From contig NW_027192197.1 of NCBI RefSeq assembly GCF_041956535.1, positions 445,829-509,828 of the forward strand: a stretch of DNA of 64,000 nt, in the 5' to 3' direction. Shown piece by piece: positions 1 to 64,000 of the stretch; position 1 is the first letter of the stretch, and each line of letters starts with the position of its first letter. The stretch comes from Calcarisporiella thermophila CBS 279.70 (Eukaryota; Fungi; Calcarisporiellomycota). The translations under genes and the position numbers were made by a program. The notes under the pieces were generated by a model. It was given only the letters and a program-made list of their open reading frames with translations. It was not told the DNA's origin and searched no databases.

Positions 1-773
1 CCCCCCCCCCCCCCGGGAATAGGATAAGGATCATTATTTTGGCGCACAGACGCTTGCTGAGCAGCTGGCCGCCAGAAAAAAAGGAAAACAAAAAAGATCC
101 AGTCCAATATTTCGTTCCCACTTAGAGTTTGAAGGGGAGCTGCCCGAGAAGGTGGGCAACCGGAACCGTCGAGGTTCTTTGGGCAAACTCGTTAGCCCGT
201 GTGGTAGAGGCGAGTGGTGTGCCCCATGTCCGCCTGCCCCCATGCTTGGTAGCAGAGATACAAGGCATAAGCAATCCTTGTACTCCTCGACACCATTCAC
301 ATTGGTTGCGGCCAGAATCAATGGCGAAAGCAGACGGTGGTTCAAGGAGAAGAAGAGCGGCGGGAGGAAATCCAGACGCTGCCCTTACCCGGATTCCAAC
401 AATTTTCCCCCCTCAATCCGTGCGGAATCCACACTGCGCGATTGGTATCCCACGATTTTCGCAATTCTCTAATCCCCTAAATTTTTTTAGTCCCGGCGCA
501 AGCTCCTGAAGCCATTGCAATTTTGGAGAGTGGGTGACCCAACACCATTGGATCCCGTCTTCCTTTTATATATTTTTCAACCGTTTCTCGAAAATTATAT
601 CTTTCTCTTCCTTTCCTTTCCCCCCACCTCCCTTTCTTTTTCGTTTTTTCCCCCTTCTCTCTTTATATCTGAGTGGTGTGTAAGAGCCTTCGTCTTCACT
701 CACTTGTTTATCCCTTAATATTTACTCGTAATATCCAACATAGAGCTGGCTCTCTACTTTAAAAGAACACGCT

Positions 774-2280
774 ATGAAACGTCGATATAGCCAAGAGAAA
801 GAAGGTATAAGAGGCGAGGGTCAACTAAGGTAAGCCTCTTCCACTAGGCATCCAGCTATGATGGCGACCCACCTAAGCCTTGTATTTCCATGGCAGATAC
901 AAACTTATTGTGCGCCAGCAACCTGTACAGGCCCGACTTTGCAGCTATAAAGAAAAGGGTGAGTAGGGCATCGTGCTTGGCTTCTTACCGTACTTGAACT
1001 TAACCCCCTTACTGTTTCCCTCTTACCATCAAGTCGACCGAAGGCCGATCGACCCTCCTCCCATTGTTCAGCTCAAAGTGGAAGGCACCGAGAATGAGTA
1101 AGTCTCAGCCCATAGGCGCACCCCAGCGCCCCTTCTTCCACAGAAGCTCTAATAACGGCATTCAATTACTCAGAGATAGCGAACTCCAGAACCCTTTTCT
1201 GTTCCTGTATGTGAGTGTAGCTCGCGAGTCCTACGAGGAACTCAGCTTCATCAATGGAAATCGCACTACGGCTGGCACCGTGGTGCAGTCCCTGTACAAG
1301 CTGAAAGATCTCGACAATAACGGTGAGTTTCTTGGCTAGTGGGAGGGAAAGGCGTCGAGACTGATGATCTTGGCTATGTTAGATGGGGGGTTCTTTATCT
1401 TCCCCGACATCTCTGTCCGGGTGGAGGGGCGCTTTCGGCTAAAGTTCTCTCTGTATGAAATCACAGGGTAGGTATCGACTTATATCCCTCCTATGCTCAA
1501 ATCAAGTTGCTGACTCTTGGTTTGATGGGTTCGATGCTCCGTAGCCACGAGGTGGTTCATCGTGGAAACACTTTCTCGGATGTCTTCACCGTGTATTCGC
1601 CCAAACTCTTCCCTGGAATGGAGGAGTCCACTCGCTTGACAAGGTTGTTTTCGGATCAAGGTTTTCGTATGAGGATTCGAAAGGAAAACCGAACCCTTTC
1701 AAGGTGAGGATATCAGTTGGCCTCTCTCAACTCCGAATCTGCACTAGACCCATGAAACCCTTTTCGTTATAGAAGGAAGAAGGCTGAGGAGGAGTCGAGC
1801 GACCAAGGCAGCCCCATGATAAGACCTTTGTCTCCTCCCAGCTACTCGCGGAGCGAGTACTCACCCTCTCGCTTCTACACTCCCGAACAATCCCCGCAGC
1901 CTATGGCGACCCCCCACGCAAGCGTTAGGGCCCGTACCCGCAGCTGCAGCGATAGCGTGGTCACGTGTGTACAGCCGACTTCTTTCTATTCTTCCGGCAC
2001 GAAGCCAAGTCCATACCAAATGCCCTCGGCCCCTTATTGCCCTCTCCCCCCCATACGACAGCATCACCTACCCCACATCACCACCTCCTTGCACCAAATC
2101 CAACACCGCGGGGCACAGCTTGTTTCTCCCCCAGACCGCGAAGGTTGCGAGTTCTCGAAGCTTTTCACTGACTATGCAAGCCGGTTTGCAACCCACTTGA
2201 AGTATGCCTCTTCGACTCAAAACCTCTCGGCTTTCACCGCCCCGAAGCCCATGCCCTCTGTTATGTATCCCTCGGTGTAA
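774..2280 (+). CDS. Velvet-domain transcription factor (VosA/VelC-like), about 6 exons
   Basis: Spliced exons give [15 protein letters not shown]..., [54 protein letters not shown] and [37 protein letters not shown], which are hallmark velvet motifs. A Ser/Pro-rich tail follows. ATG at 774; first introns 830-896 and 959-1033. Confidence 0.95.
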
Positions 2281-2949
2281 AACCGGGGGAGAAGGCAGGT
2301 GCTCGTGCCAGGTTTCTTTTAGCATTTGAATCATATCTGTTATATTTTTCTGTATATAAGGCATTCTTATTGATTTTAGCATTGCATTTATCCCTCATTT
2401 CGCTTTGATGGTTGTAACAGAAGAACTCTTTGGTGGAACTGGTTTCCGCTTGCTCTTCGTGATCATACTATTTATTTTCCCATATCTTTTCATTCTCTAT
2501 GAACAGATGATAATGAGAAAACCCAATAAAGATAATAAAAAAAAGGTTTAACCAAACTACATCACCGTTCTTGGCACAAGTGGACTGAAGAAACACTGCT
2601 CTAGCTATACTCTGATACATGATGGGAATGATATTGCCCGGCGCAATAGGCCACATTAGCAGACCCCTTTGAGGGAGGTGTAGGCAATTTCAGGTTTGGC
2701 CATAAGCCATCCTCTTTCTGAAGTTTACGTAATCAACTCTATGGACGGTACAGGCATCGACGGGGAGCATGTCTGCATGGGGTTACGTCTCATGGGTGGG
2801 GGCGCTCTATCCTCTTTACCTAAGGGGAGGCCAACTTCCACGCAGCGTTACATTTTGCCAACATATCGAAGATCCCAGATCCCCTTAGCCCAAGCAGATT
2901 TGGAACAAGTGGCACAATTGCAAATCCCGCTAGTAAGGGGGGCACTTTT

Positions 2950-3115
2950 ACGCGTAAATTACGTGTTGCTTTTAAAACATTTGAAAAAAATGGTCAAGCC
3001 GTGTTTATTGGGTCGAACTTCAATTTTTGCAAGTGCTGTACGCCCTCCTTTGAACTCTCTCTCCGCTTCTTTTCTTTTTCTTTTTTAGTTCCTCATTACA
3101 AACGCGAAAACGCGT
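2950..3115 (+). promoter_or_regulatory. Cluster of MCB/SCB (E2F-like) G1/S elements upstream of the 3323 gene
   Basis: ACGCGT at 2950 (inside the palindrome TTTACGCGTAAA) and at 3110; ACGCGAAAA at 3102; another ACGCGT at 3420 in intron 1. Confidence 0.55.
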
Positions 3116-3322
3116 TATTTATCTATTTATTTAATCAAGTAGTAGTTCTCATTTCTTGCATTTTTTTTTTTCCTATTAGAACAGAGCCACTTTCATTGCA
3201 CTACTCTGTCCTAATATTCTTTTTCCCCACTTAAGTGCATCCTAAACCTTCGCCCGCCTTCCCCGTTCCTCTCTATTTCTCGATATTCTTCAAGCTTATA
3301 AGAGATAATAACTACCCAAGCA

Positions 3323-4111
3323 ATGGCGCTTCGCAATATGCTTACTAACAGTCCCGAGCAAATGCATGTATCTTTCTGGAATTCGTCAGAATATAAAGAG
3401 GATGGTAAGTGCATTTTCTACGCGTTAGTTGCATCTCGCGTAACTACCCACCTTATCGCAGCCTTCTCATTTTTGTTCCTCCTTTTTTTACTTGGTTAAC
3501 CTCCAAAGAATCAATGGAAATGGACTTTTCAGAAACACCCATAAGAAAACCACATACTCTCCAGCAGTTTCACATCCACCACCAACAACACGTCCCAAAA
3601 TCGGTGCGCACTCCGCCTACCTTCCGCCGTTCCCTGTCTCTAATGACCCCTGAGGAGATGTCGCCTGGGGGTGGGAACGATCTCATGGTAATGACACCCG
3701 ATCCCTCCCTACGCCGGAAGCGTCATAGTGTATGGACTCCAGCCGACAAGATTGCAGAGGAGAGAGAAAATAATAGTAGCATCAGTGGGGTGATAGGGGC
3801 TACTCCCTTCTCGCTGCACACGCTAGCTCCCGAAGCAACCCCCCCGTGTCGCACGGAATATCATGCACCTCCCCTAAGAGGAGGGGCTACCGCTGCGAAA
3901 TTTGTCACGACTCAGGACGAGAACATCAGCCCCGCAAGCATGCGAATTTTGGAGGCCATGTCACTCAAATGCGGGGGCATTGGTGCAGGCGAGTGGGCGT
4001 TGATGAGGGAGCGGGGAAAGCTGGATAATGTAAGTATATCTGATTAGATTAAACCGTATTTTGCCTCCAATCGCTGACACGTGTCCAATATAACAATAGC
4101 CCTTTCTCTAG
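3323..4111 (+). CDS. Hypothetical 204-aa disordered protein with ten S/T-P sites, D-box/KEN-like motifs and C-terminal NPFL
   Basis: Exons 3323-3404, 3509-4029 and 4100-4111 join in frame through GTAAGT donors and AG acceptors (branch GCTGAC in intron 2). A U-rich 3' UTR follows. Confidence 0.75.
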
Positions 4112-4472
4112 AGTTCAATAGGGGAGGGGACCATAGAATATACCCCTTTTCATTCTTAATATGTACTATCGCCCTACCTTGCCGATATTTCACCTTTTCC
4201 TTTTATTTTTATTGCTGCGTTTTCTTTTGCCTATTTTTTTTTTTGCGTTTGGACCCTTTTCTTTTCTGTGCTCTTGATATTTCTACCATTTTTGTTTTCT
4301 GAAAATCATTTTTATTGCAAGAGGAGAGATTATTATTATTATTACAAACGAACTGAGCAAGATGAAAGAAATAGATATCCAGAAAATAACAATAGGGAGG
4401 GAACAGAAGGAGACACAAGAGTCCATTGCACAATGACCGATCAACGCCCATTGCGGCTATAGGCATTGCGCT

Positions 4473-4574
4473 TCACGGTAGTCGTAGAACATCGCGATGG
4501 GAACTAAATATGTGGTGACGAAGTGCTGTGCCATTCTGGTAATGGGAGTGGCAGTAAGGACAAAGTGGTGTCAT
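4473..4574 (-). CDS. 33-aa single C2H2 zinc-finger microprotein
   Basis: Manual translation gives MTPLCPYCHSHYQNGTALRHHIFSSHRDVLRLP*, matching C-x2-C-x3-Y-x5-L-x2-H-x4-H. There is an upstream in-frame stop, a TATA-like tract about 110 nt upstream, a pyrimidine-rich leader and a T-rich trailer. Confidence 0.75.
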   Translation of the reverse strand: MTPLCPYCHSHYQNGTALRHHIFSSHRDVLRLP

Positions 4575-4684
4575 GCTGATGGGTTTTTTGGAAGGTGATA
4601 AATCCGATGGATTTGAGAATTAGGGGATGGAAAGTGATGAAAGGCAGGGGTGTGGAGGGGCAGGTCGATGAATAGACATAGTCC

Positions 4685-4694
4685 TAATATATAT
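4685..4694 (-). promoter_or_regulatory. TATA-like element for the zinc-finger microprotein gene
   Basis: ATATATATTA on the minus strand, followed by a C/T-rich leader running to the ATG at 4574. Confidence 0.45.
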
Positions 4695-6654
4695 CCCACG
4701 GCCTCTCTCTACTTGTCGAACCTGTTCTACAGCTTTAACCGCTCTGATGAGCATCGATTGGCATCGTAATTAACACTTTTTCCTTAATTAAAGCCCTCGG
4801 GCCAGTCGTTTCCTGTTTGACATCTGGTTGTATTAAATCGTGCAGAGCCCCCACGTGAGGTCTGCCAGCTGTCCATATGCCCAGGATATGTTTCTTATAA
4901 GACTATACGGTACCACTGTGCATTAAACTATCGACCAAATGAAAGAGAATTATTGGATTTGGGTCGTATATCTCGACTAGTTCGCAAAGGCTTCCCCTCA
5001 ACTTTCAGGGAGTATTGAGTGGTGAGACTTAAAGTACTTCCATCGACAATATTAAATAACCAACCATGTTAAATAATATATTAAATTAAATGATTTAATA
5101 ATTGAAGCTTCCGGTTGTTCGGAGGGGGAGGGGGGGAGAGGAGGAGTCTCAAAAAAAAATTATTCAACCGCTGCTTCATAGAATTCGCCCCTCCATGTTC
5201 GCCCTCATATAATTAGCAAATCATCCTCGATAGTTGCAATAGATTGGATACTTGTGTTAAAATTATATAGGGCAGAGGTGTTGTGTAGATGGTGCTCAAG
5301 GATTAGATCCATTAGCCCATCGTCAGGGATTAGAATGGACTTATCAAGCTTCAAATGTATTTTGCGGTCTGGCTATTTCGAACTAGTGATGGGTTTGCTT
5401 TTTTCTTGCGGAAGGGATATGAGATATCGAGATTAGCGACTGTGGCTTCTAAAACATACATATGCATTTTCGTAATAAAGCTTTTAGATCTTTGGGGATA
5501 GTTCCCCCCCCAATTGCATTCAACCTCCTAAATTAGGGAGGATACAAAATGAGGATTTGACGAGGATGCAGTAGGATATTGTGCAATTGTAAAAGGGTTG
5601 GCGGGAGCCTCAGCGATGACTCAAACTCCACGTGGAAAGTGTTCAAGTATATTAAAGCAGTAGTACCCTGCCCGCCCGTCGCTAAGCGCGTAACTACTCA
5701 ATGTAAGCTTTCCTCCGCGTGTTACTAGAGTTGTTTATTTAGCTCACTCCTAATAAAGATATATGCGGGTCCAGGTCGCAATGCTCCCGTAAAAAGTTCC
5801 ATGAGGTTCCTTTTGACCAGTAAGGTTTCCCTTGGGCCGGATGACAGGGGCATTTCCTGAAGGGCAAATTCCCAGCGCGCTTTCCTTTTTATTCCGGAAA
5901 TCTGTAGTTTACTCTGGCAAAGGTCAGCCTATTGGTTCTCTATGGCTTGCCTGTAACAAGTACTTATATTAAAACTATCTCATACACTTAGCCCTCATTT
6001 GCCTCTACGCGTGTTGTGTGGTACAGCCTAGCGTGGACCATGCAGACCGTCGCAAGTGTTGAGAGAGAAGTGGTAGATGACGCGAGACAGATGGCTCAAA
6101 GTGCAAACCGTGATAAAGACATGGACTCCCGGCTGTGTTGACATCTTTCTTCGAGCAGTGTTGCGCTGTTATCTAATCTACTTGGGTGATCGGCGCTTCC
6201 CTCTCTCTTCTCTGAAAAGCCAAATTGGCGCGGCGGCTAAATGGCCGATGACACCAAAACAGAAATAAAACAGAGGCTTGAATTGCGAAAGGAGACCAAA
6301 ACTTTACCAGGAACACCTAAGCCGGGAAACCGGAAGCCCCTTTGTCGGCGAAATTATAAATTTGCCAAAAGGAGCCTTGCCACTCCATGAAGATTTATTC
6401 ATACAATATAGAGTCCCAGCTTATCTTGGACAGTCCAAGGGCCTGAACACCTTGTTCGTTAACAAAGTACCGACTCATCCTTCGACTCCAATACTCATCC
6501 GTGGCTCTCTTCCTCTCTGCCCGTGCTACTTTGCGTATTTCCAAAACAGGCAATCTGTTACTTTTCATATTCGGCCTTCAGAAACTTTTTCCCGCCCTTT
6601 CAAACCTCTCTCAGGTGTCAGCCAGATAGTGAAGAGCCCATCGTCCCATTCTTA

Positions 6655-9069
6655 ATGGCAATTACTGAATTTGCTGTCACCTCTGCCCTTGTTGGAGGAT
6701 TCATTATTATTTTTGGTTATGTTTCGCTATTTATCAAAGAGAAACTCTATCTCTCGGAAGCATGTAAGTCTCGATCGAGCCCTCATTCCATCCTCTTCCC
6801 ATACTGATTCGGTGCGTTTGCTAGTTGTGGCCTCCTTGGTTGGACTCGTCTTCGGACCTGCAATAGCTGGGCTGATTCTGCCTAACAGCTGGGGGAATGT
6901 CGATGTCATTACATTGAATTTCACTCGTGTGGTTATTGCTGTGCAAGTCATGGCAGCCGGGGTTGCTTTGCCAAAGTATTGTATAATATAGTGAAGCTGC
7001 CAGGCATGAGCCATATTTATTAACGACGGCGTTTTCATATTCGTTGTATAAAAGGGCTTATTTGTGGAAAGAGATCCGGTCTTTGCTTGTTCTTTTGGTG
7101 CCAGTAATGACTTGGATGTGGTTAATAAGCGGGCTTGCTATCTGGTTGCTGATTCCTGGAATCAATTTAGTGAGCATCGACTATTTTATAATCGACTCGC
7201 AAGACTTATTTATCTGCTTCGGCTCACCTTTTCTAGCTGGAAGCACTTGTCATCGCAGCTTGCGTTGCTCCCACGGATCCTGTGCTCGCAAACTCGTCAG
7301 TATTCAAATTGGTTACACATCTGTCTGTCCCTTATTCAAACTTGTTTTTTCGATTGGATGTCTTCAGAATAGTGAAAGGTCGTTTTGCGGAAAAGCATGT
7401 TCCACCTCATGTACGCAATATACTTAGTGCTGAAAGGTAATTCAAAATCGATACGGATTTTAGTGGCCTTAATTTCTCATTCTACTTCTACTATCATATT
7501 GTAAAATCATGTCTAGTGGTGCTAATGATGGTAAGCGAACGCTGTCCCTCAGCGAGGTGTTCAAGTGTCTAATATATCTATTTTTAATATCAGGTTTGGG
7601 ATTTCCATTTCTACTGCTTGCTGTTTATCTCTTGAAATACCAATCCGTCGGCGAAGCAATTGGCAGATGGATGTATATGGTGCTTCTCTACCAGATTGCA
7701 TTATCCATCGTGATTGGATTTGTGGTTGGGTATGTTGCGCGGAAGCTACTCTATTACGCAAAGCAGAGGTAGAAAGAACTGGAGCCTGGAAGCAAGAAGA
7801 ATTTATTAAAAGCTCTGCATGCTAATCTATCAATATATAGAGACTACATTGATAAGGAGTCGCTTCTCTCATTCGCCGTTGCTCTCGCCTTCTTTTTACT
7901 GGGGACCGTGTCCATCATTGGGAGCGACGATTTATTGGTAGGGAAGACCCGACATTTTGTGTCTTTTTGTTGGCATTAGAATAACCTTTACCATGCCCTA
8001 GTCGTGTTTTATCGCCGGGAATAGTTTTACTTGGGATGATTGGTTTCGAAAAGAGACCGAAGATGCGCATTTACAGGAAGTCATCGACATGCTGTTGAAT
8101 TTGTCTGTGTTCGTGTATATCGGCGCAGTGATGGTAAACCACCGAGTGCTTGCATTTCTATACTTAACTCGCTAACACGTGCCACTCGCACTCTCTCTTT
8201 TATCTTATCAGCCCTGGTCCTCTTTTGTAGATGCATCTCTAGGCCTCGACCTTTGGCGATTAATTGTGATAGCCGTTGTAATACTCTTGTTCCGTCGCCT
8301 TCCGATTATTCTTATCCTCTACAAGACCATCCCCGCAATCGTCACTTTCAGAGAGGCAGTTTTTAGTGGGTATTTTGGGCCGATCGGGGTCGGCGCCGTC
8401 TTTTACGCGATGGTAGCCAAGGAAGAGCTGGGTTCTCACGGATCTAGTGGCACACACGCCCAAGCTTCCTCTATAGTCTCGCCCGTCGTGTTCTTTCTTG
8501 TACTGAGCTCTATCATTTTGCACGGTATCACCATCCCTCTCGTCCACTTGGGCACTCGAATTGCTACGCGAACACTCACTCGAAATAGTAACCTCCATCA
8601 GGAAAACCAAGTTTTACGCCTCCCTATCATCAAACTTGGGCAAACCTTTACGCCACGAGCGAACTCGAGCACCGTTGATACTGGGAATATAGCAAGCAAA
8701 ACTTCAATGGCTGACTCCCGTTCAGCCTCTCCTGTGGAGTCGCAGGCCTCTTCGGATAAGCAGGCTGATGAAGCGCAGACTTCGACCATCATAGATTCCA
8801 ATAATAATTCTTGTTCTTTCACTGATAATACCTCAAGAGGACCAACTGACGTGGAAGATTCTTCCTCAGTGCAGGTCATCGTGTTCGACGAAAAGAATTA
8901 TAGAATGGACGAAGACCGAGAGGGTCACGTCATTAAAGTGACGTCTGAGGGATCCACAGACGCGGAGCCATCCAGAGCGACGCTAGAGTCCGATTCGAAC
9001 TCGGTTGAGAATACAAGTGAGAATAAACTGCCGGGGAAGATCAGGTTTGCTGTTGACAAGAGCAAGTGA
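6655..9069 (+). CDS. NHA1: Plasma-membrane Na+(K+)/H+ antiporter, CPA1 Nha1/Sod2 family, multi-exon
   Basis: SLFIKEKLYLSEA, FTRVVIAVQVMAAGVALPK, APTDPVLANS, SAESGANDG, GSDDLL, FTWDDWF and GYFGPIGVGAVFY, then a hydrophilic C-terminal tail. Confidence 0.95.
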
Positions 9070-9507
9070 GTTCACTTTTATACCAACATTTATTTCACTC
9101 TCACTCTATGTATTATATTTTATTATCAATAATTAATGTATAAGCTACTTTTACCATGTTACCAGGATTTTTTTTGTGTCAATTCCCATTGAACAATTCA
9201 ATTTATCATGTCATTCCAGAGTTTGCTTTACAAACCAAACCGTCAGCCAAACCACAAAGTTTAACAAGGAACAAGCGGAAAAATTGGATGCGAAATTCAT
9301 TTTCGCAATTATTCAATAAATGGAAATCCTCAAATGAAGAGAGCTAAGCCGCCAAAGGCTATATTTTTTACGCGACGTGTCAGTTATAATCAATCTCGAT
9401 TTTCATTTGGAGCGAGAAGATCGAAAAAGTAGGGACAAAATTACTCGTCCCCTCATTTCGATTACTTTGGTTCCAATTTTTACTCTTTTCAATTTGCACG
9501 CATTGTC

Positions 9508-12445
9508 ATGGCCAGCAAGAAAGCAACTCTTTTCATACTTGACGTTGGTCCCTCAATGAGTTACCAGCGTGAAGATGGAAGCAGCGGTCTACAAGAGGGT
9601 ATAAGAATTATTACCCAGATTACAGCAGAGAAAGTAGGTGCACTCCAAAATTTCTCGCGAGTTTTATTTCTGATTACCATTGGCTCTCCAATCAGATAAG
9701 CGCCGGAAGGAAAACAGATAATGTAGCTTGTATTGCATATGGAACTGACGGTAACTTTCCCTTCCCCGCTCCTCCTACAAAGGAAGCTATTATTTACTAA
9801 GACGTGGTTCAATAGGAACACGAAACAATCTCGCCACTGAGCCAGGTCAATATGAGCATGTTACCGTGCTGCAGGATTTCGCTATGGGTAGTCTTCAGTT
9901 TTTAAAACATTTGCAATATTTTGACGGAGGGAGCGAGCCAGGAGATTGTAATTTTCAAGTGCTACTGATTCGTGGTCCATCAGTCTCTCTATAACGACTT
10001 TTGCGAAAAAAAATAGGCCTTGATGCGCTGATTGTGGGATTGGAAGCCATGTCATCGCACTGCAAGCACTACAAATACGAGAAAAAAATTTATCTGATAA
10101 CCGACGGAAAATCTCCCATTAATTTCGAGGATCTAGACGTGGTTGAGGAGCAGATAAAGAGCCAAAACATTCAGTTTTTTTTAATGTAAGGGTTTTGCAT
10201 ATTCTTCATTCTAAACACATGAAGTAAAGTCAGGGGCTAACTGGGTCTATTTGAATGCTAGTGGTGTGGATTTCGCCCACCCAGAAGTTAAGCAAGAGGA
10301 TGAAGATGGGATAGGGGAAGCTGACGAAATTTACCACAAAGTAAGTGTGAGTCTGTTGCTATAATGAGTTGAAGCAAAATTCTTAGGGTAAGCATCTATA
10401 GAGAAAGAACGAGAAAGCCTTGTTTGGCTTGGTGAATAAAGTAGACGGTGCATTTTTTACTATGCAAGATGCGCTAGAAGAGATTGTAAAGTACCGCCCA
10501 AAGACGGTGCATCCAGTTCCTGTATACAGGGGTGAGCTTACTCTAGGAGATTCCGATCTTCATTTCGATACCACCCTCTCCATCCCAGTTCAAGTTTACA
10601 ATCGTACCGCCGAAGTGAAGTTGCCAACGGCGAAGAAGTGGTCCTGTGTGGCAGCAACCAGCGGAGGTGAATACCGGACCCACGAGGTTAGCATGCAACG
10701 GACTTACAAGATCAAGCCAACAGGTAAAGAGGGAGAAGGTGCTGAAAAGGAGGAAAAGGAAGATGATGATGAAGAAGAAGAGGAAGAAAAAGAGGAGGAG
10801 GAACAGGAGGTAGATGAAGCAAGTTTGACCAAAGGATACATATATGGGAAGGATTTGATACCAATCTATTCATACGACGAAGACGCATTGAAATTGCGGA
10901 CAATCAAGAGCTTCTGTATACTGGGATTTATCAATGCTCGCGAGGTGGGTGACTCCTCTCTTTATTTCTATCATTGTGAAATGGATAAACTTTAGCGTTT
11001 CTCCTATCTTCGAACAGTTTCCGCGAGAGTATTCCATGTCGAACATCACTGTTGTCCTTCCCCAAGCAGGTGATACTGGGGCATCCCTGCTGCTTTCTGC
11101 TCTTGCACGGGCATTGGATGAAAAGGAGATGCTCGCGGTGGCCCGCTACGTGCGTATTGCAGATGCACCTCCTAAAGTCGGTGTTCTTTACCCTGAGGTT
11201 AGAGGTACAGCACACTGCCTTTTCTTCGCGCAAACGCCGTTTGCAGAGGATGTTCGTCGGTACAATTTTGCGCCTCTTGATCGGGTCATCACAAGGTCCG
11301 GCAAAATTCTTAAGGAGCATGAGCGACTTCCCACAGAAGAGATGTTGGAAAAGGCAGAGGCGTTTGTGAAGGCCTGGGACTTGACTGAGCTCAACGCCGA
11401 TGAGCAGGGGTAGGCCGGAGACTTGTTTCCCTTCCTTCATGGGAATTCATTCTTTTTTATACTTAGGAATCCAACCGAGTATCTTGCGCCTGAGCATGTA
11501 GTGAATCCGACGTATCACTATCTCAGCCAGTGCATTCAGCTCCGCGCTTTGAACAAAGAAATCCCGCTGCCGCCTATGGATGAGCGCCTTAGAGAGCCAC
11601 TTCAACCATTGCCGAGCTTGCTCGAGAAGAGCTCGGGGCTTTTACAAGAGATGCAACAGTTGTTTGGCATCAGTAAAGGTACGAAGAGGCGGTATAAATT
11701 CAGCGAGTCTGTTTTATTGCTTAACACGAGTTCTTACAATTACAGTAGATAAAGAGGAGAGAGGCAAAAAGCGTGGCCGGACTAGCGAAACTACTGCTAA
11801 TGAGAAACAGACTCAGGCTAGTGAAGCGAGCCTAGCATCTATTGAAGCTGCTCTCTCACAGCCTCGCACCACCCGAGATGTGCCACCGAGTAAAACTGCT
11901 CGGAAAGCCCTTGATCAAGTGCGCTTGATAAGAATCACTGATCCTATAAGGGATTTCCAGGCGATGATCGCGAATAAAGAGGAGGACTTGGTCGAAACGG
12001 GTAATATTTCTGCATTCCCTCTCCCTTTTTTTCCTTCACGGGGCGATTTATATAATCATTTATATCGGACGATTAGCTGTACACCAAATGTTCAAAATCG
12101 TTGAGAAATTAGTGTTAGCCTCTTCCGACAACCAAGATTACGCTCTGGCTCTCGAATGCTTAAAGTCAGTCAGAGAAGTGTGTGGTCAAGTATGGCATAT
12201 AATTTGGGGATGCATTTCATCATTATACTTAACCAATATTCTAGGAAAATGAATCGGATGCCTTCAATGCATTTCTCCGAGATTTTTGTTCCCTTTGCCG
12301 AGACTCCAATAGCTCCCCATTTTTGCGAAATGCGGCGGCAGCAGGAATCACGCTTATTCACCGGGGGGAGCCAGGGGTATACGATACGACGTGCACCGCA
12401 GGGGAGGCAGAAAAATTCTTGCGAAAGGAGATGGGATATCCATAG
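9508..12445 (+). CDS. KU80: Ku80 NHEJ DNA-end-binding subunit, multi-exon
   Basis: vWA start KKATLFILDVGPSM, KIYLITDG, KGYIYGKDLIP, AVARYV...PKVGVLYP, PFAEDVRRYNF, VNPTYH and the C-terminal helical domain DPIRDF...ALECLK. The last exon, 12245-12445, was read manually. Confidence 0.93.
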
Positions 12446-12839
12446 GGTGCTAATGGTGAATAGGATGAAAAAAGAGAGAGGGGCCATCAGTTTCTGACTG
12501 AGTAGATCAGTGAACCCCTATGCTAAGAGCAATAATGGTGGGCATATCTAAGCATTAAAATACAGGCTTGGGTTATAAAGTTCAATGAGGCCCCCTAATT
12601 ACCATTCTGTAATTCATTTCATTTTCAAATTGAGCCTGAAGTGGTGGTTTTCTTTCTAAAGACAGTTTTACTCTTAAGGGCTCGAATGAATAAATTTTAG
12701 ATATCGTTACGGGTTCTATCTATTATCAAACTCTGATAGATTCAGCTTGGATGGTATTTCTTTCAACTTAAAGCTGGACGTGATTGCAGAAAATACAGTT
12801 ATTGAATGATAAATGCTCTATCTATTATTGAGTCAGCAC

Positions 12840-15025
12840 TCATGAGGAGTACCACTCGAAATCGGTTCGCTTTTCCGAAGTAGTGCAGACCGACCGTCCC
12901 GCCAGTAGGCCAAAATTCCTTGGCCTCCTCCACAACCGTAATTCTTCCACATCTTGCATAATCACGTCGTTGTCTCGAGACCTGTCGGTCAGTCGCCACC
13001 ACCAGGGCTCGCGTGACATTGCGTCGCTAGGATCTATAAAATGCAGCGAAGTGACCGGATTAAGAGAGCGATTATCCTCATGGATGGTGTCTGGTGTGGG
13101 GCAAGGTTCAGAGGTTGATCTGACATGATCTGGGGTAAGAGTGAGGATTGGGTTGGGATCAGGAGTGGGACCAAGGGTATAGAGGCGAATAAAGCCGTCG
13201 TTTCCAGCTAGGAAATGAGTGGTGAAATTTAGATATGCCCAAATGCTCATAGAAAATTAAAGACAACAATAGAGCGTACCAGCAGCTAGACCCGTCCCCG
13301 TAGAGTCAACAGCAAAACCCAATCCTAAGGAGAGTTTATTTCGATGACCATTGAAGCTAAACAGGGGTGGCCGAGGGGGATGATTATTTCTCAAACACCG
13401 GGTATCAAACAGGTATAGCTAACAAGCAGGGAAAAGCGAGCGACTTTGTTAGTAAAACTTATCCAGTTTTGGATTGCCCGAACCATACTTACTGCGCCGT
13501 CCATTCCACTGCCGACGTACAGGTGATCTCCATCGACACTTTGAATCTCACATACTGAACTCGGATACCTTATGGCTAGTTGCCCACGCATTTTCTGACT
13601 CGCGCCGCTCTCATGGAGATCCCTATTAGGCTCCCGTACATCAAAAAGCATCACCCTACCATCACGACACCCTGCCAGTAGACTCCTTCCGCCCACGCCT
13701 GGGCAGAAACGCGCGACAAAGACGTCTGAGCCGGTCATGATGAATCGCTTTCGCCTCGTCGGGTCTGCTACCGTGGCGAGCACGACTTTTTTCGTGGCCC
13801 CTGCCGCAATGAGTTGATCGTGTACGTCGGATGACCACACCGAAGATTTGGGGATATTTAGCACCCACGATGCACTGTCCAGTGAAATTTCTTCACCCAG
13901 GCTGGTTCTGGTGGGGAACATCTCTATCCGAACTTGGCCCGGAAAATTGGCATTGCCGAAATTGGTGCTCCTATTGCATCAATGTTACATTCTTACGGTT
14001 TAGCTTTGATTCATGAAATGTGTATTGGATTAAACTAACACTATAGACCGTTCGGGACCGAAATTAAGTGAAGTTATCTAAGTAATATGCAAAATAAGCT
14101 TCATAGAAGGCGAGGGACAGGAGAATAAACAAAAATTCATTTCAAGCACCAACCTCGGTAGGCGAATTCCAAAGAAGTCGATTATGTGAAATAGCGAAAC
14201 TCTCAGGATTCAGATCAGGGGACGAGTAACCAAAACCGAAGCAGCTAAGTTTAGTCGTATATATGTTTGATTTCTAAGTAGTAATTTATCCTTGCATGAC
14301 CACTTACTGTAAGGAGCGGTTAGAGGAAGCATAGAAAATGTTATCTTTTGGCTCGACCTTTGTATAATAAGGGGCAATGTTAATATAAGATCATAGACAA
14401 TGCTGATATAGCTTTATCCTTACTAGAATATGTTTAACGGATTGAAAATTTTCCTTGATTGTCTTGCGAAGACAAAGCCCTTTCACAGTACATAATCGAG
14501 CATTACTATGAGCATGGAGGGGCAAAAGGTAAGGCTGTGTCGTGTAGTGGAAAAAGTAAACAATATTTACCCTTCATTTGCCCAAGATCGATACTGGTAC
14601 TCGATATTACGTCGCAAAAGGTATCTTATCCCGGAAAACTTTATATTCTGCGGCGAGATTGGCTCAGTTGGCTGCTCAATTTCCTCTTGCCGTTTCCGTT
14701 TAATGCTCTGTGAGCTGTATGGGTGGTTGCCCGAGCTGTTCGCCACGATTTTGAAGTAGCGATTTTTGGCTGCGTCATAATAGAAGCCTGGTATTTCCAT
14801 AGCTTGTGGAGCAGATGGTGTAGCTGTACTGGAGCTAGAAGGAGCCATAGAGGAGGCTACAGAAGGAAGCGCGGAATGTAAAGAGGATGCAAGAAAGGAA
14901 TGAGAGGGCGAGTGGCGTTGCGAGGAGGAAGTATTGTCGTGATGGTGATTTACATTTCTTCTCTGGAATGGGTGGTGAACTCTAGCACGAATTCTCTTTT
15001 TGTGATGCTCATGCTTAATGCTCAT
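12840..15025 (-). CDS. WD40-repeat protein, DCAF4/WDR21-like CRL4 substrate receptor (start codon uncertain: 15025, 14848 or 14800)
   Basis: N-terminal EIPGFYYDAAKNRYFKI motif typical of DCAF4/WDR21, plus WD repeats LLAGCRDGRVMLFDVR, GSGMDG and AGNDGFIRLY. Confidence 0.8.
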
Positions 15026-15337
15026 TATCCGGATGTCACAATAGGTATTCAAGTATGCCACCTGTGACTCTTATTTGCTCTCCCTAAAGTGTCCTTTAAG
15101 TTGTTCGGAGTATAGTTTGATCATTATTCTTACTATAATCCTTTCTATATTTGCCTTCTATATTTGCCTTCGTGTCTTATGTCTAATAATGGAATAACAA
15201 ATGACCAAACGCTAGCTAATTTCTCTCTTTTTACTTCATTGCCTTTGCATTGCGCAGTGCTTTTGCATACATGAGTTGATTTGACCATAGCTCTCTTAAT
15301 TTCTTCTGTCAACCTGGTTTAATTGTTTATTGCCACG

Positions 15338-17034
15338 ATGAAACAAAGAAATGCTTCTATACAAGCATCACGGCTATTCTGGTCAATTGTATTCCCACGC
15401 TTGCCTCTCCTAGTTTCCACAGCTCTCCTACATGCACTTTCAGGTAAATTGCATAAAATTAGTTTGTTACGTACTCCATTTACTTACTTCATTATAGGCC
15501 CTCCATCTCCGGGTTTGGATCTAAGATTTCATATATGCCTGAAATTGGCCCGAGACTTTATCTCCAACTGCAAAAGTATGACTGTCGAGGCCACTCAATC
15601 CCACACCATTCATCCGCTTCCTGGTCCACTCAACTATACGACCGCACCGATCTCTATACCAGCCTCATATCGCGCGCAAGCTGTCCCCTACCTTGAGAAA
15701 TTGCTCCGTGGGCACGAAAATATAATAGAATGGGACTGGAAAGACGAGCATTGGCAAAACTCTTGTGACCCCTTGAGTGGAGAATGGATATACCGCAAGC
15801 ACCAGCCTATGGCTCCCAGCTCCGAGCGTGACATTTCGCATACGGCCGACCCAACCTCGAGCAACTCTAACACAAAATTCTCATTAAATGCATCCTTCAG
15901 CCGAAAGCTATTCTCAACAGGCACACAGAGTGGGATGAGCCTCCAGAGGGTGGTGTATTATTTGCATGGGGGCGCGTATTACCTTGGTTCAACTTACACT
16001 CATCGTCGCTTGATGGGAAAGATCGCAAAGCGATCTGCTGCAAGAGTGTTTGCGATCAACTACAGACTTGCACCACAGCATCCTTTTCCTGCTGCGCTGC
16101 ATGACGCACTAGCCGGCTACTTGTATTTAATATCACCTCCAGAGGACCTAGGACTCAAGCCGATTGACCCCAAGAATATACTCATCATGGGTGATTCCGC
16201 CGGAGGTGGATTGACCTTTGCACTCCTCCTTACTCTGCGGGACAGTGGGTTACCATTGCCTGCCGGCGCTGCTTGTATGTCTCCCTGGTAATAGAGTTTA
16301 TCTCCTTGCTTCTTTTAATGGTACTTATTCTCAAGCTCTTTTTTTTTTTATTTTAAAGGGTGGATCTTTCGCATAGCTTTCCCTCAATAATGGAGAATGC
16401 TAGCACAGATTACGTACCATCTAATGGATTTGTTCACCTTATGTCACCTGCTCAAGATTACACTCAGCTACCCAAGCCCGCTTCGACGTCAGAGGTACCA
16501 AATGACACTTTGAATGGTAATTTGCATACCAAAACCGAACAGTTGAGGAAGCTTCGCCGCCTTCACTTCTATGCGCCCAACACCGCCTTGCAGTTCCCTC
16601 TCGTCAGCCCAGTGTATGCCACAGACTTGGGAGGGTTACCCCCTTTGCTAATACAGGTGGGAAATGGAGAAATGCTACGTGATGAGGGGCGGTTTATTGC
16701 GCATAAAGCATCCAGCAAACTTGGAGAGCGAGAGGCAACCTCGGTCACGCTGCAGGTGTTCGACGGAATGCCTCATGTATTCCAGCTTTTTACTTTCCTA
16801 CCCACGTCTCGCATAGCATTTACTCAGCTGGGGGAATTTGTCCAAAGAGTTACCGCTCCTCACCCTCGCATTCCTCCCGAGACTATTAAGCGGATGCGGG
16901 TTAATATGCGTGGAGAGATCAAGGAAGAAACGGAGCCTCCTGTGGACGTGAGAAGTTGGGAGAAAAGATTCTTGGAGCAGGATATGCTACACCGATTAAA
17001 AGAGTTTTTCGTCCATGACCACATAATAATTTAA
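15338..17034 (+). CDS. Hormone-sensitive-lipase family alpha/beta hydrolase (esterase)
   Basis: YLHGGAY oxyanion motif, INYRLAPQHPFPAALHD, GDSAGG nucleophile, SPW-DL, GEMLRDE and GMPHVFQ. Confidence 0.93.
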
Positions 17035-17658
17035 CTATTTATTCTAATTTCAAAGGTAATTCATTTTCCATGTGTATGGGTTTTTTCATGTAGATACTTT
17101 TGACGACTTTTCACAATCTTCATTTATGTAATTATCTTGATTATCCCTTGATTGAAGATTTCCACAACCGCGAGTCTCTTGAGGGATAGCAGGATCGGTA
17201 ATAGGTATCTTAATTTTCCCTATAATGCAATTTAGTTAGAATAGAAAAAGAAAGTCCCTGTGCTTAAATACTTTCAATTTATCGTTTTCTCCACGGCTTC
17301 TGCATTATATTTTGAAAACTCCTGCTCAAATTTACAAATGCTAAGTTTAATAAAGGATGATAAATATCAAATCAATCCATATTGACCTAACCAAAATACT
17401 ATTAAAGTAATTGATACACAGTGTATCAATTGCTTTAATAGTATTTTGTGTGGTTAGCGCATAAAGCTAAACCGCGAGTTATGCATATAAAATGACCTCG
17501 GATATAATCTCCTGGCGAATGCGAGTTTTACATTTCGATTTTCCGAACTAGTATCTCGGATATTAAAGTTTAACGAGTTGGATAAAATGCAAAGGATAAA
17601 ATGAACTCGATTAATTCTATTCAAATTCTTTTTCATATAATACTACTCCATCGCCAAT

Positions 17659-18482
17659 ATGCCACGTATTTTCATTGTGTATTACTCATTGTATGGCCAC
17701 GTCCGCCAGTTGGCCGAATCTATGATGAAGGGTGTTAGTGCGGTTCCAGGAGTTGCAGTCGAAATGTTCCAGGTTCCCGAGACGCTTCCCCAAGAAGGTA
17801 CGTCAGAACAGATTGCCGTAGCTTGAGCGTCAGAAAAGTGTACTAAAGTCAAGACCCTTATCCTATACAGTTCTGCAAAAAATGAGTGCGCCACCCAAGT
17901 CCAGCGACCCCGTTATCACCCCCGAAAAGCTAACGGAGGCCGATGGGATTCTCTTTGGGATCCCTACACGATACGGCAGTAAATCTGCTCAATGGCAAAC
18001 GTTTATTGATGCCACAGGAAAACTTTGGATGTCAGGAGGTTTAGACCGCAAGGTTGATATCCCAGCTTTCCACCCCTCTTTGTATGCACGTTAATTTAAT
18101 TTTTTGGACTCTATTTGGTAGTTTGCTGGCACCTTCTTTTCTACTAGCTCCCAACATGGTGGCCAGGAAACCACTGCCCTGACATTTCTAACTACACTTG
18201 CTCATCATGGTATGATATATGTCCCATTGGGATATAAGGATGCACCTGGCCTCCTATCTATGGATGAAGTTGCAGGAGGATCTCCCTACGGGGCGGGGAC
18301 CATGACTAAGGCGGATGGAAGCAGGTAAGAGAGTGGCAATTCTTTGAGAGAACCCTGTCAACCCCAATTAACACGTCTTATCTTTAAGAATGCCCACAAA
18401 GCTAGAGTTGGAGGTAGCTCGTGCCCAGGGACAACGGTTTGCTGAGATCGTGTCTCAATATATAAGGGGTGCAAGTCTGTAA
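17659..18482 (+). CDS. Flavodoxin-like NAD(P)H:quinone oxidoreductase (WrbA/Pst2/Ycp4 family), 4 exons
   Basis: [56 protein letters not shown] and DGSRMP. Confidence 0.95.
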
Positions 18483-18766
18483 CCTACTGACACCTTGAAA
18501 AATTCAACGCATATTCTTAAAGTGCCTAAAAAGAATAATAAATCTCAAATTCGACTTGCAACAGTGACAAGTGTTGCAAGCTCTAATCTGCTTCGACTCA
18601 CAAGGGCTACAGTGGCAAGAGGGGAGAAAGCTCAAAGAATAGAGCAAAAAATAAGGAAAATCTTTTGATGAAATTGACATACCTGAACCAAACGATAAAA
18701 CAACCTTCGAAATGGCAGTCACATACACTTTTCTGAACACTACTCTAGGTGCTGATTTTATAAGCA

Positions 18767-20015
18767 ATGCCCTCAGTTGATCCACCAGCTCCCACCCCTA
18801 TTAATTCAGGGACTTTTCCTTTATTGACTCGGGAAGATGTACTGAATTGTTCCTTTTCTTCCTGGTATGGGAAATTCCGTCGCATCACTATTAAATCAAA
18901 GATCATTCCTCTCCCTGAGGATTTTGTTGAATATCTAAATGCAGATGGTGTCTTTGTCCCACAAGACAAGTTAGTCTTCAAAATTTTAGTTTAGAAAATC
19001 TTCATGCAGTTTATTCACTCTTGTCTCATTCTATTTCAGCACCATGGTCTCTTCCCTGAGCGATGATGAGGAGATTGATAATGTCGAATCAATAGCTGAC
19101 GAGTCTGACGACGAAAAGAGCAAAAGAAACATTCCTCCGTCCTTCCCTGCCATCGAATCTCAAATTCGAGAAGCAATAGAAGAATTCGAGGGTGCAGTGT
19201 TTCCTAAACTTAACTGGAGTTCACCACGAGATGCTTACTGGATTTCTTCAACGGGATCTCTTAAATGCTCCTCGCCAACCGATGTATTCTTGCTGCTGAA
19301 AGCTTCGGATTTTATCGCCCATGATTTGTCCCACGCATTTGAGCGATGCCATAATCAAAGCAACAACGAGGAGTCGCGTCCACCGGTATTTGAACTAGTG
19401 CTAAGGAAGTGGTACGATTTGCCTCCAAGTATGGAGTTTCGCTGTTTTATCAGAGATGGAAAGCTAATTGGTAAGCATCAACGCCCTAGAGAGTATCTAG
19501 TACGAAGCGCTCATGATTGAATTTTTAAAGCCATCTCTCAACGTGATATGAGCTATTATCCATTTCTTGAAGAAATGAGGGATGAATTGCGTCAAAAAAT
19601 AGTCGATTTTTATGAGTGTAGTATCCAAGGTTTATTCCCTAGTCAACACTGTAGGTCAAACAATTTCTTGCTAGTTTTTATAAGACTTAATATTTTTCGT
19701 TCGCTTCTAGTCGTCCTCGACGTGTACATGACCCGAAACCGCGACAAATTGTTCATCATTGATTTTAATCCTTTTTCACTTTCAACCGATAGTTTACTCT
19801 TTTCCTGGCAAGACATCATTTCTCTGCCAAATGCTACTGCCCCTGAAATACGCTTTATCGCATCGCACGCGGAGGCGAATGCGGCTAGATGTGCAGCGGC
19901 ACCCTTCTCGCACAATCGATATCCAAGCGATATTGTGGAACTCTCTGATGGTGAGAGCATTGCAGATTTTGCTCGGCGATTTCATCAAGAAATGAGGAAT
20001 GTGCGTGAGACTTAG
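18767..20015 (+). CDS. CDC123: Cdc123/D123 ATP-grasp eIF2 assembly factor
   Basis: CSFSSWY, IIPLPEDFVEYLNADG, VFPKLNWSSPRDA, LLKASDFIAHDL, MEFRCFI, ISQRD and IIDFNPF. Confidence 0.95.
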
Positions 20016-20145
20016 TTCATTTTAACCTATTCTGCTCTTCACCCTTAAAAATACAAAATAAATAAATAGAGTTCAGGTATTATAAATAGAAATTTGTCTT
20101 TGGAACATTGTCCTCTATCGTAAATCGTCAAGAAAGAAAATATGG

Positions 20146-22070
20146 TTAAAATTCTCTTCTGCCTTCTAACCAAGTTTTAAACATGTACAAAGACACTTCA
20201 GGTTGATAGTAGGGCACTTCGTGACCAGCCATATAGATCGTCGTGAAAACGAAGTTTTTGCTCCTCTTTTGTCGCCCAGCAGGCCTACCCATATAGTTCC
20301 ACTCTTTGAGTGTCTGGTTTGCAAATGTATCACGGCCACTCCACGGGAGGGCATTCGCGTATGCGAGATTACCATACCAATTGCAAATGTAATCTAGAAA
20401 AAACCGAATGTAAACACCTTGTCTTTACAATCTCCATGTAGAGGTGGCATATTACCGAGATCACCTTCATAAAGTAGCACGGGTACATCATGTTCAAGCA
20501 ACCATGCGACATGCTGCTGAGACGGGAAACCGTTGTCTCCCGCTTCGAAAAACCTATAGCTCACTTCGTCATCACAATCGGTAAAGTTCATATTCAGTGG
20601 AATCCCCAATGCACTCTTGATCTCAGGTCTACGCAGGAATTGAATATAATCCTCATTTATCTTGTCAGTATCCTTGGTGAGGATATTGTAGTAATTAATG
20701 TGAGCGTCTTCTAGCGGCAAGAGGGTGATATTTGAACAGAGGTCATACGCGTAAGAACACGCTTTATCGTTATTATTGCTATTGTAGCACACTTGCACTA
20801 ACAAAATTGCCTGTACTTAATAAATATCCATAGGATGAGCACGGAGTGTGATGTCTTACCTGCTGGCTTGCATCTTGAGTGATATTGCTGATTCATTTTC
20901 TCGCATGTTTTCTGATCAAAAAGGCGCTTGTCTTTTGAAAATTGCACAATTTTAATTGCAAGAAGGATTTGAATAACCATAAAAACTTACAATTGTTGTA
21001 GCAACCAAAATCAGCATAGTGCCCGCTGTAAAAACATATAGACTATTAGAAGGAGTGCTCTACCTAACCGCTGATAAAACTAGAAACCTACAACTGTATT
21101 AAGGGGCTATAGCATAATATTAGGGACTATACTTTCTAAATCGTTAATAGAAATATCTTTTACTCTGTCCATCCATTGCCAATGCCAATACTTTGCAGAT
21201 TGATCACGAGTTGCCCCGAGCCAACTTTCTTATTGTTTTCTACAATATGGCGTGAGAGCGTGGGAATATACTTACCTAAATAAATAGCATAAAATTGTGA
21301 AAATGTCACTCTTTCTCACAACCAATGCTTCTCAAGAAACTGAGGGCAAATATCGAAATATAAGAGGAAATCATTGCTTACCAGCATAGGATTCCCCGAA
21401 GATAAAGAATGGTAATTCTCCATACTTGCGAAAATTAGAAAGCCAGATTTGAAGAAATTTATACATATCCTGACTTGCTAGTTCAGTAGTGTCATCGACC
21501 ATGTTTCCGAAGCTGAAGCCAGCGCCTGCAGGCTGTAGTGAAAAGTGGAGCTCCATTATTCAGTAGTGCTAACAAACCATAGGATCACTTACTTGGTCGA
21601 GATAAAGCATATTTGAGACCTCGTTCCAGGATGCTTTTCGATGGATTTGTTTTGTTTTCGTAGCTGTGCAAGGGCCATTCTCTTGAAAGAGTCCGATCAT
21701 AGAGGAACATCCTGGCCCTCCGTTAAGCCAGAGGGTCAATGGAGCCTTGTCAGGATTTTTTCGTGCCTCGAAAAACCAAAAAAACAGGTGCTTATTATCG
21801 GGTGTGTGAACTAGAATCATCCGCATATTTCAACTGTTAATTCAACAACTTCTGATGGGACAAGTCACGCTTATTATGCATACAGTATCCAGAGTATTGC
21901 TTGACATTGTCGCACAGCTTGGGCTCTTTAAACGTAATACTATAGCGTTTATAATTGGGTACACTTAATTTTCTTATATTTCCTTCGAACACTTCCACCT
22001 CAACTGGATGAGCAGTCACGTTCACAATAAGTATTATCAGTATTATCAAAGCAGTGGGAGTGAGGTTCAT
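20146..22070 (-). CDS. Secreted/vacuolar serine carboxypeptidase, family S10, multi-exon
   Basis: Hydrophobic signal peptide, [30 protein letters not shown] (Ser), GDLDYICN (Asp) and AGHEVP (His). Confidence 0.93.
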
Positions 22071-23923
22071 TATAAGCAGATTATATATGTAAAAGTGTAA
22101 GTGGTTTGAAGAATTAACGTGAAAACATAGTGGAAACTAATGATTGAAACGCTCAGTCCTCAAATTATCGGCAAGACCCCTCCGCGGGGTATCAAATTAT
22201 CGCATTTACTTATATCCCTGCAATTTCGAGGTAATTTTTGGGCGATTTAATCCCTGGTATTCATAGATTTTGGGAGATCGATAGAAATGAATCAAAAACC
22301 TAAAGCCTAGTGCGTAATTGATAGCGTAATATTATCGGTTTAACAGGCCAAAAGCATATCCAGGGATTAGCGAGAATGTATTGTCGAATCGAAAGAGCGT
22401 AGTTCATTTATTGAAAACAGTATCCAAGTGTTAAGTATATATATCTATTGGTTTATTTTTTTCACGGATGTTTCGTTAATTTTATTTATAGGTAGCGACG
22501 AGGGCTTCCAAAAGCTATCTTGGCCACAAGATACCGGATACACGGGATATATGAATACAAATAACGCAGTAATGCAAACAAAAATAATTGAAAAATCAAC
22601 AGATAAATATTAGAGTGATGTCAAAACTCATCCCCCTCGTGTGCGAAGTAATGTGTGTAGACGATAACTATAGAAAGCTATGCTAAGTATAAAAATAATG
22701 CATAGTATGCCAGCAGCAATTTCTTACTAGTAGAATACACAATCAGTCCTCCCAAGGCACTCATTATCACTGCAGGTACACTCAGCTAGGTATAAATTGT
22801 ATCTTAGTCATTTAATAGGCTACGCAAAAAACAAAGTGAACACAAACTATTTCAGCGTGAGATAGTACAAATGGGAGACCTAGAAGGAAATAAAATTAGC
22901 CTAAACCTGAATATTCGCATGCCATTATTATAAACTTCTTACCGAGTCCAGAGAGTATTAACATTCCGGTTAGGAAGTAACCCAAATCTAGAACACCGCT
23001 ATATTGTACGAAGGTAAAATTAACATCCGAATGCTACTTTCACAAGAAAATCCTCTACCTGCTGTAGCTATCATCGGACAAATCGTCGTTGTTTGCGTAT
23101 CTTTTACATATTGCGTTTGGAAGCGGTGCAAGAAGATAAGTGGCAACTAGACTCTCCAAGTGTTAAGTAAATCTATCATAATTATATGAGGAAATATAGA
23201 TAGCACTCACCCACTAAGAGTGGTAACCAGCTCCTATGAAACAGGTAATATAATATTAAAAATAGGCTCTAATGTTCAACAAGTTTCATAGGTTACTTGT
23301 AGAGAGCACAAGAGAGGAATACCAGTAGGAAACCACAAGCAAGAATAAAAGCAAGGGCAATTATCCTATTGAAATTGAGATATTATAATGAGCCATCACT
23401 AACAAACTAAGATGTCTACAAATTTCTATAGCAAGAATATCAACAAATATAGTAATGAATTGTATAACTTACGCTAAATAATTATTGAAAAAAGATATAA
23501 AAGGATTATTTAAAATTGTGAAATCATGCCTGAAAAATTTGGATAGATCATCGAGGAAGACATAACCATAGATGGTTGAAAATGAAAAACAACTCACTTC
23601 TTAGACCAGCCATGCTGATATGTAATCACTTCTATAAAACCGATGTCAAGATTACTCCACCACGAATATTGACGTCGTCCCTATAAGGTTCATATTTGTA
23701 AGGGAAAGTCACAAAAACACCAATTTAGGCAAAAGTCAACTTGTATCAATACTCTTATTTTTACTACTTATATACTTCCAATTGATCTTCTTTCCATCTT
23801 TCAATTTTCTCATACACTTCTTCTTTTCTACGTTTAATCAATTCACTCTATTATCTTAATTTTATCACCAATTCGATCTAAATATTTATTTTTGTGTTTC
23901 TCGGTATCATATTTTCCTCGCAA

Positions 23924-26900
23924 ATGTCACTTGACGGAACATCACAATCATCGTTTCAGAGTAAACATGCTGCCGGCATACCAACTAATAATGCATCTAA
24001 AAAATTAAAAAAATATCCTGTTAATGAACCTCTCCAAAAGGATGAACTTAACAGCCGCAATGATCATAGTGCGAATAAGACATTCAAGTCAAGAGATCAA
24101 TCGCGGACTGCTAATTATGCCGACGATCAAAGTCTTAATCTAACCAGCAGCACCGGTCGTGACAAAGGGAAATCTCGGCGACGCAATCGTCAGAAATCTA
24201 ACGGTAGACAAATAAACGGATCCATGCAGGTCAATGGACAGGATTCAAGGGACAATATTCCAACAGAGGAATCTGTAAATGGACATACTGGTAGAGTATT
24301 GCCCAAGACAAATTCGAGGACACCACAGACGAATCAGAGGATAAGCCGGAAACGTGACAGGCCAATGGTAAAATTATCAGAGTCGTTAACCGATCCACAA
24401 ACTTCAAAGAATGAGGAGGACACAAGTTTTTCAATAACGCAAGACACAGAAACTAGCCAAGCACCAGTCGAAAAGAAGGCACCAAGAGTTCGTGCTCGTC
24501 GATGGGGTGGTGCCAAGTTAGATCCAGCGGAGATCAAAGACTTGCAAACTTCTCTTACTCACGAACTCTCTTCTTCAAAATACGAATGTATGGTGTGCTG
24601 GGATGTTATCCGGCCAAGACACCAAACCTGGAGTTGCAATACTTGCTGGGCAGTATTCCATGTCAACTGTATTAATAAATGGGCGAAGCGTAGTCTCGAA
24701 GGTAATTTTTAAAATTCTTTGAGACGATCATATATAAGTCGATATTAATTATCTTTAATTTTCTTATAGAGACCGCCGGAACATCGACAGGTTGGCGATG
24801 CCCGGGTTGTCAGACAGCTCGTACATCAGTACCAAAAGGCTATTTCTGCTTTTGTGGTAAACAACGTAATCCAGAGCTTAATCGCTACATTACTCCCCAT
24901 TCCTGTGGCCAACTCTGCGGGCGAAATCGTAACTGTCCACACGAGTGTGTTCTTCCATGTCACCCAGGACCATGTCCACCATGCACGGCGATGGCTCCCC
25001 CTGTTGTTTGCTACTGTGGAAAAGAAACGTAAGGGGTTCTTTTTTGTATTTAAAATGGGCTCTTTGTATAATTTCATTTATATTTTTCAGGTTTAATCTT
25101 CGCTGCGTTGACACAGACTATTCAACTGGTAAATCTTGCGATCAAGTATGCGGAGAGATGCTTGGCTGTGAAAAGCATTACTGTGCACAAAAATGCCATC
25201 CTGGACTCTGTCCCCCTTGTAAAATTCAAGAAACACAGTCGTGTTATTGTGGATCGCATACTCGACAGGCTCTCTGCGGTTCAGGAGATCCTTCGCTCTC
25301 GTTCATTGCTATATCAGATGCTATTTCGGAAAACGGGATGGAGAACCCAGATAATAGAGTATTTGTCTCAGTTAAGGAGGTATTCGGACATTTTTCCTGT
25401 CAAGAGCAATGTGGCCAATTATTTGCGTGCGGCCAACATCGCTGCAAGAAAAAATGCCACCCGATTGAGAGTCCTGTTCCCAAGGAATGCCCATTTTCCC
25501 CAGAGCTCGTAAGGACTTGTCCTTGCGGAAAAGCCTCAGTCACCTCACTATTGCCACGGCCACGCGAAGCATGTACTGATGAAATCCCATTATGTGGATC
25601 AACATGTGATAAAATACTTACATGCGGTCATCCATGCGCAGAACAGTGCCACTACGGAGAATGTCCCCCCTGTAAACGTACGGTACAGGTCCCCTGTCGC
25701 TGTGGCGCAACCCAGTTTGAGCGACTGTGCTGTGAGATTGATACATCTCAAGGCGGGGAGGCTCCCTTCTGCGATAAAGTGTGTCGTAAACTGAAAAACT
25801 GCGGTCGCCATCAATGTGGACAAAAGTGCTGCGCCACAAATTCAGTTAATTCTATTGCTGGAATTCCTATTGATCTGGGAGTCGTGGAGGAGGACGCCCA
25901 TACATGTAAATTGATATGTGGCAAACGTCTGAAGTGCAAAGTTCATACTTGTTCACTGCTTTGTCACAAAGGACATTGTCCTCCATGTTTAAGTAAGTCT
26001 TACATCGCATCATTTGGTAATGATGTATAAACTCACTTATCTCTTGTTGGTTTATGCAACTAGATGCGAACTTTGACGAACTTTCATGCCATTGCGGCCG
26101 AACCAGGTTGTTGCCGCCAATTCCTTGTGGTACAAAGCTTCCCAACTGCCCTTATCCGTGCCAGCGCCCTCCCACTTGTAACCATCCCCGGCTTTTGTCA
26201 CATTCTTGCCATAGTGACGATGAGCCCTGCCCACCCTGCGTATATTTGGTTAAACGACGCTGTCTCTGTGGACGTACGGAAGTTCCGAATATACATTGTC
26301 ATAAAGGAATGCCGAGCTGTGGTAGAGTGTGCGGCAAACTTCTTCCCTGTGGTGGGCACACCTGTCAAAGGGTGTGCCATGCTGGAGATTGTCAGCGTGA
26401 AGACGTTGATGTAATATGTGCGCAAACATGTGGGAAACCCCAACCTTTGTGTGGGCATCCATGTACCGAAGCTTGCCATGCCCCTGCTCCTTGCCCTGAA
26501 GCAACTCCGTGTCAGACTAAAGTGCTGGCGATTTGTCAGTGTGGACGCCTAAAGAAGGAAGTCAAATGTGGAGCCTATGCTGGTGTAAAACCTGCAAATA
26601 CGCAACCGCTCCCTTGCGATGATTCGTGTATGCTTGCTGAGCGCAATAAACGCCTGGCAATGGCATTGGAGATCGATGAAAACAAACGCTCGACGGACCC
26701 GGCGAGTGGCGGCTGGGGTCTAGGTGCACCGGAGTACGAAGAATTGCTTGTTTCGACCTGTCGCTCCAATTTAGAATGGGTCAAACGCATTGAAAATATG
26801 CTAGCCGACTTTTTATTGCATCAGCCCCAAAAGCCAGTGTTAAATCTGCCTCCCATGAAAGGGCCACAGCGCAAGTTCATCCACGAGCTTTGTGCCCATT

Positions 26901-27745
26901 ATCGACTGCAAACCGAAAGTGTTGACGTAGATCCATACCGGAGTGTAGTTGTTCGTAAGCGATCTGATTCCATAATTCCGAGTGTGCTCCTTTCGCAGGC
27001 TGCATTCTCAACTACCCGTAAGCGCTCTTCCTCGTCTACTCTAGCGTCCACAGAAGCGGCAGGAGGAGAAATATTGGACCTGAAAAGCTTATCTGGAAAA
27101 CCGCCTGTAAATGCCCTTTACCTTGCAGACCTTGCCTTTGGAATCACGCAGGATGAGCTTACTCACAAGCTTGCTCCTGCCTTTACACGAGAAGGTGGCG
27201 TCAAATACAGTATACGATGGGTCGCTGATGATGACGCAGCTATAGTTTTTGATGCATCAACTGTAGGCGGCGTCATGGATGAATTCGAACTTATGGTGTG
27301 GCGGTTGAAGCAGGCAGTTAAAATCCTCTGTATTGAGCAAGCCATTGCGGGACACGTGGAGGCTTGTTGGGTAAATTCCAAATGGGAGGTGGTTTGGCCT
27401 GGTGGAAAAAATCCTTTTCACCGTGCAAAAGAGATGATGAAGCTTGCCGGCTCCTCGGTTATGCCCAAACCTGCTACTACTGTAAATGTTTTTGATGCGC
27501 TGGCAGATGTAGAGGGTGAGGGATGGAACGGATCAGAAGAAAAGAAAGTGGCTACAAATGCTTGGTCTGATGGAGCAGCTAATACACTCGTAAACGTCTC
27601 CGTCTCAGATAGTGGGAGCGACTCGATAATACCTGTAGAAGCAAAAAATGATCAGTATGTTCCCACAGAATTATCTCAGAATAGAGATGATGGTATCAGC
27701 TCAGGAGATATGGTACCGGATGACTGGGAGCAGTTGGAGGAATAA
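23924..27745 (+). CDS. FAP1: NF-X1-type zinc-finger / RING E3 ligase with R3H domain (NFX1/Fap1 family)
   Basis: ECMVC...WSCNTCWAVFHVNCINKWA...WRCPGC, many C-x-H-x-C-x3-CH-x-G-x-C-PPC repeats, and R3H LPPMKGPQRKFIHELCAHY. Confidence 0.92.
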
Positions 27746-28019
27746 TTTTGTTTCCTACTATTGACCCAGGATTTTTGATTTTTCATTGTTTTTTTCATTT
27801 TCTTTTTTTTTTTTTTTCAATCCACAATTCTCTATTGAACTATCTCGAACTTTCAAGGGAAATTTTATTATATATTTTAGTTCTTATGAGGAAACAAGGA
27901 AGAATATGATCTCTCTGAAATCAAATAAAATAATCTTTTGTTAAGTCCATAACATAGATTTAGCCCTCCCAATGAACTAAGAAAAAAAAAAAGGAACGAA
28001 GTATTAGTAAATATCCACT

Positions 28020-28846
28020 TCATTGGATATACTCCACCTTACCTGGCAACTTGTCACCAGAAACAAAAAGTCTTTCTACTCCTGCCTCGTCAATCACGGC
28101 CATTCGGATTACGCCTCCCGAGCTTCCATCTCGTGACATTGCAAGACTCACTGCGTTCTTTACAAACTCTATGCATTCCTCCTTTGTCATTCCATCTCGA
28201 TAGGCTTTATCGCAATAACCGTAAATATATGATGAGCCACTTCCTCCAATAGCAAAAGGTTGCTTGTGGAGGGAGCCTCCTAAAGGAATGGAGTAGACCG
28301 AGCCACCGTGTTTTTTATCCCAGCCAGCAACGATTATTCCGGCCATAAGCATGTCTTTATTTTTATAGCAGAGCTCTTGGAAAAGTGCCGAGGCAGTTTG
28401 AACAGTTGGTGGAGCCCCCTCTTGAACTCTGCAAAAATCAAAGTTAATGCTTTAGAAGGAGGGAAGTATAATAATAGAAGCTGGTGTCGTTAAAACTTAC
28501 GCAAACATTTGTAAGTAATAGTGCACAATATCTGCAATAGCTTGAGTATCAGCTGCTGATCCAGATCGACAGCAATAAATACGATCATGGACGGCTGTAA
28601 GTTTGTCTGTTACGCGATTGGCGATATAAGATCCGGTAGTAGTGCGTGAATCAGCTCCAATAATAACACCGCCATCGAATTGGACAGCCATAATGGTCGT
28701 CTAGACAAAATTGATGTTAATCAAAGAAATCTCGAAAATAATATAGCATTGCAAAAACACGTTTCTGTCGTTCTATTCTAAGGAAAATAAATAAATTCAA
28801 AAATAATTCTTACTCCCAAGTTAACTTCTCCGGGTTTCAAGCTCAT
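28020..28846 (-). CDS. PRE3: 20S proteasome beta1 subunit, 3 exons
   Basis: Propeptide [11 protein letters not shown] then [40 protein letters not shown] and RDGSSGG. Confidence 0.97.
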
Positions 28847-29074
28847 GTTCTGTTTATTAGTAGTGTGGTTACGATACTCGCGCAATGAGAGTGGCAAAAG
28901 GCAAGGTTTTATATATATATAAATTGCGCGTCCTCAAAGCTGACGCATTCTGCTCAAGCCACATAATTTTCTCGAGGATACTGCGGCTTGAGAAAAATTG
29001 AGACGCGAGCGCGAGTTCTCTACTTTGTCGCTAAAGTCATTTGCTTAAAAAAAGTCGACAGTTATTTTACATCC
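28847..29074. promoter_or_regulatory. Compact bidirectional promoter between PRE3 and VMA5
   Basis: 228 bp between divergent ATGs; (TA)n tract at about 28907-28923; PACE-like AGTGGCAAA at 28890; several CGCG motifs. Confidence 0.55.
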
Positions 29075-30756
29075 ATGACTAATTATTGGTTCATCTCGGT
29101 TCCCTCTAATCCTAGTCGTTCTGCCACGTTTCAAAATCTACGTGCGAATTTATCCTCGAGTTCTCAGAACGATTTAGCTGAGATTGCGCAATTTGATATT
29201 CCAGAATTCAAGGTTCATCTCCACCCTTATTCTGTCCGTTTAATTGGTTCTAGTATTAACGGCTCTTTTGCCGGTAGATTGGTACGCTTGACCAGCTAGT
29301 GCTGCTTTCTGATGATCTTGTAAAATACGATTCAACCTTTGAGCAGATTGTCTTAAAGCTGGTGGACATCTTGCGAAATCTGCTGGGAAGTGGCAGGATG
29401 TCGGGGGGAGGAACTTCGCAACAAAATCGGTCGGTAGAAAATTTTTTGTCAGTGAATGAAAGTAAGTATATCCCATGATTGAATAGGATAATATGAGACG
29501 AAAATTCTCTAATTATATCTGTTATAATAATTCAAATGTATGATGCTCAATTTAGAGACTGTCGACCAGTACTTGAAGACATTTCAGTGGAATGCTATGA
29601 AGTACCGTACAGACAAATCGTTATCTGAGATTGTTGAGCTACTGAGTCAGGTTGTATATTCTCTTTGGTAAAGATATAATTAGGATTGTTGATTTAGGTT
29701 CTTTACGGCCTTTAATAGGAAGCTAATTCAATTGATACCCTGATGAAAAATAAGATGAATAACTATAACCAAGTCAGGGGCAACCTTCAAGCTCTACAGC
29801 GGAAAGAGACGTAACCACACTTTGCTATTTTATATCGCTTTTGATGCATTACAGATTGACTTTATTTCACTTGATAGTGGCAATCTCGCTGTAAGGAATC
29901 TGGCGGGCATTGTAAAGAGAGAGCATTTTGTACTTGATTCAGAGTATTTAGTTACACTTTTAGTCGCCGTCCCTAAGTAAGTAAAATGACTCTGGGTATT
30001 TCACTTTCAAACAGTGTATGAGAATTTACGTTTATTTTACCTTTAGGAGCCTTTATAAAGACTGGATGAATAGATACGAAACGATGACCCAAATGGTGGT
30101 ACCTCGCTCCTCGCAGTAAATATACGAAGCTGTAGAAATGAAATTTCTCTTTTGTAGTATATTGAGCTCTGTGCATTCAATAGGAAAATCGCTGAGGATG
30201 AAGAGTATGGGCTCTTTAATGTAACGCTTTTTAGACGTGTAGCGGACGAATTTTCGAATAAATGCCGAGAGCAGAAGTTTGTTGTTCGCGATTTCACATA
30301 TGATGAACAGGCATTGGCTGGCCAGAAAAAGGACCTTGAAGAGGTGGCAGCAAATGAACGCGAGCTCTCGGTGTGTAGATGTTTGCAAATTGATCAAAAT
30401 ACTTTATTTAATTCCACTTTAAATTCTAGGAAAACATTTTGCGACTCGCTCGTACTAACTTCGGCGAGATATTCTCTATTTGGATGCATCTAAAGGCCTT
30501 GCGTATCTTTGTCGAATCGGTGCTGCGCTATGGACTACCTCCAGATTTCTTGTGCGTCGTTCTTAAACCTCGACCCAAATCTGAACGCAAGTTGCGCGAT
30601 AAATTAAATGATCTATACGGGCATCTTGGCGGAGTTCATGGGCAAACAAGCAAGAAGGAAGAGGACGTTGGAGCAGACGAGTTCTCTAGTCTAATAGACA
30701 AAAACTACCATCCATATGTATTCTTCGAGTTGAGCTGGGAGCCGGAGAGACGCTGA
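29075..30756 (+). CDS. VMA5: V-ATPase V1 subunit C, multi-exon
   Basis: [55 protein letters not shown] and [19 protein letters not shown]. Confidence 0.96.
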
Positions 30757-31011
30757 GTGTAATTTTTTGTAGCTCTTTCTCATTCATATCATTATATTTC
30801 TTTGATCGATACATAAATAAAATATTATAAAAATATTTTCCCATCGTTGAAATCTTTACGAGAACATATATTCTTTGTTCAGGCATATTTACAAGGCAAT
30901 AAAGGTAAGAAAGACAAAGAAATATTCGCAAACATAGCACTAACGGTAGAAATAAAAGTAGTTTTCCCGTGTTCTCGTAAAATCAAATTAAGAATTAGCA
31001 TCATGAAATTT

Positions 31012-31504
31012 TTAGCGACCGCCACGTCCCCTCGAGCCTCTTCCCCTTCCCCTCCCTCTTCCTCTTCCCCTGGCTGCTCCATCCGTTTCAGTAGTTGATT
31101 TTTTGCTCTTCTTCACTGAATCATCTACAAGCAACGTGTCGAGAGGCAAGCTATCGGGCAAGATGTAATACCGAATATTGTTTCCACGAATACTAAGTGC
31201 ATCGAGCTGAATGGGTTCTCGGTTTCGCATAGTCATCTTAACAGTTTTAAGATGTGTGTTCATTGCCATGTCGACGCCAGTAACGGTGCCGTGTACAACA
31301 GTACCATTTTTAAGCTCGATGGTCACCGTCTCATTGTTTAATTTCATAAGAAATCTAGGAAGAAATAAGTTATTAGAGTTAATTTATAATAGATCATCTA
31401 CGATTTATTAGATGATTATGTAAATGATGGACGCGATCATCCAAAATTCTCATTTGTTGAAGTGTAGAAAACCACACAGGCAAGACTTACCTTACGAGCT
31501 TCAT
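31012..31504 (-). CDS. SMD1: Spliceosomal Sm protein D1, 2 exons
   Basis: MKLVR|[41 protein letters not shown] and a GR-repeat tail. Confidence 0.97.
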
Positions 31505-31785
31505 GATGCTTTAGAATTTTACAGGATGCAGGACTTTGAGAGATCAGGAGAGATTGCCAGATATATGCCTACGGTACGGATGGATGAAAATGATTTTCGT
31601 AGCGATGGATGCTCGTCAGAACTCAGTTGATTTTCTTTTTCTCTCCCCAAAGAAACTCTTCCCAAGAATCGAGACTAAGCCGTGATGACGTATTCTTTAT
31701 TTCATACTGAACCCGTCTTCGCGTCTTAATTCGCATCATTATTCATCTCTAACATCACGAATAAAAAGAAACTGAAAGCCAACAC

Positions 31786-34700
31786 ATGGCATACCGTCCG
31801 CCAGGCCCTCCGCCATCACAAGGCTTTCCTTCTGCCCAGGCTCCGCATGGTTTTCCGCCAGGGTCTCCTAATTTTGCTCCTCCGCGCCCTCAGGGGACAC
31901 CTCCTCCTGGTCCAGCATCGCAACAATGGCGACCAGGACCTCAAGGAGCTGTACCAGGTGGTCCTCGCCCGCCTATGATGCCTGCACGATCCCCTTCTCC
32001 TCAAGCGCAGTTTCGTCCCGGAATGCCCCCATCTGCTAATGCTGCTCAGTGGCAAATGCCTTCTCGACCAATGCCTCCTCAACAACAAGGCTTCGTCCCT
32101 CGAGCCCAACCAACTCCTCCACCCGGTACGGCTGGATCACAGCAGTTTGTGCGTCCTCCGATGATGCCTGCTACCACGGGCACTCAGCAGCCCGTACGTA
32201 TGCCGCAGCAACAACAGGTTCCGCCATCTGGTTTCCCACCTGCGCAACATCCATCTCCCATCCAAACAGCTTCTTCTCCACCCGCGACGGTACATTCACC
32301 ACCGCTTTCTCCTACTGGAAGTGTTGGTACTCCTCATTCTTCAAGCAGAAGACGCGCTTACCCCGAGCAGATCACAAGTGCTTACAATGGATCTCAAACG
32401 GGGGGTTACACAGGTGGTGGGCAGTTCTTTACTCCGGCGGGAGGAGCCCCCGTTGCCCCAGCACCACCTCCGACCATACCGAGCACAGGAGCTCAACAAC
32501 AAAATCCTATGTACTATGATCCTTCTGCAGCAAATAAGGTCCCAGCATTTGCTGGTGGGATGGCCGCTTATGCATATCAAGGACAGGCAGCGACCCCTGA
32601 CAATGTTGCAAGCCAGTTTCAAGGCATGAATCTTGGCGCACAGATGGTATTTTTCGAGCTTTCACTAGTTATTTAGACAGACGATTTTCATATCTATTTT
32701 CTTTATTGTAGGCGTTACAGCATGTACCACTAATGGGTAACCCTCCGAGCATGAGTGATCTTGAATTGCCTCCTCCGCAAATTAGACTTCCTCCTAATGT
32801 TAGTATATATCTAATATATACTAGCTACTATATCTGAACTTTTCTATTTTTAAATTCTGTAGGCTACTGTTACCCCATCGCCCTATGCTAACCCCGACCC
32901 TGTTTATGCACGATGCACACTGAACGCGTTCCCAGCGACGCAAGCATTACTCAACAAATCAAAACTTCCATTGGGATTAATATTAGCGCCTTACAAAACG
33001 ACCAAGGAGGATGAAGTACAAGTGCCAGTTGTAACTGATACTGTGATTGCACGATGCCGCCGTTGCCGTGCATATATCAATCCATTTGTTACCTTTATTG
33101 AGGGAGGACAGCGATGGAAGTGCAATTTGTGCTATCTTTTAAATGATGGTAACTTTAGATATTCAATTGTATTGTGTTTTCTTGTAATTCATTCGCTTAT
33201 AATTATTCAGTTCCGGCTGCCTTCGACTACGACCATCAGACCCAGCAGCCGGTCGATCGCTGGCAACGTGCAGAACTAAACCATGGAGTGGTTGAGTTTG
33301 TTGCACCCACTGAGTATATGGTGCGCCCTCCTCAGCCCCCCGTGTATATTTTCGTGATTGACGTGTCCTTTAGTGCTATTCAATCTGGTAAAATATTTCC
33401 ACCCAAACTGTTATTCTAGTGGATTAAGGTGCTAAGTTATATTTTACTATCAGGGATGGTGGCAACTGCAGCTCGAGCAATTCTCAATACTCTCGACCGT
33501 ATACCGAATGTAGATAACCGTACAAAGATAGGGTTCATCACAGTGGACAGTTCTTTGCACTTTTTCAACTTAAACGTAAGCAATTCACATATGCATTTCT
33601 ACTTATACTTTACCTTATATTCACCATGTATGTTTTGATAGTCAATCACGGGTGAACCTCAAATGCTTGTAGTTTCTGATCTTGAGGACGTATTCTTACC
33701 TCAACCAAACGACCTCCTTGTCAATCTTACCGAATCACGTGCTGTTGTGGAAAGCTTGTTGGGTCGCCTTGGCGAGATGTTCAAAGACACGCACAATATC
33801 AACAATGCACTCGGCCCCGCAATGCAAGCAGCTTACAAACTCATTGTATGTGTTTTTATTTCTCATTACCACAATTTTTCTATTCAAATTACTAACTTGA
33901 TTGTGTACTTTCCTGTAGTCACCTATTGGAGGCAAAATTATCGTACTACAATCCACATTACCAAATATGGGCGCAGGTGCTCTCAAACCTCGAGAGGACG
34001 TAAAACTCTTGGGAACTCCAAAGGAATCATCCCTATTACAACCAGCATCATCGTTTTACAAATCGTTTGCAATTGACTGTTCGCGATCTCAGGTGTCTGT
34101 TGATATATTTGTTTTGAGCTCGCAGTATTCAGATATTGCAACCCTAGGTAATATCAATTCATCAACCTATTTGTGGCTGATTTACTATTGCTAACTTCAA
34201 TTCAATTGAATTTTCCAGGATGTGCACCTCGATACACTGGTGGTCAACTCTTCTTCTATCCTGCTTTCAACGCCTCGAAGACTGAAGACGCGCTTAAGTT
34301 CACGAACGAGTTTGCAGATAACCTTTCAAGCCATATCGCACTTGAGGCTGTGATGCGTGTTCGTGCTTCACGTGGTGTGCATCTTTCCACATTCCACGGA
34401 AACTTCTTTGTGCGTAGCACAGATCTTATGGCCCTTCCAAATGTTCCTCGTGACCAGTCATATTGCGTAGAGATGCAACTAGAAGAAAATCTCACAGTTA
34501 GCACAATCTATTTCCAGACCGCAGTGCTACATACAACATGCTTTGGAGAACGCCGTATTCGAGTGCTGACCCTAGCACTTCCTGTCACGAGTCAGCTGAC
34601 GGAATTGTATGCATCCGCAGATCAAGTTGCTATCGCAGCGCTTCTCGCTAATAAGGCTGTCGAACGCGCTACAACTTCGAAGTTGGATGATGCACGTGAT

Positions 34701-35508
34701 GCTCTCACGAATAAATGCGTAGATATCCTTGGAAGTTATAAGACTACCATGATGTCAGCGGCATCTGGAGCTGTGCCTCAATTACAAATTACAGATAATT
34801 TGAAACTGCTGCCATTGCTCATATTGGGTCTTCTCAAACATGTTGGATTGCGACAGAGTACCCAAATCCCAAGTGATCTACGGGCACATGCACAGGATTT
34901 GCTAAGGATATTGCCTGCTCAGCTTTTGGCCGACTATTTGCTGCCACGTTTCTATGCAATTCACACTATGCCGCTTCCCAACTCGCCCGAAGACGAGAAA
35001 AATGCTCCTTTGCCGCAACGACTAAATCTGACTGCTGAGAGAATGGAGCGCCATGGGTGCTATCTACTGGAAAATGGGCATCACATATTTTTGTGGGTCG
35101 GGAGGGAAGCTCACCCTCGCCTCTGTGCAGACCTGTTTGAGAGCGGATATGAAGGGATACGTTCTGGAAAGGTTAGAATATTTATATATAATAATTCGTT
35201 ATGATTGCTCTTTTTACTTATAACCATTATTTTTAATTAAATTTAACCAACTGTAGACGACACTTCCCACTCTTGATAACCCTCTATCTCGCGCCGTGCA
35301 TCGTCTTATCGCCGAGGCACGAGGTGAAGGCAAACGCTGGCGTGGTCGCACTTATTATCCGACTGTGTATGTTGTTAAGGAAGACGGTGATGCCGCTCTC
35401 CGTATGTGGTTTTTATCACACTTGATTGAAGATCGTGCGGATTCAATTGCAAGCTACCAACAATGGCTGGGATCTTTACGCGATAAGGTAAACTCTGGAT
35501 CATTCTAG
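31786..35508 (+). CDS. SEC24: COPII coat subunit Sec24, multi-exon
   Basis: Pro-rich N-terminus, zinc finger [12 protein letters not shown]...[42 protein letters not shown] and a gelsolin-like C-terminus. Confidence 0.96.
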
Positions 35509-36078
35509 AGTAGAAAAATGGGTGTAATTTTTTGTTGGATTTCCTTAATCTTGGGAGATATTTCTCTTCTTTATGTGCGGGGACTCATTTTTATCATTAT
35601 TTTATCTTCTATTCAGTACCTTTTTTTTTATTTTATCTAAATTTTTCTGGTAGAGAGAGGAATTCAATAAAGAATATTAATAGTATAAATATTGAAGCTT
35701 TTTGACGCTTTTAAGAAAATTTTAGTTTTTCAATGTGCGTGCTCGGGAGGAGATCTGGTATTTAATAAGGTTTTTCAATCGGCCTGCCTACTCTTTGTCA
35801 ATTCATTTAGAAATGCTGTGATGATACATCCTCTCAATTTAAAATATGAATCATTCATAAAAGTTACTGGTAGTTTTTATCGTTTTAATAGGAGTTCAAT
35901 ATTTTCAATATTTAACACTATTTCTTTGATGGTGTACTCAAAGCGCCATCCTTAGAATTACAGTTTCGGTTAGAGGCTAATTAAGACGGAAAATTGATAA
36001 GCCACAGCAAGCTCAAGTCAATGATCCTCTAACCGAAAAGTGGATAGATAGAAATCAAATGTTTTCAGAGAAGAGAAT

Positions 36079-39000
36079 ATGCCGTATGCTAATCTACTTC
36101 TCTCTGTTCTATTCAATACACGCCCTGCTCGACTCGAGGAATACTTTAATTATCTCACGCAGCAGCCATGTATTTTACTTGCTCCCCGTTGGCCTCCTGT
36201 CGGGTCACAAGAGGATATAAGCATCGTGGTAGATGAGGAATTCATTGGTAATTTATTCGCACTCGTATGCTCTATTGTGAATATAGTTACTCATTTACTT
36301 ATCCATACATATACTCAGCAAGCCATATTATAAAAATGACACGCGTATTTCAACCGAAAAATGCGGCTCCACCCACCCACCGAGAAGAATACACGACACT
36401 TAACAACAAAACCGTTATAATTCGAAGTGGATCTGTACTCACAAATAAAGGATTTCGAAAACCAGTATTATCTCGATTTATTGGAGATGATATTATCTAC
36501 GACAGTGTTCTAGATCAGTCCTTTATAGTATACTATATCGAGAAGCCTTTAACTGGGATAATCGAGGTAAAATGAACAAATTCTTTGTGGCTTTTGTTAA
36601 ATAGTCTTACCAGTGAAATACAGCCTACACGCACTGACAATTTAGAGGAAATCACCAGGTATTCATGATCTATGATCTTATATATATCTATTTTAATATT
36701 TAACTGTTTAATAGTTTTCGTCGCATATTGGATATGTATCCTGAAATCTCGCAGGAGGTCTCCTTCAAATTAGAGCAAATGATCATGGCATTTAATGATA
36801 GCAGTATCATGCTCGATGATGTTCGGAAGATTCGAGAGCAGATGAAGAGCTTGTTAAAAGCATCATATCACGTAAGCGTTTACTTCTCATTTTATCATTC
36901 AAAATTAGTTAAGGACCGTTACATATAGATCCTCGACGAAATCGATAAAACATTGCTAACCAGTATGCTGGAAGAGTGCTTCCTTTCCGTGGATGCGTTT
37001 TACCAACTTTTTGAAAAGTGAGTATCATTTTATAAATTTATTTGGCCCAAATTAATCCTTCTCTTTTGTTTTTTATATAAAATTCTTCTTTTAGTTTCAT
37101 AATGGAGCAAACATATGATATTGTATTTTTTAAAATCGCTCATCTTTGGCGACCACATGATGCCAAGCTCTCTGAAATGATTCAGCAGATGCAAGCCCTA
37201 GATATTTCTCAAGTTGGTATGCCTGCCGCTTCGGGTCATTCTAAGCGTCTCTTAGCAGCAGTGGATGAACTACATAAACTTGGTGCAATTCGTCAGCCAA
37301 TGGAGAAACTTGACTGTATCATGCGTACAATAAAAGCCCTGACTAACGGAGAAATTTTATCAGATTCGATTAGTGAAAAGAGTCAGAGTAAGCCTGTTAT
37401 CATATTGTCCTGAATGTTTGTACTTATTAATTTTATGTATAATTCCTGCTAGTTGGCTCTGATAAGAGCATATTATTAAGTGGTGACTCCCTAGTTCCGC
37501 TCCTACTATTAACAGTTATTCGCAGTGGTGTAACAAATCTTTTAGCCAACGTTGACTACATTAAAAATTTTATTTTCGAGCAAGATGTTACTAGTTCGCT
37601 ATATGGGTATTCAATCAGCACCCTAGAGGGAGTGGTTTCATATATTCAAGAAAACCATGAATGGCTAGCTGCGTTATCACGACAAAATGAGCTCTGCTGG
37701 GAAGCAATTCGAAAGGGGAATATTGCTGAGATTAAACCTTTCTGTCAACCCACTGTGTTATCGCAATCCGAAATGGCTCATGCGTTTAATTATCTTAATT
37801 TTGAAGGCCGTCGAGGTTCTGAAGAAAGATTTGACCCGCTTTTACCTGCGTTTTCTGTAAATATGACACCTACTCACGCCGGAATGCAGCTTCCACCGGT
37901 TATATATACTCGTGATCATATGGGAAACAATGCACTTCTGATGGCGGTGCAACACGGGCACATTGAGCTTGCACACTACTTAATTAATGAAATGAATTTT
38001 TCACCGAAAACTACAAATTATAAAAATCGCACGCCGTTAATAATCGCCGTATCTCTAAATCAACTTGATTTAGTAGAAATGCTCCTTAAAGGCGCAGATT
38101 CAGATTACTTGAACATGCCTGATGCGAGTGGAGATACTGCACTGTCATATTGCGTTCGTGCGAATGCATCGTTGGAAGTTGCTAAAAGGTTACTCGAGGC
38201 GGGTGCAGATCAAACATTGCGTAACAATACCTTAGGATATACTGCCTTGATGCTTGCAGCTAAACAGAAACGTGATGAACTGTTTATATCTCTATTGGAA
38301 AGAGCCCCTCTAATAGCCCTGAACCAACAGGATAACGAAGGGCGCACCTTATTGCATGTCATTCAAAACACAAATCTACTGCAGAAATTGGTTTTGCGTG
38401 GAGCAGATGTGAACCTTCGCGACCTTGAAGGAAAAACACCACTTTTATCATGGGTCAGTGCTGGTAACTTTGAAGTGGTGCAGTTTTTCCTTAATGAAGA
38501 CCAGGTGGATAAGGAAGCATGCGATTATCAGAGCCAAACAGCATTGCACTTGGCATGTACTAATAGTTATACTACACTTGTCAAACTATTACTCGAGCAT
38601 CTTCCAAGTCGTCTCTTGCATTTACGAACAATCCATGGGCTGAATCCCTTCCATATGGCATGTCAGGTTGGATCGCTTGAGATCGTGAATATTCTCTTGG
38701 AACATGGAGCATCGCCAACAGATCCCACATGGGACGAGGGGCTTTTACCATCAGAATTGACAGACAACGTAGAAATAAGAACGCTCGTGGACAATTTTTC
38801 GCTCTTCGCGAGAGAGCAACTGCACGTGCCTGCCAACAGAATATGTGCCGTGGTGCGAGCAGAGGTTGATAGGACAAATCCTCTGACAATTCAATATATA
38901 ATCAAGAGCGGAATTGTAAGTTTATTGATTTTATTTGTTGATGTTGTCACGCATGTACTCATACAATGTGATTAAAATAGCCTGGTGATCTTACTTCGGT

Positions 39001-40325
39001 GACAACTATTCCGCGGACTCTTGAAAATTTTCGCTTCTTGCGACAGCAGATTTTGTATGAACGACCGGAAGCCTGTATCCCTACTCTTGATAATATGCTA
39101 GAGCCTTGGCAATTATCCGCGCGACCCTCGAGGTCAATATTGCATGCCAATGTGCGACGTCTGGACAAATTTCTTAATTACCTATTGGAGCATCCACAGC
39201 TTATGGACCATGAGTTAGTATGGGAATTCATACTGGTGGGAGACTTGCAGGTAATTTGAATCAAAGTTAATAGAAATCTTTTCTCTCTACTCAACGTTTT
39301 ATTGACGAATAGAGTGAAATGATAATACAACGTTCAAGAAATAAGCTGGATGCCTTGTTAGACGATGTATTTGATAATTATTCGCCCGAGATTGAACAAG
39401 TAGAGAATGAAGAGCGCTATTTTGAACATGTTAATCAAACAGTATGTGCATATATTTGTTTACTTTTTTACTGTTACTTATTCTTTCAACTTTAGGTATT
39501 GCTTTTGAAAGACGCAGTGAAGAAAGCGAGAAACAGCTGCTGGAAAATGGAACGATGCTCTAGCGGTAATTTTCACAATACGTTGGTTCTATTATGAGAA
39601 ATGTTTGATATTTTTTTTGCATTTAGAGAGGTCTGCTCATTTAACTGTTTTAGCACGAGCCCTGGACAAACAGTCCATGTTTGAATTCCCAGCTAAAAAG
39701 AACTATACCTCTACACTTAAACGGATGGCTCTTGCGCTGAAGAAACGGGTATATATACATGCTTTATTGTACTTGTACTTGTAATAACAAATATGTTCTG
39801 ACGCAACGACTAGCCTGAAGAGAGCATTGAAATGCTGAAAAATGAACTAGATGATTTTATGCGAATATTGGATGGTAGCTCTGTAAGTGCATATAGCTAT
39901 ATGTCTGTTTCTGCGCATTTATCTGAAATTGGATACAGGTTGCTCTTCGAGTTCCTCGGGATCTCTTATCAGAGTACATCGAAGCACAACGGGAAATGGA
40001 ACGCCACAAAGCACAAGTACGTCGCAGAGAATTTTGGTTTGGACGAAACCCACTCGCTGCAAATACTACTTGGGCACGTGGGAAAGTTGGCGAGGCAGAA
40101 CAGCAAGTGTATGAGGATGAGGTACGCATTACCCATAAGGCTCAGGTAATTAATTACAGGCGTCAAACACTGGCGGACGAGTTGGCACACTTGCAAGGAC
40201 ATCATGAGAAAACGCTTATGGGAGCAATTGATTTTTATGCAAGAAAACAATTGAAGCTTGAAAAAGAAATACTTAAAGTGATGGAAAATATATGGTCAGA
40301 TTTGAATGGATCCTCAGGAGGATAA
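36079..40325 (+). CDS. VRL1: VPS9-domain Rab GEF with ankyrin repeats, PX domain and BAR-like helices (Vrl1-like)
   Basis: EEFIASHI and TLNNKTVII N-terminal motifs; VPS9 region PMEKLDCI...SGDSLVPLLL...YGYSISTLEG; many ankyrin repeats (GDTALS, GYTALM, GKTPLL); PX region RTLENFRFLRQQI...LDKFLNYLLEHP...LVWEF; helical C-terminus. Confidence 0.85.
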
Positions 40326-40711
40326 ATAGAGTAGATAATAGCGAATAGCAGCCATAAATAATATACCCCTTTAATTTTCTGAAATTCTTTTGCATTATTT
40401 GTCGATATCAAGTGATATTCCAGCTTTATTGTTAATATCTTTTCATTAATTTTCCTCCTTGCTCGCACCTCCTTTAGACTTCATGCCATCTTGATATTTT
40501 TAATAATTGTTTTACAATTGTATAGCGATCGAACATTCTAATTCTTACTTGGCCTTTAATAACTTGTCATTTTTGCCACAGTGGCGCAGCAGGGTTATTA
40601 TATTCTTTCGACACCCTCCCGAACAATTGCTTGACATATTCATTTATGCAAGAAATGTTTGGCATCCAATTAAACCTTTAAGATATAGTACTTAATCGAT
40701 TCGTATGTGAG

Positions 40712-53597
<12,886 letters not shown>

Positions 53598-53956
53598 CCG
53601 AGCTTAGGTTGGCATGAATTTGTGTACAGCTCTTTTTTTGTTTGGTGAGACACCCCTACTTGAACGAAATATAAAATGACTTTATAATTATATGCTTTGG
53701 ATATGCAAATTTATCTTACTGAAAAAAGAAAGAAAATAGAGCCCATACATGGAATTCCATTACAAAGGAAATTAAAAGAAAACTGCTGAGAAATTTGTAT
53801 AAAATATTTAACGGAATACATAGAACACTAAAAAGGGCACTAGTAAATCCCTTCTTTCTAGCAATGGCTTGGTGTAAGTAAATAAAGGGTTCATATAGCA
53901 ACAAGGAGAGAGAGAATATGGCAAGGAAATATATCAGCATATATAAATTAAAGGAG

Positions 53957-56002
53957 TTACATATAGGGAGCATAGGGACCTGACTGTTTATATTGCCATT
54001 GTTGGGGTGGTGGTTGAGGGTATGAAGGATAATATGGCATCTGTTGTCTTTGATAAAAGCTTAGATTGCGAGGATTCATTTGTGACATTGGGTCTACTGG
54101 CTGCGATGTTACTGGCTGCGTAATACCCCACATTTGACCAGAACGACACTGATGATCACGCTGCATTTGAAGCGGAGTAGAATACATTACCTGCTGTGGC
54201 AATCCCCAACTGTCCGATCTTCTCATTGGAGCCATCGAAGGAAGTTGTTGGGAGAGATTGAGTTGATTAGAGAAATACCGCCCATGATCAGGAGTGATCA
54301 TCGAGGCGCCCAAAGAATTTTCAGTATACATCATGTGCGGCATATGATTACACTTGCAACGTGCACCCAGGCTTTTTTGGCCCATCTGCTGAGGAAATGA
54401 TGTGTTGCCAGGATCATGGTGCAAGCAGGGATGATGATGTTCTTCTGGCCAGGGATTAGCCGCATTCACGTTCTGAACACACAAAGGCATGAGTGGCCGA
54501 TTATCTTCTGAAACTACGGGAGAAGATGGAGGAGTGACGCATGACGCATTGGATCCTGTACAAGTCTTGCTTGACGATCTTGAGAGTGATGCTTCTGAGC
54601 TACTATCAATTGAGTCGGTGAGATGGATTGGAATCTGGCTTCTACCATGTTTTAGAGGCAGCTCATTTCCAATAAAGGCGGTTGATGCCTTCAACTTTCC
54701 CTTTGTATACTTGCTTGATGTTGGATCGGCTACCACGGTTTTTAACATTCCGGCAATAGGCTTCTCGTCATCGTCATCCTCGACTTGCTTCACAATTTTA
54801 TCGTCTTCACTCTCATCGTCAGATGAATCGGAAGATTCCGAGGATTCTGAGGATTCTGAATCCTCTTCCTTTTGATTTTTCCAAGCACGCGCAAGATGTC
54901 CAACAGATCTCTTTCCTCCTTCAGATCTAGTTGTATCGCCACATGATTCCGATTGTCGTCTTGGTAGAGGCTGTTTCATTGCAACCTCGGCATTCCATCC
55001 GCGTCGGAGTTCAACATGCGATTTGCTCCTCATATGTCTTCCCTGCTGTTGGTAGTTTTCCTTGCAAGCTGCGTCTTCTCCATTATAATGATTTGAATAT
55101 GAAGAATTCTGGAAATGTGGATTGGGCTTTACTCCAGTAGGGAACGGTAGAGATGGCGGGGGAGGCGGAGGAGGTGCAATATTTGCATGACAATCAATGC
55201 CAATGCCAATGCTAGCGCTCATCCCATGCAAAGGCGCTCCAATCGGCATCGCAATCGGATAGTTTTCATATGCAGGCGTTAAGAGTTGCTCTGGGATGAA
55301 TTTGCTCTCTTGTCTATGGCGGTCTTTCATGCGCTCTAATATGGATGCTGTAGGATCCGTATGTACTTGTTTGGCCCAGTTTTCCACCTTACGATCCAAG
55401 GGAGCACCAGGACGCCCACCAGACTGTCGTCGGCGTGTGCGTAAATCTCTCAAATGCTCATCAGTTTTGGTTGTACCATCAGTTTCTTCACCACTTGATT
55501 CATCATCGCTATCCTTAAGTGTTTTGCGACGCGAGCTTGCATCGTCAGCAACCTTTTTGCCCAAGTTGGGTGAATTAACGGAAACAGGGACACTGAAGCG
55601 GGATTCAGGTTGGAGGGGTGAGCGATCAGTCGATGATGGAGCGACATTTGAGGGAGCGAAAACGGAGATTGGATCAATGTCCCCAATAGCAAGCCTATTA
55701 GATAATTCCAGCGCAAGCGAAATATCGGTTTTCAGATTTCCGCCTTGATTTTCTAAAATTACGGTTAATATCGGATCCGTTAGAAAATCAATATAAGGTC
55801 AAATACCTTTTTTTTCTGTGTCGGGTTTGGTATCTAACTCAACGAGAATTTCGTCCAAAAGTGTTTTTCTTTGTTGACCAACACCTGCTGTTGACACATC
55901 ATCTATGTCTTCAAGAGGTGACCCAAGAAATGAAGCAGGTTGCCCAGTCTTTTTGTCAGTTGACTCCCTTTTGGTTTTCTTGCCGAATGGAAAGATACCC
56001 AT
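53957..56002 (-). CDS. Hypothetical intrinsically disordered protein, about 660 aa, 2 exons
   Basis: Exon 56002-55807 and exon 55752-53957 join in frame through a GT-AG intron. The long ORF has acidic/Ser, poly-Pro and Gln/Met/Pro-rich segments and no recognisable domain. Confidence 0.75.
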
Positions 56003-57608
56003 CTTGTATAAGGAAAATGTGGTTACAAAGTGATAATAGTATAATAATATAATAATGCGATAGGATGATATATGATAATTGATAAATAAAGATAAAAGGA
56101 TATACCAACAAAAGATAATAAAAGAGAAAAGTGGAGAAAACTTCGAATAAGAAGAGAGAGGATGAGGAAAAAAAAATGATAATTATAGGGGGGAGGGGAA
56201 TGCAAACAGCCAGCCGGATATGATTATATAAACTTGTAGTAAAATTAGTTGGTTTAGCAAGTGAGAATGCCGGATTTCGGAAAAAGAAGTATGAACTAGG
56301 GTCTATTCTACATTGGCCAAAATATTGAGTTCTTCTGTAGCTTGTAACAGCAGCAAGAGTGTTGTAACAACCAAAATGATCATCCCGCATTCTTCCCAAT
56401 TTTGGCTATCCTGCAACATAGAACACATCCTGGGTAATGTAAAAAGAAGCTATTTTAGCTTTATGAATGCATGCTACTACAAGTTTGCGGGGAAGATGGA
56501 TAGGAGGAAAAGAACTTAACGAAAATCGTTGCTCTTGAACGAGAGGAGAATATTATCAAAACTAACACCATCTTTTGAAAACTTCCATTTATATTTAGGA
56601 GAATTGGACTGTATTACTTGAAAAAATAATAAGTGATATGTACCTATGTAATAACTGGCAATAATTTGCCACCACATTGTAGCTTAATTTTATAGCAGCC
56701 ATTCCAAATTTGGTAATTCACCTCAAGCATCTGCTTGGTAAAATATTTGTTAGCTTGTTTATTTTAGCTTCAAGTGAAAAATGCGAAAAGTTCGTTCCTC
56801 TCTCGACTAAACATATTTATTTTTTTTTAATGGGCAGCCTCTTCAACAGTTACGCATGGTGAGTAACGCTACTAAAAGCACAAAGGTTAATCACAATGGG
56901 CTAGTGTAGATTATATCAGTCATAATCGCCTCTATTTTTCTACTGATTCTAAGGTTAGATGAATGAATCAAAAAATAATAAAACAGTTCAAAATCTCAAA
57001 TAGATGCAAACGTTTTCAATTAATACAATTGAAAATATTAATTATATTAATAGATAGTATGCCAATCAACGAAGACATTTGCGGGGATCAGTCCTAAGGC
57101 GAAAATGAATTTGAGGCAGGAAAAAACATCTCAAGCTTGCACTGAGCTATTTAAATCTTCAATGAAAAAAAAAACAAATATTTACAACTGTATGATAAAT
57201 AATTTCATAAATCCTGAAAACCCTGATAATATCTAATCCAAATCTTAAAATGGATAATTTCGATTGAAATATGCCCCGATATCTCAATCGGCCCTACCTT
57301 TATTAATATTAGCTCTTCTCTCTATATTGACTATAATACCATTGTTAAATTTTCATTGCATGCCACGCGAAGTTTTCTAGTGCACCACTTTCTGAGAGTG
57401 ACAGGGAAAATCTATTAGATTTTTGGTAGTGTCAGAAATTTCGATAAAAAAATTCGGAGTTTATTATAGTTATTATATAAGATTTAATATCATATCAGGA
57501 TTTAATTTCGTTAAAAAATTACTACGGGCAACTGTATTAGATCGTAATAGAGAAATATAACTAATTTGATCGAAAAAATTATACCGTAGTGGCTAAAATT
57601 TTCTAGTA

Positions 57609-58534
57609 TCACTTGTTATTGCGGCAGTACGAACTAGCATAAACCGTTTGCGTTACGGTTTGTGTGGCAGTAACAGTTACAGGAGGAGGGCAGTGAGAGC
57701 CGCCAAAGTTATTGTTGCTGTTGATGTTGTTGTTAAAGCTGTTGTTGTTATTGTTGTTGTTGAATTGGTTATTATTTCCAACATTGTTAATAGTGCCAAC
57801 GTTGTTGTTGTTGCCGGCTTGATTGTTAGTGTTGTTGTTACCAACATTGGTGTTCGTGTTGTTGTTGCCGTTGTTTATGTTGTTGTTGTTACCATTATTG
57901 GCGTTAGTGTTGCCGCTGTTGGTGTTGCCACTGTTGGTGTTTCCGTTGTTGCTGTTAGTATTGCCGTTGTTGGTGTTGCCACTGTTGGTGTTTCCATTGT
58001 TGGTACCATTGTTACTGTTAGTGTTGCCACTGTTGGTGTTGCCGTTGTTGCTGTTGGTATTGCCGTTGTTGGTACCATTGTTGCTGTTAGTGTTACCGTT
58101 GTTGTTATTACTGTTATTGTTGTTGCTGTTGGTGTTGCCGTTGTTGCTGTTGTTGTTGTTGCTGTTGTTGTTGGGCGGGTAAATTGTAGTAACTCCAGGC
58201 ACGGTTACAGTAGGGATAGGTTTGTCGGCGGTAAGCGTGGCAGTCACCGTCACGGTAGTAGGTCTTCCAGCCGGGTTGGTGGCAATTCCGGTGACGGTTA
58301 CGGTAGTAACTCTAGGAGGAGGGGGGGGGAGGAGGAGGACGAACCACAGGACCACCTGGATAAACTGGATAAACAGGGCGCGGGAGGGGGAGGAGGGGGA
58401 GGAGACAACAGCGCATGCTTCTTAGCGAGGAGCAGAGCTAGCAAACCCAGGGTTCGCTTTTCATGAGTCGGGGCGGCTTCGGTGGTAGCCACAAGAGCCA
58501 GAGCAGCTGAGACAAGAAAGGCGGTAACCTTCAT
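57609..58534 (-). CDS. Secreted Pro/Thr/Asn-rich low-complexity (cell-wall-like) protein; frame disrupted at poly-C tracts in this assembly
   Basis: Signal peptide MKVTAFLVSAALALVATTEA, then APTHEKR (Kex2-type site), poly-Pro, TTVTVT motifs and a long Asn/Gly/Thr repeat. The N- and C-terminal parts lie in different frames. Confidence 0.75.
57710..58173 (-). repeat. Degenerate (AAC)n coding repeat giving NNGNTNS/GNTNS units
   Basis: GTT-rich tandem array on the + strand with recurring gttggtgttgccactgttggtgtt units. Confidence 0.9.
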
Positions 58535-60203
58535 GATTAATTGAATGACTGTGTGGGGTTTAAACGATTGGGAGTGTTGTTGTAGATGAGGATTGAATGA
58601 GATACTTTTCTAAAGAATGTCCCCCCTCCTTTTATATCCATCCACGTTGAAGGTCCGAGGTTTCGGTCGCGTTACCATCAACTAATATACCTGGTTTCAG
58701 TCAACATCGTTTTCAAAGCGTAGCTTTAGCCCTAGTATATGAACCTCGAATGGCCCGAGTTTCGAATTTGATTGTCCTGGATTGTCACCATGATTTAACC
58801 AGTATAGATATAATTTGCCAATTTAGGAGATAATTATTGCAGTGTATCCTCATCGAGGGCGCATTTGATGTTCGAGAATTCTATCTACGCAACCATTTCG
58901 ATTTTGAAAGCAGCAAACCGATCACCGCAAAGGAAATACATAATAAACTCTGAAAGGTTTCAAATCGAATACGGTTAATGCTTCCCGCGATAGATTGCTG
59001 ATGGACAACCAATTGATTGTATTTCTATTTCCAACTCTTATGCTCGAGTATTTGAATGGATTTTCACTCTAAAAACTGGATCGTATAACACAAATACAGT
59101 AATGTCAAAATTAAGCTATAAGTGCGAACGGGGTAGTTGGTCATATCAGCACTGAGATCGCTTCCCTGGGTACGACATGGCCAGGGAAGGGGTTACCGCA
59201 AATCATGCAAAGTGCGCAAGACAAGAGGCTCTACGCAAAGCACAGACCATGTTTTTAATTCTGAAACCTAAGCTATGGAAAATTACCAGATATGGATAAA
59301 GGAACCAGATAGCCTTATACACAGAGAAATGGCTCGGCTGTTTAACCTCATTATGTAAACTTACCACCCCCTCTAAACCATTAGAAGAGTCTTTCTTTTA
59401 GTACTGTCTTGAAAACTAATCAGGACATTAGTCAGGCTATCTAAGTCGCCTAACTACGTGTGAGGAAGTCAAAGAAACATTGGCGAAGAGAGAGAAATCT
59501 AAGCGGTTACTCCGCATACGCTTTGAGTGAATGCAAGCGGCCAGATGCCGCAACCTAAGAGGAGAATGGCAAACATTTGTTATAGATTCAGATTTCTAAG
59601 GTGTAAAGTCTACCGAAGCACAAATCATGTGCACTACCAATATTCATCAAGTGGATATGTGGATCTTGTCTTGGTTCTGAAGTGAGAGGAAAGGGTCGCA
59701 TGCACCTTCAGTGCCCTTCCGATATTCAATACTTTCTATTTCAACCACGCTAAAGAGACTCCCTCTCACCTGGCTTTCACCCATCGGCCATGCCTATATT
59801 ATTACAATGCTGATGTATAAATTATTTTATCATCATTGTATCCGCCTTTTTACTATTCATCAAAAAAAAAAACTTAATAATCTTATTTGTTATACCGGAT
59901 TTTTGAGAAACGTTTATACTTGAATGATGAATTTTTTTACCTTAATTAACCTTGATTTCAGATGTAATATTCTGCGAACAAATATCCATTGATTATCCCT
60001 CTAGGATATTTTAAATGTGGTGACGTCTAAGGTAGACGTTAACCAAATACTTACACCCCTCGTTTTTGCTCTCGAAATCTCTTTCCGAACATTTCCTATA
60101 TAGAGCGAATAACGAAAGGCAAGTGTAGCAAAAATTATTATTCATTCAGCGAAGCTCTATTGCTAAATATTGCATATTTTTTCATCTCGTTTAGTAAGTA
60201 AAA

Positions 60204-60908
60204 ATGGCTTCTCGCCTCGCACTGTCGAATTTCTTACGTCAAAATCGCGTACTTTATGGCGCTGCACGTGGCCAAAGCATGCGTTTCCACGCTGGTATAG
60301 ATCTTTTTGTTGTCGCCAGCTTATATTGTTCTTATTCATTACTTCTTTTGCAATAGGTCCTGTGTCTGCCATTCAGGCTTCCAAAATCGTCGAAGCAACT
60401 GGTAATGCCCTAAAACATGCTTCTGGCACTCAGCTCTTTTTAAAGCTTACCCCTACCACTCTTTTTGTTTACTAGCTGCCGACAAACCTGTTGTGGCCGA
60501 TGACTCTGGTAAGTGATGATCCCGCTATTATTATCTAGTGTGATAATCTAATTTTATTCGAATTTAGTTGTCAAGCTCCCTCCTACAAACCGCATGGAGG
60601 GGTCTTATCACTGGGATTTCGAACGCCTTTTGTCCGTTGCCCTCGTTCCTCTTACCGCCGCAGCGATGGTCCAAGGTGCTCATCCCGTTACTGATGCGTT
60701 GATCGGTGTTGTCCTCCCAATTCATTGTCATATTGGTTTCGATGCCATTATTACGGATTATGTGCCTCATCGCAAGATGCCGGGATGGAACAAATTGGCT
60801 ACTTGGGGCTTGCGTATCGGAACAGTGTTGACACTCTATGGATGTTACGAAATCAACACAAATGATGTTGGCTTGACTGAGCTCACAAAGAAGGTATGGA
60901 ATGCGTAG
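60204..60908 (+). CDS. SDH4: Succinate dehydrogenase membrane anchor CybS (Sdh4/Tim18 family), 4 exons
   Basis: Arg-rich mitochondrial presequence MASRLALSNFLRQNR, then GSYHWDFER, HCHIGFDAIITDY and TNDVGLTE. Confidence 0.95.
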
Positions 60909-61156
60909 ATTAGAGCAATAAAAATCCATTACTTTTACTTTTTCCTGATCTTGATATATAATTTTTCCCCCCTCTTCTTTTTTTCTTTTCCCCTCCCCAT
61001 TTCTTCGTTTGTAATAAAAAAAAAATTCAAGACTTCATATAAGAGGGAGACAGTGCTAGATTGATTGAATAGGAGTAGTGACACATGGAGGATGTAAATT
61101 GACATTTCGTTTGGTATAAAATGAAGTGAAAAATTCTTGTATTAGATGTACAATTT

Positions 61157-61429
61157 TTATAATTCTTCTCTTTTTACTCTTTGTCTCGGGATTTGAATCG
61201 ATGCATCAACCACTCCAGGCAAGTCTTTTAATGCACTTGCTACACTGTCGGCATCGCTTCCCTGCTTGATGTAGACCAAGAAAGCGTCTGGAATCGGCTC
61301 GAGTGGAATAACACGTTCAACAGAGGGATGAATGGATGACCATGAAGGCTGGGAAGTAGCAGGCTGAAGAGTTACTGCAATTGTGGGAGTGTTATTCTGA
61401 GGGGTGGTAATCGGTGGCGGATCTGGCAT
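61157..61429 (-). CDS. 90-aa free-standing kexin/furin (S8B) prodomain-like protein
   Basis: TIAVTL...HPSVERVIPLEPIPDAFLV...ALKDLPGVVDASIQIPRQRVKR-EEL*. By eye this resembles convertase prodomains ending Q-x2-R-x-R-x-K-R. Confidence 0.65.
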   Translation of the reverse strand: MPDPPPITTPQNNTPTIAVTLQPATSQPSWSSIHPSVERVIPLEPIPDAFLVYIKQGSDADSVASALKDLPGVVDASIQIPRQRVKREEL

Positions 61430-61699
61430 CTCAAAGAAGAGAGAAGGGATAGAAGAGGGTTGAATTGGTGAGATGGAAATGAAGTACGCCACTTAAGTAT
61501 TATAGGGAATACGCCACAATTAATACATGGCATAGGAATGAAAGATTTCTATGATCCAGGTGGATCGTATTCCAGAACCATAGGCTAGCTTTAAACGATA
61601 TCATCTGTGATAAGTAAAGCATGTCACAGATGCATATCTGCTAGGTGACAAAAAACAATTTACAAAAAAGTAGTAAAGATCAAAAAATGGATGATATCA

Positions 61700-63594
61700 T
61701 TAATTTTCACTTTCTTGGTTCCTATCCATCAAGTGTCCTCGGACATCGCTCTCAGGCTGGCTGGCCTGCATGGCAATAAAGGGACTTTTAACCATGTCTA
61801 TCCGGGGCAATTTAGAATATTTTACCCAGGTTTTGTATGGCCTATTCGACTGAGATCCAGTGTCATCCATAGCTGACATGGTCGGGAATAAAGTATCCGA
61901 CGGGGAAGGGAGCGAAATGACGGAGGTCGAATTGGAATCAAACGTTGATGAAGAGGAATTCGTAGTAGGTTCGCTACCACTATTCTCACCAATACTCGAG
62001 TTCGGGCTACTCTTGTTTGACCCGGATCCCCTGCTCTCGATGCTCTTGGATGCAATAGGATTACGTCCAGCATCAGCCTGACCATCTTGGCCGCCGCTTC
62101 TATCCACAGAATAACTCCCGTGACCACCTCCATCAATAATTTCAGTAGGCGTGCTCACTGGCTGCTTTGTCCGGCACATACCCTCCTTCTCGCCCCTATT
62201 GATATGCTTATATTCACCTATTGATCCATCCAACGGGTTAGACTTGTGCCCAATATGCATTTCTCTATCTTCGCACTCCACCCCCCTTTTATCTTTATTT
62301 CCGACCCTATTCTTAATTGGAAGCGATGTGTCGTTATGAATCTTTGAACGCTTGCGGGCGTGGGCCGTCGCTGAGCTTCCAGCCGCCTCCTGCCGCGCTT
62401 TGAATTCGTTTAGATATTCCTTGTATTCTTTGTATTCAGGAGTCTTTTCATACTCTGCCAGTTTTGCCAAATACCCACCCTTCTCTTTCGAGGCCGCTGA
62501 TTCGTATTTTTCTCTCTCGTTTGATTCCAGGGCTTGCCAGCGATTTCCGACGATCTTTGCAATGTCAGAGAATGAAAGATTCGGTTCCCGGCCAAGCTCA
62601 GCTCGAACAGTATTCGCAAACATAACGTAAGCTGTCGGAGGTTTCACTGGCGCGTTGGGATCTGGTTTAGCATGGCGGCGATAGCGCCGCTTCTGATGAT
62701 TTGGATCACTGCCCTGATCGCCGTCATCATTTAACATATTATCGCTTGAATAGTTAGAATTGGAGGTAGGAAGTTGGTTCGAGGCCTCAGAAGCACAGGA
62801 TAATGCACCTCTAGTGGAAAGTGCTACAGTAGCAGGGGTAATATCTCGGCGATTAGTGTCGTTAGGGCTAGTTCTTGTGTTGGCTCTTCCAGGCAATAAT
62901 ACAGGCACAGTTCTCGGAATTCGCTCCCCTTCAACTTGTCGGTCAGGTGCCGGAGGCAAATGGATCGGAAATAGGACCCGGTGTTGTGGAGATATTGCTT
63001 CGGGCGAATTGCGTGCGGAACTCAATCTGCAGTCGTTCGAAGAGAAGGTTGCATTCGGAGGTGAAAGGCTAGCCACGAAAATGCTTGGGTTCGGATGGCC
63101 TGGCGAACGATGTGTGCTTGGATATACAGGCAAATGGTGAGATGGAGAATTTACGCAGCCATTATTTAGCGCTATTTCATGTTGGAGAAGGCGGCGATGC
63201 CCGCGCTTTACGCCCATTGCGATGAGATCGGCCTCGGTCACCTCAAATACCTTAATATTCCGCCATCATAGTAAGCTCACAATGCAAGTTACAAATTAGT
63301 GTTGTTCCAACTCACGGCATCTATCCGATCAAATCCTTCCTCAAGAAAACGATTGATATACTGCTCGAGACGCAGACGTGTTAGGAACTCAGCTACACCT
63401 TCTTTCCGCGCACGGCTTCGGGGAGATTCTGAGAGTAAATGTGGTTGTGACTGAGAGGCCTCTTGAGAGAAAGAGAGTGGCTCTTTGGATGGAAGCTGAG
63501 GCCGGGACGGAAACACGGAATAATGTAAATGCGGGGGGGATGAAAGAGGCTTAGGTTGATCTTGCGAGGGCAATTGCTTGTCTAGATTATGCAT
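61700..63594 (-). CDS. SAM-domain plus HMG-box protein, 2 exons (intron 63251-63315)
   Basis: SAM region VAEFLTRLRLEQYINRFLEEGFD...VTEADLIAMGVKRGHRRLLQHEI; HMG box KPDPNAPVKPPTAYVMF...LSFSDIAKIVGNRWQAL...YEKTPEY. Confidence 0.9.
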
Positions 63595-64000
63595 AGCGCG
63601 TTGAACTAACTCATTTCATGCCATTGCTCTACAATTTTCTATGAAATGAGTATTAAAGGCCGTCTGCAGTGAGAGAACAGAAAAGAATAAAATAGAACGA
63701 AATGCCTTAACCATATATTGCATCTTATGCCGGCTTTAAGATTGATCGGAAGAGCGCTAGGCAACTTGGGCCAATGGTTCGTTGGTGACTAGTTCATCTC
63801 AGACTAGAAATCTTTTCCTAGTTTCAGTTGGCATATTCGAGTCCTTTTTCGTACTAGCCGTCTGATATTAATTAGCGAAACAGGGCAGTGGGGTTAAAGT
63901 GGGGCTTGAATCTTAACTCTTTCCATTCCATACCGTATCAGAGTGAGAAAATAAAATGCAATTTTATTGTGACATGGTCATCTTTCATAATGAACTATAC

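Follow-up and report, generated by a model that had tools for sequence, protein, structure and literature searches.

The 64,000-nt stretch of Calcarisporiella thermophila DNA analysed here (hereafter the window, numbered from its first letter) carries on its minus strand an ORF of 33 codons, with its ATG at 4574–4572 and its TGA at 4475–4473, that encodes one classical C2H2 zinc finger. The features that make up the locus, all on the minus strand, are the following:

4685–4694 (about 4687–4693), minus: TATA-like box, TATATAT, 119 nt 5′ of the ATG, from a sequence scan
4575–4684, minus: pyrimidine-rich leader, likely 5′ UTR, from its C+T content over the last 100 nt
4620–4622, minus: in-frame TAA, 16 codons 5′ of the ATG, that bounds the frame, from frame reading
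4473–4574, minus: the ORF, 33 codons and TGA stop, from reading-frame translation
4497–4562, minus: finger core from Cys1 to His2 (CPYC-x12-H-x4-H), from the motif and a genome pattern scan
4209–4472, minus: open frame after the TGA, 87 codons with a Lys-rich tail and no detectable homology
4316–4311, minus: AATAAA, candidate poly(A) signal, 159 nt after the stop, from a sequence scan

Translation bears out the preliminary description, which had reported an ATG-to-TGA frame of 33 residues preceded by an in-frame TAA and containing a finger with a Tyr and a Leu in its core. The full pattern of the peptide is C-x2-C-x3-Y-x5-L-x2-H-x4-H: the ligand spacing, C-x2-C-x12-H-x4-H, lies within the classical C2H2 range (C-x2-4-C-x12-H-x3-5-H), and the hydrophobic core is formed by an aromatic residue four positions after Cys2 (Tyr12) and a Leu three positions before His1 (Leu18). 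Order-2 Markov shuffling of the window puts the expectation per 64 kb at 0.05 occurrences for the bare spacing and 0.005 for the motif with its Y/L core, so that a few chance matches could be conceived over the 28-Mb genome; it is the existence of paralogues, described below, and not the motif alone that argues chance away for this ORF. The codon usage of the 33 codons is indistinguishable from that of random short ORFs and is uninformative at such length. The window holds one other match to the bare spacing (19063–19131, minus strand), which is devoid of the hydrophobic core and lies antisense to a D123/CDC123 coding exon (19044–19520, plus strand); it is a chance match.

The ORF is located within about 2.7 kb of otherwise empty DNA. 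On its 5′ side, where some 2 kb of intergenic space had been described, the gap to the first detectable Na/H-exchanger exon of an Nha1-like gene (plus strand, near 7053) measures about 2.3 kb; on its 3′ side, a convergent plus-strand gene, whose ORF is 100% identical to VTP21DRAFT_10468 of C. thermophila, ends at 4111, 361 nt from the ORF stop. The end of VTP21DRAFT_10468 (window 4030–4111, plus strand) comprises a 70-nt intron followed by a 12-nt last exon (PFL and stop), and its product has a C-terminal NPF. Paralogues of this neighbour are found on contigs C14 and C11, away from the other finger loci, and no duplicated block was detected. The ORF locus itself is present in a single copy in the genome and is therefore not a repeat, and an Rfam search of positions 3900–7000 gave nothing credible, just a chance-level miRNA match. 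The TATA-like tract and the pyrimidine-rich leader reported earlier are both in place: TATATAT precedes the ATG as listed above, and the leader is 69% C+T over 100 nt, a content reached by just 1.2% of random 100-nt windows.

Comparison with domain profiles gave subthreshold scores. The best Pfam match of the window ORF is zf-Di19 (PF05605), with 17.6 bits for a cut-off of 27.5 (E 0.0045, profile positions 5–27 of 54). No Pfam C2H2 model reaches its cut-off: zf-C2H2_4 (PF13894) reaches 16.6 bits for a cut-off of 27 (E 0.013) and PF00096 is not reported, and thus the profile check suggested in the preliminary description, recognition by a zf-C2H2 HMM, came out negative at the Pfam gathering thresholds. 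The predicted structure is nevertheless that of a finger. AlphaFold2, run with a three-sequence alignment, gives a short β-hairpin followed by a helix at residues 15–25 (mean pLDDT 87), and the best PDB matches returned by Foldseek are all C2H2 fingers, with rmsd values of 0.5–1.5 Å over 24–31 residues, bearing in mind that E-values cannot reach significance at such a size. The peptide is thus predicted, on the basis of the model, to adopt the β-β-α finger fold. A language-model look-up places it among short C2H2 clusters, which we take as a lead only. The resemblance to classical C2H2 (PF00096, PF13894) and Di19-type (PF05605) fingers therefore concerns the ligand spacing, the aromatic/Leu core and the predicted fold, whereas the window ORF differs from them by its scores under the curated cut-offs and by its single finger, with no linker, tandem partner or basic flank, for a net charge of about +2; zf-Di19 domains, in contrast, contain two fingers.

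Searching the 28-Mb genome with the peptide yielded two matches, one on contig C34 (L002, E 1e-3), within an ORF of 161 aa, and one on contig C3 (L003, E 2e-3), in a Met-to-stop frame of exactly 33 codons. A profile built from these three sequences added family members on C13, C1 and C4, the C4 member having one intron. Consistently, the DNA pattern for CPYC-x12-H-x4-H has 8 matches in the genome versus 0 in the reversed control, namely the 6 family loci, one BuGZ-like gene and one junk match with stop codons. The family is thus composed of four long proteins of 122–174 aa and two 33-aa frames (the window ORF and its sister on C3), and in all six members the finger follows a Met. Two of the long members, L006 (VTP21DRAFT_1980, 134 aa) and L007 (VTP21DRAFT_408, 122 aa), are annotated as uncharacterized proteins, with the Met just before the finger as their annotated start. 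Common to the four long members are an MG start, a finger at residues 9–30 and a C-terminal part that consists of a PGY..LAK.GYF motif, a Pro-rich stretch and a Lys-rich tail with a Trp. N-myristoylation of these proteins, which the MG start brought to mind, was dropped: Gly-Glu and Gly-Phe are a poor fit to the usual motif. The exact product of L002 (G000:C34:91933–92049, minus strand; ORF at L002:1129–1611, minus strand) is absent from the protein collection, and this gene may be unannotated or modelled differently. With 26.5–28.5 bits, L002 is about at the zf-Di19 cut-off, which it reaches in the genome scan.

In the window ORF, as in VTP21DRAFT_1980, VTP21DRAFT_408 and their unannotated C34 and C4 relatives, an N-terminal CPYC-x12-H-x4-H finger directly follows the start Met; with the C34 member it also has in common a D.L.LP motif past the finger. 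To put a scale on this similarity, we compared the window finger with its relatives and with 1063 background fingers; since the latter were drawn from the best matches to a profile of these very family sequences, the comparison is conservative. The window finger scores higher with L002 than with any of the 1063 background fingers and its score with L003 is in the top 0.4%, with 9–10 of the 25 non-ligand positions alike between the window finger and its paralogues. The window ORF thus shows the two features by which membership was judged, a CPYC-x12-H-x4-H finger within 9 residues of the start Met and significant similarity to the members, but differs from the long paralogues in having neither the MG start, nor the PGY..LAK.GYF motif, the Pro-rich stretch or the Lys-rich tail with Trp. 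Because the C-terminal part is absent in all frames nearby, we describe the ORF as a truncated relative and not as a full family member.

When 5.8 billion proteins were searched with the family profile, VTP21DRAFT_1980 and VTP21DRAFT_408 were the only ones to come up. A word-based protein search with the 48-aa open frame gave no match, and there was none either in metagenomes scanned for an exact 32-nt word of the ORF. An exhaustive profile search was dominated by multi-finger proteins, and the N-terminal matches that we inspected among its hits are not orthologues. The family with a CPYC N-terminal finger therefore appears lineage-specific, as far as protein searches tell; C. thermophila is the sole species listed in its phylum and represents an isolated lineage. 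The preliminary description had looked to conserved homologues in related fungi: homologues do exist, but as paralogues within the same genome only.

The promoter-like layout of the window ORF, a TATA box and a pyrimidine-rich leader, recurs in this family, the annotated paralogue L006 included: the C3 sister ORF has a TATATAA at −155 followed by a similar pyrimidine-rich leader, and the annotated C13 gene has a TATATAA at −186 and a leader of the same kind.

The two short frames resemble each other in several respects. In a maximum-likelihood tree of the six N-termini, which rests on only about 33–41 columns, the window ORF and L003 are split from the four long members with 99/98 support. Both have their Met 4–5 residues before Cys1 (8 in the long members) and their stop 6–7 residues past His2. 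They are identical at 15 of 33 residues, including the Met, the CPYC, the core Leu, both His and an ALR-HIFS-HR stretch; all four ligands are kept in both, the core aromatic being Tyr in the window ORF and Cys in L003. At the nucleotide level, pS between the two is 1.05 and hence saturated, for a pN of 0.32. Neither short frame has plausible splice sites in its vicinity, and neither is accompanied by remains of the long form: when searched with a profile of the family C-terminal part, all frames up to 2 kb away from each short ORF came out empty, and none of the pairwise tests of flanking frames against the family C-termini is significant. Since no trace of it is left near either ORF, the C-terminal part appears to be absent rather than interrupted. 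Judging from these sequences, both copies look to have preserved an intact finger through a long divergence, and the short form seems old. Note that conservation between paralogues is a mark of past selection, not of present function. The sister ORF (L003:1489–1587, plus strand, that is G000:C3:748055–748153) has a GC3 of 0.88 for a flanking GC content of 0.48, and its peptide contains six Cys (CPYCCCRC), one of them replacing the core aromatic, so that its metal binding may differ from that of the window finger.

Altogether, we favour the view that the window ORF is an unannotated, stand-alone single-finger gene of 33 codons, kept by selection and belonging to a finger-only branch of a lineage-specific family, to which we assign a probability of roughly 55%. 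The TATA box and leader and the absence of usable splice partners are in keeping with the earlier proposal that the single-finger ORF stands alone and has a promoter-like region of its own.

The alternative that survives best, although we deem it unlikely, is that the ORF is a dead stub, i.e. the N-terminal remnant of a family member that has lost its C-terminal part and yields no functional product. In one version, a gene of about 121 codons would have been broken by a fairly recent nonsense mutation creating the TGA, or by an assembly error. This version draws on the 87 codons that stay open after the TGA, an occurrence to which a local Markov model gives a P of about 0.005, the codon log-likelihood ratio of this stretch being +0.09, near coding values; read-through would give 121 codons, close to the size of L007 (122 aa), with a Lys-rich end reminiscent of the family tails. 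The uninformative codon usage of the 33 codons and the lack of annotation of the ORF also suit a stub. Several observations speak against it. The downstream frame, which contains a hydrophobic stretch before its Lys-rich end, displays no significant similarity to the family C-termini, and another reading frame of this A-rich DNA yields the Lys-rich match just as well. The region 4209–4472 is CT-rich and then A-rich, which accounts for its paucity in stop codons, and it is on the strand opposite the probable 3′ UTR of the convergent gene; on account of this composition, of this position and of the absence of detectable homology, we read it as non-coding. Moreover, the sister L003 is also exactly 33 aa long, and the short clade seems old and yet is intact in both copies. 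Two further candidates in this region were set aside: a resemblance (PPYCYF/PPLYCFNF) downstream of the ORF is not significant, and removal of the TGA by splicing would take an "intron" of 20 nt, which is too small to be genuine.

Much less probable is that the ORF belongs to a larger spliced gene, either as its last exon, with the CAG that precedes the ATG as the junction, or as a first exon, with its stop codon lying in an intron. There is a precedent in this genome, the NCPxC...HARKWHK subfamily of fingers (L037 and L038) forming a terminal exon with a conserved upstream exon and intron, and a GTGAAG does overlap the stop of the window ORF. Splicing upstream was considered in the preliminary description as the event that would turn the ORF into the end of a larger protein, and the sequence offers no plausible exon or donor for it: with the CAG as acceptor, just two of the 53 GT sites within 1.5 kb resemble the GTAAGT/GTATGT donors of this genome, one of which has no open frame while the other requires an intron of 884 nt and gives 22 open codons, the introns observed in this genome measuring about 70–100 nt. 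Downstream, the GT sites from codon 20 on (GTTCCC, GTTCTA and GTGAAG) include no consensus donor and come with no branch point or sensible product. The position of the finger directly after a Met in 6 of 6 family members, with the start annotated there in two of them, and the TATA box and leader directly upstream also go against an exon. Finally, it is highly improbable that the ORF arose by chance in intergenic DNA and resembles a finger by coincidence: the rarity of the motif still leaves room for a few such frames in 28 Mb, the match at 19063–19131 is one for the bare spacing and the Pfam scores are under threshold, but the similarity to paralogues beyond the ligands, the 8 pattern matches against none in the control, the tree, the pN/pS values and the promoter layout all point the other way.

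If the ORF is indeed a stand-alone gene, the TATA box near 4690 would drive its transcription, translation would begin at the ATG at 4574, and the peptide would fold around one zinc ion. It might then occupy the partner, protein or nucleic acid, of the finger of the long paralogues and act as a microProtein-type competitor or adaptor, not as a sequence-specific DNA binder, a role that we infer from the absence of both the C-terminal part and a basic flank. The way in which the short form originated is consistent with the microProtein idea put forward in the preliminary description: a small single-domain protein is related to the domain of larger proteins of the same genome, which carry the same finger. 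This evolutionary signature is the part of the idea that our data uphold; the proposed mechanism is inferred. Plant MINI ZINC FINGER and LITTLE ZIPPER proteins are microProteins that act via known dimerisation domains and for which dominant-negative effects have been shown. The likeness to the window ORF lies in a tiny single-domain protein that arises by duplication and truncation from a larger family with the same domain; in contrast with them, the window ORF is known from its sequence alone, and its "large" relatives are just 122–174 aa long. Another parallel is provided by the GAGA factor and SUPERMAN (1yui and 1njq, both among the fold matches), in which one C2H2 finger is the only folded module, as here. 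DNA binding by these proteins, however, needs basic flanks or a QALGGH helix, whereas the window peptide has neither. Our search of the literature on single-finger microproteins in fungi found nothing relevant.

A finger-only protein of 33 residues with signs of long-term selection and larger relatives would offer a concrete case in which to study how microProteins evolve in an early-diverging, thermophilic fungus, as well as a naturally minimal and possibly heat-stable finger that is a handy object for folding and metal-binding studies. Since proteins so small are dropped by gene finders, fungal annotations may lack a whole layer of regulators. Conversely, if the ORF turned out to be unexpressed, it would stand as a warning that conservation between paralogues does not by itself establish a gene.

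The window ORF is not the sole frame of its kind. Scans of the genome with PF13894 and a mini-finger profile revealed at least 14 Met-proximal single-finger ORFs of 28–49 aa, several of which share a QLRYH..IHLR helix. A TATAWA lies at −250 to −40 in 11 of 14 of these ORFs, versus 21% by chance (binomial P 6e-6), and a pyrimidine-rich leader is present in 13 of 14; paralogue pairs have pS values of 0.73–0.91 and pN values of 0.21–0.28. The exact products of 12 mini-finger ORFs (the window ORF, its C3 sister and ten others; L035, L036, L039 and L040 were left out) were looked up in the protein collection, and none is there. We tentatively suggest, as a possibility that we rate at somewhat worse than even odds, that at least 14 stand-alone genes for single-C2H2 microproteins (28–49 aa, several families) lie hidden in the genome, each with a TATA promoter and under purifying selection and some arranged head-to-head, and that the window ORF and the sister on C3 are finger-only antagonists or adaptors of the 122–174-aa paralogues. 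Such a set, if true, would constitute a class of fungal regulators wholly missed by current annotation.

Seven Met-proximal single-C2H2 ORFs make up a second mini-finger family:

L021, C2:198632–198718, plus
L022, C2:146331–146420, minus
L024, C3:1342241–1342324, minus
L028, C20:443780–443863, plus
L030, C23:60820–60921, plus
L035, C9:616100–616186, plus
L036, C13:507625–507711, minus

They are 28–45 aa long and share a (Q/D)LRYH..IHL(R/I) helix, replaced by ELQQH in L021. The exact products of L021, L022, L024, L028 and L030 are absent from the protein collection. In the pairs L021/L022, L024/L030, L024/L028 and L028/L030, pS is saturated and pN is 0.21–0.28, and a TATA box with a pyrimidine-rich leader precedes 6 of the 7 ORFs, the exception being L021. 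Two head-to-head pairs of mini-finger ORFs were noticed, C2:196959–197036 (minus) with C2:198632–198718 (plus) and C32:200517–200600 (minus) with C32:202241–202318 (plus), the partners being about 1.6–1.7 kb apart in both. Their minus-strand partners, L023 and L026, are both 30 aa long and about 43% identical; the head-to-head pair may have been duplicated as a unit.

Two frames that end in HARKWHK were rejected as microproteins:

L037, C10:809771–809854, plus: HARKWHK-ending finger frame, terminal exon
L038, C10:806445–806528, plus: HARKWHK-ending finger frame, terminal exon

They represent the terminal exon of a tandemly duplicated larger gene, the upstream exon of which is 88–95% conserved. 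Because this NCPxC...HARKWHK subfamily is a last exon, not every short finger frame in the genome is a microprotein. L025, L027 and L031 are grouped with L037 and L038 by sequence similarity only. The intron of L037 and L038 runs from GTT(C/T)GT to TATAG or TGTAG.
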